DNA of 57,185 nt from a virus (lineage: Duplodnaviria; Caudoviricetes), in IMG/VR virus record IMGVR_UViG_3300037751_000127, positions 1 through 57,185 of that record, one strand, 5' to 3'. The stretch's first letter is position 1. Each line of letters opens with the position of its first letter. The notes below the pieces were generated by a model that did no database searches, was not told the DNA's origin, and saw only the letters and a program-made list of their open reading frames with translations. Positions 1 through 57,185 of the stretch are shown one piece after another. Position numbers and translations under genes: made by a program.

Positions 1-117
1 GATGTTCCTTGACTTTCATGGAAAGGATGGTATGGTTGGGAACATGAGAGATGATGTGGTAGGTGAAGGGCATGGGAAGGGCGAGGGGCCAGGAGGGCGA
101 GGGCAGTGGAAAGGGGG
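1..117. repeat. 117-bp inverted repeat, copy A (reverse complement of 54449-54565)
   Basis: Exact reverse-complement match read base by base; ORFs 2..418 and 54178..54645 share the peptide MFLDFHGKDG...GQWKGG. Confidence 0.95.
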
Positions 118-157
118 ACATGAATGCTCGGACCCGCAGTGCATCGGCGGGACGATA

Positions 158-418
158 ATGCTCGACCTCAATGACGAGGCCGACTTCCACAAGGCCGTCA
201 GCGTTGTCGAGTCGAACATCATGAACGCGTCGCTCGCGGCGCATCGAGCATTACGGGACGGGCGGGAGGAAGAGGCGGACCGCTGCCTCGACGAGTTGAT
301 CGCTCATATCGAGAGCGCTACCCCCGCCCTACTGCCACCAGTCCTGGCCTCGATCGCTGACGCGGCTGCCGGCATGTATCTACGGATCGCCGAACTCGAA
401 GGGGAGGGCGAGGCATGA
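158..418 (+). CDS. hypothetical protein
   Basis: ATG at 158 (MLDLNDEADF); stop overlaps the next start (ATGA). Confidence 0.6.
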   Translation: MLDLNDEADFHKAVSVVESNIMNASLAAHRALRDGREEEADRCLDELIAHIESATPALLPPVLASIADAAAGMYLRIAELEGEGEA

Positions 419-663
419 CGAAGCGGAATCCGACAGGCGCGCATCCGTTGGTCGCCGAACTTCGCGAGCTGCGCCTCCGAGCCGGCATGTCGATGAGCGA
501 CGCGGCGCGGAAGGCCGGCATGCACGTGTCGACGATCTCGGAGATGGAGGCAGGGCATTACTGGCCGACGCTGAAGTCTCTGGAGTTGTACGCGTCAGCG
601 GTGGACGTGAAGTTGGCACTGGTCGGCGGGGAGGTGGGAGATGATATCGACACTGGTCACTGA
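415..663 (+). CDS. XRE-family HTH DNA-binding protein
   Basis: LRELRLRAGMSMSDAARKAGMHVSTISEMEAG is a typical Cro/C1 HTH. Confidence 0.85.
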   Translation: MTKRNPTGAHPLVAELRELRLRAGMSMSDAARKAGMHVSTISEMEAGHYWPTLKSLELYASAVDVKLALVGGEVGDDIDTGH

Positions 664-970
664 CGACTTCGCTGACGATGAGCGGCGCGATGCCACAGCT
701 TCCCGCCCGAGGGCATTGGTGCGGACGCAGATTGAATCGCTGCCGCTGTGGAAGACTCGGCTGAGGGTCGTCATCACCCATACGAATCCCGACGCCGCTT
801 ACGTCGAGACCTATGAGGGTCCGCTCGGCAATATCGCCTCGTACGGCAATTCGGTGTTTCGAATCTGTATCGGCGGCGACGGTAGGCATGGGGACGGCAA
901 GTGGATCAATCTACTTCGCCCGGCCTTGCTCGCGCACTACAAGATCAGTGTCTTCGAGGTGGTGACCTGA
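641..970 (+). CDS. hypothetical protein
   Basis: RBS GGAGGT/GGAG; tight operon packing. Confidence 0.55.
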   Translation: MISTLVTDDFADDERRDATASRPRALVRTQIESLPLWKTRLRVVITHTNPDAAYVETYEGPLGNIASYGNSVFRICIGGDGRHGDGKWINLLRPALLAHYKISVFEVVT

Positions 971-1258
971 TGTACATGATGATCGGGGTTGCCTGTTTCG
1001 GCCTCGGCTTTCTGCTGTCATTGAATCGCAGGTACATGCCTGCGGCTGTGGCGTTGCTGCTGCTCGGGGTTGCTCTCGGGTATGCGCAGCTCTCATCCCA
1101 GCCGTAGACCACTCTTGGAATATGTGGTACATTTAGGCAATGACGATGAGCGTGGAAGAACGCCTGGAGATCGAACTCGACAAGCGTCGAGAGCACTACT
1201 ACGAGGATCTGTCGTGGGCCGGCGACGACGAGTTCGATCTCCAGGAAGAGGATGGCGA

Positions 1259-1543
1259 GTGAGCGCCTTCAGTGATACCGAGAAGCACGTGGCCAAGGTC
1301 ATCGTCGCAGGCATGAAAGCCGGCCTCAGCGAGGCCAGGAGCCTCGAACGGGCAGGGATGCTACTCACCCCTGCGCACAAGCTGTCCATCGCCTCCACGG
1401 CCCTCCTGGACGTCGCTAACCTGCTCAAGGAGACGCCGATAGCCACCATCGTCCCCAAAGGGGTCCCCATGACCCCCCACGAGATCAAGCGCTACGTGGC
1501 CATCTGGATCGAAGACATCGTCGAGCAAAACAAGGAGAAATGA
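1259..1543 (+). CDS. hypothetical protein
   Basis: GTG start inside ORF 1070..1543 after a GAGG RBS. Confidence 0.55.
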   Translation: MSAFSDTEKHVAKVIVAGMKAGLSEARSLERAGMLLTPAHKLSIASTALLDVANLLKETPIATIVPKGVPMTPHEIKRYVAIWIEDIVEQNKEK

Positions 1544-1687
1544 TGGACAAGCCCTTCGTCCCCGGTCGAGGCGTTCAGATCTGCCCCACATGCTGGGGTG
1601 CTGGCTTCTACAACTACCTGGCCGAGATCATCGACTGCGAAAACTGCGACGGCGCAGGCACCATCAACCTGAACTCGGAGGAATGAC

Positions 1688-1897
1688 ATGCTCGCCCTCA
1701 CCGCAACACCTCACGCCGACCCCCACTTCCTCGAACGCACATTCCATGACGTCGCCCGCGAACTCGGCTACCCCGCGCTGGACCGGAGCGTCATCGACCT
1801 GTCCGAGCCGCCACCGTGGGACCTGTATGCACGGCCGCTCAGCGAGATCCTGGCGATCGTGTCCCCGACAAGCTTCATGCAGACCCTGGAGGACTAG
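1688..1897 (+). CDS. hypothetical protein
   Basis: GGAGG RBS; stop overlaps the next GTG. Confidence 0.55.
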   Translation: MLALTATPHADPHFLERTFHDVARELGYPALDRSVIDLSEPPPWDLYARPLSEILAIVSPTSFMQTLED

Positions 1898-2124
1898 TGA
1901 AGCAGAGCAGCGGGGCGTTCCACCCCGATGTCCTCGCCATCATCCGCGAACTGAAGGCGTACCGGATAGCCATGGGCATCTCGATCCGGGAGCTGTCGAA
2001 ACGCGCGAACGTCGGCACGTTCGCGTTGATGCGCTGGGAAGGCGAGCACCGCCAGCCTGACACACTGAACCTGGACATCTGGGCTGCGTCGCTCGGATAC
2101 AAGCTGAGGATCACGATCGAATGA
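1897..2124 (+). CDS. XRE-family HTH DNA-binding protein
   Basis: LKAYRIAMGISIRELSKRANVGTFALMRWEG...QP. Confidence 0.8.
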   Translation: MKQSSGAFHPDVLAIIRELKAYRIAMGISIRELSKRANVGTFALMRWEGEHRQPDTLNLDIWAASLGYKLRITIE

Positions 2125-2257
2125 ACGAGCTGCTCGACATGATCAATCATCCGTTCATCGCGGGGATCCTCATCGGCTTCGGGGTGGCCATCCTTGCCAT
2201 GCTCGGGGTCTGGTGGATTGACAAGATCGTCTATTATCACTGGAGAGGAAGGCGTAG

Positions 2258-3352
2258 ATGAGCAACGTCAGCGCCAAGACCGAACATCTCGTACGGGCTG
2301 CCGTCAAGGGCATCCTGGGTAATCCGCAGTCCTGGGATCAGGAGTACTGGGTCAAGACTCCCGACGATTGCCGGGCTGTCGGAGATCCGGTTCCCGTGTG
2401 CGGTACCACATACTGCCTCGGCGGCTGGATGATGCTCTATGACGGCTGGAAGCATTCTTCGATGGGGCACACTTCCCACATGTGGACCAAGGGGGACATG
2501 GCCGTCACGGATCCTTTCCAGGGCTACCTGAACTCCCTGTTCGAGCAGTACGAGGGCATGCGTTCCAGTGGCGACACGATCTTCGATGGCGGCATCGGCA
2601 CCCTGAGTGAGCTGATCGACAGGATCACGGACGATCTGGAGATCAACTTCAACGAGGACTGCCCGTGCCTCACCGAAAACGAGTCCTGCATCCTTGCCGG
2701 CTGCCCCTGTGGCCAGCATGTTCTGACTCCCGATTCAGCTCCGGAGTGGAACCCGGAGAGTCCCGATCATGCACTGTTCAAGGTCGTCGAGGCGTTCGTC
2801 ACCAGAGCGCAGGAGGACGGCGACCGGATTACCGCACGTCAGGTAATCGGCGACCGGATCCTGATGCAGGCGTTCACCGAGGCGTACACGGCAGGGCACC
2901 AGTCGCTGGTTGAGACGGTCACGGAGAAGGCCGATCGTCGCATCCAGGAAGCCCGCATGGGTATGGCCGCATCTGACGGGACGTATCAGATCCTCAAGAA
3001 TGAGAACGAGAGGCTTCGCCAGCAGGTAGGCATGCTGAACGATCAGGGTTCGGTCATCCGTAAGCTTCGAGGTCAGATCGATGACCTGAAGTCGGGGGTC
3101 CGACAGGATCCGGCAGTCGCCAAGATCAAGGCGAAGCACGCACGTGCACAAGAAAGCATTCAGGCACTCACCCTGAATGTCGCCGACCTGACCAATCGCC
3201 TCAGAAGTGCCAGTAATGAACTGATGGTGCAGAAGCGGGCCGTTGTAGAAATCCACGGGAAGCTTTTCGGTGCGCGCCAGGATGGCTTCGTGAAGGCTGT
3301 CAACGCCTGGCAGAAGGCACTCGACGTGATCAAGAAGGAAGAGAATCTCTGA
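2258..3352 (+). CDS. hypothetical protein, N-terminal WDQ..W..CGTTxCxxG domain plus C-terminal coiled coil
   Basis: 364 aa; motif shared with 37865..38230. Confidence 0.7.
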   Translation: MSNVSAKTEHLVRAAVKGILGNPQSWDQEYWVKTPDDCRAVGDPVPVCGTTYCLGGWMMLYDGWKHSSMGHTSHMWTKGDMAVTDPFQGYLNSLFEQYEGMRSSGDTIFDGGIGTLSELIDRITDDLEINFNEDCPCLTENESCILAGCPCGQHVLTPDSAPEWNPESPDHALFKVVEAFVTRAQEDGDRITARQVIGDRILMQAFTEAYTAGHQSLVETVTEKADRRIQEARMGMAASDGTYQILKNENERLRQQVGMLNDQGSVIRKLRGQIDDLKSGVRQDPAVAKIKAKHARAQESIQALTLNVADLTNRLRSASNELMVQKRAVVEIHGKLFGARQDGFVKAVNAWQKALDVIKKEENL

Positions 3353-3654
3353 TGGAAGAACCGCAACGCAGCCAGATCCTGGACTCGTACAAGGTCCTCA
3401 ATGCTCAGTTCGATCAGTCCGTAGAGCGGGCGCGCGCTGATCTTCAGGCAGGTCGGCCACTCGAAGATCTCCTTGTCGGCGGGGCTGCCGAGTTCGCGAC
3501 GGGAAGCAGCATCGAGGCGCTCGCCGCCGTCGTCGTCTGCCGGCTGCTCAAGGAGGCGCGCAAGCCTGTCCCGAAGCCTCGCAGGAAGACCAATGTCGTC
3601 GCGAACCGTCGAACGGTGAAGTCCCTGACCCGGGAGGTGCCCGATGCTGCATGA
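3352..3654 (+). CDS. hypothetical protein
   Basis: TGATG coupling to the upstream gene. Confidence 0.6.
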   Translation: MEEPQRSQILDSYKVLNAQFDQSVERARADLQAGRPLEDLLVGGAAEFATGSSIEALAAVVVCRLLKEARKPVPKPRRKTNVVANRRTVKSLTREVPDAA

Positions 3655-3913
3655 CTGGTTCCCCGACGCGCCGCTGTGGGTGCCGGTCACGGCGATGATC
3701 CTTGACGGCCTGGTCCTTCTCATCATCGCGGCATGCCTGGTCGGTAGCCCTCTCGATGCTTGGCGTCGCCGGCATGACCGCACTCAGGCTGACCTTCAGT
3801 ATGTTGACCTGAAGCGTTTTCAGGGCATCCAGGCCGACCTGTTGACGGCACCGGCGAAGCAGGGTGTCACGGCTGAGCTGAAGCGCGTATCGAAGCATGG
3901 CAAGGATGGCTGA
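3644..3913 (+). CDS. membrane protein
   Basis: Hydrophobic N-terminal helix; GGAGGT RBS. Confidence 0.55.
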   Translation: MLHDWFPDAPLWVPVTAMILDGLVLLIIAACLVGSPLDAWRRRHDRTQADLQYVDLKRFQGIQADLLTAPAKQGVTAELKRVSKHGKDG

Positions 3914-4042
3914 GCGCAGCTTCGAGGATCAGGTGATCCGCGAAGCGGTGATCTTGAAGGCCCGAAGGCTGGCGCGGCTTCGGGCACGCAAGGTAAGAGT
4001 TTCGATAGCACTCAAGTACCGACTGGGATGGGGACCTAAGAG

Positions 4043-4585
4043 ATGAACATTGAGATCAAGATCGACGAGCTTACGGTAGACACGATCATCGCCAAAACCT
4101 TCGAGCGCGATGAGGACGGCGACATCATCGGTGAGGCGGGGGTCCGTCTCGGTGACGCGATCCTCGATCGCCTGACCACGGAGATCAAGAGGGGTGAGGG
4201 GAGCTACTTCAATCCCGATCTGCGCAGCCGGATCAAGCAGATCCGTGATGAGGAGATCCGCTCGGCTGTGCTTGACGAGATCACGGCTGCGCTGACGGTA
4301 CCGATCCAGGCGACGAACGGCTTCGGCGAGCGCACGGGTGCCCCGACAACCCTGCGGGAGATGATCTTCAAGGAGGCTCAGAAGGCTCTCGGAACTACCG
4401 ACAACCGGAATCAGTACAACAGATCACTGATCGAGAAGGTCATCGACGACGAGATTCGGAAGGCTCTGACCGCTGAGATCAAGCCCATCCTGGACAAGGC
4501 GAAATCTGACGTCAAGGTCGCGGCCGATCGCATCGCCTCGGAGCTGCTTGCTCAGGTGGCCCTGAAGGTCAGTGGCGGCAAGTAG
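4043..4585 (+). CDS. hypothetical protein
   Basis: 180 aa helical ORF with phage-like codon use. Confidence 0.7.
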   Translation: MNIEIKIDELTVDTIIAKTFERDEDGDIIGEAGVRLGDAILDRLTTEIKRGEGSYFNPDLRSRIKQIRDEEIRSAVLDEITAALTVPIQATNGFGERTGAPTTLREMIFKEAQKALGTTDNRNQYNRSLIEKVIDDEIRKALTAEIKPILDKAKSDVKVAADRIASELLAQVALKVSGGK

Positions 4586-4729
4586 TGGACGAGTTCGAGC
4601 AGCTCAAGAAGGAAGTGCGGGACCTGAGGGTGAATGTGAAGATCCTGCAAATCCAAGCCGTGGTCCTCACTGTCGGTCTCGGCTTCGCCGGCCTGGACCT
4701 ACTGTTGTTCAGGTAGGCACCGATGTACT

Positions 4730-4762
4730 GAAGGGCCAGGAGATCTAATCTCCTGGCCCTTC
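4730..4762. terminator. intrinsic terminator-like hairpin
   Basis: GAAGGGCCAGGAGAT-ctA-ATCTCCTGGCCCTTC. Confidence 0.7.
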
Positions 4763-4850
4763 GTGGTGTGCAGGTCGGCACCGATGCCCTGTGACTACCA
4801 GCGCCTTCCGCGAACTGAAGTATATCATCTGATCAATCTTCTTGGAAGAC

Positions 4851-4879
4851 TTGGCACACATGAGAAGTGATGGTATAGT
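4851..4879 (+). promoter_or_regulatory. sigma70/HrdB-type promoter
   Basis: TTGGCA-17 bp-TATAGT with extended -10 TGn, just before ATG 4886. Confidence 0.65.
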
Positions 4880-4885
4880 TCTGGC

Positions 4886-5137
4886 ATGGATAAGTTAAGC
4901 GCCCTCGCGGCCCTCGGAGTAGGGGCAGCCCTCACGTTCCATGCCTACAAGCCCGAGATCCTAGCCTGCGCTGATCGGGTAGACGCAAAGCTTCTCGACC
5001 TGCTGAAGGCACTGAAGCCATACATCTACCGCAGTAGGCACGGCAAGCGAGGACTGCGTCGAGGTAAGCACTACGTGCAGCCCGGCGAAACCTTCTACCG
5101 TTACGACTCTGAAGGCATGGAGGTGACCTGGATATGA
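4886..5137 (+). CDS. hypothetical protein (probably leaderless)
   Basis: ATG 6 nt after the -10 box. Confidence 0.6.
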   Translation: MDKLSALAALGVGAALTFHAYKPEILACADRVDAKLLDLLKALKPYIYRSRHGKRGLRRGKHYVQPGETFYRYDSEGMEVTWI

Positions 5138-5340
5138 GCCCGATTAAGCGTCGGCTCCGGCATCCACGCGAAGACGACTGGGAAAGCGCGGTAGTGCAGA
5201 ACATCAACATCCTGCATGACTCCATCGATTTGATAGATCGGCAGCTCGGGGTGATCATGGACGCCTACGCGAGCATCGAGGTCGAGCAGGGACGGCTGGC
5301 CAACTGCATTCGTGAACTGAAGCTCAAGGTGAAGCGATGA
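5134..5340 (+). CDS. hypothetical protein
   Basis: ATGA overlaps at both ends. Confidence 0.6.
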   Translation: MSPIKRRLRHPREDDWESAVVQNINILHDSIDLIDRQLGVIMDAYASIEVEQGRLANCIRELKLKVKR

Positions 5341-5657
5341 AACGGACCGCCTCGATCACCATCGGCGTCATCCTTGCGGGCCTACTCGCGGCCTGTGGAG
5401 ACGAAGGTGAAAGCAGCGACTACACGGAAGTCTGCGTAGACCGGGCCATGACAGTACTTCCCGAGGATCAGTGCGACGATGACGACGATCGGGCGAACGG
5501 TCACAGCTTCATCTACATACCGGGAAGTGCTCACGTGCCAGCTCACGGAAGCCGGTATAACGGCGGGGCGTACACGACAGTGAAGCCGACGTCTGGGACT
5601 ATCGGCAGGGTGCCGAGTTCTGGCGGATTCGGAACTCACGCAGGGACAGGATCGTGA
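5337..5657 (+). CDS. small lipoprotein
   Basis: Signal peptide with lipobox LAAC; Gly-rich GGFG tail. Confidence 0.65.
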   Translation: MKRTASITIGVILAGLLAACGDEGESSDYTEVCVDRAMTVLPEDQCDDDDDRANGHSFIYIPGSAHVPAHGSRYNGGAYTTVKPTSGTIGRVPSSGGFGTHAGTGS

Positions 5658-5911
5658 AACGCTTCGACAACAAGCAGTTCTACCTGGATATGGATCGCAT
5701 CCGTGACGGCTGGGGCATCTCGTGGCAGCAGGCGGCTCGGGAGTCGGAGGTGTCGATCTCGACGATCGAACGCATTCGCTCCGGTCAAGGCTTCCACGTC
5801 GAGTCGCTGATGCTACTCGCGGAGTTCTTCGAGCTGTGGGATCTGAAGAGATATCAGATGAAAGGTGGCGGACATGGATCTGGAGCAGATCGGGGACAGG
5901 CTCCGAGCTGA
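5654..5911 (+). CDS. XRE-family HTH protein
   Basis: GISWQQAARESEVSISTIERIRSG. Confidence 0.75.
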   Translation: MKRFDNKQFYLDMDRIRDGWGISWQQAARESEVSISTIERIRSGQGFHVESLMLLAEFFELWDLKRYQMKGGGHGSGADRGQAPS

Positions 5912-6107
5912 GCGCGAATTTCGGGGCTGGACCGGTGATCGAGTTGTCGAAGAACTCGACTTCCCGCGCAGGGTGACGCCACGGGCGATCATGTGTGCCG
6001 AACCTGCCGAGCCCGACAGGTATCCGAGCCTGCGGATCATCATGAAGCTTCTGGACATTTACGGCCTGGAGCTGGCGATCGTCCGCAAGGGCGACGATGG
6101 TCAATGA
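5865..6107 (+). CDS. XRE-like HTH protein
   Basis: IGDRLRAEREFRGWT...PSLRIIMKLLDIYG. Confidence 0.6.
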   Translation: MADMDLEQIGDRLRAEREFRGWTGDRVVEELDFPRRVTPRAIMCAEPAEPDRYPSLRIIMKLLDIYGLELAIVRKGDDGQ

Positions 6108-6224
6108 CCTTGTCACGATTCTGCTGTGCGTGATTGCGCTGATGGTCCTGGCTGACTACTCACGCAGGCCACCGAAAGGCAAGGAGAAGGTGATGGACGA
6201 TGAAGAGACCTAAGGAGGAATGAC

Positions 6225-6545
6225 ATGTACGTTGAGCAGTTCCATTACGCAGAGACGAGCCCGTACGTCGCGGCCGTTCAATGGGACGGAGTCAACCGGG
6301 AGCCGATCACCGAGTTCGTCAGGCTCGTCTACATCGAGCAGATGGGTGCGAACTACTGCGATCCGACGAACGCCTTTCGCTTCACCGCTGACGACGGGGA
6401 CGGCGACCATAACAACATGGTCATCTTCGAGCAGGGCGAGGAGGTCGAGGTCGATGACTGGGTCGTCTGTGTCGGCGATGATATCGATCAGTGGCTTGAG
6501 GTCATGCGAGACGAGGTCTTCAAGCGCCGATTCAGGAGGCTCTGA
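6225..6545 (+). CDS. phage protein, divergent relative of 42428..42829
   Basis: AVQWDG..N...DDWVV...F motif; AAGGAGG RBS. Confidence 0.6.
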   Translation: MYVEQFHYAETSPYVAAVQWDGVNREPITEFVRLVYIEQMGANYCDPTNAFRFTADDGDGDHNNMVIFEQGEEVEVDDWVVCVGDDIDQWLEVMRDEVFKRRFRRL

Positions 6546-6575
6546 ACTGTCAGATCTTCCTGAGATAATCAAGTC

Positions 6576-6851
6576 ATGCCGTGGGATGAGCAGGGAAATC
6601 TGAGGTGCAGCAATGCGGGGCTGTATGAGTGCCAGGATTTTCCTGGACGAGGTAGTGAACTGGTCACCGACGCCCGAGCAAGGCTTCACGGATGGAAGAT
6701 CTGGCAAGGCGAGGCAATGTGCCCCGTCTGCGCGAAGCCTGCGAGAACTTCAAGAACTTCGGGAACTCTGGAGCAGGATGAGCTGCCCGGGATGGCATTT
6801 CCTGTCGTACCAAAGAAGAAGGCCGGCAAGAAGCGGCGAGAACACAGTTAA
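6576..6851 (+). CDS. small Cys-rich hypothetical protein
   Basis: C..C and CPVC motifs. Confidence 0.55.
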   Translation: MPWDEQGNLRCSNAGLYECQDFPGRGSELVTDARARLHGWKIWQGEAMCPVCAKPARTSRTSGTLEQDELPGMAFPVVPKKKAGKKRREHS

Positions 6852-6863
6852 GGAGAACATCGC

Positions 6864-7268
6864 ATGAGTCGTGTACGCATCGGTGAGGAAACAAGTGACT
6901 GGGTTCCACTCTCGGAGACAGTCGATCTCGGCAAGTCGGGGCTTTCGCAGCTCCTGGCTCGCTACGACGAGATCAACGAGCGGATCATTCCGGAACTCGT
7001 CGAGGAACGGGATGCGATCAAGGCGCTGATGAAGCAGTTCGGCACGGACTACATCATCGCGGTCAACGGCGTCGAGACGTATCGGGTTCGCCAGGATGGG
7101 CAGCTCAAGACTCGGGAGTTCGCGAAGGCGTATCCCGGATATGCCAAGGACTGTACGGTCATCAAGGAGCGTGAGGTCATTGATCCCACCCTTGTTCGGC
7201 AGGTCATGGGCGATGTGGTTTGGAAGCAGTTCCTGACCCAGAAGATCGAGAAGATCAACAAGAAGTAA
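6864..7268 (+). CDS. hypothetical protein
   Basis: AAGGAG RBS; 134 aa. Confidence 0.65.
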   Translation: MSRVRIGEETSDWVPLSETVDLGKSGLSQLLARYDEINERIIPELVEERDAIKALMKQFGTDYIIAVNGVETYRVRQDGQLKTREFAKAYPGYAKDCTVIKEREVIDPTLVRQVMGDVVWKQFLTQKIEKINKK

Positions 7269-7312
7269 CACCAGCAATATCACATATCCCCGCACACATG
7301 TAAGGAACGATC

Positions 7313-8194
7313 ATGACCAAGCCCCACACTCCTGAGCCCGTCGCGCTCCTGGAGGTCATTGACGCCGATCTGGCCCGGATGATGCTGACAATGAACCGGC
7401 CCCACGAAGCCGGCGTCGCAGGCACGAACCGGAAGGTCCGGCAGGCGCAGGTCGACAAGATCGCCGGCGACATCCTTGCCGGTGACTGGATCCTCAACAA
7501 CCAGGCTATCGGCATCGGCAGTGACGACGTTCTCGTCGACGGCCAGCACCGCCTCCTCGCCCTGCTCAAGGCGGCCGAAACGGATCCTGAGGTGACCATC
7601 GAGTCCTGGGTCATGTGGAACCTGAACCCGAAGGCCATGACCACCGTCGACATCGGCAAGAACCGGGTCGGCAAGGACTTCCTGGCAATGATCGGCGTCG
7701 CGAACGGTTCGCAGATCGCATCGGCTCTGCGGCTCGTCTACGCCTACGACACGATTCAGCCCTACAGCTATCAGGCGTGGAAGCGGGCGCAGTTTAGTGC
7801 GACGAAGCTTCAGGAGCTTGCCGTTGAGCACGCGGACCTGGTCAACAACTACTACACGGGTCATGGCGCGGCGAGATTGCTGACCCCGGCATCCGTGGCT
7901 GCCGGACTGTATCTGATCCGCCGCGACCGGCCTGATCTCGTGGAGCTGCTTCCCCGCTTCTTGGAGCCGCTGAAGACCGGGGAAAACCTTGTCAAGGGGT
8001 CCCCAATTCTGGCGCTGCGAGAGTGGGCGAAGAACGCCTTGAGTCAGAAGCGTCGCCGTGACGGCGTCACGATGCTCGTACTGTTCCTGCGGGCCTTCAA
8101 TCACTGGGTTGAGGACAACAAGATCAAGTCGATGCGGTTCAGTGAGGATGAGCCGTTCGCCGGCCTGACGAAGAAGGAGTTCTACCAGCGATGA
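7313..8194 (+). CDS. ParB-N-like domain protein
   Basis: LVDGQHRLLA motif with upstream NRKVR. Confidence 0.7.
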   Translation: MTKPHTPEPVALLEVIDADLARMMLTMNRPHEAGVAGTNRKVRQAQVDKIAGDILAGDWILNNQAIGIGSDDVLVDGQHRLLALLKAAETDPEVTIESWVMWNLNPKAMTTVDIGKNRVGKDFLAMIGVANGSQIASALRLVYAYDTIQPYSYQAWKRAQFSATKLQELAVEHADLVNNYYTGHGAARLLTPASVAAGLYLIRRDRPDLVELLPRFLEPLKTGENLVKGSPILALREWAKNALSQKRRRDGVTMLVLFLRAFNHWVEDNKIKSMRFSEDEPFAGLTKKEFYQR

Positions 8195-8655
8195 AGAGTG
8201 GCATCGAGATCACAATGAAGCAGGTCCTCGATCTGATGTGCCAGATCGTCGGGGAGTATGGCATCGACTACCAGTACGAGCCTCCGGTCGGCATCGACTA
8301 CCAGTACGAGCCTCCGGTCGGCGGCAACTGCGTGAACTGGGATCGCGCAGGGGATTGCCCCTCTTGCCTGATTGGGCACATCATGTTCCGGCTCGGGGTA
8401 CCCAAGGACTTCCTGTCGCCCAACGCCAGCCTCGATGCCGGGCCTCTACTCGACGGGATTGCCGTGCATTTCGGTGCCACCTGGGAGGACGGGGTCTCTG
8501 AAGTTCTCCAGGAGGCCCAGCTTATGCAGGATGCCGGCAGGAGATGGGGTGAAGCGTTGAGGGTGGCACTGATCGTGCATGCCGAGATCGTGGCGAAGCG
8601 TTTTGCGAAGGAAGCCGGAACTCCTAAGGTGCTGATCGTCGAAGGGGAGGTGTGA
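8191..8655 (+). CDS. hypothetical protein with internal 10-aa duplication
   Basis: GIDYQYEPPV x2; PSCLIGH motif. Confidence 0.7.
   Translation: MKSGIEITMKQVLDLMCQIVGEYGIDYQYEPPVGIDYQYEPPVGGNCVNWDRAGDCPSCLIGHIMFRLGVPKDFLSPNASLDAGPLLDGIAVHFGATWEDGVSEVLQEAQLMQDAGRRWGEALRVALIVHAEIVAKRFAKEAGTPKVLIVEGEV
8260..8322 (+). repeat. 30-bp perfect tandem duplication
   Basis: GGCATCGACTACCAGTACGAGCCTCCGGTC x2, followed by GGC. Confidence 0.95.
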
Positions 8656-8915
8656 TGTCATATTCGACAGGCGAGTTCCGGGACCTGCTCGACGCCATCC
8701 TGCCGGCGGAAACGTTCCGTGAGGGGGGTGCGGGTTCAGGGAAGGCCGTCTGGCTACATTCGGGCAATCTGTGGATCTTGGGGTACGAGGCCGAGATCAG
8801 TGCCGTCCGGGTTGTCAATGTCAAGGACGGGATGAATCTCGTCGATGCCACCCTGTTCCGGGACGGCGTCGGGAACATTGAGGCCCTCCTGAAGGCCATT
8901 GGGGCATTGTCGTAG
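8652..8915 (+). CDS. hypothetical protein
   Basis: GGAGG RBS; coupled to the upstream gene. Confidence 0.6.
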   Translation: MMSYSTGEFRDLLDAILPAETFREGGAGSGKAVWLHSGNLWILGYEAEISAVRVVNVKDGMNLVDATLFRDGVGNIEALLKAIGALS

Positions 8916-8935
8916 CAGTGCCCTAGGGTGCGGGG

Positions 8936-9391
8936 ATGCTGAATTTCAGAGTTTACGGTGTCCCCGCCCCTCAGGGCAGTAAGAAGGGCTTCGTCGTCAA
9001 CGGCAGGGTCAACATGGTCGAGCAGTCACATAAGAAGCTGAAGCCGTGGCGCGAGGAAATCTCGGATGCCGGGGCTAGGGTGATGGACGGCCGCGACCCT
9101 CTTGACGGTCCGCTGTTCGTGAACATCACGTTCTTCATGAAGCGTCCCGCGAAGCCGAAGTTCACGGACTACCCGGCCGTATTTCCCGACGTTGACAAGA
9201 TTACCAGGAGCGTCTTAGACGCATTGAAGATGGCCGGTGTCATCGTCGATGACGCCAGGGTCGTAGCCTGCATGGCAACCAAGGTTTTCGCCGCGACCCC
9301 GGAAGAGCAGGGAGCCATGATCACGGTAGGTCCCATCTCGGAGATCAATCACTGGCTGTCCTACAATGGCCATTCGTACAATGTTGGCTAG
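8936..9391 (+). CDS. rusA: RusA-like Holliday junction resolvase
   Basis: GVPAPQGSK...PDVDKITRSVLDAL...DDARVV catalytic pattern. Confidence 0.85.
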   Translation: MLNFRVYGVPAPQGSKKGFVVNGRVNMVEQSHKKLKPWREEISDAGARVMDGRDPLDGPLFVNITFFMKRPAKPKFTDYPAVFPDVDKITRSVLDALKMAGVIVDDARVVACMATKVFAATPEEQGAMITVGPISEINHWLSYNGHSYNVG

Positions 9392-9438
9392 CTGATCATA
9401 TTGAGGTATGCTGGAAAAAGAGGAAAGGAGGGAACACC

Positions 9439-9687
9439 GTGCTCCCCGACGAAGACATGATCAACCCGGTTGACTATCGAGGCGTCACCTACGACGCCGA
9501 CCAGGAAATCGGCACCGGCACCGCAGCCCTGATAGCCCGAAAGCACCGGCGCACAGTCATCAACTGGTGCAAGAAGGGATACCTAAAGTCGATGAAGATC
9601 GGCGGCCCGCGCGGACAGTACGTCATCCTGATCGGCGACCTTGTCAGCTTCCTTCAGACTCCAACGAACGCGGACGTCGCGGCCTAG
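9439..9687 (+). CDS. excisionase/MerR-like HTH protein
   Basis: TAALIARKHRRTVINWCKKGYL. Confidence 0.65.
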   Translation: MLPDEDMINPVDYRGVTYDADQEIGTGTAALIARKHRRTVINWCKKGYLKSMKIGGPRGQYVILIGDLVSFLQTPTNADVAA

Positions 9688-10000
9688 GTGTACGGCCTTC
9701 GCCATCCATGAGCGTGCGCCTGTTCGCGACTTCGGCCACCTCGTACAGCTCGATGTCGCCCCTCTTGATCCGAGCCCGCATCGCCATACTGATGATTGTC
9801 TTGTCGGCGTGCGCCTTGATCCTCCAGCGGTCGATGCCCGTGACCCGTAGATTGACATACAGCCAGTCATCCTTGGGCGTCAGCGTGTAGTCGAGCAGGT
9901 ATGGCCGGGCTCGGATGAGCCTGTCGGCGAAATCGCCGATCACGGCCCGGGTCCCGTCATCCCCGCCGCATCGCAGCCTGTACGTGTAGTTGACGATCAT
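9644..10000 (-). CDS. hypothetical protein
   Basis: AGGAG RBS before ATG 10000. Confidence 0.55.
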   Translation of the reverse strand: MIVNYTYRLRCGGDDGTRAVIGDFADRLIRARPYLLDYTLTPKDDWLYVNLRVTGIDRWRIKAHADKTIISMAMRARIKRGDIELYEVAEVANRRTLMDGEGRTPRPRRPRSLESEGS

Positions 10001-10031
10001 CTCAGCTCCTGAAGTCGAAGACGGCAAGCCG

Positions 10032-10295
10032 TCAGGCTCCCGACACGGCGCTGAGAATCCAGCCGAGCAGTGACAGCCCTGCCGCCGCGATCGTCCCATA
10101 CAGCAGCGCCTGCTTGTTCTTCGCCTGTCCTTCAAGTTCGGCGATGCGCTGATCCTGCGCGGCTTCCCGCACCGCATACACGTCCTTGCGTACCAGTTCA
10201 GAGAAGCCCGCACGATACTCGTCGCGGAAGTCCTTGATGATCCGGGAGATCTCCCCCAGCGAAGGAGTTCCGTCATCGTATCCGGGCATAGTCAT
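10032..10295 (-). CDS. membrane protein, possible holin/lysis accessory
   Basis: SLGEI..., coiled coil and C-terminal TM helix; near the endolysin. Confidence 0.55.
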   Translation of the reverse strand: MTMPGYDDGTPSLGEISRIIKDFRDEYRAGFSELVRKDVYAVREAAQDQRIAELEGQAKNKQALLYGTIAAAGLSLLGWILSAVSGA

Positions 10296-10456
10296 ATCCT
10301 GATCTTGCCAGAAGACTATGCCTACCGCACAGCCTTGCAGGTCTGTGGTGCATCCATCGATCATGCTATGCCCAGAAGATGTCCGGTTCATGCCCGCAAT
10401 CGGGAATCTGGCACGAAGGTCCTTGACCCCCATGGACGACATGGTACTGTTGCGCA

Positions 10457-10888
10457 ATGGCCGACTTGATTGAAGACCTGATGGAAGTCCTCGAACCCTT
10501 CGACGTCACCATGAGCGCCTGGATACGGCTGCGCCAACATCTCGCCATCCAGGAAACCTCGGGAGCCAGCAATCCTGACGGCCTCGGAGCCCGCGACGCC
10601 ATGAACCTCGCACTCAACATCTACCTCGAAGACCAGGTCGCGTGGATGCAGTTCAAGTACGGCCACGAAGCCTGCAATGACGGACTGCGCGATCTTTTCG
10701 GGATCCACGACACACTCATCCGAGCCGGTCGGCTTCTCCGTGACCCGCTCGGAGACAAGATCCTCATGTATGCGGCACACCTGGCAGCCATGGGACCCTA
10801 CGGCCCCGCCGTCTGGGACCGTGCATCGAAAGTCGTCCTCGCAGCCCAGATCTCCACCACTGAGAAAGAACTGAGCAAGCGGCGATGA
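10457..10888 (+). CDS. hypothetical protein
   Basis: 143 aa; first of three coupled plus-strand genes. Confidence 0.6.
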   Translation: MADLIEDLMEVLEPFDVTMSAWIRLRQHLAIQETSGASNPDGLGARDAMNLALNIYLEDQVAWMQFKYGHEACNDGLRDLFGIHDTLIRAGRLLRDPLGDKILMYAAHLAAMGPYGPAVWDRASKVVLAAQISTTEKELSKRR

Positions 10889-11103
10889 TCCGGGAAGTGT
10901 GGGTCGATTTCAATGACGTTCAGGACATGGAAACGGTCACATTAGAGAAGTTCGCGCCACCTCATCTCTATCGAGGAGAGGTCGTCCGCGCCTTCGACAA
11001 CGACGGAAACTCCTGCTGGGCCAGCGTTCTTCGGGTCGCGGACTCGAAGGTGCGACTACTGCTTGATATTGGAAGATTTCAGGATGGAGAGGTGAAGAAG
11101 TGA
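10885..11103 (+). CDS. hypothetical protein
   Basis: ATGA coupling. Confidence 0.6.
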   Translation: MIREVWVDFNDVQDMETVTLEKFAPPHLYRGEVVRAFDNDGNSCWASVLRVADSKVRLLLDIGRFQDGEVKK

Positions 11104-11339
11104 GCGACACTCCCGTACTTCAGCCAGGCGATCAGATCCACATCGCCGTGCCGGCATCGTTCAGTGATGCGATGATCGAAAAGATGAGGGACATGTATGC
11201 CGCCCGGGATGTCAAGATCTTCTTCGCTTCAGCGATCTCTAGTCCGGATATCGAGGTCATCTCGATCATCCGCGCAGCGCCGAAGCCGACGCCCGGACAG
11301 ATGATGACAGGCTTCATGCCTCCAGGGCCACGCCCCTGA
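11100..11339 (+). CDS. hypothetical protein (similar to 51685..51882)
   Basis: VLQPGDQIHIAVP vs IVHPGDHIFLAVP. Confidence 0.55.
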   Translation: MSDTPVLQPGDQIHIAVPASFSDAMIEKMRDMYAARDVKIFFASAISSPDIEVISIIRAAPKPTPGQMMTGFMPPGPRP

Positions 11340-11348
11340 CATGCGAAA

Positions 11349-11375
11349 CGGCCCTCAGATCGTCTCTGAGGGCCG
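11349..11375. terminator. hairpin between convergent genes
   Basis: CGGCCCTCAGA...TCTGAGGGCCG. Confidence 0.65.
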
Positions 11376-11405
11376 AAGTCGTCTAGGCGGTAGTCCAGGA
11401 TAGGG

Positions 11406-12026
11406 CTACGAGAGCCCTGGGGTCAGCTTGGACCTGGTGACCGGGCCGACGATGCCATCGACTCCGATGCCCATGGCCCGCTGAAACTGCCGGACAGCGC
11501 TGTCCGTGAGAGGGCCGAAGCTAGAGTCCAGATACAGCGCGAACCCGTAAGCATTCAGCAAAGCCTGCAACTCCTTCACCTCCCAGCTGGACATCTCCAG
11601 CCGAAGAAGCTTGCCGTGCCACGTCGTCGTGCCGTACTTGAGGATCGTGAACTCAGTCTTATTGTTCTCCGAGCCCGAGCTATGCATGATCGAATCGTGA
11701 ATGTGCGAGGTGTGCGGATTGCCGCCCGTGTACGCGCGAGGCTTGAACCGATCACCGCGACGGAAGATCCGACGGTCATGGATCACATAGTTCGTGGACG
11801 GATGAATCATGATCGATGCCAGCAAGGACGGGATGTGAATCCCATCCTTGTCGATATCCAAGGCTCGCACCACCCCGGACCTGCGGTCAGGATTGTGATC
11901 AGAGACCTGAGCCTGATGACTCGCATCCCCGATCCACCCATCAGTGCGTCTGTCACGTCCCGGCCAGCGGGCATTCAGATCATCGCGGAGGCGGACAAGT
12001 GTCGGAGCCAGGAATGCCCTAGCCAT
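11406..12026 (-). CDS. endolysin (Zn-peptidase-like N-terminus plus peptidoglycan-binding domain)
   Basis: WIGDASH..SDHNPD..RALDID..HTSHIH; C-terminal FGPLTDSAVRQFQRAMGIGVDGIVGP. Confidence 0.85.
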   Translation of the reverse strand: MARAFLAPTLVRLRDDLNARWPGRDRRTDGWIGDASHQAQVSDHNPDRRSGVVRALDIDKDGIHIPSLLASIMIHPSTNYVIHDRRIFRRGDRFKPRAYTGGNPHTSHIHDSIMHSSGSENNKTEFTILKYGTTTWHGKLLRLEMSSWEVKELQALLNAYGFALYLDSSFGPLTDSAVRQFQRAMGIGVDGIVGPVTRSKLTPGLS

Positions 12027-12177
12027 CCTTGCCCACCTCCTCAAAGTCCAACGTCACGGGCTCCAGCGTCTCGACACCCATGAACAACTGCGGCACGTCA
12101 TCCTCGGGTTCGGAGGCGATGTCGTGAGCTTCATACTTACTCAAGTCGACCATGTTGACTATGTTACCTCAACGTGA

Positions 12178-12810
12178 TTACGCCTGCTCAATCTCCAGAT
12201 GACGATCAGCGGCAGAGCCCGTAATGGCGGTAACGCGATGCATCAGGAACGAGTTCACCGACGTTCCAGCCGTCAGACCCGAAAAGTAGAGGAATGAACC
12301 AGTCGTCCAAGGGCCGACTCCGGTGATCCTGGCACCATTCGCATCGCTGGCCGCGACAATCGTTGCCCCAGCGCCGACAACACTGCCAGCGTTGAGTTGA
12401 GGGGAGATCAGCGTCTGCCCACCACCCGAATGATTGAGCAACGCCGCATAGCCGACCCTGACGACGCCGGAAGGCGGCACTACGATTGTCGCCCCAGTAA
12501 CTGGAGCACCTGCCGTGGTATACACCAAAGATGTTATGAAGAACGAGGTGGCGTCGCTGGCCGAGGCGGGAACGGGGACCAGCTCGGTCCACGCGGTCCC
12601 CGTGTACCATTCGTAGCGATTCAGGTCGGCAAGATATGACAGTTCGCCTTCGAAGGGTGCCGGATTACGCGCGGTCCGGTCAGCAATGCTCAGAAAGCGT
12701 TCGACAAGCCGGCTCTCCACGCCCGTGTTGTAGTTCGTGAAAGACAGCGGGACGTTCGCATTGTCCGAGCCGTCCGGGATATCCAAGCCCTGGTTCGTGG
12801 TCAGTGCCAT
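12178..12810 (-). CDS. minor tail protein
   Basis: Position; beta-rich; ADRTA..PAPFEG motif. Confidence 0.7.
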   Translation of the reverse strand: MALTTNQGLDIPDGSDNANVPLSFTNYNTGVESRLVERFLSIADRTARNPAPFEGELSYLADLNRYEWYTGTAWTELVPVPASASDATSFFITSLVYTTAGAPVTGATIVVPPSGVVRVGYAALLNHSGGGQTLISPQLNAGSVVGAGATIVAASDANGARITGVGPWTTGSFLYFSGLTAGTSVNSFLMHRVTAITGSAADRHLEIEQA

Positions 12811-13667
12811 TAGTCCACCTGCCTCAAGATGATGTTGTCCATGAAGAATGATACGAACGCCGCTGCCGGGAGGTTGAAGATCCCCCGGAATCGGACCCTC
12901 GCGAAAGCCGTGCCGGCCGGGGCGATCACGTAGCCAGCGGGGAACAGGGTCAGATCGATACGTCGATACACTGGCGCGAGGGTCCCACTGAACAGGCTCA
13001 TCCTGTTGATCCGGAATTCGGTGATCAGCGTGCTACCGGCATCAAGGAACTGAATCCACATCTCCAGATCACTGAAGTCAGGCGGGAGACTGTTCATGAA
13101 CACGCGCGTCAGATAGTAGGCACCCGTCCATGTCGTGTCGGCGCTGGCCGGGACAGCCGTAGAGAACACGTCCGCGATGGACTGACCGGCTCCAACGCTG
13201 TCCGTGCCGAAGTCGACGAGTTGACTGCCGCTGATGTTGACCGAGGATGGCGATGCGATAAGGAAGTCGGGGGTGCCGGCACCTGTCGAGACGACGCTGA
13301 TGGTCCAGAAGTCCGGCAGTGCGCCGATCGCCCCGCTTTCGAAAGACGAGTTCGGTAGCGGCGTATTCGAGCCGATGGCCCCGGACATCTGGCCTAGGCA
13401 GAACCATTGCGAGTCCTGCTTCAAGACGACGACTCGGTCACCAAGAAGCGGGAAGTATTGGAAGAACAGGTAGGAGCAGTCGACGAGGACTTCGGAGCCA
13501 CTGATCTTCACGGTGATCTGCGTGCCTTCAATGACGCCCGCGACAACCCCGATGCGTACGACGCAGGCAATCTCCTGCTGATTGACCGCCGCGCCACCGA
13601 TGGTCTCCAGGAACGGGTCTGTGACCGTCCCAGGAGCCGGGGGCATCCCTTCGTCGGGGGTTGTCAT
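12810..13667 (-). CDS. minor tail protein (OB-fold plus carbohydrate-binding-like domain)
   Basis: LGDRVVVL...LPNSSFESG; position. Confidence 0.7.
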   Translation of the reverse strand: MTTPDEGMPPAPGTVTDPFLETIGGAAVNQQEIACVVRIGVVAGVIEGTQITVKISGSEVLVDCSYLFFQYFPLLGDRVVVLKQDSQWFCLGQMSGAIGSNTPLPNSSFESGAIGALPDFWTISVVSTGAGTPDFLIASPSSVNISGSQLVDFGTDSVGAGQSIADVFSTAVPASADTTWTGAYYLTRVFMNSLPPDFSDLEMWIQFLDAGSTLITEFRINRMSLFSGTLAPVYRRIDLTLFPAGYVIAPAGTAFARVRFRGIFNLPAAAFVSFFMDNIILRQVD

Positions 13668-14743
13668 AGTGTCTCCAGTTCCAGGGTGACGAGTTCGCGG
13701 GAGGTGATCAGCCCGGAGTCGCCGGCAGCCAGGCCGTACTGGGTTGTTTCGACTACCTGCGCGGTGACCTCGTTGCGATACCAGAGGGTGAAGACGTCTC
13801 CGGGGTCAAGGATCGGCACATGGGGGACCCGGATCGTCCACGATCGCCGGAGGGCGACTGATTGGCGCAGTAGCCGGGAGGCGAGGGCGAGGGGATTGTC
13901 GGTCGTCGGATTCTTGATCACCCTGTTCTGCCGGCCGAACGGGCCTCCGAAGGCAGTAGTTGAGCCTATCGTCGTGTCCTGCACCGTGACCCGCAGAGGC
14001 TCCGTGTTGTCGGTGCGTTCCATGACGACCGTGATCGAGTTGTAGACACCCTGACGGGTACGCGAATCATTGACCTGCACGAGTGCGCCACCTACGCCGT
14101 CGACGAAGGTGATCACGGACTCCGATGCCAGCGGCGGCCCGATCAGATACGGATTATCGAACACGACGAAAGATCCGTAACGATCAGGCTGCCAGATCAG
14201 ATTGGCTCCCGAAGCGACCTGATCAGCGGCCTGACCACGATCAACCTCCCAGATCTGCTGACCCATCAGCGCCACCACCGAGGCGTTCGTGATGTCGACA
14301 CCCCAGCTCGGATCAGACGCCTGAAGGATCAAAGCGATCTCTGCCGCCGCATGCGGCGATGTCGCCACCCACGGAATGATGAAGTCATCCCGGATCGCTT
14401 CCGCGCCAACGCTGAGAAGCTGAACCCTGACAAGCCCGGTCTCGTCACTTTCGATGGTGTCGACGCGGCCAGTGAACAAGGTGATGTCAAGATATCCGGC
14501 AACCCCGGTACGCAGGATGACGCGGTCGGTCAGCGGATTGAGCAGCCCATCGTCGATCACGGACCTGACTGTCGTGAAGTATGCGTCACGTCCCCCACGA
14601 GTCGACAGCGTCGCGGTCACGTAGCCGGCGATCACAGGGATCGTTCCGAGGTTCTCAGATCCTCGCAGAACCGTCGCCGACGTCGTCATGCGATGCGAGC
14701 CGAGAAGTACCTGCTGCTGAGCTGGCGTGAGAATAACGGCCAT
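13664..14743 (-). CDS. minor tail protein (baseplate hub-like)
   Basis: VYNSITV...PILDPGDV; position after the tape measure. Confidence 0.7.
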   Translation of the reverse strand: MAVILTPAQQQVLLGSHRMTTSATVLRGSENLGTIPVIAGYVTATLSTRGGRDAYFTTVRSVIDDGLLNPLTDRVILRTGVAGYLDITLFTGRVDTIESDETGLVRVQLLSVGAEAIRDDFIIPWVATSPHAAAEIALILQASDPSWGVDITNASVVALMGQQIWEVDRGQAADQVASGANLIWQPDRYGSFVVFDNPYLIGPPLASESVITFVDGVGGALVQVNDSRTRQGVYNSITVVMERTDNTEPLRVTVQDTTIGSTTAFGGPFGRQNRVIKNPTTDNPLALASRLLRQSVALRRSWTIRVPHVPILDPGDVFTLWYRNEVTAQVVETTQYGLAAGDSGLITSRELVTLELETL

Positions 14744-16230
14744 TAGTACCCCGTCCCCGCCGCGATCTGAGTGTACGTAAAGCCTGCCGCGTCAAGTGAC
14801 GTGTACGTCAAGCCGATGGCTGAAGCCATCAGGTCGTCGTAGGTGGCCCCGCCGGCACCGATGCCGTTACCTCCCGTGTTACCTGTGTCGACGTCTGCCG
14901 CAGGCAGAGCCAGGCGGAATGGCAGTGACCATACCCTGGCGGGGACGCGTCGATCGACGCCCACAGGCTGCTGGTCGATGTCGAAGATCGTGATCCAGTC
15001 AGTGCCGTATGGCAGCCCGAACTGGTAGACGACCGGCAGGGACAGCAGCAGCGGGTAGCCGCCGGCGACGATCGCTTCGATCGCCTCGCCGTCCTCGGGT
15101 TCCTTGCTGGTCAAGACCAGCGTGGATGCGTAGCGCTTACGGGTCTGCGCGATCGTTTCGGGGCGCTGAGTGTCGATGATGTCGAAGATCCCCGACGCGC
15201 TGGAGTAGACCCTCCCGAGCAGGTCCGCGAACATGATCTTCGGATCGTCGACGCAGTAGTCGAAAGGCGTGTCATCGATCTCGATAATCAGATTCAGGCT
15301 CGGATTGTAAGGATCACGCAGCCAGATGTCCCCGCCAGACGCGAGATTGACCGTATTGCTCGTGATCGTGTCCGTATCCGAATCCGACGATCGCAGAGTA
15401 TAGAAGACGTCCACGTCGAACGGTGCCTCATTGTCCCAGAAGACGGCACTCTCGTCGAACGGGTCAGTGAAAAACCCTGACCCACGTACCAGCACCTGCG
15501 TGCCGTCAGGGGTGTGACGCCACAGATTCAGCGGCTCAACGCTCGCCTGAACCTCGAAGTTGTCGAAGGTCACGGTCGTGCTGCCGTTGGTGTTACCGGA
15601 GTTACGGATGGCGTACAAGCCAACCGTTCCGGAGACGCGTTCGCTGTTACGCGCCTCAACAAGCCACGTCTGAGGTTCAGCGTCAGCCGTAACCCACGCC
15701 TTCGCGCGGATCAGATCACCGGAGATCGTCGCCGCGACAGAGAAGGCATTCGACGCCCCGACAGTGAAGTTCGGGATGAGGATTTCATCGGAAAGGTCAA
15801 AGAAGGTTCCGCCACCATCGCGATACTGAATCGTCAGTGTCGCCGTGGTGTCAGTGTTCAGGCGGACTTTGGCTCGGTAGGCGACAAGTCCCGCATTGCG
15901 GATGAGGATACCGGCGTCGATGGGTGCCCCAGTCGGGTTCACGGGTACAACAATGTCAACCTTTATTGACATGTCAGTGAGTCCTGACAGGAGGGAAGCG
16001 GACCGAGTGACGGCCGTGGTGCCCAGAATCATCTGGCCTACCGTGCCATTCACCGCATAGTCTGTGGCGATCGTGCCACCGAGAAGCGTGTAAGCCCCGC
16101 CAACCTCCGACGCACTGCCCCACGAACCGGCACCCACTACGCGCGAGAAGGTGTCAAGGACAAGCCGACGATCGATGTTGACAAGAATCGACCCCGTCAC
16201 GGGATCCGCTGTCGCTACAATGGCGGCCAT
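14743..16230 (-). CDS. minor tail protein (distal-tail-like)
   Basis: Directly after the tape measure; DNEAPFD and WLRDP motifs. Confidence 0.7.
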   Translation of the reverse strand: MAAIVATADPVTGSILVNIDRRLVLDTFSRVVGAGSWGSASEVGGAYTLLGGTIATDYAVNGTVGQMILGTTAVTRSASLLSGLTDMSIKVDIVVPVNPTGAPIDAGILIRNAGLVAYRAKVRLNTDTTATLTIQYRDGGGTFFDLSDEILIPNFTVGASNAFSVAATISGDLIRAKAWVTADAEPQTWLVEARNSERVSGTVGLYAIRNSGNTNGSTTVTFDNFEVQASVEPLNLWRHTPDGTQVLVRGSGFFTDPFDESAVFWDNEAPFDVDVFYTLRSSDSDTDTITSNTVNLASGGDIWLRDPYNPSLNLIIEIDDTPFDYCVDDPKIMFADLLGRVYSSASGIFDIIDTQRPETIAQTRKRYASTLVLTSKEPEDGEAIEAIVAGGYPLLLSLPVVYQFGLPYGTDWITIFDIDQQPVGVDRRVPARVWSLPFRLALPAADVDTGNTGGNGIGAGGATYDDLMASAIGLTYTSLDAAGFTYTQIAAGTGY

Positions 16231-18140
16231 CAGTTCATCCTCGGTCCCGCAGAAATCAGACGTGCCTGACTCCTGCTATTACGGTTCGCGACCCGATACA
16301 TTCTCGAATCAAGCTGCTCATTGCCCACATAGACGACGACAGTGCTCGCCCCATCCCCGCCGAGAATGTTCATCAAACCTGACTGCTGCGCCAACTCGCG
16401 GGTTCGGCGAGGATTGGTCAACGGCAGCACGACTTCACGGTTGCCGCCTTCGCCGATCATCGCGAGCTGCGGACTGTCAATGATGCCGCCATGGGCGTAT
16501 CCGGGAACCGACGCCGCTTCCCCGATGCCAACTAGTGGTGGAGTGAACCCGCCACGCGCAATCTCCCTGCGCAGTTCCCGGACAGCTTCCTCCGCATTCG
16601 TGATGCCAGATGTCAGATGCGCGAACTTATCCTCAATGGGAGGCAGGGCGATGAGCCCTGTGAGTGCCCCGAAGATCTCATCGATGCGCTGCCTCGTAAC
16701 GCCGTAAGCTGCGGCATTCCGATAGATTTCTTCGCGTTCCTGCTGATAAAGCTGCTGCGCCTGCTCGGAATTGAGCCTCCCGGAAAGATAGAGTTCTCGG
16801 GCGCGCTCCTCAGCTTCCCGGAGTGCTCGGGAAACCGCCCTTATGCCTTCCCTGCCAGCCTGGGACTGAGCGTCGAAGGCACCCTTGTTCTCCTTGAGCG
16901 TCTTCGTCACATTGTCAAGAGAGTCCAGGTAGGACAAGGTTGAGTCGATGGCACGGAACTGTGCGGCACGCGTGTCATCAAGAGCGTCAGCTTGCTCCTT
17001 GAGTGCCTTAACCTGCCCATCCGTTACAGCTATGACTGCTTCGCCGTCGCGGATGTATGCGGCGCTCGACGTCCGGAACAGATCAAGGCTGCCCTCGGCT
17101 CCTTCCGTCGCCGCGTCGACATCGTTGAAGCCCATCCTGAGTATTGCCAGTACTGGAGACATGAGATTGAGGGCGATGCCGAGAGTGGTCGCCGACTGCG
17201 CCAGGTCGCGCACGGTGCCATATAGTCTCGTCATAGCGGCCAGGAAGCGGGCGGTGAAGACGATGATGTCGCCAATGGCGTAGATCAGGTCCCGTAGTGC
17301 CCGCTCGCCATCCTCGCCAAGATCGCTGAGAATGAGCAGGGTTTCTTCGACGGAGGCACCGAGGACAACGAATCCCGTGGAGAGGCTGTCGATAAGCCCA
17401 TCGGAATTCGCGACAAGGTCATCGATGCCCAGGGTCAACTGATCAAGGAAGGCAATGAGGCCACTGGTCAACGGCTCGACGAACCTAGCGGCGTTGCCGA
17501 ACGTGTTATCCAGGCGAGCGCCGATACTGTCAATGAAATTCTCGATACGGCCGAGCCCGACGAGTATCGGATCGACGAACGGCCGTGCTGCTTCAACAAG
17601 GGTAGTGCGTAGCCGCCGGCCGAAAGCTATCCCGGCTTCCTGAATGACAGTGAACTGTGATGCCAGCGCGATGCCGACGCCGGCTACCGATGCGGCGATG
17701 CCCGCCGTGAGGATCGAGGTCAGACCGGCGATGAGTGGCACGGATGCGGCAAGGACGGACCCGCCGATGATGGCTCGAACCTGAGGGGGAAGTCCTGACA
17801 GCCCGTCAGTGACAAGGCCGCCGATAGACTCCGTAACGGTCTTCAGTGCCCCAGCAAAGCCCCCAGTGAATCCTTCTCCCGCTGCCCGCCCTCCGCGACT
17901 TCCACCGTCACGGCTTCGACGTTCGAAATCTGTGACGAACGCTTTCGTTGAAGCAGCCAGCGAGGCGTCGAGTTCAGCGCTGACGCCCGATCCGACCTCC
18001 TTGCCGATGCGGCGTCCCATGGAGGCGTTGAGCGTCTTCTCGAACTTGTCGGTGCTTGCCTTCAATGCCTTGTCGAGGTCGGCGTCGAAGTCTTTCAGGT
18101 CCGCGCGGACCCGAACGTATGCCTCACCTAGACGCGCCAT
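16230..18140 (-). CDS. tape measure protein
   Basis: MARLGEAYVRVRAD start; Ala/Gly-rich helical body; C-terminal GYAHGGII..GEGG.EVVLPL. Confidence 0.85.
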   Translation of the reverse strand: MARLGEAYVRVRADLKDFDADLDKALKASTDKFEKTLNASMGRRIGKEVGSGVSAELDASLAASTKAFVTDFERRSRDGGSRGGRAAGEGFTGGFAGALKTVTESIGGLVTDGLSGLPPQVRAIIGGSVLAASVPLIAGLTSILTAGIAASVAGVGIALASQFTVIQEAGIAFGRRLRTTLVEAARPFVDPILVGLGRIENFIDSIGARLDNTFGNAARFVEPLTSGLIAFLDQLTLGIDDLVANSDGLIDSLSTGFVVLGASVEETLLILSDLGEDGERALRDLIYAIGDIIVFTARFLAAMTRLYGTVRDLAQSATTLGIALNLMSPVLAILRMGFNDVDAATEGAEGSLDLFRTSSAAYIRDGEAVIAVTDGQVKALKEQADALDDTRAAQFRAIDSTLSYLDSLDNVTKTLKENKGAFDAQSQAGREGIRAVSRALREAEERARELYLSGRLNSEQAQQLYQQEREEIYRNAAAYGVTRQRIDEIFGALTGLIALPPIEDKFAHLTSGITNAEEAVRELRREIARGGFTPPLVGIGEAASVPGYAHGGIIDSPQLAMIGEGGNREVVLPLTNPRRTRELAQQSGLMNILGGDGASTVVVYVGNEQLDSRMYRVANRNSRSQARLISAGPRMN

Positions 18141-18169
18141 GCAGTGATCATAGACGAAGTCGACTAAGT

Positions 18170-18688
18170 TTAGTCGAGCGCGAACGCCATTGCTCCTTGA
18201 TGCTGGATCGCGGCCGGGATGAGGAGCCTGACACCCGCTGGCGGCGTCGACAGCTCTGACTCCAGAGCTAGCCTGCCGGCCTCATCCCTACCTTCGTATA
18301 TCAGGGTGTACGCGGCCATGAGCCAGTCGCTCAGTGGCATCCGAGAGGCGTTGACGCCCTGCCTCAGCAGCATGCCGTTGACGAATAGCCATCCTCGAAG
18401 GCACAGGCGCATGAGATTGAATGCCCAGACCCAATCCAGGCCCGCAGCTCGTCCGAGAAGCTTCCGTGCCGCACGTTCGCATCGGTCACCGGCATCGTCG
18501 AAGTCCAGCCACACGCGCAGCATCGAATCGACGCATCCGTCGTTGATGAGGCCAGGAAAGACGCCGGCAAGTCGATCATGGTCACGACGAAGTGCGGTGA
18601 GCCACACGGAGGCCGGCACGTCCATGATGTCCCAGTCTTGCCCGAACGCCCTGACCCACTGCTCATCGAACCTGGGTTCGCTTGGCAT
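18170..18688 (-). CDS. tail assembly chaperone-like protein 2
   Basis: Position just before the tape measure. Confidence 0.55.
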   Translation of the reverse strand: MPSEPRFDEQWVRAFGQDWDIMDVPASVWLTALRRDHDRLAGVFPGLINDGCVDSMLRVWLDFDDAGDRCERAARKLLGRAAGLDWVWAFNLMRLCLRGWLFVNGMLLRQGVNASRMPLSDWLMAAYTLIYEGRDEAGRLALESELSTPPAGVRLLIPAAIQHQGAMAFALD

Positions 18689-19121
18689 TGGCACGCCGTG
18701 ATGGCTTGACCTGCTTGACCTCTTCGGCGTCATCGTCAAGTTCGGCGTCGACATCCCTGCCGCCACGGAACATCTTCCACGCCCATTCGGTGCCAATGTC
18801 ACCGACGATCATCGCGTCCATAATCCTCTCAATGTCCTCGGGGTTGACGACACGCGAATCGATGGCATCCCACAGGCGCTTATCGGCCTTCAGTGACAGC
18901 TTCGTCAAGGCGTCATACTTCTCCGAATCCGTGCCAGGCCCCCGCGTGATGCGCTCGCGGTCGGCGGACGTCAGATCGTTAGCCCTAATGAGCATGAGGC
19001 GCTGACCCGTGGAGAAGTCCTTGAACCAGACCTTATGTCCATCCGGAAGTGCGACGAAGAAGTCCGCGCCTTGCGGCTTCCCCGAATTCTCATCAATGAC
19101 ATCATCGCTCATGTTGACCAT
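18663..19121 (-). CDS. tail assembly chaperone-like protein 1
   Basis: Position; acidic and helical. Confidence 0.55.
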   Translation of the reverse strand: MVNMSDDVIDENSGKPQGADFFVALPDGHKVWFKDFSTGQRLMLIRANDLTSADRERITRGPGTDSEKYDALTKLSLKADKRLWDAIDSRVVNPEDIERIMDAMIVGDIGTEWAWKMFRGGRDVDAELDDDAEEVKQVKPSRRANAKRTQVR

Positions 19122-19146
19122 CCTACGGCATGGCTACGCCATTCGC

Positions 19147-19653
19147 TCACGGCAGGAATCCCCGAGAAGCCTTATCGGTGCGAACCCGGAAGTTCGCCGC
19201 CCGCCCGAACTGCTGAAGAGGAGTCGTCAGGAAGCGATTCGGTCGCTTGTTGCCCGGATGAACGACCCGCAGAAAGAAAACCTGCGGGTCGCTGCGAAGT
19301 CGTTGAGTCCGGGAAATGAACCTGGCTCGATGCCAGAAGAATGTTTGCAGTGTATGTCCGGCCTTCGGAATCGGATGACTCTTCGACCCTTGATGCACGG
19401 AAGCGGCGTAGTTCAGTGGCGACCCGATGTCGAACAGGATCTCCCGAGGACTCGTCGACACGTCGACAGACTGCAAGCTAGCTTTCAGTGTTGGCCCAGC
19501 GACCGGGCGACCTGACCCGTGACGATGTGTTCCCGACCTCACCAGAGTCCGCGCCCCGATCAGCGTCTTGGACGCCAGCGGCCTTGCGACCTCGTACCCT
19601 CGCTGACGCGCGGCGTGCAGTGTCGCCGACCTGTCCAACACTATCCGCGCCAT
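19147..19653 (-). CDS. neck/tail-completion protein (HK97 gp10-like)
   Basis: YAASVHQGSKSH...VVHPG..PNRFL motif. Confidence 0.7.
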   Translation of the reverse strand: MARIVLDRSATLHAARQRGYEVARPLASKTLIGARTLVRSGTHRHGSGRPVAGPTLKASLQSVDVSTSPREILFDIGSPLNYAASVHQGSKSHPIPKAGHTLQTFFWHRARFISRTQRLRSDPQVFFLRVVHPGNKRPNRFLTTPLQQFGRAANFRVRTDKASRGFLP

Positions 19654-19915
19654 CAGCTACCCCTTCGGAAGATTCCGGTGATCCCACCACACGAACGTCA
19701 CGAAGATCAACGCCGACAGTGGCACCAGGAAGATCCATCCCGGCAGTTGCCCCCAGCTCATCGTCATCCTCCAGATCCGATGTCGGTTCCAGATATCCTA
19801 CGCCGAGCAGGGACATGATCGACTGATCTTCGATATCAACCTCATACACCCGGCCGATCCGGAACCTTCCAAACGTGGTGACCGCGCGGACCTCAAGATG
19901 CTTAGGCATTGTCAT
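19478..19915 (-). CDS. hypothetical protein
   Basis: GAGG RBS; long 3' overlap with the next gene makes the end uncertain. Confidence 0.4.
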   Translation of the reverse strand: MTMPKHLEVRAVTTFGRFRIGRVYEVDIEDQSIMSLLGVGYLEPTSDLEDDDELGATAGMDLPGATVGVDLRDVRVVGSPESSEGVADGADSVGQVGDTARRASARVRGRKAAGVQDADRGADSGEVGNTSSRVRSPGRWANTES

Positions 19916-20135
19916 CCTCGTCAGTGTCGATGTTGTTGCAGGCAATGTGAGCGTTGACCCACATCAGCGACTCCTGCAAGGCTGTCAACGCCAGAGACAT
20001 CTCCCGGGAGTCGCCGAGATGGGCGATGAACTCAGCCATCTGGATATACAAAGCCCTGTTCGACTCGTACAGGAATCGCTGATTCCCGGTGATCGGATGA
20101 TAGGACATGCGGCGTTCAATCTCAGACTTCAGCAC
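19902..20135 (-). CDS. Acb2/Tad1-like helical-hairpin protein (candidate immune-signal sponge)
   Basis: YHP...SREMSLALTALQESLMWVNAHIA; GTG coupled to the upstream TAG. Confidence 0.6.
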   Translation of the reverse strand: MLKSEIERRMSYHPITGNQRFLYESNRALYIQMAEFIAHLGDSREMSLALTALQESLMWVNAHIACNNIDTDEDDNA

Positions 20136-20677
20136 TAGCAGCACCTTCCAATAGCGACAGTGAGTTGAGCAATGCGGGAGATGCAGACCCCTGAAGGTCC
20201 GGTCACCGTGATCCCGGTGATCTGGTAGCCATTCCTTTTCGGGATCATCCCGGCAGCCCAGCAGCAGATGGCCTTCTTGATCGTCATCAGATCAATCAGG
20301 TCCTGATCCCGGGCTGCGAGATGCTGAGCCTCCGTAGGGCCTTGAATCTCGCCGTAGCCGGGATAGCAGCGAGCCACGCCGACGTCGATGATCTGAGCCC
20401 ATCCCTGCGGATCGCAAGGCCCCGATTCGAACGTGTCGGGCTCAGGGAAATTCCTCGAAGGAAACGTCTCCCCGACCCTTACCCAGCCCGTACCATCACA
20501 GCATTTGTCCTTGCCAAAGAAAGGATCGATGTCTTCAACGAACAGGGTCCCGGCTACATGCTCATAGTTCGCAGGACGCAAGGGGGCGTCGAGAAGCCCG
20601 AACTCCTGCTCCAGGCAGATCAGCAGATTATCCGCATACTGCTTCACGCGGTCCAAGACTGCCATCAGACCGGCCAT
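20135..20677 (-). CDS. virion protein (tail terminator-like)
   Basis: Position; GWVRV...GVARC...GPSGVC motif. Confidence 0.55.
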   Translation of the reverse strand: MAGLMAVLDRVKQYADNLLICLEQEFGLLDAPLRPANYEHVAGTLFVEDIDPFFGKDKCCDGTGWVRVGETFPSRNFPEPDTFESGPCDPQGWAQIIDVGVARCYPGYGEIQGPTEAQHLAARDQDLIDLMTIKKAICCWAAGMIPKRNGYQITGITVTGPSGVCISRIAQLTVAIGRCC

Positions 20678-21492
20678 GTCTGCTGGCGAGGAACAAGGAT
20701 CTCAGGGGCATAGATTCGTCCGCGCTGCTTCAGTCCGTACGGATTGTAAAATGAGATCGTCGTGTCGATGATCGCGATGCCCGTCAGATTGTTCGCCAAC
20801 AGCTCCGTGTACGGGATCAGCGTGAAGTCCACGCCCGCCCTACTGATCGACTGCACGTAAGCGCTGAGCTGGCAAGACGAATCCTTGTTGCACGCCTTGA
20901 TGTACTCGCAGCGAAGAACGGCCGCCGCATAGCGCAAAGGATCAGGGACTCCATCCCCGCGAATATAGGTGACCGTGAGAACGTCATCGCCGTCGAGAGA
21001 GTTCATGTCGTTGCATTCAGGCCAACGATCCGGAGACTTGCGGACAAGCCAATGACCGTCATCAACCCAGTATGTGTCAGGATCGATGATGTCCGCGCCG
21101 AGCGTGATCTCCACAATCGACTGCACGGGACCGAGAAGCCTGATCTCCGACATCGGCTTACACGTGCAGCGCCCATTGCATGAACAGTTGAACCAGTTGC
21201 CATTCCAGATGTACGGCAGCCAGGAACCGTTACCCCAACCCCATCCGAAATAGTTGAGCGTCCCATCCTGGCAAGGCTCGGAGCCGCACGGACGGACAAT
21301 GACTTCGCATTCGTTGAAGCGCCTACCTGTCGCAGCCCACAAGAATGTCGTAGCCCAGGCCGTGGCGACGGCTTGAAGTTCTGGACTCGCGCTATCCCAG
21401 CCCGAACATGAAGAGCAGCACGGAGTACCGATCGGCACAGTCCAAGGGCATGGAGTACTCGCGGCATCGGCGGGGATCGTCGGAGCGGTCAT
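20665..21492 (-). CDS. head-to-tail adaptor
   Basis: LWAATGRRF..C.VIVRPC...QSISRAGV...NPYGL. Confidence 0.75.
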   Translation of the reverse strand: MTAPTIPADAASTPCPWTVPIGTPCCSSCSGWDSASPELQAVATAWATTFLWAATGRRFNECEVIVRPCGSEPCQDGTLNYFGWGWGNGSWLPYIWNGNWFNCSCNGRCTCKPMSEIRLLGPVQSIVEITLGADIIDPDTYWVDDGHWLVRKSPDRWPECNDMNSLDGDDVLTVTYIRGDGVPDPLRYAAAVLRCEYIKACNKDSSCQLSAYVQSISRAGVDFTLIPYTELLANNLTGIAIIDTTISFYNPYGLKQRGRIYAPEILVPRQQTWPV

Positions 21493-21529
21493 GCAGTGAT
21501 CCTCTCACGTCATCGACTCAGTTGACAGT

Positions 21530-21560
21530 GAAGGCCCGGAACGCGGGGTTCCGGGCCTTC
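21530..21560 (-). terminator. hairpin terminator
   Basis: GAAGGCCCGGAAC...GTTCCGGGCCTTC. Confidence 0.65.
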
Positions 21561-21568
21561 GTGAACTG

Positions 21569-22111
21569 CTAGATGGAAATGGTGGATGAGGCAGAATCCG
21601 TGGGGACCGAAGTGTCGCTGATCGTGATCGTGAACACCCCCGAGTACGGGTAAACATGAACTTCGGTGCCCGATTCGGCGGCACCGGCAGTCGACGTACC
21701 GTCGCCCCATGAAATTTCGACAGTCCCTGCCGCCGCGACGTTCGCGTAAACCATGCTTACCGAGAGTCCGGTAGGCGTGATCGAGGTGATTGTCGGCTCG
21801 TTCGTGCGGGCCGGGCAGGTGTTCGCATTCGTATCCATCGCCAAACCGTTGCCGGCGAAGTACGTGGTGTGCGAGCCTGCGACAAGCCCGGAGACGATGT
21901 CCGACCCTGCGCGCTTGAGTGCCAGGGCACCAATGGACCACAGGGCTTCCGGAATCACGAAAGCCAGCGGGACGGGGCCTGCCACGGAAGTCGTCTTGAT
22001 CTGCCGAGTATCGGCAGCCCCGACGCCTCCAGCCCAGCAGGTGATAGCCGCGCCTACCTGCTTGAGCATCGAATAGTCGGGGACGGTGATGGTGAGCGTT
22101 CCTCCAGCCAT
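21569..22111 (-). CDS. PKD/Ig-like domain virion protein
   Basis: ISWGDGT...HVYPYSGVFTITI. Confidence 0.7.
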   Translation of the reverse strand: MAGGTLTITVPDYSMLKQVGAAITCWAGGVGAADTRQIKTTSVAGPVPLAFVIPEALWSIGALALKRAGSDIVSGLVAGSHTTYFAGNGLAMDTNANTCPARTNEPTITSITPTGLSVSMVYANVAAAGTVEISWGDGTSTAGAAESGTEVHVYPYSGVFTITISDTSVPTDSASSTISI

Positions 22112-22122
22112 GACTGGGCTCC

Positions 22123-23064
22123 TTAGCTAGCGATGATTTCGGCGGATGTGTATGTGACAGAACTGAAGCCGGTCGGCCGGTAGGTCGCGAAGTAGCTGCC
22201 GGCCACATACGTGTGCGTTGCGGTCGTCCCGGACGTCACAACCTCGTCAGCGGTCAGGTCACCCCAGTCGATGACAGCCGGGAGGATCGGAAGCCCGTCA
22301 TCGCCGAGCGGGAACGTCAGGGTTCGCAGGGTCGCGGCCGTCGCGTCCAACGGCTCAACGATGAGTTCCGGGGTCAGATCCTGGCATCCACAGATACCAT
22401 CCGGAGGCGGCAAGGTCGTCCAGTGGAAGCGCTTGTGAATGCCGTCCGTGGTTGTCAGCTCTGGGCCGGGAAGTCCTTCATTGGCTCCCGACTCGTTGAT
22501 GAGAACATTGTACGGCCCCAAGTTCCAGTTGCTCGCGGCCTGCGTGATGCCGGTGATCGTGAAGTCGACGCCGGCATTGCCGATCTCACCGATGTTGATG
22601 ACGGCCTGCTTCACGTGCGGCAGAAGGCCGTAGCCGTAGATGATGTTGCCTTCTTCGTCGCAGCCGTCTGTGTCCGTGCCGGTCCAGAATTCGAAAGCGA
22701 AGTTGGACAGGCTTGGACCGTTGGCTGTGGTATCCCAGCCGACCGCGACAGGCACTACGGCATCGTTGAGAACGATGGGTTCGCCGGTGACGATGTTGAA
22801 GAACTCCGGATCGACGTTGCGCATGACGATCGTGACTTCGTACCACCGAAGAATCGGCGGCTTCGGCACGTCGTAGCAGATGTCACCGTTAGCCGTCAGA
22901 CCTAGAGCGTCCTGACGGTCCTGCTGCACGCGAGCCAGGGTGATCGTGGCAAAGCACGAATTCGTGGCGTACGAGCACGCTGAGTCCTGCGGAACACCGC
23001 AGGCGTCCAGGCGCGTAACCCGGATGGCCGGACTACGGACAACTGAATGACATTCAGCGACCAT
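22123..23064 (-). CDS. major tail protein with C-terminal PKD-like domain
   Basis: IRVTRLDACG motif; IDWGD...THTYVAGSY. Confidence 0.75.
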   Translation of the reverse strand: MVAECHSVVRSPAIRVTRLDACGVPQDSACSYATNSCFATITLARVQQDRQDALGLTANGDICYDVPKPPILRWYEVTIVMRNVDPEFFNIVTGEPIVLNDAVVPVAVGWDTTANGPSLSNFAFEFWTGTDTDGCDEEGNIIYGYGLLPHVKQAVINIGEIGNAGVDFTITGITQAASNWNLGPYNVLINESGANEGLPGPELTTTDGIHKRFHWTTLPPPDGICGCQDLTPELIVEPLDATAATLRTLTFPLGDDGLPILPAVIDWGDLTADEVVTSGTTATHTYVAGSYFATYRPTGFSSVTYTSAEIIAS

Positions 23065-23339
23065 TACTTCACTTCCTTTCGAGGACGGCCGGGCTTACGG
23101 GTTACGGGCGTGACGACAACTTCAGGCGTGGCAGGGATGACAGCCGTGGCGTCCACGAGTTCGACATCTTCCACGCCCTGCCGATCCCAGACGGCCACGA
23201 ACGCCTCATACAGCCATGCCGGAACCTTGAAGCCGATAGTCGGGTCCAAGGTCGTCATGACGTCACGGGGGCTGTCGGCGAGAGCAAGGAGAAGCTTCGC
23301 GACATCCTTGACATGCGCCGCCTCCGGGAACACGGTCAT
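23064..23339 (-). CDS. hypothetical virion-module protein with AT-hook-like tail
   Basis: RKPGRPRK at the C-terminus. Confidence 0.55.
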   Translation of the reverse strand: MTVFPEAAHVKDVAKLLLALADSPRDVMTTLDPTIGFKVPAWLYEAFVAVWDRQGVEDVELVDATAVIPATPEVVVTPVTRKPGRPRKEVK

Positions 23340-23359
23340 GTGAGTCAGCGGCTGATCGT

Positions 23360-24202
23360 TTACGGCCACAGCACTACCGCCTTCGCGTAGCTCGCACATT
23401 CGAACGTGACAACGTATTCGCGTTCGGCGAGGATCATCTGCTGATTCGTCACACGGTCAAGGGTGCCCTCTACCGGGATGACCTGGATCTCGGAGTCCGG
23501 GGAGCGCCAGATCGCCGTCTGCCCGGTCGCGTAGATCCAGAACGTGCCATCCGCTGCGGCAGCGCCGGCCGGATCAAGATTGCTGTAGCAGCCAGCACTG
23601 ACAATCGAACCCATCGGGGTTCGCCAGCGAGTGCCGTCCCAGGTCAGAAGATGCTCCGACATCAGGTCATTGATGACCGCGATGGGCATGTGCAGGTATG
23701 CCGGAGGCCCGTACTGCGAGGTGCAGTACATGGCGTTCTCCAGCTCCGAGACAACTTCTATGGCCGTGACGCCGCCGGTGGCGATGATCGTCGCGGCTGG
23801 CACGTTGTTCGCAAGGCTCGGTGCCTGCCCGACGTCCCCGCTGGAGAAGACCTGCTCGACGATTGTCTGCTCGACGGACAGCAGTCGTGAGACTGCCATG
23901 GCGTTGAATTCGGCCTGCGTGAAACCTACGGATCCACACAGGATCGTCGAGTACACGACGAATGGGACGCCGGTGACGATTTCCAGGCCGTTCGCGAACG
24001 TCTTCGTGTCGAGCGCGTCGATGCAGTTGACTTCGTAGCCGACGCCTTCGCCGCAGATCCCGTTGACATACTGGAGACCTCCCATGCGGGCATGGATGGG
24101 CAGTTTGAGAGGTCCTACGGCTGCCTGAAGCAGGCCGTAACGCGTTGGCTGGGATGGGGTTGGCTTCGCTTCGAGTAGCACTGGTGCGCCTACTGCGACC
24201 AT
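23360..24202 (-). CDS. second capsid protein (pentamer-type)
   Basis: 280 aa directly after the large capsid gene; PFVVY..RTPMGS..LAEREYVV; resembles hexamer/pentamer pairs of cluster-B-like actinophages. Confidence 0.65.
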   Translation of the reverse strand: MVAVGAPVLLEAKPTPSQPTRYGLLQAAVGPLKLPIHARMGGLQYVNGICGEGVGYEVNCIDALDTKTFANGLEIVTGVPFVVYSTILCGSVGFTQAEFNAMAVSRLLSVEQTIVEQVFSSGDVGQAPSLANNVPAATIIATGGVTAIEVVSELENAMYCTSQYGPPAYLHMPIAVINDLMSEHLLTWDGTRWRTPMGSIVSAGCYSNLDPAGAAAADGTFWIYATGQTAIWRSPDSEIQVIPVEGTLDRVTNQQMILAEREYVVTFECASYAKAVVLWP

Positions 24203-24240
24203 GTGTTCACCTCCTTAATTGATGAGAATTGATGTTGCGT

Positions 24241-24270
24241 GAGGCCGGGAGCCGTAAAGCTCCCGGCCTC
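24241..24270 (-). terminator. hairpin after the major capsid gene
   Basis: GAGGCCGGGAGC...GCTCCCGGCCTC. Confidence 0.65.
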
Positions 24271-24279
24271 AGACATCAA

Positions 24280-26070
24280 TTACGGGGTGACGTCCGTGCA
24301 GGTCACTTCACGCTGAACGCCAGTCGAGCCGTTCGGGCAGATGTTGACCGTGTACACGCGAGACAGCGGGCACATGCGCATTGGCTTGAAGCCGTCCTCC
24401 ATGAACAACTGAGTCACCTGGTTCTGCGCCAGGTTCGTCGAGTCGTACACCAGTTCGAGGCGGATGACATCCGCCCTGCCCAGCAGCCAGGTTCCAGGGA
24501 GGAACAAGGTGAAGTTCACCTCGAACGGCAGGGACAGGATTGGAGTCGCGTTACCTGCCTGGTTCGCGGCCGGCACGGTCCCGGCGATACCGGTCGTCGG
24601 GGCAAGGTCAGCCGGGTTGAACGCGTCCAGGTAGCCGTAGACCCACTGCGGCGAGTAGCCACGAGTCGTCAGCATCGAGTCGATGACCGAGTTCGCGAGG
24701 TCGTCGCTGACGCGGGCGTTCTGACGCTGATAGTCGGCGCGAAGCTGAGCCCGGAACCAGAACGGCAGGAAGCCCGTGAAGGTCTGGGTCTGCGAGGTGC
24801 GCAGATTGTATCGGGCATCCATGACGGCCATCTCGACAGCGGCCATGAACTGCGACAGAACGCTGCCGTCACTGACCCACGGGTCTACGGTGCCGAGGGC
24901 TACGACAGTCGAGCCGGCGACGATCTCGTTGATGACCTCACGGTTGACCAGGTGGGCCATGGCCGCAATGGAGCCCTGCACGAACGTCGACACGAATTCT
25001 GGGTAGCCACGGTTTTGCAGCAGCGAGCCAGTGAGGCACAGTGCGGCGACGTTGAGGCGGTCATCGACAAATTCGGGGCACGGGATCTCGATACAGGTCT
25101 TCGCCGTGTCGGAGATGACCTGTGCCTCGGTGAGGATGTTGTATCCGGTGATCGGCAGCGTGAAGTCGTTACCGAAGAATGAGGAGAAGTCCAGGCCCTG
25201 CGTGTGACGCAGGCCGCCGCGACGGATCGCGACCTCAGGCAGGCGCAGGAGCCCGTCCGTGGTGATCGGCGAACAGATCGAGTAGTCAGTCTCTGACGGC
25301 GCGCACCAGCCCACGGCAGCGGTGATCGCATCGCCTGCAACGCGGTTGAGGATCTCCTTGTTCTCCGAGTTGCCAAGCTCCATCAGCTTGTTGTACTTGC
25401 CCTGATCGGTGTCCGAGGCGAGCAGCACGGCAGAGTCGGTGAAGTCGCGGCGGATCAGTCCGAGAGGGGTCCGGGAGCGGTACTCGCCGCCGGTCCGAGC
25501 CATGCCCTGATGTGGCTGCGCCTTCTCTTCGAAGATCGCGGCGAGCTTGCCGTAGTCGATGACGGAGCCCTGAGGTGCGATGGCGGTGTCAGCGCTGGCG
25601 ATGATCGAGAAGCCCTGCGTCGAACCGGTCGGGATTTCGGCGTTCGGGGAAGTCGCGGCGATCTCAGCGAGCGACGGTGCCTCGACGACGGCATGCTCTG
25701 CCGGGGTGACGGTCGCGGCGACTACGGCGGACTCGGTGTTCGCGACCACGGGGGTCGGCGTGGTCTGCGCGACGTCCTTGACCTCGGTATCGGTGCTGGC
25801 GACAACTGCCGGAGCCTCGGCGACCGGCACGGCTGGGATGACGGACGCCGCAGTGAAGCGCTTGGCCTTCTCGTCGCGCTCGGTCAGTTCCGCCGTCGAC
25901 GCGGTCAGGAACTCGTTGATCTCTTCCATGCGGGAGAGCTGCTCGTCGGTGACGGTTTCCGGGGTCGCGGACGCGGTGAGGGTGCCAAGCTCCTCGGTAG
26001 CCTTGTTGATGAAGTCATTGATGCCGGCGACCGAGAAGGTCTTGAGGTCATCACGCTTGGGGAACTGCAT
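24280..26070 (-). CDS. major capsid protein (hexamer-type, with N-terminal scaffold-like region)
   Basis: GWCAPSETDY motif; YDSTNL..N..TQLFMEDG; position. Confidence 0.8.
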   Translation of the reverse strand: MQFPKRDDLKTFSVAGINDFINKATEELGTLTASATPETVTDEQLSRMEEINEFLTASTAELTERDEKAKRFTAASVIPAVPVAEAPAVVASTDTEVKDVAQTTPTPVVANTESAVVAATVTPAEHAVVEAPSLAEIAATSPNAEIPTGSTQGFSIIASADTAIAPQGSVIDYGKLAAIFEEKAQPHQGMARTGGEYRSRTPLGLIRRDFTDSAVLLASDTDQGKYNKLMELGNSENKEILNRVAGDAITAAVGWCAPSETDYSICSPITTDGLLRLPEVAIRRGGLRHTQGLDFSSFFGNDFTLPITGYNILTEAQVISDTAKTCIEIPCPEFVDDRLNVAALCLTGSLLQNRGYPEFVSTFVQGSIAAMAHLVNREVINEIVAGSTVVALGTVDPWVSDGSVLSQFMAAVEMAVMDARYNLRTSQTQTFTGFLPFWFRAQLRADYQRQNARVSDDLANSVIDSMLTTRGYSPQWVYGYLDAFNPADLAPTTGIAGTVPAANQAGNATPILSLPFEVNFTLFLPGTWLLGRADVIRLELVYDSTNLAQNQVTQLFMEDGFKPMRMCPLSRVYTVNICPNGSTGVQREVTCTDVTP

Positions 26071-26211
26071 GGTCTGCTTCCTTGCCTCGAAGTGAATGGG
26101 TCTCACGTTCTGGCAGGCTCACAGCTCATCACCGATGCCGATCACTGTAGCAGCACCGTGTCGTCTATGTCGACTATCTGCATCTCTTGGAACGGATGGT
26201 ATACTTGCGTC

Positions 26212-26418
26212 ATGTCGAAGAAGGAAGTAAAAGATCTAATCAAGGAGCTGCGTGGGCTCAAATGCGACGTCGAACTAGCCGGAGACAACGGTCACTGGAA
26301 AGTGACGCGAGAAGGCAAATACCTGGCGACGCTACCGGGGTCCCCGAGTGACATACGAACGCTACGTAATGCCAGACAACTACTGCGACGCAACGGGATA
26401 CCTGTAGGCAAGAAATGA
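26212..26418 (+). CDS. HicA-like small RNase-fold protein
   Basis: KEVKDLIKEL...NGHWKV....PGSPSD.R...LRRNG; own -10 TATACT at 26200. Confidence 0.65.
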   Translation: MSKKEVKDLIKELRGLKCDVELAGDNGHWKVTREGKYLATLPGSPSDIRTLRNARQLLRRNGIPVGKK

Positions 26419-26533
26419 GAGTACTAGAAGAAGTGTGCGGATTGACCCTGGTCGTCACGGCCACCTACGTCGTCACGAACGGAGTGTTCATGTTCCTCGA
26501 ATATGTCGATCTCATATAGGAGGCTGTATAGCA

Positions 26534-26565
26534 GAAGGCCGGAATCATCAATGATTCCGGCCTTT
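26534..26565. terminator. hairpin between convergent genes
   Basis: GAAGGCCGGAATCA...TGATTCCGGCCTTT. Confidence 0.65.
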
Positions 26566-26607
26566 CAACATATCCCCGCAGACATGTCCAGCAGTGATCT
26601 TACCTGA

Positions 26608-26805
26608 TCAGCCCCGCTTAGCTGTATAGCCCTTCTGGGCCATCCGTGCCCGTGCCTGACGCTGAAGCCTGGTCGCCTCGGAGTCTGAGGAGACTGTCGC
26701 TGTCGTGCCGTCAGCGAGGCTGATGCGCCATGTCCGGGCCTTGCCGCTGATCAGGTCGCGGGCTGCTTGAGCGCGTTGACCGCATGAACTGCATCCCATG
26801 ATCAC
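26608..26805 (-). CDS. small virion-module protein
   Basis: MGCSSCG start; coupled to the protease gene. Confidence 0.6.
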   Translation of the reverse strand: MIMGCSSCGQRAQAARDLISGKARTWRISLADGTTATVSSDSEATRLQRQARARMAQKGYTAKRG

Positions 26806-28397
26806 TTACCTCCTGTGATTGCTCGGATGTTCGCGAGCCTCCGAGCCCGCCGCGTTGACTTGATCTTCTCGAAGTCCGCACTGACCTTGTTGAACCGGCT
26901 CACGGCCTCGCTGCGATCTGGCTCTCCAGCCACATCCGCGACAACCGAGTCTTCCCGTTCCGCCTTGCCATCTGGACAACCGCAGCCCGGATCGGAGTCG
27001 TCGACAGCCCACGAACCTGCTGCCATGATGCAATCAGGATCTCCTGCGGCATTGAGAGCGACGATCGGGAATCCAGGGGTGTTGACGGCAAGAGCCGCAA
27101 CGAGTTCCAAATTTCCGTTGATCCGTCGCCAGTCTCCACTGATCGGACTTCTGCGAAGTTCAGCGACATCCATCTCAGACGCATTGGGGACGACGGCTCC
27201 GGCAAGCTGACCTCCGAACATGTCCTCATGGACGGAGACTGCGGCGACAACAGATCCGGTGTTGTCGTAGTGATCGGCTGCGGGAATCCATCCCAGCCGT
27301 GTCGATGCATGACCGGTGCCCTTCGTGATCTTCCCGACCTTCACGGACCTTCCGGAAGCCGTGAGGACAGTGCCGTTCGTGAAGTAACGATAGCTGGCTG
27401 CCGTGCGAGGCGGGACGACACAACGATCCCCGATGCCCTGATGGCAGGTGCCCCACAGCCATGCATGCCCGCTGACACGGCCGTCTGCGGTGATCGTGAG
27501 AGGCGTAGGGCCTGGAAGTGTCTGCGCTTCAAACCATTCATCAGGCGGAGCTATAGGGAATCCTGCGGCGGTGAGAGCCTCGGGATCGTCGAGTCGAGCC
27601 CGAAGGGCGGACACAACCTCGGTGATCACCGACAGGTCAGCTTCCGGCACGGGAAGCCCGGCAGCCCCGGATGCGATGATCTGCGATGTCGTGATCACGG
27701 CAGCCGGAACGATCCGGATCTGACCGTCGACAATGTCAGCGATCGGCATGCGGTACGAGTTTCGCTGCTCAGGGGCTGCCGGGTCATGCCACAGGAATCC
27801 GCGCCCGTAGGCACGGATGTCGCCGTCGCTGGCATCCCAGAGGCGCTGGGATGCGGCCTTCGCCTGCCACTGATAGCTGGAGTCGGCAACGCCGATCTCC
27901 ATCCAGCCGTTCGTGCGCACGGAGGCTGTGATCAGGGCGTCAAGCTCATGTAGTTCCATGTCATCCTCCCCGGACGCGTTCAGGACCTGCTCTTCATCGT
28001 TGCCACCACGAAGCCACGGCGGAATAGTTCTCGGATCCCCGTACTGCTTGCGCAACACTTCGTAGATGCCGGTGATGACCCGCTTCAGGGCCAGCTTCTC
28101 CTTCTCATCGACAACACCTTCAAGGCCGCCATGGGCTCCGGAAAGAATGGTCGCCGCCATGAAGATAGCCCGGGGTACCATGATGGGCTTGCCGTTGGCG
28201 ATGTCCCCGATCGGCAGACGATACGAGTTGCGGTTGTTGGCAGGCTCGGAAGCATTCCTCCATAGGAACATGGAGTTGAACTTGTTGACATCTCCGTGAG
28301 CCCACTGCTGAATGCGAGCGATGGCATCGTCGGCGTCAAATTCCGTCTTCCGGGCTGCGATCGGAAGACGCTTCCATGAGTTCGCGTTGACGGTCAT
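26802..28397 (-). CDS. capsid maturation protease with duplicated N-terminal domain
   Basis: GRVSGH..WGTCH...HYDNTG...SGDWR...LELVAALAVNTPGFP; position. Confidence 0.75.
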   Translation of the reverse strand: MTVNANSWKRLPIAARKTEFDADDAIARIQQWAHGDVNKFNSMFLWRNASEPANNRNSYRLPIGDIANGKPIMVPRAIFMAATILSGAHGGLEGVVDEKEKLALKRVITGIYEVLRKQYGDPRTIPPWLRGGNDEEQVLNASGEDDMELHELDALITASVRTNGWMEIGVADSSYQWQAKAASQRLWDASDGDIRAYGRGFLWHDPAAPEQRNSYRMPIADIVDGQIRIVPAAVITTSQIIASGAAGLPVPEADLSVITEVVSALRARLDDPEALTAAGFPIAPPDEWFEAQTLPGPTPLTITADGRVSGHAWLWGTCHQGIGDRCVVPPRTAASYRYFTNGTVLTASGRSVKVGKITKGTGHASTRLGWIPAADHYDNTGSVVAAVSVHEDMFGGQLAGAVVPNASEMDVAELRRSPISGDWRRINGNLELVAALAVNTPGFPIVALNAAGDPDCIMAAGSWAVDDSDPGCGCPDGKAEREDSVVADVAGEPDRSEAVSRFNKVSADFEKIKSTRRARRLANIRAITGGK

Positions 28398-28398
28398 C

Positions 28399-29169
28399 TC
28401 AGCCTCTCCTCAAACGTGCACGGCAACGACACGCGATGACGTTGCTTGGACTTCCTGATGGATCTCCGGGAGCCATCAGAGCTTCCCCGCCGACGATGAA
28501 CGGCTGGGACACAGGACGAACCTGACCATCGGCGTCCTCGTGAGCGAGTCGAACCCGCGAATCGTCCCTGCTGTCCCAGGCCTTCAGGATCGGAATGCGA
28601 AGTTGCTGTTGTACGCTCAGGCCGTGAGCGATGATCCCGAAGTTATACGCTCGGTTCACTTCTGTGACGGCGATCGTGCGTGCCCGTGCTGGCCAATTTT
28701 CGGAGCCTGTGCCGTCAAGCACCGAACGAACGGCCTCTGCCTGACCTGCCACATCTTTGCCTTCAGCTACAGCCTTGTTCAGCGCGTTCCCGATATCGCG
28801 GTAGACTTCATCGCCGATCCGAACAAGCATGTTCCTTGTCCTGGCCAACTGTTCTTGGACGAAAGGATTGCCAGGGGAGAATGGGTTAGAGGTCCCGAGG
28901 TCGCGGTTGCCCTGGTCCCATCCGAGCCGTGCGATCTCGGCAAGGTCGGGCATCAGGTTGTCGACGACCTCAGTCCAGCTAGGGAGCACGGACCACAATG
29001 CCTCGATGTTCGGGGCAATGCCGAAGCGCACGAAGCCGGCAAGCACTGCTGCGGCGACCGATGCAAGCCAGGCAGTGAGGGCGGCGAGGACTGTCGCTGC
29101 GAAGGCTGCTTCTACTGCCGTGAGTGATGGCCCTGCCGGCGGTTCTTCCTGAACGTCGGGATACGTCAC
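28399..29169 (-). CDS. MuF-like minor head protein
   Basis: RARTIAVTE...KAWDSRDDSRVR..H..ADGQ...PGDP....VIACRC. Confidence 0.85.
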   Translation of the reverse strand: MTYPDVQEEPPAGPSLTAVEAAFAATVLAALTAWLASVAAAVLAGFVRFGIAPNIEALWSVLPSWTEVVDNLMPDLAEIARLGWDQGNRDLGTSNPFSPGNPFVQEQLARTRNMLVRIGDEVYRDIGNALNKAVAEGKDVAGQAEAVRSVLDGTGSENWPARARTIAVTEVNRAYNFGIIAHGLSVQQQLRIPILKAWDSRDDSRVRLAHEDADGQVRPVSQPFIVGGEALMAPGDPSGSPSNVIACRCRARLRRG

Positions 29170-31058
29170 AGCAGCCCCGCAGAGTCCAAGAATGCCGCCA
29201 GCAGGGTCTGGTTGTGTTCCAGGCCTGACGTGAGTAGGCCCTTCGCGTACCGGTCGAGTTCCCTGGTCATCACCGACGCTTCGATGTGCGAGCCTTCAAA
29301 GATCGCCGGGACATGCTCCCAGGCGTCCTTGAGAAGCGTATTCGCGTGATCGTTACTGGCAACCAGGGACTTCGTGTGCAGCTTGTATGCCGGGACGTCC
29401 ATCCACATGCCTCGGGTAGTCGCGGTCAGCAGGCGCTTGCCGGCAAGTTCGAGAGCACGGCGCACTACGGCATCAGCGGCTGCGAGGATCCCCGAAGGTC
29501 TCGCCGTCAGTGAGGCAATCAGGTCGGAGTCCGAATCTGCGGCGTCAGGCTGTGCCCCGATGGCCGGCGAAGACATGACCCTTCCGGGCGCTGGAGGTGC
29601 TGCCGGGCCAGGATTGGCAAGATCAGTGCCGACCTGCACGTCAGGCAGGAAGTCGGGAATGTCGATGCCCAGGAACTTGCGCACCGATTCGAGCTGGAAG
29701 AGCGTCGGATCCCGTTCGACAATGGTACGCAGGAAGCGCTGATTGCGTTCCTCCTGGCTCATCGCGTCAGATTCGTGGAATGCCCCGGCGACCCGGACTG
29801 CGGAGTCGGAGACGATCCCGAGAACATTGAGATCCTTGGCATCGACAAGGCGATTGGCCGAATTGGCCAATGGCGCAGTGTCGTACCAGAACATGTACCG
29901 GCTGGGATCCTTGCCCATCTTACGCAATGCCGGATGTAGGTATGAGGTCGTAAGTGCATCACAGATGCGGATCATCAAAGGCGCGATCGTCTTGATGATG
30001 AACTCTTCGTTCGCCCACCAGATGGACCAGTGGTTCATCTCCCTGCCGCCGAGCTGAATCTCCATCGGCACATTCAGGCCGACAGCGATCGTCTCCCGCA
30101 GTTCCTTGCGCAGGTCGATGGCCTGGCTTGACAGCACGGATTCGAAGACGATCGGCTCAATGTTCGCCATCGCCGCGAGGGCCTCAGACTCCATCGGCAT
30201 CAGAATCGGCGCGATCATCGCAGCCGTGCCAGCGCCTTGAAGATTGGAGGTGATCGCCTCGTACAGCTGCTGAAGCACTCCTTCCCAGCCCCCCGCGTAC
30301 TTGTCGGTCTTCGGGAAGTCGACAGCGGCAGGGACGGGGAGGAGGCTCGCTGAGGCCAGGCGGCTGACAAGCTGAGAAGATAGGAAGCGAACAAGTTCCT
30401 GCTGCTGGCGTAGCGGAACAAGGATGCCACGGGTCGGGGAATCGGCACGGAACATCAGCTGCGGATGCGGCGTCCAGACCCTGATGACCATGTTCCGGCG
30501 AAGATTCAGCTCCTCATACTTGCCGTTGCCGACAGCGATGGAGACGACATCGTCTCCGACCTTGCGAATCTCATTCGGGGCGACCGTATACCATTTGTCC
30601 CTGCCGCGAACACCTGTCGACTGGCCGATCAGATATGTCTCGCCGGCAACAGTCAGCGACACCCCGAGGGCGCGGAGAATCTCAGCCTTGGCACCCGGGC
30701 CTCCGAATAGCGAGGACGACAGCGCCCCGACAGCCGGATCGGAAGTGTCAGCCTCCTTGCCTTCCCTGTCGGTGCTCGGCGCGCCGACTTCTCCTTGAGG
30801 CTGGCCGTATTCATCGACTTCGCAGACATACAGGCGTATCAGGGAGCATGCGGCACCGATGTAGTCGGCGGTGTTATGCAATTCGGGAGTGTTGTTGTAG
30901 AAGTGCCAGGCGTCGCCTTGCCAGGTTCCATCGCCGAACTGGTTGAGCTGCCAGCCGGCTTCGCTGGCAAGGACCTGCACGGCCGACCCGATGACGCTCG
31001 ATTCCGTGATTGCCGGAATGTCTGCGACTTTGGCCCGGCTTCGCTTACCCAATGCCAT
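29166..31058 (-). CDS. portal protein
   Basis: 630 aa after the terminase; WQGDAW..Y...PELH; RVWTPHP; NHWSIW. Confidence 0.8.
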   Translation of the reverse strand: MALGKRSRAKVADIPAITESSVIGSAVQVLASEAGWQLNQFGDGTWQGDAWHFYNNTPELHNTADYIGAACSLIRLYVCEVDEYGQPQGEVGAPSTDREGKEADTSDPAVGALSSSLFGGPGAKAEILRALGVSLTVAGETYLIGQSTGVRGRDKWYTVAPNEIRKVGDDVVSIAVGNGKYEELNLRRNMVIRVWTPHPQLMFRADSPTRGILVPLRQQQELVRFLSSQLVSRLASASLLPVPAAVDFPKTDKYAGGWEGVLQQLYEAITSNLQGAGTAAMIAPILMPMESEALAAMANIEPIVFESVLSSQAIDLRKELRETIAVGLNVPMEIQLGGREMNHWSIWWANEEFIIKTIAPLMIRICDALTTSYLHPALRKMGKDPSRYMFWYDTAPLANSANRLVDAKDLNVLGIVSDSAVRVAGAFHESDAMSQEERNQRFLRTIVERDPTLFQLESVRKFLGIDIPDFLPDVQVGTDLANPGPAAPPAPGRVMSSPAIGAQPDAADSDSDLIASLTARPSGILAAADAVVRRALELAGKRLLTATTRGMWMDVPAYKLHTKSLVASNDHANTLLKDAWEHVPAIFEGSHIEASVMTRELDRYAKGLLTSGLEHNQTLLAAFLDSAGLL

Positions 31059-31399
31059 CAGTTGTCGTCCGATCCCAGAAGCCTGCTTGCGGCATAGGAG
31101 GTGGCCAGGGTCAGGGGCAGTAGGAGTATTGAGGCGATCCGCCAGTCGAGTTCGGCAAGCCAGATGGATGCCCCCAATGCCCACATGTTCCAGAACAGGC
31201 CAGTCCAGAAGGTGTTACACCAGTCGCACATGGTCAGCATGTAGCTGATCTTCGACTGCGGCGCGCGACCGAAATGCTTCTCAACAAAGCCCCGATAGGA
31301 GTCCCCGATGAGGTCGGTCGTCGCGAATCGAGTCGTCCTGGCCGTGGCGAGGACGACAACGATCATCCCTAAGGCGACTAGGAAGACATGGTTGACCAT
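31058..31399 (-). CDS. membrane protein (CxWC motif)
   Basis: TM helices; R.TRF.T.D...CDWC..FW. Confidence 0.7.
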   Translation of the reverse strand: MVNHVFLVALGMIVVVLATARTTRFATTDLIGDSYRGFVEKHFGRAPQSKISYMLTMCDWCNTFWTGLFWNMWALGASIWLAELDWRIASILLLPLTLATSYAASRLLGSDDN

Positions 31400-31436
31400 G
31401 TGGTTAGGTTAGCATCGAAAGATCGCCGATGATATC

Positions 31437-32975
31437 TCACTGGTACGGGTCCCAGGAATAGTTGAGCGGCATGTCAATGCTGGAGATGACCCTCGCCGCC
31501 GTTTTCTCATGCTCCATGAGATGCCGGCAAGCGTGGACGAGGGCATCAAGCCTGTCGGGACTGTTGTGCTTAGCGCCAGGAAGCAGTGGATCGAAGGTCA
31601 GCATCTGCGATTCAAGCTTCTCGAAACGATCCGTGTGATGCACTTTTCCTTGCTCGTATCGCATCGCTACCGGCTCGGCGCGCAGCTTCTTGCCGACCGT
31701 CGAGAACACTCCGCGTATCGGCGCAGTCGTATGATCAGGGAACAGCCCCTGCTTCTGTAGCTCCTTGTACGCGTCTTTGAAGACCTGCTCCATCCACGCC
31801 TTGCCGAGATTGTTCTCATAGACGAGCACGTCGGCGCTGTGGCGGATGAAGACTTTCCAGGCGTGGATGGCGGCATCGCGGCCGGCGACTTTCATTGTCG
31901 CGTCTTCAAGGACATACAGGTGATCATCGGTCTGCTTGCCGACTACGACAACACCACATTCGTCACCGTCATCGTCTCCGGTAAGTCCGGGGTCCACGCC
32001 GACGACCTTGAATGACAGCTCTTCGAGTTCGCGCAATGTCAGTGATCGTCGGTGACGCTCAATCGACTCGTAGGTGAACAGGATGCCGTCACCTTTGTCG
32101 AGCATCTCCCCGAAGAGTTCCTGACGTCCGAGGCTCGTGCCCTCATACTTCTTGAATAGCTGCCGAATGACCTGCATGGACAGGTTGAGGATGTTCTCGA
32201 AGGTCGATCCTCGAACGGTGAGAACGGTGCCGTCGTCGGTGGCGAGCCATTCCTTGAGTAGGGCTATCGGCTTCGGAGTGGTGGTGACGAAAGCGCGTGG
32301 ATGATCGTCGTCGAGGTCGGATCGCAGCGATGGGAGGATGCCCTCGTACCAGGCTTCGTAGGGGTTCTTCCATTTCGCGATCTCGTCGGCCCACAGGCTT
32401 GCGAGGTTGTATCCTCTGCCGACGTCCGCGCCGTCAGCACCTTCGAAGAAGATCTTGACGCCGGTTTCCAGGATCGTGATGCGCGGCTTCGGAGACCTGA
32501 CGTACAGGTAGTCGACGTTCTTCTTGAGCCCCTTGCGCTCAAGTACGCGCAGGATCCCGGCTGGCCCTTCCGCGCAGACGATCTGAGCATCCGACAACGT
32601 CTCTGCGATGACAAGGTGTTCGGTCGGGAAGCCGGACAGGTCATAGGGGATGTTCAGTGCCCGCTCGACGATCCACTCGCTGCCGGCTTTCGTCTTCCCG
32701 AATCCCCGGCCGGCGAGGGCCAGGTAGATCATCCACCGTCCGGGAGGCGGAAGCTGCTTGGGTCTGGCTACATACCACCATTCGTCGCGGGCCATCTCGA
32801 TCAGCGTGTTCTCGTCGACTCCGCGCAGCCAGGCTTCACGGTCGGCAGCGGGGAGCAGGGCGAGCCGGGTCTTCAGGGACTGCGTGGGGAGCCACTGCTG
32901 CTGGACGTCTCGGGGCATGGCGTGGAAGTAGTCGAGGAGTGTCTGCCCTTCTCGCGGAATGAGGTTCATGATCAC
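31437..32975 (-). CDS. terminase large subunit
   Basis: Walker A AGRGFGKT; Walker B LWADE; TTTP; VGVDP; SPDRLDALV. Confidence 0.95.
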   Translation of the reverse strand: MIMNLIPREGQTLLDYFHAMPRDVQQQWLPTQSLKTRLALLPAADREAWLRGVDENTLIEMARDEWWYVARPKQLPPPGRWMIYLALAGRGFGKTKAGSEWIVERALNIPYDLSGFPTEHLVIAETLSDAQIVCAEGPAGILRVLERKGLKKNVDYLYVRSPKPRITILETGVKIFFEGADGADVGRGYNLASLWADEIAKWKNPYEAWYEGILPSLRSDLDDDHPRAFVTTTPKPIALLKEWLATDDGTVLTVRGSTFENILNLSMQVIRQLFKKYEGTSLGRQELFGEMLDKGDGILFTYESIERHRRSLTLRELEELSFKVVGVDPGLTGDDDGDECGVVVVGKQTDDHLYVLEDATMKVAGRDAAIHAWKVFIRHSADVLVYENNLGKAWMEQVFKDAYKELQKQGLFPDHTTAPIRGVFSTVGKKLRAEPVAMRYEQGKVHHTDRFEKLESQMLTFDPLLPGAKHNSPDRLDALVHACRHLMEHEKTAARVISSIDMPLNYSWDPYQ

Positions 32976-33018
32976 ACTGTATCAACTTAATCGATGAAGT
33001 GGAACACCAGAGAAAGAG

Positions 33019-33047
33019 TTGCACTGTTGCGAATCCTGGGTTATGGT
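33019..33047 (+). promoter_or_regulatory. promoter of the Y0-HTH-HTH-Ro60 operon
   Basis: TTGCAC-17 bp-TATGGT. Confidence 0.6.
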
Positions 33048-33057
33048 TGCCGAGCAC

Positions 33058-33136
33058 TCCTGGTGCGCAGCCTCGCTGGTACATCAACTGACTCATAATC
33101 GGTATCGACCCCAGCTTGGCAAGCTTGAACTCAGGA
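33058..33136 (+). ncRNA. Y-RNA-like unit Y0 carrying a CAU anticodon hairpin
   Basis: TCCTG-GTGCG...TTGAACT-CAGGA; inner GCTGG/CCAGC; TACATCA; ACTGA-CTCATAA-TCGGT. Confidence 0.7.
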
Positions 33137-33143
33137 ACTGCTT

Positions 33144-33231
33144 GAACTCCCTGCTGTCAGCATATAAATCGGGTAGCTCCCGAGTGCTGCAAGGGATCAG
33201 GTAGCTCCTGATTCCCGATAGCAGGGAGTTC
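33144..33231 (+). promoter_or_regulatory. structured leader that sequesters an RBS
   Basis: GAACTCCCTGCTGTC/GATAGCAGGGAGTTC stem enclosing two GGTAGCTCC hairpins; 3' arm holds AGGGAG before ATG 33236. Confidence 0.6.
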
Positions 33232-33235
33232 TTCT

Positions 33236-33439
33236 ATGCCCGAAAGGCCCTACCACCAAGAGCACAAGTCATACGGACCTCAAGCGAAGTTGACTCCAGA
33301 GATCATCAAGGTGATGCGGGAGCGTCACATCGTTGGAGGCATCTCGCAGCGAACCCTGGCCCGCCAGTACGGCGTTAATCAGTCGACGATCTCCAGGGCG
33401 CTCAGCAATCAGACTTACCAGCCATTTGAGGAACTCTGA
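33236..33439 (+). CDS. small HTH protein
   Basis: AKLTPE...GISQRTLARQYGVNQSTISRAL. Confidence 0.8.
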   Translation: MPERPYHQEHKSYGPQAKLTPEIIKVMRERHIVGGISQRTLARQYGVNQSTISRALSNQTYQPFEEL

Positions 33440-33666
33440 TGCCGGGAGTAACGACGCCACCTTCAGGTCATCCGTGGAGGGACGAGGAGTACGGCTTCAG
33501 TCACCGACGCAAGCCGACCTTGACGCTCGCTGAGGTCGACGCGATCAAGGAGGCGTGGGCTACGGGAAAGTTCACGAAGTCGCGCCTGGCTCGCATCTAC
33601 GACGTCACCTCGAACATCATCACCAGGGTCATCAACGGCCAGTACAGCCACTACAGGGAGATCTGA
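33439..33666 (+). CDS. small HTH protein (paralogue of the previous gene)
   Basis: LTLAEVDAIK...TKSRLARIYDVTSNIITRVI. Confidence 0.75.
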   Translation: MPGVTTPPSGHPWRDEEYGFSHRRKPTLTLAEVDAIKEAWATGKFTKSRLARIYDVTSNIITRVINGQYSHYREI

Positions 33667-35312
33667 TGTCCAAGCTCAACAAGCAGTCGCAGAAGCAGGG
33701 CGTACCGCTTCAGGCGTTCACGAAGACGACAGGCAAGTCTCCGATCAAGGTGACGAACAAGCGGGTCGCGAACTTCGAAGGCTCGGATGCCAGCATGTAC
33801 GGCAAGAAGTCCCGGCTGATGCTGCTGGCAATGAACACGTACTCCGGCGAGGACACGTACTACGTGAAGGCCGCTGACCGGGATAAGGAACTGAAGGACC
33901 TGGCGGTCAAGGTTGGCGTCGCGGATCCGGACTGGATGAGGCGATTCCTTCCGTGGCTGCGCAGTACGGCGAACATTCGGACGTCGGCGATCACGATGGC
34001 CGTGGATGTCGCGATGGCGTGGAGGGACCCGAGGGTTGGCATCGAGGGTGGCCGCGCCCTCGTCAACTCCGTGCTCCAGCGTGCCGATGAGCCCGGCGAG
34101 GCCCTGGCGTACGCGATGAGCTACGGCCGTAATGTTCCGAAGCCGGTCAAGCGTGGCATCGCTGACGCCGCAAGGCGCATGTACAGCGAGTTCACGCTGC
34201 TGAAGTGGGACAAGGATAGCGCTGCCGTTCGGTTCGGTGACGTTCTGGAGATCACGCACCCGCAGCCGGCAACCCCGGAGCAGGTTCACCTGTTCAAGTA
34301 CGCCATCGACATCCGGCACAACCGGAACTTCGGTGACCGGAACTTCTACATGACATTGCCGATGATCGCCGAACGTCAGCGGCGCATGGACATGTGGGCT
34401 TCCGGGCAGATCATGAAGTCGCTGATGCCTGCGCACATGAAGTCCGCCGGAATCTCCTGGGAGTTCGCGCTATCCCAGCTCGGCTCGAAGATGGACAAGG
34501 CGAAGCTATGGGAGGCCCTGATCCCAAACATGGGCTACATGGCCCTGATTCGTAACCTTCGCAACTTCGAGCAGGCCGGGATCAGCGATAAGGCGATCGA
34601 GGAGGTTTCGAACCGGCTCAGCGATCCCGGGGAGGTCGCGAAGTCCAAGCAGTTCCCGATGCGCTTCCTGTCGGCGTACCGTGCCATCAACGGTGATGCC
34701 TTCCGGTACCCGCTGGAGCAGGCGCTTCAGCAGTCGCTGAACAACATTCCGCGCCTTCCGGGCTCGACACTGATCCTCATCGACACGTCAGGTTCGATGA
34801 ACGGCCAGATGTCAGACAAGTCGGGCCTTAAGCGCTGGGATGCGGCGGTGATCTTCGGATTGGCTCTGGCTGCACGCTGTGACGATGCTCAGGTTGTCAG
34901 CTTCTCCGATGCCCAGATCGGCTACTCGCACTGGTCGGGCAGGTCTACGAGCGGCACGCCTTCCAAGGTGTTTCCTGCCGTCAAGGGGGAGACGCTCCTT
35001 CGGGGGATCGAGCGCTGGGACAAGCAGGGCTTCTTCCTTGGTGCCGGCACGGACACTGCGGGGGCGGTGAACAGGCACTTCGGAGGGCATCGACGGATCA
35101 TCATCCTGACTGACGAGGAGGCGCAGACCGGCAACCCGTACGCGCAGGTCCCGGCCTCAGTGGTCAAGGTCGACGTGAACCTTGCCGGCTACGGGCACTC
35201 TCACGCGCCTGCTTCCACGCCGAACCTGATCAAGCTGGCCGGGTTGACGGACTCGATGTTCACGATGATTCCGTGGCTTGAGGCTGGCCTCGACGAGTCG
35301 TGGCCGTTCTGA
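33666..35312 (+). CDS. Ro60-like TROVE domain protein with C-terminal vWA (Rsr orthologue)
   Basis: RADEPGE, PKPVKRGIADA, KWD..DVLEITHP, MGYMALIRNLRNF, KQFPMRFLSAY; vWA MIDAS DTSGSM...GTD...ILTDE. Confidence 0.92.
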   Translation: MSKLNKQSQKQGVPLQAFTKTTGKSPIKVTNKRVANFEGSDASMYGKKSRLMLLAMNTYSGEDTYYVKAADRDKELKDLAVKVGVADPDWMRRFLPWLRSTANIRTSAITMAVDVAMAWRDPRVGIEGGRALVNSVLQRADEPGEALAYAMSYGRNVPKPVKRGIADAARRMYSEFTLLKWDKDSAAVRFGDVLEITHPQPATPEQVHLFKYAIDIRHNRNFGDRNFYMTLPMIAERQRRMDMWASGQIMKSLMPAHMKSAGISWEFALSQLGSKMDKAKLWEALIPNMGYMALIRNLRNFEQAGISDKAIEEVSNRLSDPGEVAKSKQFPMRFLSAYRAINGDAFRYPLEQALQQSLNNIPRLPGSTLILIDTSGSMNGQMSDKSGLKRWDAAVIFGLALAARCDDAQVVSFSDAQIGYSHWSGRSTSGTPSKVFPAVKGETLLRGIERWDKQGFFLGAGTDTAGAVNRHFGGHRRIIILTDEEAQTGNPYAQVPASVVKVDVNLAGYGHSHAPASTPNLIKLAGLTDSMFTMIPWLEAGLDESWPF

Positions 35313-35335
35313 TCTAGGATAGTCGGGGAACGGAC

Positions 35336-35364
35336 TTGACGCCGGTTCTCAACTATGGCATGCT
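35336..35364 (+). promoter_or_regulatory. promoter of the ncRNA array
   Basis: TTGACG-17 bp-CATGCT with extended -10 TGn. Confidence 0.6.
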
Positions 35365-35438
35365 TTCCATGTCGACGAGGTGGCCGACGGAGACCGGAGC
35401 CCCGGTTCCGGTCTCACAAATTCTTTGACAAGTGAATA

Positions 35439-35590
35439 TGAGATCGTCAGGTGCGACAGGATGCGCCTCCTTCATTGATGGTTCAACTCCACCGGACGCA
35501 GGTAAAAGTGCGTCCTAGCTCAACGGGCAGAGCAAAGCTCATCCGCAAGGATGTGACAAGGCGAATCCGCTGTGAACTCTGACGATCTCA
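35439..35590 (+). ncRNA. Y RNA unit Y1, YrlA-like (permuted tRNA domain)
   Basis: TGAGATCGTCAG/CTGACGATCTCA stem; GGTGCGA..TGAACT; T-arm GGTTCAACTCC, closed acceptor GGACGCA/TGCGTCC, D-arm TAGCTCAACGGGCAGAGC. Confidence 0.85.
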
Positions 35591-35599
35591 AACTTCGAA

Positions 35600-35786
35600 G
35601 ATTGCCTGGTGCGACGCCTAAGACGGTTACTTCACAGATGACGGCTGACCTTGTGGCATGAGGTCGTCTCAGGGTGGAAGCCCCTGAGTGACGAATAGCA
35701 GTCCAGCAATGGACGTCCGATTCGTTGTGGTGGATCAAAGACGCGGCTGAGCCAACCTCCGTCCGGCAACCTGAACTCAGGCAATC
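35600..35786 (+). ncRNA. Y RNA unit Y2 with a large non-tRNA payload
   Basis: GATTGCCTG/CAGGCAATC; GACGG/CCGTC; TTACTTCA; several internal hairpins. Confidence 0.8.
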
Positions 35787-36214
35787 CTCAAAGGTCGTGC
35801 GGTAAGCGTCTCCTCGATCTTTGATCGGTTGGACTCAAGCCATCCGACGCGAACATTACAATAAATGCACAATAGTGCCCTCACGCACTTGCCGCAGCTT
35901 CGCTTGCCTGGACAGCACGAATGATCGTGATCAACGCAGAGTCGACGACCCTTGTTAACTCTACGGCAGATCGCGCACACTCCCCCCTGTTGCACAAGGA
36001 GGAGTTCGTACTGATCCAGGGTCATGTTGTAGTTGTGCTTGAGGTTGTGGCCATGCTGCAACCGAGAGGTGTAGTCAGGATTTCTTGCCCGATAGTCTTT
36101 GATGTAGGAGCTTTTGCAGTCGAGGCATCGACTTCCGATGCCAGACCTCGCCTGCTTCGACTTAACGAACCTGTCAAGGGGCTTGTCTTCCAGGCAGCCT
36201 TTACATTGCTTCAT
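35777..36214 (-). CDS. Endonuclease VII-family (His-Me) homing-type nuclease
   Basis: QQGGVCAIC...LCVDHDH...VRALLC..CN; N-terminal CxxC. Confidence 0.85.
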   Translation of the reverse strand: MKQCKGCLEDKPLDRFVKSKQARSGIGSRCLDCKSSYIKDYRARNPDYTSRLQHGHNLKHNYNMTLDQYELLLVQQGGVCAICRRVNKGRRLCVDHDHSCCPGKRSCGKCVRALLCIYCNVRVGWLESNRSKIEETLTARPLRIA

Positions 36215-36245
36215 GGTTACATGCTACATTAGCTGTAAGCACTTC

Positions 36246-36387
36246 GACTTCCCGGTGCGCAGGGATCGGCTACTTCTCCTTCCAAGAGGGTGACGTCAGT
36301 TCGAATCTGACTCTCAGCTCTCAAGCCGAGATCGTCTAGCGGCCTAGGACCCCTTGTTATCCGGACCCGTTTAGAACTCGGGAAGTC
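36246..36387 (+). ncRNA. Y RNA unit Y3, YrlA-like
   Basis: GACTTCCCG/CGGGAAGTC; T-arm GTCAG-TTCGAAT-CTGAC; Glu/Gln-like D-arm TCGTCTAGCGGCCTAGGAC. Confidence 0.8.
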
Positions 36388-36391
36388 TCAT

Positions 36392-36463
36392 GGGCATACG
36401 TAGTTCAAAGGGCAGAACACTCAGAGAAAACTGAGGATCTGGGTTCGAATCCCAGCGTGTCTA
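36392..36463 (+). ncRNA. tRNA-like element with a 6-nt non-canonical anticodon loop
   Basis: D-arm TAGTTCAAAGGGCAGAAC; CTCAG-AGAAAA-CTGAG; CTGGG-TTCGAAT-CCCAG; imperfect acceptor. Confidence 0.7.
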
Positions 36464-36470
36464 CAATGCC

Positions 36471-36582
36471 GATGTCTGGTGCGAGATCCTCGAATCCTTC
36501 TAGATTTCTAGAATCCCGAAACGCACGGCACATAACCGTGAAGGTTGGGGGTAAAGCGGGGATCAACTTGAACTCAGACATC
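36471..36582 (+). ncRNA. Y RNA unit Y4 (non-tRNA payload)
   Basis: GATGTCTG/CAGACATC; GATCCTCG/CGGGGATC; GGTGCGA..TTGAACT. Confidence 0.8.
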
Positions 36583-36590
36583 ACAAACTT

Positions 36591-36688
36591 TGCCTGGTGC
36601 GATGCTTCACGGATACTTCAGATCACCAGCCTTCGGGCACCTTTCGGGAATTGATCCTCCCAAACCGTGGACACCCTGAACTCAGGCG
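36591..36688 (+). ncRNA. Y RNA unit Y5 (small branched payload)
   Basis: TGCCTG/CAGGCG; TTCACGG/CCGTGGA; ATACTTCA; GATCA/TGATC with a cUUCGg hairpin. Confidence 0.8.
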
Positions 36689-36697
36689 TCACAAACT

Positions 36698-36848
36698 TCG
36701 CTAGGTGCGTAGTCATCGGATACATCGAGTCCTCGCAGGTTCAAATCCTGTCGCCATAGCTTCAAGATGGTGTGCCAGAGTGGCCTAATGGAGCTGCGGT
36801 AAAACGTGGCAGGACACAAGCCGCCGATGACGACTTGAACTCTAGCGA
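36698..36848 (+). ncRNA. Y RNA unit Y6, YrlA-like
   Basis: TCGCTAG/CTAGCGA; GTCATCGG/CCGATGAC; T-arm GCAGG-TTCAAAT-CCTGT; CGCCAT/ATGGTG; Tyr/Ser-like D-arm GCCAGAGTGGCCTAATGG. Confidence 0.8.
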
Positions 36849-36855
36849 TCAACTT

Positions 36856-36994
36856 CTGTCAGGTGCGCAGTCCTCGCATACTTCATAGGGACCGTAGGTA
36901 CCAGGTTCAATTCCTGGCTTCCCGAACACTTCGGGAATGTAGCTCACCGGCAGAGCAGCGGTAATAGCAGCGAAGACGACTTGAACTCTGACAG
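36856..36994 (+). ncRNA. Y RNA unit Y7, YrlA-like
   Basis: CTGTCAG/CTGACAG; CCAGG-TTCAATT-CCTGG; TTCCCGAA/TTCGGGAA; TAGCTCACCGGCAGAGC. Confidence 0.85.
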
Positions 36995-37004
36995 TTCAAT
37001 AGCT

Positions 37005-37072
37005 CCATCAGGTGCGATAGGGCTCGGATACTTCATTGGCGAAAACGCCGAACCCACTTAGATCTCTGATGG
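37005..37072 (+). ncRNA. Y RNA unit Y8, minimal (68 nt)
   Basis: CCATCAG/CTGATGG; GGGCTCGG/CCGAACCC; ATACTTCA; degenerate 3' motif TTAGATCT. Confidence 0.7.
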
Positions 37073-37078
37073 TTGCAC

Positions 37079-37219
37079 GTTCGATAAGGTGTGCAGATTT
37101 CGCTTACTCCATGTTAGGGGGCTTGTCGCAGGTTCGATTCCTGCCGGCATCTTCGGATGCCGTAGCTCAGTCGGCAGAGCGGCCAAAATTCGCGAGATCA
37201 CCTTGAACTCTTATCGAAC
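37079..37219 (+). ncRNA. Y RNA unit Y9, YrlA-like
   Basis: GTTCGATAAG/CTTATCGAAC; GCAGG-TTCGATT-CCTGC; CGGCATC-TTCG-GATGCCG; TAGCTCAGTCGGCAGAGC. Confidence 0.85.
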
Positions 37220-37227
37220 TCAATACC

Positions 37228-37469
37228 TGGTGCAGGGATGAGAGGCGTACCTTTCCGCTTCGCAAGGACACCCAGGGGGACCGTGGACTTCGTAGATCTA
37301 CGCGATGACGCCTTGCGAGGGCTCATCGGGATCACCGACATGGTGAGTGATCAGTGCTCTGAACACTCTGAGGTCGGCGAGGGAAACCTAGGTCAAGAGC
37401 ACGCTGCCCGTCGTGACCGGGCTGCGGATGCCTGGCCCTACCGCGATGATGTCCTGCATCCCTGCACCA
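37228..37469 (+). ncRNA. 242-nt multibranch structured RNA, unassigned
   Basis: 13-bp terminal stem TGGTGCAGGGATG/CATCCCTGCACCA plus internal stems CTTCGCAAGG/CCTTGCGAGG, GTGCTCT/AGAGCAC, GCCCG/CGGGC. Confidence 0.65.
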
Positions 37470-37474
37470 CCTTG

Positions 37475-37546
37475 GCTCCCGTAGCTCAACTGGCAGAGCA
37501 TCCCTGGCGCGCGGGGAGGCTGGGAGTTCAAATCTCCTCGGGAGCC
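37475..37546 (+). ncRNA. tRNA-like element with aberrant anticodon loop (GGCGCGC, no U33)
   Basis: GCTCCCG/CGGGAGC acceptor; normal D and T arms. Confidence 0.7.
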
Positions 37547-37550
37547 CTAA

Positions 37551-37626
37551 GCCTTCGTAGCTCAGTGGGTAGAGCAGCGCACTCTTAATGCGCGGGTCCC
37601 TGGTTCGAGCCCAGGTGAGGGCACCA
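37551..37626 (+). tRNA. tRNA-Lys(CTT)
   Basis: Cloverleaf; GCGCA-CTCTTAA-TGCGC; encoded ACCA. Confidence 0.92.
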
Positions 37627-37707
37627 GCGTAATGGGTTGCCTGACGGCAGGTCTTACGTGAGCGGTGGTCAGTGGGAATTCGTACGCCTGGCTGGCCGCT
37701 GCGGCAA

Positions 37708-37780
37708 TGACTCGTAGCTCAGATGGCAGAGCGCTGGATTGTTAATCCGGTAGTCGCAGGTTCGAGTCCTGCCGGGTCAG
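37708..37780 (+). tRNA. tRNA-Asn(GTT)
   Basis: TGACTCG/CGGGTCA; CTGGA-TTGTTAA-TCCGG; G discriminator; no encoded CCA. Confidence 0.88.
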
Positions 37781-37784
37781 CTCG

Positions 37785-37843
37785 GGGGTCATAGCTCAAT
37801 GGTAGAGCGGCGCAGGTTGTGGGTTCGAATCCCACTGACTCCA
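37785..37843 (+). ncRNA. tRNA-like element lacking the anticodon arm
   Basis: GGGGTCA/TGACTCC acceptor; D-arm and T-arm joined by only about 10 nt. Confidence 0.75.
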
Positions 37844-37864
37844 CTCCAAGGCGAAAGGAAAGTC

Positions 37865-38230
37865 ATGGAACGCAACGACGAGCTGATTGATAAGGTTCTC
37901 CACTACATCGAAAATCATCCGGACGAGTGGGATCAGGAAACCTGGTTCTGCGGCACTACGGCATGCTTTGCCGGCAGGGCGCTACTCATGTCAGGGTTCG
38001 AGATCGTCGATACGGCGCTCCTTCGCGAGAAGATCAAGGGTCACGAGGATTACGGCTGGCTTGACGACTTCGAGATGATCGACGAGGCCGGGAATCTCGT
38101 GCGCGAATACACGACCAGGGCCGCAGAACGTCTCGGATTGAACTGGGACGACGCGATCATGCTGTTCAACGGTCGCAATGACCTCGAAGATCTGCGTGCG
38201 ATCATCGCGGACATCCGAGCGGAGTCCTGA
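37865..38230 (+). CDS. hypothetical protein (WDQ..W.CGTTACFAG family)
   Basis: AAAGGA RBS; motif shared with 2258..3352. Confidence 0.7.
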   Translation: MERNDELIDKVLHYIENHPDEWDQETWFCGTTACFAGRALLMSGFEIVDTALLREKIKGHEDYGWLDDFEMIDEAGNLVREYTTRAAERLGLNWDDAIMLFNGRNDLEDLRAIIADIRAES

Positions 38231-38232
38231 TC

Positions 38233-38613
38233 ATGGAGTTCATGGAAGCGCTCGGATGGCATGTGGTCGGGCATATCGATGCACTTCAGGATGGCCTGGA
38301 TGATCAGGGCTGGCCGATCAACTGCTGCCCGATCTGCTGTGGCCCGTGTCATGCACTGAACGCCATGATCGACGATCCGATCATGCTGAACCAACTGTCG
38401 GAGATCATCAAGCTGACGGGCTGGGCTACGGGCGGCTGGGACTTCTGGTCCGAGATCGATGACATGCTGCGCGTCGGAGACATCAAGGCGATGTGGTTTA
38501 ACGAGGATGGCAGTCACAAGGCCGTCTGTTCCTCGGAGAACGGCGTCGACACTTCTCGCGAGTTCCATGCCCTGGTCATGGAAGATCTGGCAAGGCTGGA
38601 GAAGGAGCTATGA
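38233..38613 (+). CDS. hypothetical protein (CCPICCGPC)
   Basis: GGAG RBS; coupled to the next gene. Confidence 0.6.
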   Translation: MEFMEALGWHVVGHIDALQDGLDDQGWPINCCPICCGPCHALNAMIDDPIMLNQLSEIIKLTGWATGGWDFWSEIDDMLRVGDIKAMWFNEDGSHKAVCSSENGVDTSREFHALVMEDLARLEKEL

Positions 38614-39152
38614 AACCCACCTGGCTACTCGACATCGACGGCGTCCTGAATCCCGTGGGCAAGAAGCCGCCGAAGTATGTCCACAAGGAGTGGGTGTGCG
38701 CGGACGTAACGGACCCTCAGGCGGGGCGTTCCTGGCCAATCAAGGTCGCGGTGCCGGTCATCGAGTTCATCAACATGATCCATCACCAGAACTACGCCAA
38801 CATCATCTGGCATACGACCTGGCAGCATGGAGCCGATGATGTCGCGAGAGCTGTCGGACTATCAGAGGGCCTACCAGTCCTTGATGCCCCAGAGTTCGCC
38901 GCCTGGAACCACCGCACGGCTGTCGGATGGTGGAAGACGGCACCGGTTCAGCGACATCTGAACTTGACGACGACTCCTACCCTGTGGACTGATGACGACC
39001 TGGAGGATGAGACCTGGTCAGTGAAACTCCGCGCCCCGAACATCATCAAGGTCATTGCCCCGGATCAGTTCACCGGTTTGACGCCTAAGCACCTGAAGGA
39101 GATCTTCGCCTTCCTGACCCAATCGCACATCCCCGAAGAAGGAAGTTCATGA
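38610..39152 (+). CDS. HAD-superfamily phosphatase (RNA-repair 'Swiss Army Knife'-like HAD)
   Basis: LLDIDGVLN motif I; WHTTW motif II; WWK; LWTDDD motif IV. Confidence 0.8.
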   Translation: MKPTWLLDIDGVLNPVGKKPPKYVHKEWVCADVTDPQAGRSWPIKVAVPVIEFINMIHHQNYANIIWHTTWQHGADDVARAVGLSEGLPVLDAPEFAAWNHRTAVGWWKTAPVQRHLNLTTTPTLWTDDDLEDETWSVKLRAPNIIKVIAPDQFTGLTPKHLKEIFAFLTQSHIPEEGSS

Positions 39153-39391
39153 ATAGACTGTTCGTCGCTACTGGCATTGCAGTCGGCCTCGCTCTCACGG
39201 CTTGCACTGGGGCCCCGGGCGTGCAGGGGACGGTGACAGAGAAGGAAGTCGAGACTTCGTACCGCAATAAGAAGCTGGAGACATGCTACGAGTTGGAGAT
39301 CCTGGATACTCGGGGTGTCGAGCATGACTTCTGCGTGACGAAGGAGTTGTATGACAAGTACGAGGTCGGCGACCAGTATCCGAGAGGCTGA
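39149..39391 (+). CDS. small lipoprotein
   Basis: Lipobox LTAC. Confidence 0.65.
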   Translation: MNRLFVATGIAVGLALTACTGAPGVQGTVTEKEVETSYRNKKLETCYELEILDTRGVEHDFCVTKELYDKYEVGDQYPRG

Positions 39392-39521
39392 TCATGGGTA
39401 AGGTGTACATCCTGATCGGCGTGCTGTCGACGCTAACAGTGACTGCGGGGGTCTGGGCCGTCATGGCCCGTATCGCTATCCCGATGTTCCGGGGACGCAA
39501 GAAGAACAGGAAGATCAGCAA

Positions 39522-40487
39522 GTGAATCGACGAGCGAAGATCATCATCAGTGCCGGCCTCGCAGCCAGCATGCTTTTCCTGACCGGCTGTGCCGAGATCG
39601 CCGCGCCGGACGCGATCGGCCTGTACTACATGGAAGGACAGTCGGACGGGTACGAGTTCGGCGAATGCATCATGCCCGGCAAGACCGGCGATGCCGTCTG
39701 GAACAACAGCGTCGTCTACCTGCCAGTCTCGAAGCGGGACTGGCTCATCGACGACGTGGAAGGCGCGGATGACAAGGAGCCGTTGATCGTGTCAGCGGCA
39801 CCGCAGGAAAACCAGCCTTCAGGGGTTCAGGTTCGCCTGTCCGTCCAAGCGAACTTCATGCTGAATACGTTCTGCGACGCTGACGGCGGTATCGTCAGGG
39901 ACTTCTGGGAGAAGATCGGACGCCGTTACGGCGCTGACACTTCAGACGGCCGGGATGAGATGCTTCGTAAGGTCTTCAGTCCGACGCTGAAGGCGATCGC
40001 GAAGAACGAGGTCCGCAAGTTCAATGCCGACGATCTGATCGCAAACAAGGACAATATTCAGGAAGCGGTCCTGAAGGCGATCGCGGCAGAGTTCAGCACG
40101 GAAGTGAACCGGCTTGCCGGCGGTCCGTTCTTCTGCGGCCCCGACTTCAATCCGGCATCGTCGGACTGTTCGCAGATTCAGTTGCAGATGATCTCCATGG
40201 AGTACGGGGATCCGGGCATCCAGGCGGCGCGTAACGAGAAGCAGAAGGCTATCGAACTGGCTGCCGCGAAGCTCGCGACCGCTGAAGGTGAAGCGAAGGC
40301 GATGATCGCGAAGGCTCAGGGTGAAGCTGAGGCCGCGCGGGCGCTGAACACGCTGTACAACACTGACGGCTGGGTGAAGATTCAGCAGCAGATCGAGGCC
40401 GGTAGGGCACTCATCGAAGCGTGCAAGGCAGCGAAGGAGTGCCGGCTCATCGTCGGCACTGACGGCTCGCTGATCATGGCGTCATGA
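39522..40487 (+). CDS. SPFH/band-7 domain lipoprotein
   Basis: Lipobox LTGC; SPFH-like core followed by an AEGEA.A coiled coil. Confidence 0.7.
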   Translation: MNRRAKIIISAGLAASMLFLTGCAEIAAPDAIGLYYMEGQSDGYEFGECIMPGKTGDAVWNNSVVYLPVSKRDWLIDDVEGADDKEPLIVSAAPQENQPSGVQVRLSVQANFMLNTFCDADGGIVRDFWEKIGRRYGADTSDGRDEMLRKVFSPTLKAIAKNEVRKFNADDLIANKDNIQEAVLKAIAAEFSTEVNRLAGGPFFCGPDFNPASSDCSQIQLQMISMEYGDPGIQAARNEKQKAIELAAAKLATAEGEAKAMIAKAQGEAEAARALNTLYNTDGWVKIQQQIEAGRALIEACKAAKECRLIVGTDGSLIMAS

Positions 40488-40726
40488 CAACTCTGCGTAC
40501 CTACACCGTCGTATTCATAGACCGGCAGCTTGAGGACAACTCGCAGACATTCCTGTCTGTCCCGTGCTACGGCATGGACATCTGGCTGGCCGAAGGCTTC
40601 TGGGAACTTCGGTTCGTCAACCCTCAGCCCGACGACGAAGGCATGACGACAGTCTTCCTGAAGGTTCGGGAGCATGACCTGAGGCAGGTTGTCGGAATCA
40701 CCAAAGCTGAACCTAAGGTAGACTGA
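40484..40726 (+). CDS. hypothetical protein
   Basis: ATGA coupling. Confidence 0.55.
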   Translation: MTTLRTYTVVFIDRQLEDNSQTFLSVPCYGMDIWLAEGFWELRFVNPQPDDEGMTTVFLKVREHDLRQVVGITKAEPKVD

Positions 40727-40759
40727 CGACACACCACGTCCGAGACTCCGGTCGAGCGC

Positions 40760-40788
40760 AGCGCCAGGCTTCATTGAAGCCTGGCGCT
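40760..40788 (+). terminator. hairpin terminator
   Basis: AGCGCCAGGCTTCA-T-TGAAGCCTGGCGCT followed by CTTT. Confidence 0.65.
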
Positions 40789-40811
40789 CTTTGCGTATAG
40801 CATCATCAACT

Positions 40812-42431
40812 ATGGCGATCGTGACACTTGATGTAACCGGGCAGATCCTGCATCCTGACCTGACCCCGGCCACCGGGACTGTGTCATTTCAGATCCCCAT
40901 CGACCTCAACGATGTCGTCGCGAACGTGACATACACGCCCGCGACCTTCACGGAGACTCTCGACGCGTTCGGGAACTTCACGTTCACGGGACTCATCGCC
41001 ACCGACTCCCCCGATCTTGCCGAATCCGGGGCGTGGATGTATCGGGTGCATGTCCTCACTGACGCCTACGCCGAGTCTTTCAGCACGTCCCTGCCGATGG
41101 CCCTGGGGCCAGTCGCGCAGTTCGCGGATCTGATCCCGGCCACCACCGAGCCGTGCACGGATGACGGCACGCCTTGCGCGACTGTCGCGCAGTTCGCTGA
41201 CCTTCAGGCTCAGATCGATGCTATCGGGGCAGCCGGCGTGACTTCGGTGAACGGTGAAGTCGGCGTCGTCATCCTTGACGCCGCAGATGTCGGGGCCGAC
41301 CCTGCCGGCAGTGCCGCTGCCGCACAGGCTGCCGCGATCGCCTCGTCTCTACAGAAGGCCGCGAATCTGTCCGATGTCGCGAATGTCGCGGCGTCACGCA
41401 CCAACCTGGGTCTCGGTGGTGCGGCAGTTCTGAACGTCGGGGCTATCGCGGGAACTGTCGCGGCTGGCGACGATCCCCGCTTCCCTACTTCGACTCCGCT
41501 GCTGGCCGCGAACGATCTCAGTGATCTGGCGAACGCTGCGGCAGCACGGGCGAACCTGGGGCTCAGCAACGTCGACAACACCTCGGATGCGAACAAGCCT
41601 GTCTCTACGGCGACGCAGACGGCCTTGAATCTGAAAGCTGACGACAATCTGGTTGTGCATCTTGCCGGCGTGGAGTCGATCACCGGGGTCAAGACGTTCA
41701 CGGCCGATCCGGTTTTCAATGCCGGCGGCATCGCGCAGGCGTCGGTGGCGAACTTGACGTCGGATCTGGCGTTGAAGGCTGACGAGTCGATCACGTTGAC
41801 TGCCGGCGTCGGTTTGACGGGTGGCGGCGATCTTTCGGCGAACCGGACCTTCGACGCCGATCTTGGCACGACTGCGACGACTTTGGCTGAAGGTCGAGCA
41901 CCGTGGTTCATGAACTCGCCGTTGCCGATTTCTGGCAGGTACATCTATACGACGTATGGGGCTACGGGAACTGTCGTGCCCGCCCTGGACTCCGCACGGT
42001 ATACGCCATTCGCGGTCTGGCGCGGATTCACAGCCACGTCTATCGCCGTCGAGGTGACGACCCTCCAGGCAACCAGTGTTGTGCGACTCGGCCTGTATTC
42101 GGATCTCAATGGACTCCCGGATGCTTTGATCACAGACTTCGGTACGGTCAGCGCGGCCAGCACGGGCGTGAAGACGATCAGTCCAGGGGGTGGCATTGTC
42201 TTCGCTGATCGTACGATGTACTGGCTGGTCGCGGTCGTTCAGGTCGCTGGCGGTACTACTGCTCTGCGGACCGCGAACTACCACGATCCGATGATCTTGC
42301 CGTCAAGCGACGGGGTGACGAACGCGTCGATCAACTCCTACGTCCAGGCAGGTGTGTCAGGAGCGCTCGGAACGCCGGCAGTTCCCGGCGATGCTTCAGG
42401 TGGTCCGAGGTTCATGCTGCTGATTGCCTAG
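40812..42431 (+). CDS. tail-fibre-like structural protein
   Basis: VTSVNGEVGVV; repeated NLSD..N...R.NLGL; NVDNTSDANKPVSTATQTAL. Confidence 0.75.
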   Translation: MAIVTLDVTGQILHPDLTPATGTVSFQIPIDLNDVVANVTYTPATFTETLDAFGNFTFTGLIATDSPDLAESGAWMYRVHVLTDAYAESFSTSLPMALGPVAQFADLIPATTEPCTDDGTPCATVAQFADLQAQIDAIGAAGVTSVNGEVGVVILDAADVGADPAGSAAAAQAAAIASSLQKAANLSDVANVAASRTNLGLGGAAVLNVGAIAGTVAAGDDPRFPTSTPLLAANDLSDLANAAAARANLGLSNVDNTSDANKPVSTATQTALNLKADDNLVVHLAGVESITGVKTFTADPVFNAGGIAQASVANLTSDLALKADESITLTAGVGLTGGGDLSANRTFDADLGTTATTLAEGRAPWFMNSPLPISGRYIYTTYGATGTVVPALDSARYTPFAVWRGFTATSIAVEVTTLQATSVVRLGLYSDLNGLPDALITDFGTVSAASTGVKTISPGGGIVFADRTMYWLVAVVQVAGGTTALRTANYHDPMILPSSDGVTNASINSYVQAGVSGALGTPAVPGDASGGPRFMLLIA

Positions 42432-42829
42432 TCGAGAATCTTCCCGCATTTGCGGCACATCTCGAACTTCTTGCCAAATATGAAGCTCGGGCGCTTCGTG
42501 GGTTCATGCGGGCAGTCGGTCACCAGCTCGTATGTCGCGGCGAAGATGTCGCCTCGGCAGGGGTAGTGCTCGCCCTGGACGCCGCGAATGACGTAGTCAC
42601 CAGCGCTGACCTTCATCGCGCCTTCGAGCGTCTGAATGGAGATATGATGATTGGCGTCTGTCGCTGGCGAGTTGCAGTGGGCGGGCTCTGGGGTGTCGCA
42701 CCGATAGGTGGCGGTGCCTCCGCCGGCCACGACCCAGTCGATGATCGGCGTGGCGTTGATCGCGGTGCCGTCCCACTCCATGGCATCGACGACGACGGGC
42801 TTCTTGCGGTACTGCTGGACGGTGCTCAT
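42428..42829 (-). CDS. conserved phage protein (RKKPVV...TLEG...GDYVIRGV.GE.YPC family)
   Basis: Recognisable widespread phage motif; function not assigned. Confidence 0.75.
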   Translation of the reverse strand: MSTVQQYRKKPVVVDAMEWDGTAINATPIIDWVVAGGGTATYRCDTPEPAHCNSPATDANHHISIQTLEGAMKVSAGDYVIRGVQGEHYPCRGDIFAATYELVTDCPHEPTKRPSFIFGKKFEMCRKCGKILD

Positions 42830-42899
42830 GTGCGTGCTCCTCGGGCAGTCGTCGATGCGGTCGAAGGTCTTCCGTAGAAGTGAGTCTTCGCGTAGCTGG

Positions 42900-43517
42900 T
42901 CATAGATGTGACCCGGAAGGGTGAGCCTGGCGGGCATCGGTGCATCCTGTTTGGAACTGGTACTTGGATCCGAGCGCCGGGTGGCCGTAGGGCCTCAGGG
43001 CGGGCGAGGACAGCTTGTGCAGGATGAGCTGGCAGACCTTCATCCCGGCTTTCAGTGCTACGGGATGCGGTCCGACGTTGACGAACTCCAGGGTGATGGT
43101 GCCTTTGAAGCCTGGGTCGATGAAGCCGGCGGTTACGTGTACGAGGATGCCTTGGCGTCCGAGTGTGCTTTTGCCGTCGACTTGCCCGGACAGCCAGTTC
43201 GGGATTTCGACGTATTCGAGGGTTGTGCCGAGCAGGAATTGTCCGGGGTTCAAGAACATGAAGCTGGACGTTCTTTCCCATTTTTCGGGGCCTGCGGTGC
43301 TGAAGCGAATGTTCCCGGTTTCAGGATTTCGGGGTGCCGGGTCGCACTTGGTCCAGCCGATCCACTCATTGCCGAGCCTCAGGTCGATGCTGGCGGGCTG
43401 GAAGCAGTCGTCGGCAGGTTCGGGCACCACGCGTAAAGGATCACGGTGGCGTTGATTTGGTGGCATCTTTGCAGGTGTCATGGCTAGCCGGATGTCACGA
43501 TCAGACAGCATCGTCAT
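42900..43517 (-). CDS. dcd: dCTP deaminase
   Basis: LSDRDI, QPASIDLRLG, GKSTLGRQG, TAGFIDPGFKGTITLE, KYQ. Confidence 0.92.
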   Translation of the reverse strand: MTMLSDRDIRLAMTPAKMPPNQRHRDPLRVVPEPADDCFQPASIDLRLGNEWIGWTKCDPAPRNPETGNIRFSTAGPEKWERTSSFMFLNPGQFLLGTTLEYVEIPNWLSGQVDGKSTLGRQGILVHVTAGFIDPGFKGTITLEFVNVGPHPVALKAGMKVCQLILHKLSSPALRPYGHPALGSKYQFQTGCTDARQAHPSGSHL

Positions 43518-43649
43518 CGAACCACTCCCAGACGATCTTGATCATCTCGTCAGCGTCAGCCCACTGCTCCGTGGCCATTAGTGCTCCGTAGAAATCCGGC
43601 CAGTCCGCGATCGAAACATCCCCGCCATCGCGGACAACCGTCACCCTGA

Positions 43650-43931
43650 TCATGCCGACTTCCGATACATCTCGTCGATCAGGCCATCGGCCATGCTGAA
43701 TCCGACTCCGCAGTGCCGGCAGCGGAAGCCTTGAAGATCGCATTCGGTGAGGTCCTGGAATACCCACTGATGCCGGCATCCGTGCTGCTTCCAGATGACC
43801 TTGATGACGTCTGGATTCTGGAAGTACGAGTCTTCGATCAGCCACTTCGATGCCCTGTGGTGATCTTCGAACCTCCTGATCGACGAGGTCTCAATGCCGT
43901 CCTTGCGCCGGACGATCTGAATCTCGATCAT
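43650..43931 (-). CDS. small Zn-ribbon protein
   Basis: CRHQW...FRCRHC. Confidence 0.6.
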   Translation of the reverse strand: MIEIQIVRRKDGIETSSIRRFEDHHRASKWLIEDSYFQNPDVIKVIWKQHGCRHQWVFQDLTECDLQGFRCRHCGVGFSMADGLIDEMYRKSA

Positions 43932-44218
43932 CGATTCACCCGGTTCCTGTATGCCGCATCGAGGTTCCCTGAGGTGACCGTCGTCGTCGCTGGGCAGTTA
44001 TCGCACTTGAACACCCATGGATCGCGGGAGCCGGCATCGATGTCTTCGTCCCAGTCATGCGTGAGGCATTCGACCATCTCGCGAACCTGGAACCCCCTGA
44101 CCTGAGGGTTACGGAGTTCTTCCACGCCCTGAAACAGCCAGTTCGTGTACTCGGTGATCCCCGCGAACTTCAGCTCCTTGCGCTGACCGTCATGGTATCG
44201 CAGCACTAGTTCGATCAT
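43928..44218 (-). CDS. small Zn-ribbon protein
   Basis: CLTHDW...FKCDNC. Confidence 0.6.
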   Translation of the reverse strand: MIELVLRYHDGQRKELKFAGITEYTNWLFQGVEELRNPQVRGFQVREMVECLTHDWDEDIDAGSRDPWVFKCDNCPATTTVTSGNLDAAYRNRVNR

Positions 44219-44487
44219 GACTTCTTCGCCACTTCCGCGTAGGCGCTGATGTCGTCGTTCGCGAGGTCGAAGCTCTCGCCGCAGTTCAGGCACGTGAACG
44301 TGATGGAATCATGGTTTCGCTCAGGAGTCCAGTGATGCTTGCAGGCGTACTTCGTCAGCTTGATCATGAACTCTGAATGACGTTGAAGAGCGTCTTCGAA
44401 GGCCCGCTGAGCCTGTATGGCCGTGAGATGTCGATGTGAAGTCGCTCGTCCTGGCGCGGTGATATCCATGTTGTACAGCATGATCAA
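44215..44487 (-). CDS. small Zn-ribbon protein
   Basis: CKHHW...FTCLNC. Confidence 0.6.
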   Translation of the reverse strand: MIMLYNMDITAPGRATSHRHLTAIQAQRAFEDALQRHSEFMIKLTKYACKHHWTPERNHDSITFTCLNCGESFDLANDDISAYAEVAKKS

Positions 44488-44514
44488 CCTTCCCCGAGGC
44501 TAATGATCTTCCAG

Positions 44515-44590
44515 TAGCGGGGGCGGGATTTGAACCCGCGACAGACATGGCTTATGAGGCCATCGAGCTACCGGGCTGCTCTACCCCGCT
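44515..44590 (-). tRNA. tRNA with CAT anticodon (Met or Ile2)
   Basis: Minus strand: AGCGGGG/CCCCGCT; ATGGC-CTCATAA-GCCAT; GCGGG-TTCAAAT-CCCGC. Confidence 0.88.
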
Positions 44591-44942
44591 GCGAACAACC
44601 TCATGATCCTAGCACTGTCCGTACCCGGGGGTTCACTCATCCGAGCGGCCAGGATTCCTCGCCGCTGTAGCCGACTGTCACTTTGTCGTACCCGCCGCGT
44701 AGGTTCTAGACGTCCGGACGGCATGTAAGTGCCCGATCGGACACGGCAGTGTCATGCGTGAGTACATGAATATAGGTGACCATGGCTGTTTCTCCACGAC
44801 GCAAGATTCCTGAGGCGATCTTCCTGGTCGTCAAGGGCAACGAGACCTACCTGTACCACAGCTTCCTGCACGCCTGGAATCGCAAGACTCCCAGCGACAA
44901 GCTTTACAAGATCAGCACGGCGCGGATGGAGGAGATCATCAC

Positions 44943-46028
44943 GTGAACATCAAGCAGAACCTCATCAACCATGTGGCATTCGTGCTCGACGGCTCGGGCT
45001 CGATGAGGGACCGTAAGCAGGCCGTCATCTCCGTCTTCGACTCGCAGATCGCCTGGCTCGCCCGGCGCTCGAAGGAGATGGATCAGGAAACCCGGGTCAC
45101 CGTGTACGTGTTCGACTCGAAGATCGAATGCGTGATCTTCGACAAGGACGTGCTGCGGCTTCCGTCGATCAAGGACCTGTACTGGGTCCGGGGCAACACG
45201 GCCTTGCGTGACGCGACGATCAAGTCCCAGCAGGATCTGGCGAAGACGTACGCCGAGTACGGCGACCATGCTTTCCTGACGTTCGTCCTCACGGACGGCC
45301 AGGAGAACGCGTCACGGGCATCCTCGTACGAACTGCGGGCACTGCTGGCGGGTCAGGCCGACAACTGGACCCTCGCCGCACTGGTGCCCGACCTCCGCGC
45401 CAAGCTTGACGTCGAATCGTGCGGGTTCTCGAAGGGGAACATTGAGATCTGGGACGTCAATTCGGCTACCGGTGTCGCCGAAGTCGGGGAACGTATCCAG
45501 GCGGTCACGGACACGTACATGGACTCCCGGGCCTCAGGCATCCGTGGCACGAAGACCCTCTTCGCAGGATCTTCTCAGCAGGTCAACGCGCAGACTGTCG
45601 CGGCTTCCGGGCTCAAGGCCCTCGATCCCGACAAGTTCTTCCTGATTCCGGTCGCCTCCGATGGCACGATCGAGGTGAAGCAGGCGGGGAAGAGGCCGAA
45701 ATCACGACCGGACGGGACTCCGTGTGTCGTGATCTCCGACTTCGTCCGCGCTACCGGCAGGCCGTATGAGATCGGCAAGGGCTTCTACGAGCTGGTGAAG
45801 TCGGAGAAGATCGACGCGAACAAGCAGGTCGCTGTCGTCGAACGTGCGACATCGAAGGTGTACGTGGGCCGCGAGGCGCGCAAGCTCATCGGCTTGGATG
45901 ACACCGCTCACCGGGTTCGTCCGATGCCGAAGGATTCCTCGGGTGCACCGCCGTACAAGATCTTCGTGCAGTCGACGTCCCTGAATCGCCTGCTGCCGCT
46001 GCACACGCAGTTGCTGCTGCTGAAGTAG
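44943..46028 (+). CDS. vWA domain protein
   Basis: VAFVLDGSGSM MIDAS; NTALRDA; LTDGQEN. Confidence 0.85.
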   Translation: MNIKQNLINHVAFVLDGSGSMRDRKQAVISVFDSQIAWLARRSKEMDQETRVTVYVFDSKIECVIFDKDVLRLPSIKDLYWVRGNTALRDATIKSQQDLAKTYAEYGDHAFLTFVLTDGQENASRASSYELRALLAGQADNWTLAALVPDLRAKLDVESCGFSKGNIEIWDVNSATGVAEVGERIQAVTDTYMDSRASGIRGTKTLFAGSSQQVNAQTVAASGLKALDPDKFFLIPVASDGTIEVKQAGKRPKSRPDGTPCVVISDFVRATGRPYEIGKGFYELVKSEKIDANKQVAVVERATSKVYVGREARKLIGLDDTAHRVRPMPKDSSGAPPYKIFVQSTSLNRLLPLHTQLLLLK

Positions 46029-46037
46029 GTTGCCGAG

Positions 46038-46253
46038 ATGAAGATCTACAGGGTGACTGTGCGTTCGAAGTCCGGCAAGCTCGTCGATCCTTATCCTCGC
46101 GTCTACAACCGGTCGCAGGGAGTCTCGGCGGTCAAGGGCTACTGGCAGCATGCCGATCGGGCCAAGGGCTATCAGGCATTCCATGCCCCGTACACCGTCG
46201 AGGTCGACACCACGGAGGTGCCCGATGACGCCTGGGTCCGCAAGTGCTGCTGA
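46038..46253 (+). CDS. hypothetical protein
   Basis: Operon packing. Confidence 0.5.
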   Translation: MKIYRVTVRSKSGKLVDPYPRVYNRSQGVSAVKGYWQHADRAKGYQAFHAPYTVEVDTTEVPDDAWVRKCC

Positions 46254-46280
46254 CATGGAGGTGACTCGGTCATAAAGATC

Positions 46281-46529
46281 ATGTACAAGGTGGACATCCT
46301 CCTTGATGACGCCTGGGTTGCGGAACTGGGACCGTACGCAACTCTCAGCTACTGCCGGCAGGTTAGGTCGAAGCTGAAGGCCAAGACATCGGCTCTGGCG
46401 GCGATCGGACTTCCAGTACCGAATCATCTGCTCGCCGGGAGTATTAAGATCAGGATCTCCTCCATGGGGCAAGACCCTGCTACTGGACACTGGGAAACCA
46501 AGTGGACTCAGTTCGAGGGGGACCTGTGA
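46281..46529 (+). CDS. hypothetical protein
   Basis: Operon packing. Confidence 0.5.
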   Translation: MYKVDILLDDAWVAELGPYATLSYCRQVRSKLKAKTSALAAIGLPVPNHLLAGSIKIRISSMGQDPATGHWETKWTQFEGDL

Positions 46530-46855
46530 ACGCCGAGAAGAAGTGCATCGACTACTCGCTGGTACCGATCTTCCTGAAGTGCCGGATGAACCCTTCCGAC
46601 AATGATGCCGACGCGTCCACGGTCAGGGAGTACCTGTCAAAGCTCCTTGCTGAGGTATGGAGGCAGAAGTCGGAGTTCTCGGGCAAGCGACCCTTCGGGG
46701 ATTCAGGCTGGTATCTCGACGTCTATCACGCGCTGCAAGCCGCTGATCTCATGGATGACCCGGATGACCATGACGCTCGGATGGCCGAGCGCGAATGGGC
46801 TGACGCGATCATTCAGGGCTGCATCTGGGAAATGGGGTATCACGATGGTCGATGA
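46526..46855 (+). CDS. hypothetical protein (FSGKRPFGDSGW motif)
   Basis: GTGA coupling; motif-rich. Confidence 0.65.
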   Translation: MNAEKKCIDYSLVPIFLKCRMNPSDNDADASTVREYLSKLLAEVWRQKSEFSGKRPFGDSGWYLDVYHALQAADLMDDPDDHDARMAEREWADAIIQGCIWEMGYHDGR

Positions 46856-47204
46856 CACGATTCCCGGGGTCCTGTACCGCCTGAGCGTCTTCGAGGCAGA
46901 TGGTCGCCCGGTTCCAGGCTTCCCGAAGATCTATTCGACGATGTCACGGTTCAAGGCTGCGATCCGAGCCCAGGAACGCAGCCCTACAGCACCTTCCGGT
47001 CGAACCTGGATCAAGGAGGGCTGTGCTCGCGGACCGTGGCTGAGCCTCGAAGGTCCTGTCGTCGCGGCTGGTGGAGGAATCAACGACTACACGGGAGCTG
47101 AAGACCCGGACTGGCCGGTAGCGCAGATCCTTGACGAGATTCTACAGCCAAGGAAGCTGCCACCGCGAGACAAGTCCTGGCTGGAGACAGAGGGGACCGG
47201 ATGA
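46845..47204 (+). CDS. hypothetical protein
   Basis: Coupled to both neighbours. Confidence 0.5.
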   Translation: MVDDTIPGVLYRLSVFEADGRPVPGFPKIYSTMSRFKAAIRAQERSPTAPSGRTWIKEGCARGPWLSLEGPVVAAGGGINDYTGAEDPDWPVAQILDEILQPRKLPPRDKSWLETEGTG

Positions 47205-48058
47205 CGACCGGGCTGTGCCGTAAGTGCGGGCTGCTGCTCGATTCCTGGCTGACTGATCAGGGTGCTGAGTATCACACGATGCGCTGCTGGCCTGACCATC
47301 TTCCCCTCCCGGAGACGGGGATCACCCCGTATGACATGGAGGTGAAGGAGGAGCTGATCGAGATCATTCAGTGGGCTGATCAGAATTCGGAAAGGTCGAA
47401 GCAGGTCGGTCTCGGCGCTTCCGAGGTGGGCATGGAATGCGCGCGCAGGCTCGCCTATCGGATGGCTTCGATTCCTTCTCTTCATCGTCGCATGGATGGC
47501 TGGCCGGCAATTGTCGGCACGTCCATTCATGCGTGGATGGAGATGGCTGTGAATCGCTTTCAGGAGGCTCATAAGGGTGAGACTCACTGGTTTACGGAGA
47601 TGCAGGTTCTCGCCAATCCGTTGATCAAAGGTCATACGGATTTGTATGAGGCGCGGCGGGGACTGGTTCTGGATTGGAAGTTTCCGTCCACGGACAACCT
47701 AAAAAAGATGATCAAGGAGGGCTGGTCTCAGCAGTACCGTATTCAGGCGCACCTGTACGGCAAAGGGCACGTCAACGCGGGTCGCAAGGTCGAGCGTGTC
47801 GGAGTCATCGCCATCGGACGTCAGGGCTCACTGAAGACGGTGTACTGCAAGACGGAGCCTTATGACGAATCGGTTGCTCAATGGGCTATCGATCGAGTCT
47901 ACAAACTCGGGGACTTCCTGATCAGCAAGGATGTGGCGGCTAATCCTGGCATCTTCGATGAGGTGCCGGCGACGCCGTCAAGGCTGTGCGGGTATTGCCC
48001 GTGGTGGAACAGGAACATGATGTCCGGCGCATCCGATAAGGGATGTCCGGGTGCTTAG
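47201..48058 (+). CDS. Cas4-like PD-(D/E)xK exonuclease
   Basis: GASEVG.EC.R; GTSIH; GHTD..DWK; QAHLYG; C..CPW...C. Confidence 0.85.
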   Translation: MTTGLCRKCGLLLDSWLTDQGAEYHTMRCWPDHLPLPETGITPYDMEVKEELIEIIQWADQNSERSKQVGLGASEVGMECARRLAYRMASIPSLHRRMDGWPAIVGTSIHAWMEMAVNRFQEAHKGETHWFTEMQVLANPLIKGHTDLYEARRGLVLDWKFPSTDNLKKMIKEGWSQQYRIQAHLYGKGHVNAGRKVERVGVIAIGRQGSLKTVYCKTEPYDESVAQWAIDRVYKLGDFLISKDVAANPGIFDEVPATPSRLCGYCPWWNRNMMSGASDKGCPGA

Positions 48059-48107
48059 TGATTCGTTTGGCGAATATGAAGTTAGATCCAAGATTTTCAA
48101 GGGAGCG

Positions 48108-48689
48108 ATGATGGCTGAAGAAGTGATGGATCCGTGGGGCAAGATCATGTCGGAGGGCGGGGGCGGCAAGACCGTCACGTTCAATGACAAGGGAGTCGTG
48201 TTCAAGGGCACCCTGATGGAGGATCCGGTAGAGCGCGAGCAGATCGACCCGGCGACCAAGGAGGTCAAGACCTTCAAGGACGGCAATGTCCGCAAGCAGT
48301 GGGTCTTCAAGTTCCAGACCGATGAGCGTGACCCTTCGGACCCTGAGGACAAGGGTGTCCGGAATCTGTGGGCGAAGCATCAGGCGATCCTGGCGATCCG
48401 GGAGTCTCTGAAGTCTCAGGGCCTGTCGCGAATGCGTATCGGCGGAACTCTGGAGATCGCCTGGACGGGTCAGATCGCTCCGGACCGCCCGGGAGTGCAC
48501 CCGACGAAGACGTTCACTGCCCGCTACACGGAGCCGCCGGCAGGGTTCATGGCTGAGAAGAAGGTCGAGTCGTTCAGCTTCGACACGGCCCCGGTGGCGA
48601 CGAACTCGGCGCAGTCCCCCCTCGACGCCTTGAAGGCGATGCAGTCTTCGGGTCCGCAGCCGGGTGGCGACGAACCTCCGCCGTTCTGA
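48108..48689 (+). CDS. probable single-stranded DNA-binding protein
   Basis: OB-like beta content; acidic-aromatic DEPPPF tail; between nuclease and primase. Confidence 0.65.
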   Translation: MMAEEVMDPWGKIMSEGGGGKTVTFNDKGVVFKGTLMEDPVEREQIDPATKEVKTFKDGNVRKQWVFKFQTDERDPSDPEDKGVRNLWAKHQAILAIRESLKSQGLSRMRIGGTLEIAWTGQIAPDRPGVHPTKTFTARYTEPPAGFMAEKKVESFSFDTAPVATNSAQSPLDALKAMQSSGPQPGGDEPPPF

Positions 48690-49088
48690 TCATGGAGTAC
48701 GTGATCTTCGGTTCGCTGTGCTGCGCGGCCGTCTCGGGTCTGATCTTCTGGGGTGCCTGGACGACATGGGAGGCGCTCAAAGATTTCCAGTGGTGACATA
48801 GTTGAGGCCGAGACGCGGGGACGTCTCGGCCTCAAGGGATCTTCAGCAACGACGAGCGAAGTCAGCCGATGATCACTGCCACTATATACCGTGACCTTCG
48901 GGTTGGTCTTCACTCGCCTGAGCGTCTAGGATCAGATTCTCCGGTCGGTCAGGAAGTTCTGACCGAAAGGTTGATGAAGATCAATATACACACACATTGA
49001 AAAAGGATGTCCAGGCTGGCAGGCCGATCGGACACCCTTAATTCAAGCAACTAGGGCCACGATAACGGCCTAGAACGGGGCGCGCAAC

Positions 49089-51671
49089 TTGATCTCGGAC
49101 AGCCTTCACCTCGAAGCGGCGCTCACCTGGCATGATCAGGGATTCTGTGTCATGCCGGCCCGGTTTGACGGGTCAAAGAGGCCCAGATTCGAGTGGAAAG
49201 AGTTCCAGGGGGCACGCCCCGACAGGGCGTCCGTGATTCGCTGGTACACACAGGAGCCGATGCTCGGGGTGGGCCTGATCTGCGGAAACGTGTCGGGTGA
49301 CCTCGAAATGCTTGAGCTTGAAGGTCGAGCGACGTCATCTGCCGATCTCGACAAGGTCCGCCGCGAATGTGACGCACGTAACATCACGTGGCTGTGGGAT
49401 CTCCTGACACTCGACGGCTACGCCGAATGGACGCCCAGCGGTGGCATCCACCTGCTATATCGGCTCAGCGATCACGAAGTGCCCGGCAACACCAAGATCG
49501 CCATGACGACCGACAAGCTCACACTCGCCGAAACACGAGGTGAAGGCGGCTTCGTCATCGTCGCCCCCACGGCCGGCACAGTGCATCAAAGCGGTGACGC
49601 CTGGAGTCTCGCGGCAGGCCAGCTCGGACGGGTGCCCGTCATCTCATGGCAGGACCGCGAACTACTGCACGCCGCGATCAAGGCAGCCCTCGATGAACGG
49701 ATCCCGTACGCCCCGCCGATCCTCGCCCCACGTCCGATCCGTGAACGCCGAGAAGGCGAGATCACGCCGATGGACGACTTCAACGAGCGAGGCGACTGGT
49801 GGGCGATCCTCTCGAATCGCGGCTGGTCACATGCGGGACAGCAGGGTGGCCAGGAGTTGTGGACTCGCCCCGGCAAGGATCCGCGTCATGGTCACTCGGC
49901 GGCGCTCGGATACAAGGGATCGCCGAACCTGTATGTGTGGTCGGGCATGGATGAGGAGCGGCATTACACGAAGTCGCAGTTTGTCGGATACGCCGACTTC
50001 AACGGCGACTGGGCCGCGACGACGAAGCACCTAGCCCGCGAAGGCTACGGCACTCCGCTGCCCCCCAGGTCCACGCTGACCGTCGAATACCAGCCTTCGG
50101 TATCTGCGGTACCGCTCCTGGAAGCCGTGGCGCAGACTGCCGCTGAAGATACCGAAGCCATGAGACTCCCTGAACCTGAAGCCGCGAAGCCGCGCCCGCG
50201 CATCGAGAAGTGGACCGAGAGTGGTGCGGCACGGTTCGCCGCCAAGATCTACGGCAAAGACTTCATCGAGGTCACCGAGGAGTACAGCGAGCGAGGGTCG
50301 CGAGGTTGGCGCTACTACGCGGACGGGGCATGGAGCGAGGATCTGGAGAAGCGCGTTCGCAAGTCCATGCTGCGCGTCTCCGACCTCATCGAAGCTCAGG
50401 CCGAATCGATCTGTGACCGCGCGCAGCAGGCATACCTGGAATCGGGCACGGATGAGAACAAGAAAGCTGCGCAGAATGCCGGCAAGCTGCTGACGTTCTC
50501 GAAGGGCATGGCATCCGATCGCGGCATCAAGGCCATGACGAACCTGTTCTCCCTGGGTGAGGGGATCACGCGTAGCATCAAGTCCTTCGACGCCAACCCT
50601 GATCTGCTCTGCCTGAACAACGGCACCTTCGACCTGTCGACGATGACCCTGCGTGCCCATGACCGCGATGACCTGCTGACTCGCCGCATGGATGTGACGT
50701 TCAATGCCGACGCGAAGTGTCCGATGTGGGAACAGTCGATGATCGACTGGATTCCGAACGCGGAGATGCGCGCCTACGTTCAGCGGGCACTCGGTTACAC
50801 GCTGCTCGGGAAGGTCGAAGAGGGCGTCTTCTTCGTACCCTGGGGCGAGACCGGCTGCGGGAAGTCGCAGTTCATCGAAACGATCAAGAAGGTCTTCGGG
50901 GACTTCGGCACCACCGCTGAAGCTTCAACGTTCCGCGACAAGGTGTACGGCTCCAGCGACTCGACGAACAACCTTCACGACCTACGTGGACGGCGTTTCG
51001 TGGCATCCTCGGAGACAACGAAGGGCGCGGGTCTCAACGAGGAACTAGTCAAGCGTGCGACAGGCGAGGAGGCGCTGAAGACTCGCGCTCTCTATCAGTC
51101 CAACATCGAATGGACTCCGGAGTTCGTACTGTGGATCGCGACGAACTTCAAGCCGAACCTGAGCGCGGATGACGGCGCTATCTGGCGTCGAGTCAAGCCG
51201 ATCGAGTTCCCGAACAACTTCAGTGAGTCGCAGGACCGCATCAAGGGCCTCGGCAAGAAGATGATGGCGCAGGAGATCTCGGGGATCTTCAACTGGCTGC
51301 TCGAAGGAGCCCGGTCATACCTGAAGATCGGGCTCGCTGAGCCGGCGGCGATGACACAGGCTGTCAAGGACTACCGCGATGAGCAGGATCCGGTAACCCA
51401 GTTCCTCGCCGAGGCCGAGGCTGACGGGAAGATCGAGTTCAGCGAGGATGGCGAGTGCGAGTCCTCGAAGCTGTTCAACGTGTACGTTAACCACTGCCTT
51501 CAGAACAACCTGAAGCCGATCGCCCCCCAGCGCTTCGGTCGAATTCTCAGCGACAAGAAGTACGGCACCCGCAAGGGGACTAACGGTATTCGATGGCGCG
51601 AGGGAATCAACATCATCTGGCTCGCCGATACTGGGGCACCGCCTTCATCGGACTACCCGAGAAGGTTCTAG
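49089..51671 (+). CDS. primase-polymerase / D5-type SF3 helicase
   Basis: Prim-pol motifs (TPSGGIH, ETRGEGGF); Walker A GETGCGKS; WIATNFKP; AIWRR. Confidence 0.92.
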   Translation: MISDSLHLEAALTWHDQGFCVMPARFDGSKRPRFEWKEFQGARPDRASVIRWYTQEPMLGVGLICGNVSGDLEMLELEGRATSSADLDKVRRECDARNITWLWDLLTLDGYAEWTPSGGIHLLYRLSDHEVPGNTKIAMTTDKLTLAETRGEGGFVIVAPTAGTVHQSGDAWSLAAGQLGRVPVISWQDRELLHAAIKAALDERIPYAPPILAPRPIRERREGEITPMDDFNERGDWWAILSNRGWSHAGQQGGQELWTRPGKDPRHGHSAALGYKGSPNLYVWSGMDEERHYTKSQFVGYADFNGDWAATTKHLAREGYGTPLPPRSTLTVEYQPSVSAVPLLEAVAQTAAEDTEAMRLPEPEAAKPRPRIEKWTESGAARFAAKIYGKDFIEVTEEYSERGSRGWRYYADGAWSEDLEKRVRKSMLRVSDLIEAQAESICDRAQQAYLESGTDENKKAAQNAGKLLTFSKGMASDRGIKAMTNLFSLGEGITRSIKSFDANPDLLCLNNGTFDLSTMTLRAHDRDDLLTRRMDVTFNADAKCPMWEQSMIDWIPNAEMRAYVQRALGYTLLGKVEEGVFFVPWGETGCGKSQFIETIKKVFGDFGTTAEASTFRDKVYGSSDSTNNLHDLRGRRFVASSETTKGAGLNEELVKRATGEEALKTRALYQSNIEWTPEFVLWIATNFKPNLSADDGAIWRRVKPIEFPNNFSESQDRIKGLGKKMMAQEISGIFNWLLEGARSYLKIGLAEPAAMTQAVKDYRDEQDPVTQFLAEAEADGKIEFSEDGECESSKLFNVYVNHCLQNNLKPIAPQRFGRILSDKKYGTRKGTNGIRWREGINIIWLADTGAPPSSDYPRRF

Positions 51672-51684
51672 CAAGGAGTCGATC

Positions 51685-51882
51685 ATGAACATTGTTCATC
51701 CGGGGGATCACATCTTTCTCGCCGTCCCGGCATACTCCGAGAAGGTGGAAGGACTGGATCCGCTGGAAGTGAGGATCGGGCGAATGGGTGCAGATCTGCC
51801 GGAAGGCATCATGCTGACCTGGGTACCCATCGGGCCCCGCGACTCGGAGCCTTCTGTCCTCTTTGTGATTCGTCAGCAATAG
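51685..51882 (+). CDS. hypothetical protein
   Basis: AAGGAG RBS. Confidence 0.55.
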   Translation: MNIVHPGDHIFLAVPAYSEKVEGLDPLEVRIGRMGADLPEGIMLTWVPIGPRDSEPSVLFVIRQQ

Positions 51883-51958
51883 ACCTTTTCCTAGCATCCT
51901 AGGACGCTATACTTGACGTGCATCATCGGCCACCCCCCGACGCACTCAAGGAGCCACA

Positions 51959-52291
51959 ATGGCCACCGTTCCACTCGTAGTGTTCCCGGAGGCGGAGCTG
52001 TACCGGGCCGCCATGTATGTCGGAGATAACTCCGCCGACCTGAACGCGCTGATCGACGACTTCACCATCACCGGCGAGACCGCGACGGTTCTGAGCTTCA
52101 CGTCCGCCGGCACCGCTTACTCGGTGCCGCATGACGCCTACATCGTCTACCTCAACGGTGTCGTCACCCACACCTTCCTTAACGAGAATGACCTCCTGGA
52201 CAACTTCGGCGATGTCGCGTCGCCTTCCGCGCACTACCATGAGGTCGTCCTTAAGTCCGGCCCGGCCATCACCAACGGTGCGATGGCGTAA
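51959..52291 (+). CDS. hypothetical protein
   Basis: AAGGAG RBS; upstream TATACT -10 box. Confidence 0.6.
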   Translation: MATVPLVVFPEAELYRAAMYVGDNSADLNALIDDFTITGETATVLSFTSAGTAYSVPHDAYIVYLNGVVTHTFLNENDLLDNFGDVASPSAHYHEVVLKSGPAITNGAMA

Positions 52292-52321
52292 GTCCTAGGT
52301 TCACCTACCAGTGATACGAGT

Positions 52322-52350
52322 TCGGCCCTGAGATTTGATCTCAGGGCCGA
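52322..52350. terminator. hairpin between convergent genes
   Basis: TCGGCCCTGAGAT-TTG-ATCTCAGGGCCGA. Confidence 0.7.
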
Positions 52351-52366
52351 TTCGCATGTCAGGTCG

Positions 52367-53203
52367 TCACTCGACCAACCCAGCCTTGAGGCGTTCCTTG
52401 GCCTGACGACGCAGGGTGCTCTCGTAGTCCTGGATCCGCAGCTTCGCCGTCACCTTGCGATCATGGGACTTCAGAACGATGCCCTCAGGCTGCCCCAGAG
52501 CGCTCGGATCGAGTTTGGCCCCACTCCCGTCCAGGAGGAACTCCCGCATCCAGTCCAAGGCATCCTGAAGGCTCGTGGGGATATCCTCTCCGGCCTGACG
52601 ACGCTCGATGATCGGAGCGCGGACGAGGTTCGCCTCCTGCGAGATCTCTAAGAACCTGTCCCAGCCGACGAACGGCTGATTGCCTCGCTCACGCCAACCC
52701 GCGACGTCTTCACGGCTGTGCGACATCGTCTCCTTGAACAGCTCATCACTGAACTCGATGACGTCGAACAGCCGGTGACCGAAGACAGTCTTGTCCGTCG
52801 AGTAGTGCATGAAGTTCTGGCCGATCCTGCCGCCGTAGACCTCGAAGAAGTAGACGCGGACCTCTTCAATGCCCTGACGGTAGTGGTAGTCGTACAGCTC
52901 CGTGGCAGTACCGGCCAGCTCGGCGACGATGCCAAGCTCCGGGTTGTGTATCCAGTTCTCGGCACACGACAGCAGGTTCTCCCGGGAGCCGATCGCCCAC
53001 GTCCACTGATCCGGCAGGATGACGATCCGGGCGTTCGTGCCGTCGATCTTCTCCGAGATCTGCACCGGCTGATCCCCGAAATCGATGACCGGCTCGGACA
53101 GCATGCCATTCTTCGGGTCGATGATGTGATAGGTCGGGATCGACGGATACTTCGTCGCCGAGTTCAGCCTGGCCTGGAAGTCGCGATCACGCAGATCAAA
53201 CAT
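52367..53203 (-). CDS. ATP-dependent RNA ligase (Rnl2-like)
   Basis: KYPSI; motif I EKIDGTN; FEVYG; LFDV; EGIVLK; AK. Confidence 0.8.
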   Translation of the reverse strand: MFDLRDRDFQARLNSATKYPSIPTYHIIDPKNGMLSEPVIDFGDQPVQISEKIDGTNARIVILPDQWTWAIGSRENLLSCAENWIHNPELGIVAELAGTATELYDYHYRQGIEEVRVYFFEVYGGRIGQNFMHYSTDKTVFGHRLFDVIEFSDELFKETMSHSREDVAGWRERGNQPFVGWDRFLEISQEANLVRAPIIERRQAGEDIPTSLQDALDWMREFLLDGSGAKLDPSALGQPEGIVLKSHDRKVTAKLRIQDYESTLRRQAKERLKAGLVE

Positions 53204-53498
53204 GGCAATCCTCCCTGCTCGTGAGCGCGTACGACAGGTACAGGTTGATGGCGAAGATCGGGGGGATCATCCACTCCCAGGTGTCGCCGGTCATCGCGGA
53301 ACTGATGACGGTCAGCGCGAGGATTGGAAACATGGCGATCCTGCCGACTCGGAAGACGGGGAAGATGATCTTCTTGACGCCACGCCGGACGGGTCGCATC
53401 TTCGCCGTGCTCACCATGATCCAACTGGCATTCCAGGCAATTGACAGAAGCATGCAGGCCAGATGTACGAGTGTCCACTTTTCCATGTCTACCACCAT
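53196..53498 (-). CDS. membrane protein
   Basis: Three hydrophobic segments. Confidence 0.55.
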   Translation of the reverse strand: MVVDMEKWTLVHLACMLLSIAWNASWIMVSTAKMRPVRRGVKKIIFPVFRVGRIAMFPILALTVISSAMTGDTWEWMIPPIFAINLYLSYALTSREDCHV

Positions 53499-54181
53499 CC
53501 CAGTCGCTGGCCCCCAGAGAACCAGATCTTCGCGTACAGCAGCTCCCCGGCAGGGCTCGGATGAACCCCGTCCGTGCTGTTCTCGACGCTCGCCTCAATG
53601 ACACTGAAGTCCGCCATGCCCACATCCCCGTACATTCGTGCAGCCTTTTCGATGATGACGTTGGCCTTCTTCTCGCTACCCGGTAGCCACGCCAGATGTG
53701 GATGCTGCGCAACCCGGGAGATCTGCAACTTGCTGACCATGACCTTGACGCCCATAGCGCGCGAGTACTCGATCATCGACACGTACTGCCCCGAGAAAGC
53801 CTTCACCTGAGCATTCGTGGACACGACATCATTGGTTCCACAGTTGAGCAGCAACATGTCGGGCTTGTTCGTCTTGATGAAATCGCCGACCATCGCCGCC
53901 CACATCGAACACGCACTGCCACCCACGGCGGCAGTGACAAACACGGGCTCGACACCTACCTGCCGCAGTAGTACGGACAGCTCGTCGCGGTAGCTGCTGC
54001 CATCACCGCCGACCGTAATCGAGTCGCAGCACGTCAAGATCTTCATCGTCTTCACGGCGGGCGCGATCACGCTGATCGACGGTAACGCCCCAACGGCCGG
54101 GACATCCTGAGCGTTTGCCTGCGTCGAACACCCGGCCAGGAGCAACACCCCGGCCATCAGTAATACCTGAAACTTCTTCAC
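53489..54181 (-). CDS. SGNH/GDSL-family hydrolase lipoprotein
   Basis: Lipobox LAGC; DSIT, GTND, DGVHP blocks. Confidence 0.85.
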   Translation of the reverse strand: MKKFQVLLMAGVLLLAGCSTQANAQDVPAVGALPSISVIAPAVKTMKILTCCDSITVGGDGSSYRDELSVLLRQVGVEPVFVTAAVGGSACSMWAAMVGDFIKTNKPDMLLLNCGTNDVVSTNAQVKAFSGQYVSMIEYSRAMGVKVMVSKLQISRVAQHPHLAWLPGSEKKANVIIEKAARMYGDVGMADFSVIEASVENSTDGVHPSPAGELLYAKIWFSGGQRLGWW

Positions 54182-54522
54182 TTCGACGTCACCTCTCCGC
54201 GACGCAGCTCTGTGCGCAGCCCTTCATAGTCCACGATCGTGATGTGTGTGTCCGTCCGCGAGATCAGCTTCCTCTTGGCCAGATAGGCGATGAGATGGTT
54301 GACCCGGACGCCGATCTGCTTACGTGTCCCAGTCCCCGCAGCCACCGACTTCAGGTCGGATCGCAGCCACTCTGACGCGATCCCCTTCGTCGACGCCAGG
54401 CATGTCAGGACTTTCAGCTCCGTCCCGAACCAGGCACCACTCCACAGCCCCCCTTTCCACTGCCCTCGCCCTCCTGGCCCCTCGCCCTTCCCATGCCCTT
54501 CACCTACCACATCATCTCTCAT
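54178..54522 (-). CDS. possible winged-helix (Crp-like C-terminus) protein
   Basis: VNHLIAYLAKRKLISRTDTHITIVDYEGL. Confidence 0.45.
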   Translation of the reverse strand: MRDDVVGEGHGKGEGPGGRGQWKGGLWSGAWFGTELKVLTCLASTKGIASEWLRSDLKSVAAGTGTRKQIGVRVNHLIAYLAKRKLISRTDTHITIVDYEGLRTELRRGEVTSK

Positions 54523-54565
54523 GTTCCCAACCATACCATCCTTTCCATGAAAGTCAAGGAACATC
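54449..54565. repeat. 117-bp inverted repeat, copy B
   Basis: Reverse complement of 1-117. Confidence 0.95.
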
Positions 54566-54629
54566 CGAACACTGATCACCGAACATCCGAACGGCCTCCT
54601 CGACCTCCCCGAACACCCGGCACGGAAGG

Positions 54630-54890
54630 AGGGCAGTGGCATCACCGCCCTCAGGGCATCAAAAAAAGTAATGCCACCCCAACGCCACTACCCCCCTGAC
54701 CTGCAAAAGTGGCAGTAGTGGCATTACTTTCCTAAAACTTGGGTTCAAGGTTCAAGAAGATATCCCAGCTACACATCCTTCTACAGGCCCGGCTTTAGGT
54801 GGCATTGCCGCCACTGACGCCACTGATGCCATTATCCCAGCTCAGACATCAGGGCATGGACAAAACGGTAATGCCCTGATGCCACTGCCC
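54630..54890. repeat. cluster of GTGGCA/TGCCAC-type motifs in both orientations (candidate origin iterons)
   Basis: About a dozen GTGGCA, (T/C)GCCAC and TGCC(A/C) copies in non-coding DNA. Confidence 0.55.
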
Positions 54891-54968
54891 CCAGCAAGCC
54901 CCGCCCTTGATCCCAGCCCGCCTTTGACCTTCCAGCACGGCAGAGCTTCATAGCTTCCTAGGATGCTT

Positions 54969-55340
54969 CTAGCTCAGCGACTTGTCGCTGAGCGCCTTCA
55001 GGTTCTCCCGCACATCCCCCGAAGCCTGACTCAACGCCTGACGCTGCGACGCCTTCACCTCTTCCAGAACCCGCGCACGTTCCTCGCTGACCGCAGCCTG
55101 AATGAGCCGCGACACCTGAACCTCGGTGAGCTTCCCCGACGCTCCGGGCGCGGTCCTGACCTGATACAGCTCCCCGTACGCCTTCAGCGCGCTGACAAGC
55201 ACTGCCAGCATTCCCGGCGTCGGCTCCATGTCGACGTGATCCTTGACGGCGTTGATCAGGTCCTTGTATTCCTGGCTGAGAAACTCCCGGGCTCGCAGGG
55301 ATCGGTCTTCGTGATCGGTGATCAGCTCGATGTCGTCCAT
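54969..55340 (-). CDS. hypothetical helical protein
   Basis: 123 aa ORF with coding-like codon bias. Confidence 0.6.
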   Translation of the reverse strand: MDDIELITDHEDRSLRAREFLSQEYKDLINAVKDHVDMEPTPGMLAVLVSALKAYGELYQVRTAPGASGKLTEVQVSRLIQAAVSEERARVLEEVKASQRQALSQASGDVRENLKALSDKSLS

Positions 55341-56230
55341 GCCTAGATCATGTCACTGAAGGTCGGGTACAACGTTGTGCACAATGCACTTGCCATCAAT
55401 AGCCTTAAATACTTTAATCGAAGGATGTCTGTATATCTCTGAATTTCCTGAGCTACCAATCAGTAACATAACTAAGACATCGATGCCATTATATATAGAA
55501 GGCAGTAAGATCAAGCAGGTCCATGCTCACTGATGGGGCTTCCCGACCTTCCTTGATCCACTGCGGGGAGGACTTGTTTGCCTGCTTCCTAGGATGCCGG
55601 GATGGGGTGGAGGGCTGGGGCTTGGTTGATTATCTACTTAGTTGATGATGTTGAGGCATATTGATGATCTTCGTTGATTGATGATGTTGAGCATTGATGA
55701 TCATGTTCGTGATCATGGCATGGATGCGGGCAGAGTCCTGCCTTGGTCTTCACTGCGGTCACGGGGTACCCGAGGTACGTGCCGTGCCTGAGGTACCAGA
55801 CTGCCGTGATCTTGGCTCAGCGTGGCTTACAGCGGGTTCGTGCTGGCCGTAGGCATCCATGCTGTCATCGCAGTCACGGCTACGGCAATGCCTCGAATCA
55901 ACGTGACCGTAAAGGCGATGCGGTCATGGCCGAACGGATGAGGTGCGCGAGGTGTATTTCGTGATGTGCTTGCGTCTCGTTGGTCATCGGGGCCGAACGC
56001 TCGCATAGGTGAGCGGTGAAGGAAAGGGGAGTAGCGGTGGGGATCTTCAATCGGGAGAAGCACGCGAAAGGGCATGACGGTTTTTCCGCTGGTTCACGGA
56101 CGACCGGCAAGCACAGCCCTACAGGCTGGACGCATAAGCGGGATGGGGACGGCGGGTCTTCCGCGCCGCTGAAGAAGGTCGCGGAGCCTGGCGGCTTCTT
56201 CGCTACGGGTCGCAAGCCGCGCGGTGACAA

Positions 56231-56719
56231 ATGATCAGCGACGCTGAGGTGATCTTGAATCGCTGTGGCCGTGAGGGCTGCGGTATCGTCGGGGTGCTGG
56301 TGGCACGACGTCAGCAGTATTTCATGGTCCGTGAGTTCGCGGGGTTGACGCCGTGCGAATTCCTTGCCGATCATGACATGTCGGAGTGGACGCGGGTTAC
56401 GATCTTGCGCGATGTGCTGATCTTGCGGGCACTCTGGACTGTCGGAAGATCCATTACGCCTGGACTGCTGAGCGATCCAACAGCGCACATCCTTGCCGAT
56501 AGCCTGGGTTGGCGTATTGGCGATGCCGCAATGATCGATTCCCTGCCGGACTGGCTACGCCTGACTAAGGGGTCGATTGATCTCTCATGGGAGGCTGTGA
56601 TCCTCGCCGCTCGGGTCGCGGAGGCTGTGCGCGATGACTGGCATGTTGGCCATGTGAATCATGTCCGTTGGGGACGCATTCACACATATCTACGTTTGTG
56701 GGCTGATCGAGTCCACTAG
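56231..56719 (+). CDS. hypothetical protein
   Basis: Coupled to upstream ORF 56016..56234; followed by a hairpin at 56735-56763. Confidence 0.45.
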   Translation: MISDAEVILNRCGREGCGIVGVLVARRQQYFMVREFAGLTPCEFLADHDMSEWTRVTILRDVLILRALWTVGRSITPGLLSDPTAHILADSLGWRIGDAAMIDSLPDWLRLTKGSIDLSWEAVILAARVAEAVRDDWHVGHVNHVRWGRIHTYLRLWADRVH

Positions 56720-56849
56720 GCGTAGTTGATCATGTTAGGGCAGTCTTCCGAGACTGCCCTAACAGTCGTGTTTTTCTGACCGAAAGTATGACTTGTGATC
56801 ATGTTTTTCCGGTTAGGCTGACGTAGTCAGCAATACGGAATGAAGGGAA

Positions 56850-57056
56850 ATGATCATGGATCTTCACGCGGCAGTCACGGCGTACGGCAAGATCGTTGCT
56901 CGGCTCACGGCATCAGAGGCGCACGAAGTTGAGACGGTACGGGCAGCCAAGATCGCGGCCGACATCACGGCCGGCATGGGCTACCTGGAGGCGAGGATAT
57001 CGGGACTGCGGTTCGCGCGGAGCTACGCGGAATCGATCATCTGGGACCGCGTCTAG
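56850..57056 (+). CDS. hypothetical protein
   Basis: AAGGG RBS; followed by a hairpin and T-tract at 57070-57102. Confidence 0.55.
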   Translation: MIMDLHAAVTAYGKIVARLTASEAHEVETVRAAKIAADITAGMGYLEARISGLRFARSYAESIIWDRV

Positions 57057-57185
57057 CATTTCATGATCTTCAGGGCTGCCCTACAGGGTGGCCCTGATTT
57101 TTGTTGTCTATTCAACTGTGAAGTCATGTAAGTGTGAGTGGTTAATCACTCCTTAGGAAAGTGCTGCCGGCACCGCAGAACCGGG

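Follow-up and report, generated by a model that had tools for sequence, protein, structure and literature searches.

The window, by which we mean the whole stretch of DNA analysed here, is a single virus record, 57,185 bases long, with a G+C content of ~0.60 and an estimated completeness of 97%. It contains a set of plus-strand genes encoding two small proteins and Ro60, which diverge from the minus-strand terminase and portal genes across an intervening gap of 260 nt. The genes relevant to this locus are the following:

29166-31184, minus strand: portal gene
31437-32975, minus strand: terminase large subunit gene
33236-33439, plus strand: first small HTH gene, 67 aa (Pfam HTH_psq 5.8e-5 and other weak HTH matches)
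33439-33666, plus strand: second small gene, 75 aa, from the list of open reading frames; its start overlaps the upstream stop
33666-35312, plus strand: Ro60 gene, 548 aa, TROVE plus vWA (Pfam TROVE 2.2e-20, and VWA_2)
38610-39152: gene for a HAD_SAK_2 domain protein, RNA-repair type
44514-44590, minus strand: phage tRNA-Met(CAU) (Rfam tRNA 61.4 bits; also called by ARAGORN)
52367-53203, minus strand: RNA ligase gene, RNA-repair type

The sequence-only reading had described the plus-strand genes as an HTH-HTH-Ro60 operon headed by a structured RNA element, which we refer to as M0 herein. The position of the element, the first HTH gene and Ro60 all bear this description out, but the second 'HTH' label was not confirmed, as a Pfam search of the 75-aa gene gave no match. 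One close locus among the metagenome matches listed, L082, encodes a Ro60 that is 76% identical to that of the phage. The L082 homologue of the first small gene is also an HTH gene, the homologue of the 75-aa gene immediately precedes Ro60, and the L082 operon contains a Thg1-like gene (3036-3866). With the HAD_SAK_2 protein, the RNA ligase and, in L082, Thg1, the gene neighbourhood is compatible with RNA repair.

Relatives of the phage Ro60 are numerous, with at least 4140 found at E <= 1e-30 among 8000 candidates scored. Proteins P0002-P0023 are 63-84% identical to it, and the closest Ro60 from a GenBank phage is just 40% identical (97 records, all <60%). The closest cellular Ro60 proteins, at 46-49% identity, belong to Micromonosporaceae (Dactylosporangium, Micromonospora and Asanoa), which hints at, and does not prove, a host in this group.

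M0 lies in the 5' leader of the operon, ~100 nt before the first ATG and 530 nt 5' of Ro60 on the same strand. Its promoter and parts, all on the plus strand, are as follows:

33019-33047, plus strand: promoter-like site, TTGCAC (33019-33024), a 17-nt spacer and TATGGT (33042-33047)
33058-33136, plus strand: M0, a short Y-RNA-type module (covariance-model match 33056-33138)
33058-33067, plus strand: 5' strand of M0, closing helix UCCUG (33058-62) and GGUGCG (33062-67); repeat family D7
33070-72 with 33118-20, plus strand: inner stem 2, GCC with GGC, in the MFE and centroid folds
33075-79 with 33111-15, plus strand: inner stem 3, GCUGG with CCAGC, in the MFE and centroid folds
33080-33082, plus strand: UAC junction motif, invariant T-A-C columns in module alignments A2 and A8
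33087-33103, plus strand: anticodon-arm-like hairpin, stem ACUGA/UCGGU, loop CUCAUAA (33092-98), 'anticodon' CAU (33094-96)
33124-33136, plus strand: 3' strand of M0, CUUGAACUC (33124-32) and closing CAGGA (33132-36); repeat family D3, 5 copies

The promoter TTGCAC-17-TATGGT, previously read 11 nt ahead of the scaffold, is exact in the sequence, M0 beginning at 33058, 11 nt past TATGGT. From the letters we infer that transcription would start near 33054, 3-4 nt ahead of M0. The site did not pass a strict sigma-70 scan, its -35 element matching at 3/6 positions.

Two features mark M0 as a Y RNA: it neighbours a Ro60/TROVE gene and shares its strand, and its ends form a helix with the conserved bulged motif GGUGCG/CUUGAACUC, in which U131 is bulged. 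The GGUGCG columns are invariant in alignments A2 and A8, and this strand is presumed to be the Ro60-binding side. Consensus pairs in M0 include G62:C132, G63:C130 (across the bulged U131) and C66:G127, and inner stems 2 and 3 show compensatory changes in the family consensus. The closing helix of M0 is the weakest of the set, with 5 bp (4 bp in L082) versus 6-12 bp elsewhere, and its junction reads UACAUC versus UACUUC in most modules. Beyond this junction lies the payload ACTGA-CTCATAA-TCGGT, which was found exactly as earlier reported. Its stem of 5 bp includes one U.G pair, and its 7-nt loop, CUCAUAA, has exactly the letters of the anticodon loop in the phage tRNA-Met (44514-44590, minus strand); the stems of the two hairpins differ. 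The 5-bp stem, the 7-nt loop, the pyrimidine-U start and the purine-A end give the hairpin the form of an anticodon arm. It begins 7 nt after the U of UAC, versus 2-3 nt in most modules.

The predicted fold of 33050-33145 (-33.6 kcal/mol, z -2.63) was equalled in 5/200 shuffles, and by itself such a fold is weak evidence for M0. Generic anticodon-like hairpins are common by chance in the window, where there are 13 Y-U-NNN-R-A hairpins with 5-bp stems versus 8.8 +/- 3.0 in shuffles. The combination of CTCATAA with a perfect 5-bp stem is found in the window in M0 and tRNA-Met only, against 0.01 expected, in a count made post hoc.

Strong evidence, which we regard as decisive for M0, is provided by its membership of a family. 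Covariance model R1, built from 16 short modules with M0 included, scores M0 at 47.1 bits. The control model R2 draws on 17 modules, all from other contigs, and contains no sequence from the window or from L082; with it M0 reaches 35.0 bits (E 3.2e-6) and the L082 counterpart 30.9 bits. This score, along with ends common to nine modules downstream, upholds the earlier description of M0 as a complete Y-type scaffold. R1 produced 122 matches at E <= 0.01 in 68/160 related loci, every one on the Ro60 strand, with 94 upstream and 28 downstream of Ro60. Across 112 distinct modules, in an alignment fitted to the covariance model, 93.3% of scaffold cells are paired versus 37-46% when the partners are slid, and compensatory change is seen in 15/16 scaffold pairs, the terminal helix included; these module statistics overstate independence, since related sequences are counted and the two collections have some contigs in common.

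A search of Rfam with M0 returned no family match, and matches on the leader were at chance level (5S rRNA at 17.1 bits on the minus strand, mir-3140 and ST7-OT3_2). RF02553, the YrlA family, had no match on 33000-33260 at E <= 10, nor in a 7-kb scan. With 79 nt and no T-arm motif, M0 was classed as short, and the T, acceptor and D arms of YrlA are absent from it. Nor does it form a tRNA cloverleaf, having neither an Rfam tRNA match nor an ARAGORN call; the one tRNA part present is the anticodon-arm-like hairpin. As judged from these models and alignments, M0 genuinely belongs with the Y RNAs, as a new member of the kind.

The end motifs of M0 recur in nine tandem modules downstream of Ro60, M1-M9, which span 35439-37219 on the plus strand and were located by the module finder from repeat families D3, D7, D10, D12 and D18:

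35439-35590, plus strand: M1 (module finder)
35600-35786, plus strand: M2 (module finder)
36246-36387, plus strand: M3 (module finder)
36471-36582, plus strand: M4 (module finder; R1/R2 match)
36591-36688, plus strand: M5 (module finder; R1/R2 match)
36698-36848, plus strand: M6 (module finder)
36856-36994, plus strand: M7 (module finder)
37005-37072, plus strand: M8 (module finder; R1/R2 match)
37079-37219, plus strand: M9 (module finder)

The closing stems vary in sequence between modules yet remain complementary. A YrlA-type T arm, acceptor-like stem and D arm are present in M7 (43.1 bits) and M9 (23.1 bits), the Rfam threshold being 69. A further hairpin, CUC-CUUCCAA-GAG at 36276-36288 in M3, is the anticodon-like loop that the sequence-only reading had assigned to its Y3. 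A further pattern match at 11045-11226 was rejected as a module, as the covariance model gave it no support.

Related loci usually begin with a short module, which is followed by at least one tRNA-like module and then by Ro60. The first upstream module is at most 85 nt long in 23/25 related loci with at least 2 upstream modules, and in 15 loci from Micromonosporaceae and related genomes all matches (17/17) are upstream of Ro60 and share its strand. In this phage lineage the tRNA-like modules come after Ro60. TAnnnT-type hexamers occur 10-23 nt ahead of the first module in several loci; these are pattern matches only, and they fit a primary 5' end near the first module. YrlA and YrlB of M. smegmatis, as described by Chen 2014 (PMC4201824), lie upstream of Rsr and come from one precursor. 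Given this report and the short-first layout of the relatives, M0 would be a YrlB-like Y RNA of the short class that has kept its ancestral position next to the promoter. As the layout is ordinary in relatives and in published bacteria, the position of M0 alone demands no regulatory explanation. Candidate unannotated Y RNAs were also found in cultured phages, Streptomyces phage GiJojo and Gordonia phage VanLee (modules L198:2680-2754, L199:2386-2461 and L199:2841-2917), and could be tested in the laboratory.

Our preferred reading, which we consider probable, is that M0 is a YrlB-like short Y RNA that partners Ro60. The conserved promoter, its own, would drive transcription of the HTH-HTH-Ro60 operon, with M0 making up the initial ~85 nt of the RNA, and Ro60 would bind the bulged helix GGUGCG/CUUGAACUC. 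Cleavage between 33137 and the next helix would free M0, and the apical 5-bp/7-nt hairpin, facing outward, would offer the shape of an anticodon arm to a factor that reads anticodon loops. Such a reader could be a nuclease or an enzyme of modification or repair.

The less ordinary traits of M0 are the lone anticodon arm on its scaffold and its leader site beside a helix that hides a ribosome-binding site. This helix belongs to a second structure:

33141-33231, plus strand: second leader structure, with a second CUUGAACUC copy at 33141-49; inverted repeat I15

A long helix with arms at 33144-58 and 33217-31 is opened by the second CUUGAACUC copy and pairs the Shine-Dalgarno sequence GGGAG (33224-28) with CUCCC; 7 nt separate the Shine-Dalgarno sequence from the ATG at 33236. 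Two hairpins with UAGCU loops lie inside the structure. The whole leader is predicted to fold at -84.1 kcal/mol (z -5.54), and 0/200 shuffles were as good. In L082 the interior has diverged, with the outer helix and the CAGGUAGCUCCUG hairpin retained.

As modelled, the leader helix leaves room for autoregulation. In such a cis-acting leader, Ro60 bound to the Y helix on its own mRNA would alter downstream translation or stability, possibly by way of the adjacent ribosome-binding-site-hiding helix. The place of M0 inside the 5' leader, the very stable structure right after it with its GGGAG-CUCCC pairing, the opening of that helix with a second conserved CUUGAACUC copy, and the retention of the outer helix in L082 while the interior diverges are all consistent with this explanation. 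However, nothing flanking the second CUUGAACUC copy is complementary to the 5' end of M0, so an alternative Ro-site helix formed with it would have no closing stem. A switch in which the second copy displaces the first was rejected, there being no closing helix. Most relatives have modules 40-220 nt before Ro60 without such an arrangement, and we found no link between Ro60 occupancy and the second helix. We consider an autoregulatory leader unlikely, and note that it could coexist with the YrlB-like reading.

The other trait, the hairpin, can be compared across the family. By its predicted geometry, an anticodon-arm-like hairpin after UAC is a general feature of the family, in phage and Micromonosporaceae loci alike. 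In 39 modules the T arm is canonical (5-bp stem, 7-nt loop), and 22 of these have a perfect 5-bp/7-nt hairpin ahead of the T stem, at a distance of 4 nt in 14 modules and of 5 nt in 8; each other offset from 0 to 12 gave 0-3 modules. The spacers between hairpin and T stem, such as AGGUU, UGGUU and AGGUC, resemble tRNA variable loops. For L010:3840-3897 the Rfam tRNA model gives an in-register alignment that takes in its anticodon arm, its variable loop and its T arm. At 17.2 bits (E 0.49) this is a weak score, of the kind to be expected from a partial tRNA.

Since energy-based picking of single hairpins is too noisy for short modules, hairpins were counted by a fixed geometry, namely at least 4 bp and a 7-nt loop starting 2-9 nt past the UAC junction. 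Among 145 unique modules, 70 have a hairpin in this place and 75 have none. U33 and R37 occur together in 43/70 hairpins versus 14% in the control, and all four of Y32-U33...R37-A38 in 31/70 versus 2.3%. Within those 43 hairpins, G36 is accompanied by G37 in 8/8 cases and any other base at 36 by A37 in 31/35 (Fisher 3.4e-6; 1e-4 for unique loops), an association that is absent in control hairpin sites. Real bacterial tRNAs share this link between positions 36 and 37, as m1G37 follows G36.

The central triplet is more variable than its frame. Orthologous Dactylosporangium modules have the identical stem UUCGA/UCGAG with the loops CUGCUAA, CUGUUAA, CUACUAA, CUGUUGA and CUAUGGA, in which the C-U...R-A frame is held and the triplet varies. 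Modules bearing the arm only are also found elsewhere (L008:6031, CUAUUAA; L034:6158, CUCGUAA; L083:6094, CUAUCAA; L042:3827, CUGUUAA), and the CUCAUAA loop of M0 is also a possible reading in L040:3416, a full tRNA-like module. Several loops of the family have A at position 34. As the triplets vary among orthologues and some loops carry A34, the identity of the M0 and tRNA-Met loops may be incidental. Of the earlier proposal of a lone Met-like hairpin, the anticodon-arm-like apex is supported, and specificity for Met is not.

A hairpin of this kind might serve as bait for a host anticodon-loop nuclease, where a cut would either spare the tRNA (a decoy) or alter expression of the Ro60/repair operon (a sentinel). 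The hairpins obey the grammar of anticodon loops, the stem is kept while the triplet changes in the Dactylosporangium orthologues in a pattern like that of an arms race, RNA-repair-type genes are present, and the phage tRNA has the same loop; the Salmonella rsr-yrlBA-rtcBA operon, switched on by damaged tRNAs in the account given by Hughes 2020, provides an analogue. Yet the A34 of several loops is unusual in real tRNAs, so real targets are not copied, and a variable triplet fits a lack of constraint equally well. The M0 stem is also unlike that of the phage tRNA-Met, and M0 has no tRNA match above control in five Micromonosporaceae genomes, which may not be those of hosts. A copied host tRNA arm was rejected as the origin of the hairpin on a 17-mer search with up to 3 mismatches (5 hits versus 8 for the reversed control), a rejection that covers these five genomes only. 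We think a decoy or sentinel very doubtful.

A broader and speculative proposal is that actinobacterial and phage Y RNAs are anticodon-arm displays mounted on Ro60, with fast-evolving triplets, that act as bait or sensor for loop-targeting enzymes, M0 coupling loop damage to operon expression. We regard this as quite unlikely. If true, M0, as a lone arm in the operon leader, would tie loop damage to the expression of Ro60 and RNA-repair genes.

The YrlB-like reading is compatible with a conserved element, and M0 is conserved. Compared with its L082 counterpart, it is identical at 70/79 positions (89%), and 45/46 positions are identical in 33058-33103. The check on loop conservation that had been set beforehand favoured the hairpin, CTCATAA and its stem being retained at 17/17 positions in L082 (n=1). 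For the CAU triplet, conservation likewise concerns this one close orthologue, and seven loop positions would be kept by chance in ~6% of cases (0.67^7). In the same comparison, identity is 0.67 at third positions of Ro60, 0.69 at wobble positions of the terminase gene and 0.57 in the first HTH gene; the other seven modules range from 0.72 to 0.89, M0 tying for the highest among eight pairs. The promoter reads TTGACA-18-TATGGT in L082. Measured against these L082 sequences, M0 is under purifying selection.

Searches beyond L082 yielded little. A blastn search of GenBank phages with 32950-33700 gave no match, and among viral contigs a single-query Ro60 search gave no relatives, a Ro60 alignment search gave only relatives at most 50% identical, and an exact-pattern scan that fixed the junction and stem of M0 and allowed any loop returned 0 hits. 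Searching by terminase brought up a single 53% relative, L197, in which no module was found (best 10.7 bits). A single DNA run (X1, share 0.11) left 32950-33779, and with it M0, uncovered.

These comparisons bear on whether M0 is a decaying relic, a functionless remnant of an ancestral upstream Y RNA whose likeness to the tRNA-Met loop arose by chance. A closing helix that is the weakest of the set, a payload shorter than those of the tRNA-like modules, and the frequency of anticodon-like hairpins by chance (13 versus 8.8 +/- 3.0) would agree with decay. Against it stand the near-complete identity over 33058-33103 and the conservation of the promoter in L082. With 89% identity in M0 versus 67-69% at wobble positions, we judge a functionless relic to be improbable.

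It is extremely unlikely that the sequence acts as DNA without any RNA, as promoter or operator of the divergent minus-strand terminase/structural operon: that operon needs a promoter somewhere in the 260-nt gap, and a minus-strand promoter-like TTGCCA-16-GATTAT (33122 to 33095) overlaps the hairpin, but this match is within chance (3 sites versus 1.8 +/- 1.6 expected), an HNH endonuclease gene (2099-2614) inserted in L082 separates the promoter and M0 from the terminase gene while the ~45 nt nearest the terminase remain conserved, and strand-specific covariation and family membership would be left unexplained. Two reading frames were also rejected. A 61-aa plus-strand frame (33019-33204) is not kept in L082, which has indels and no plus-strand frame of at least 55 aa there, and a minus-strand frame from the ATG complementary to CAU (33096 to 32836) runs into unrelated sequence in L082.

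Beyond the YrlB-like reading of M0, the family-wide anticodon-arm signature is a more interesting result than M0 itself. Anticodon-arm geometry bears on the role of the tRNA-like parts in bacterial Y RNAs. Some modules, M0 among them, bear the anticodon-arm-like hairpin alone, and its presence in the family suggests that its partners are factors able to read anticodon loops. We did not find this reading of the Y RNA hairpin in the literature searched; the supplementary phage YrlA lists of Chen 2014 may show some such hairpins.

Among known RNAs, the anticodon stem-loop of the phage tRNA-Met resembles that of M0 in its 5-bp stem, its 7-nt loop and the letters CUCAUAA. Unlike the tRNA, M0 has another stem sequence and no D, T or acceptor arm, and since its hairpin sits on a Y scaffold, M0 is not a tRNA. 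The E. coli thrS operator is an anticodon-arm mimic in a 5' leader near the ribosome-binding site that serves autoregulation, its regulator being the synthetase encoded on the same mRNA. No such synthetase is encoded here, and the resemblance to M0 is one of idea only.

Phage Y-like RNAs have been described in Thermus phage phiLo, where Yrl1 and Yrl2 lie upstream of the phage Ro60 and are reported to bind it and the host PNPase in vitro (NAR 2025, PMC12135203). The phiLo Ro60 is distant, at 25% identity, and the passages of that report describing these RNAs mention no anticodon-like hairpin. Yrn1 of Deinococcus radiodurans is modelled in the text of Chen 2014 (PMC4201824) with a potential 'anticodon arm' on a 5-bp stem; unlike M0, it has a 6-nt loop rather than a 7-nt one and belongs to another Y RNA lineage. 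YrlA (RF02553) shares its scaffold and its UAC (YUAY) junction with M7 and M9, the YrlA-type modules of the window, and its T, acceptor-like and D arms set it apart from M0. The UAC junction of M0 corresponds to YUAY, the start of the V loop in the description of Chen 2014 (PMC4201824), which names the hairpin before the T arm 'V' and equates it with the variable arm; Salmonella YrlA is said by Wang 2018, in the account given there, to be without an anticodon loop. In contrast to this label, the geometry and loop grammar of the pre-T-arm hairpin in our modules fit an anticodon arm.

The closest likeness is to YrlB and the other short bacterial Y RNAs of S. Typhimurium and M. smegmatis, as they are described in Chen 2014 (PMC4201824). 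Like M0, these lie beside Ro60 on the same strand and have a long end-formed stem, a conserved motif near the 5' end and no full tRNA-like domain; they are co-transcribed with other Y RNAs and, in M. smegmatis, lie upstream of Rsr. The M0-family motif GGUGCG(A/C)AG is similar, not identical, to the GNCGAAN0-1G of that paper (PMC4201824), and its likeness to the published GNCGAA and GGUCCGA motifs is approximate. M0 differs from YrlB in being borne by a phage, in leading an operon where two small genes precede Ro60, and in having as its apex a 5-bp/7-nt hairpin with the canonical anticodon-loop pattern.

The Ro60 gene is followed by a tandem array of nine modules (M1-M9) with the same ends as M0, the short Y-RNA-type module that opens the leader of the HTH-HTH-Ro60 operon. 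The features of the window discussed here are as follows.

33144-33231, leader structure 3' of M0, with a predicted fold hiding the Shine-Dalgarno sequence
35439-37219, nine Y-RNA-type modules in tandem, 3' of Ro60
35777-36214 (-), endonuclease VII gene, within the RNA array on the strand opposite to the modules
38610-39152, gene whose product has the 'Swiss Army Knife' RNA repair type of HAD domain (6.7e-7)
52367-53203 (-), gene for an RNA ligase family protein (4.6e-12)

We found that the GGUGCG / CUUGAACUC ends are common to all nine modules and that the closing stems covary among them, while the payloads vary from one module to another. M7 and M9 carry YrlA-type cores, M3 holds a permuted tRNA that is nearly complete and has the loop CUUCCAA, and M2, M4 and M5 contain structures of other kinds. 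The 5' end of a tenth module is possible at ~37226, its 3' partner not being clear. The 3' end of the endonuclease VII gene overlaps M2, the HAD-domain gene directly follows the array, and the RNA ligase family gene lies elsewhere in the genome, away from it.

Within the leader structure that follows M0 there are two hairpins with a UAGCU loop, CGGG-UAGCU-CCCG and AUCAGG-UAGCU-CCUGAU, the second of which alone is conserved in L082, the locus of a close relative. At the DNA level this conserved hairpin is an inverted repeat and a possible operator for the HTH proteins. L082 also contains two further genes:

L082, within 2030-2650, HNH endonuclease gene (Pfam HNH_3, 2.7e-12)
L082, 3036-3866, Thg1-like 3'-5' polymerase gene (Pfam Thg1, 6.6e-26; Thg1C, 8.1e-7)

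The HNH endonuclease gene is an insertion separating the M0 promoter from the terminase gene. Beside the latter, GTTGCAC from the -35 region remains, an arrangement that looks like a promoter region split or duplicated by the insertion. The Thg1-like gene, which is not present in the window, lies between the operon's two small genes.

Cellular Y RNAs located 5' of Ro60 in Micromonosporaceae genomes (L162-L176) contain a hairpin whose UUCGA/UCGAG stem is invariant, for example in these modules:

L175, 2846-2981
L168, 2788-2923
L170, 2812-2947
L166, 2799-2928

The loops of this hairpin (CUGCUAA, CUGUUAA, CUACUAA, CUGUUGA and CUAUGGA) vary only in the middle, and in one of them positions 36 and 37 (tRNA anticodon-loop numbering) change jointly. 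Weak matches to the module covariance model were also found in Streptomyces phage GiJojo (L198:2680-2754; 23.7 bits) and Gordonia phage VanLee (L199:2386-2461 and 2841-2917; 24.3 and 16.1 bits), in stretches without an annotated feature 5' of annotated Ro-like genes. These are candidate Y RNAs in cultured phages, which are experimentally testable systems.

Three tRNA-model matches in the window (37785-37843, 36394-36464 and 37475-37547) have an abnormal anticodon region. At 37785-37843 the acceptor, D and T arms are present and the 13 model positions of the anticodon arm are left empty, and ARAGORN assigned no amino acid to 36394-36464. These three matches are the converse of M0, in which only the anticodon arm is present.
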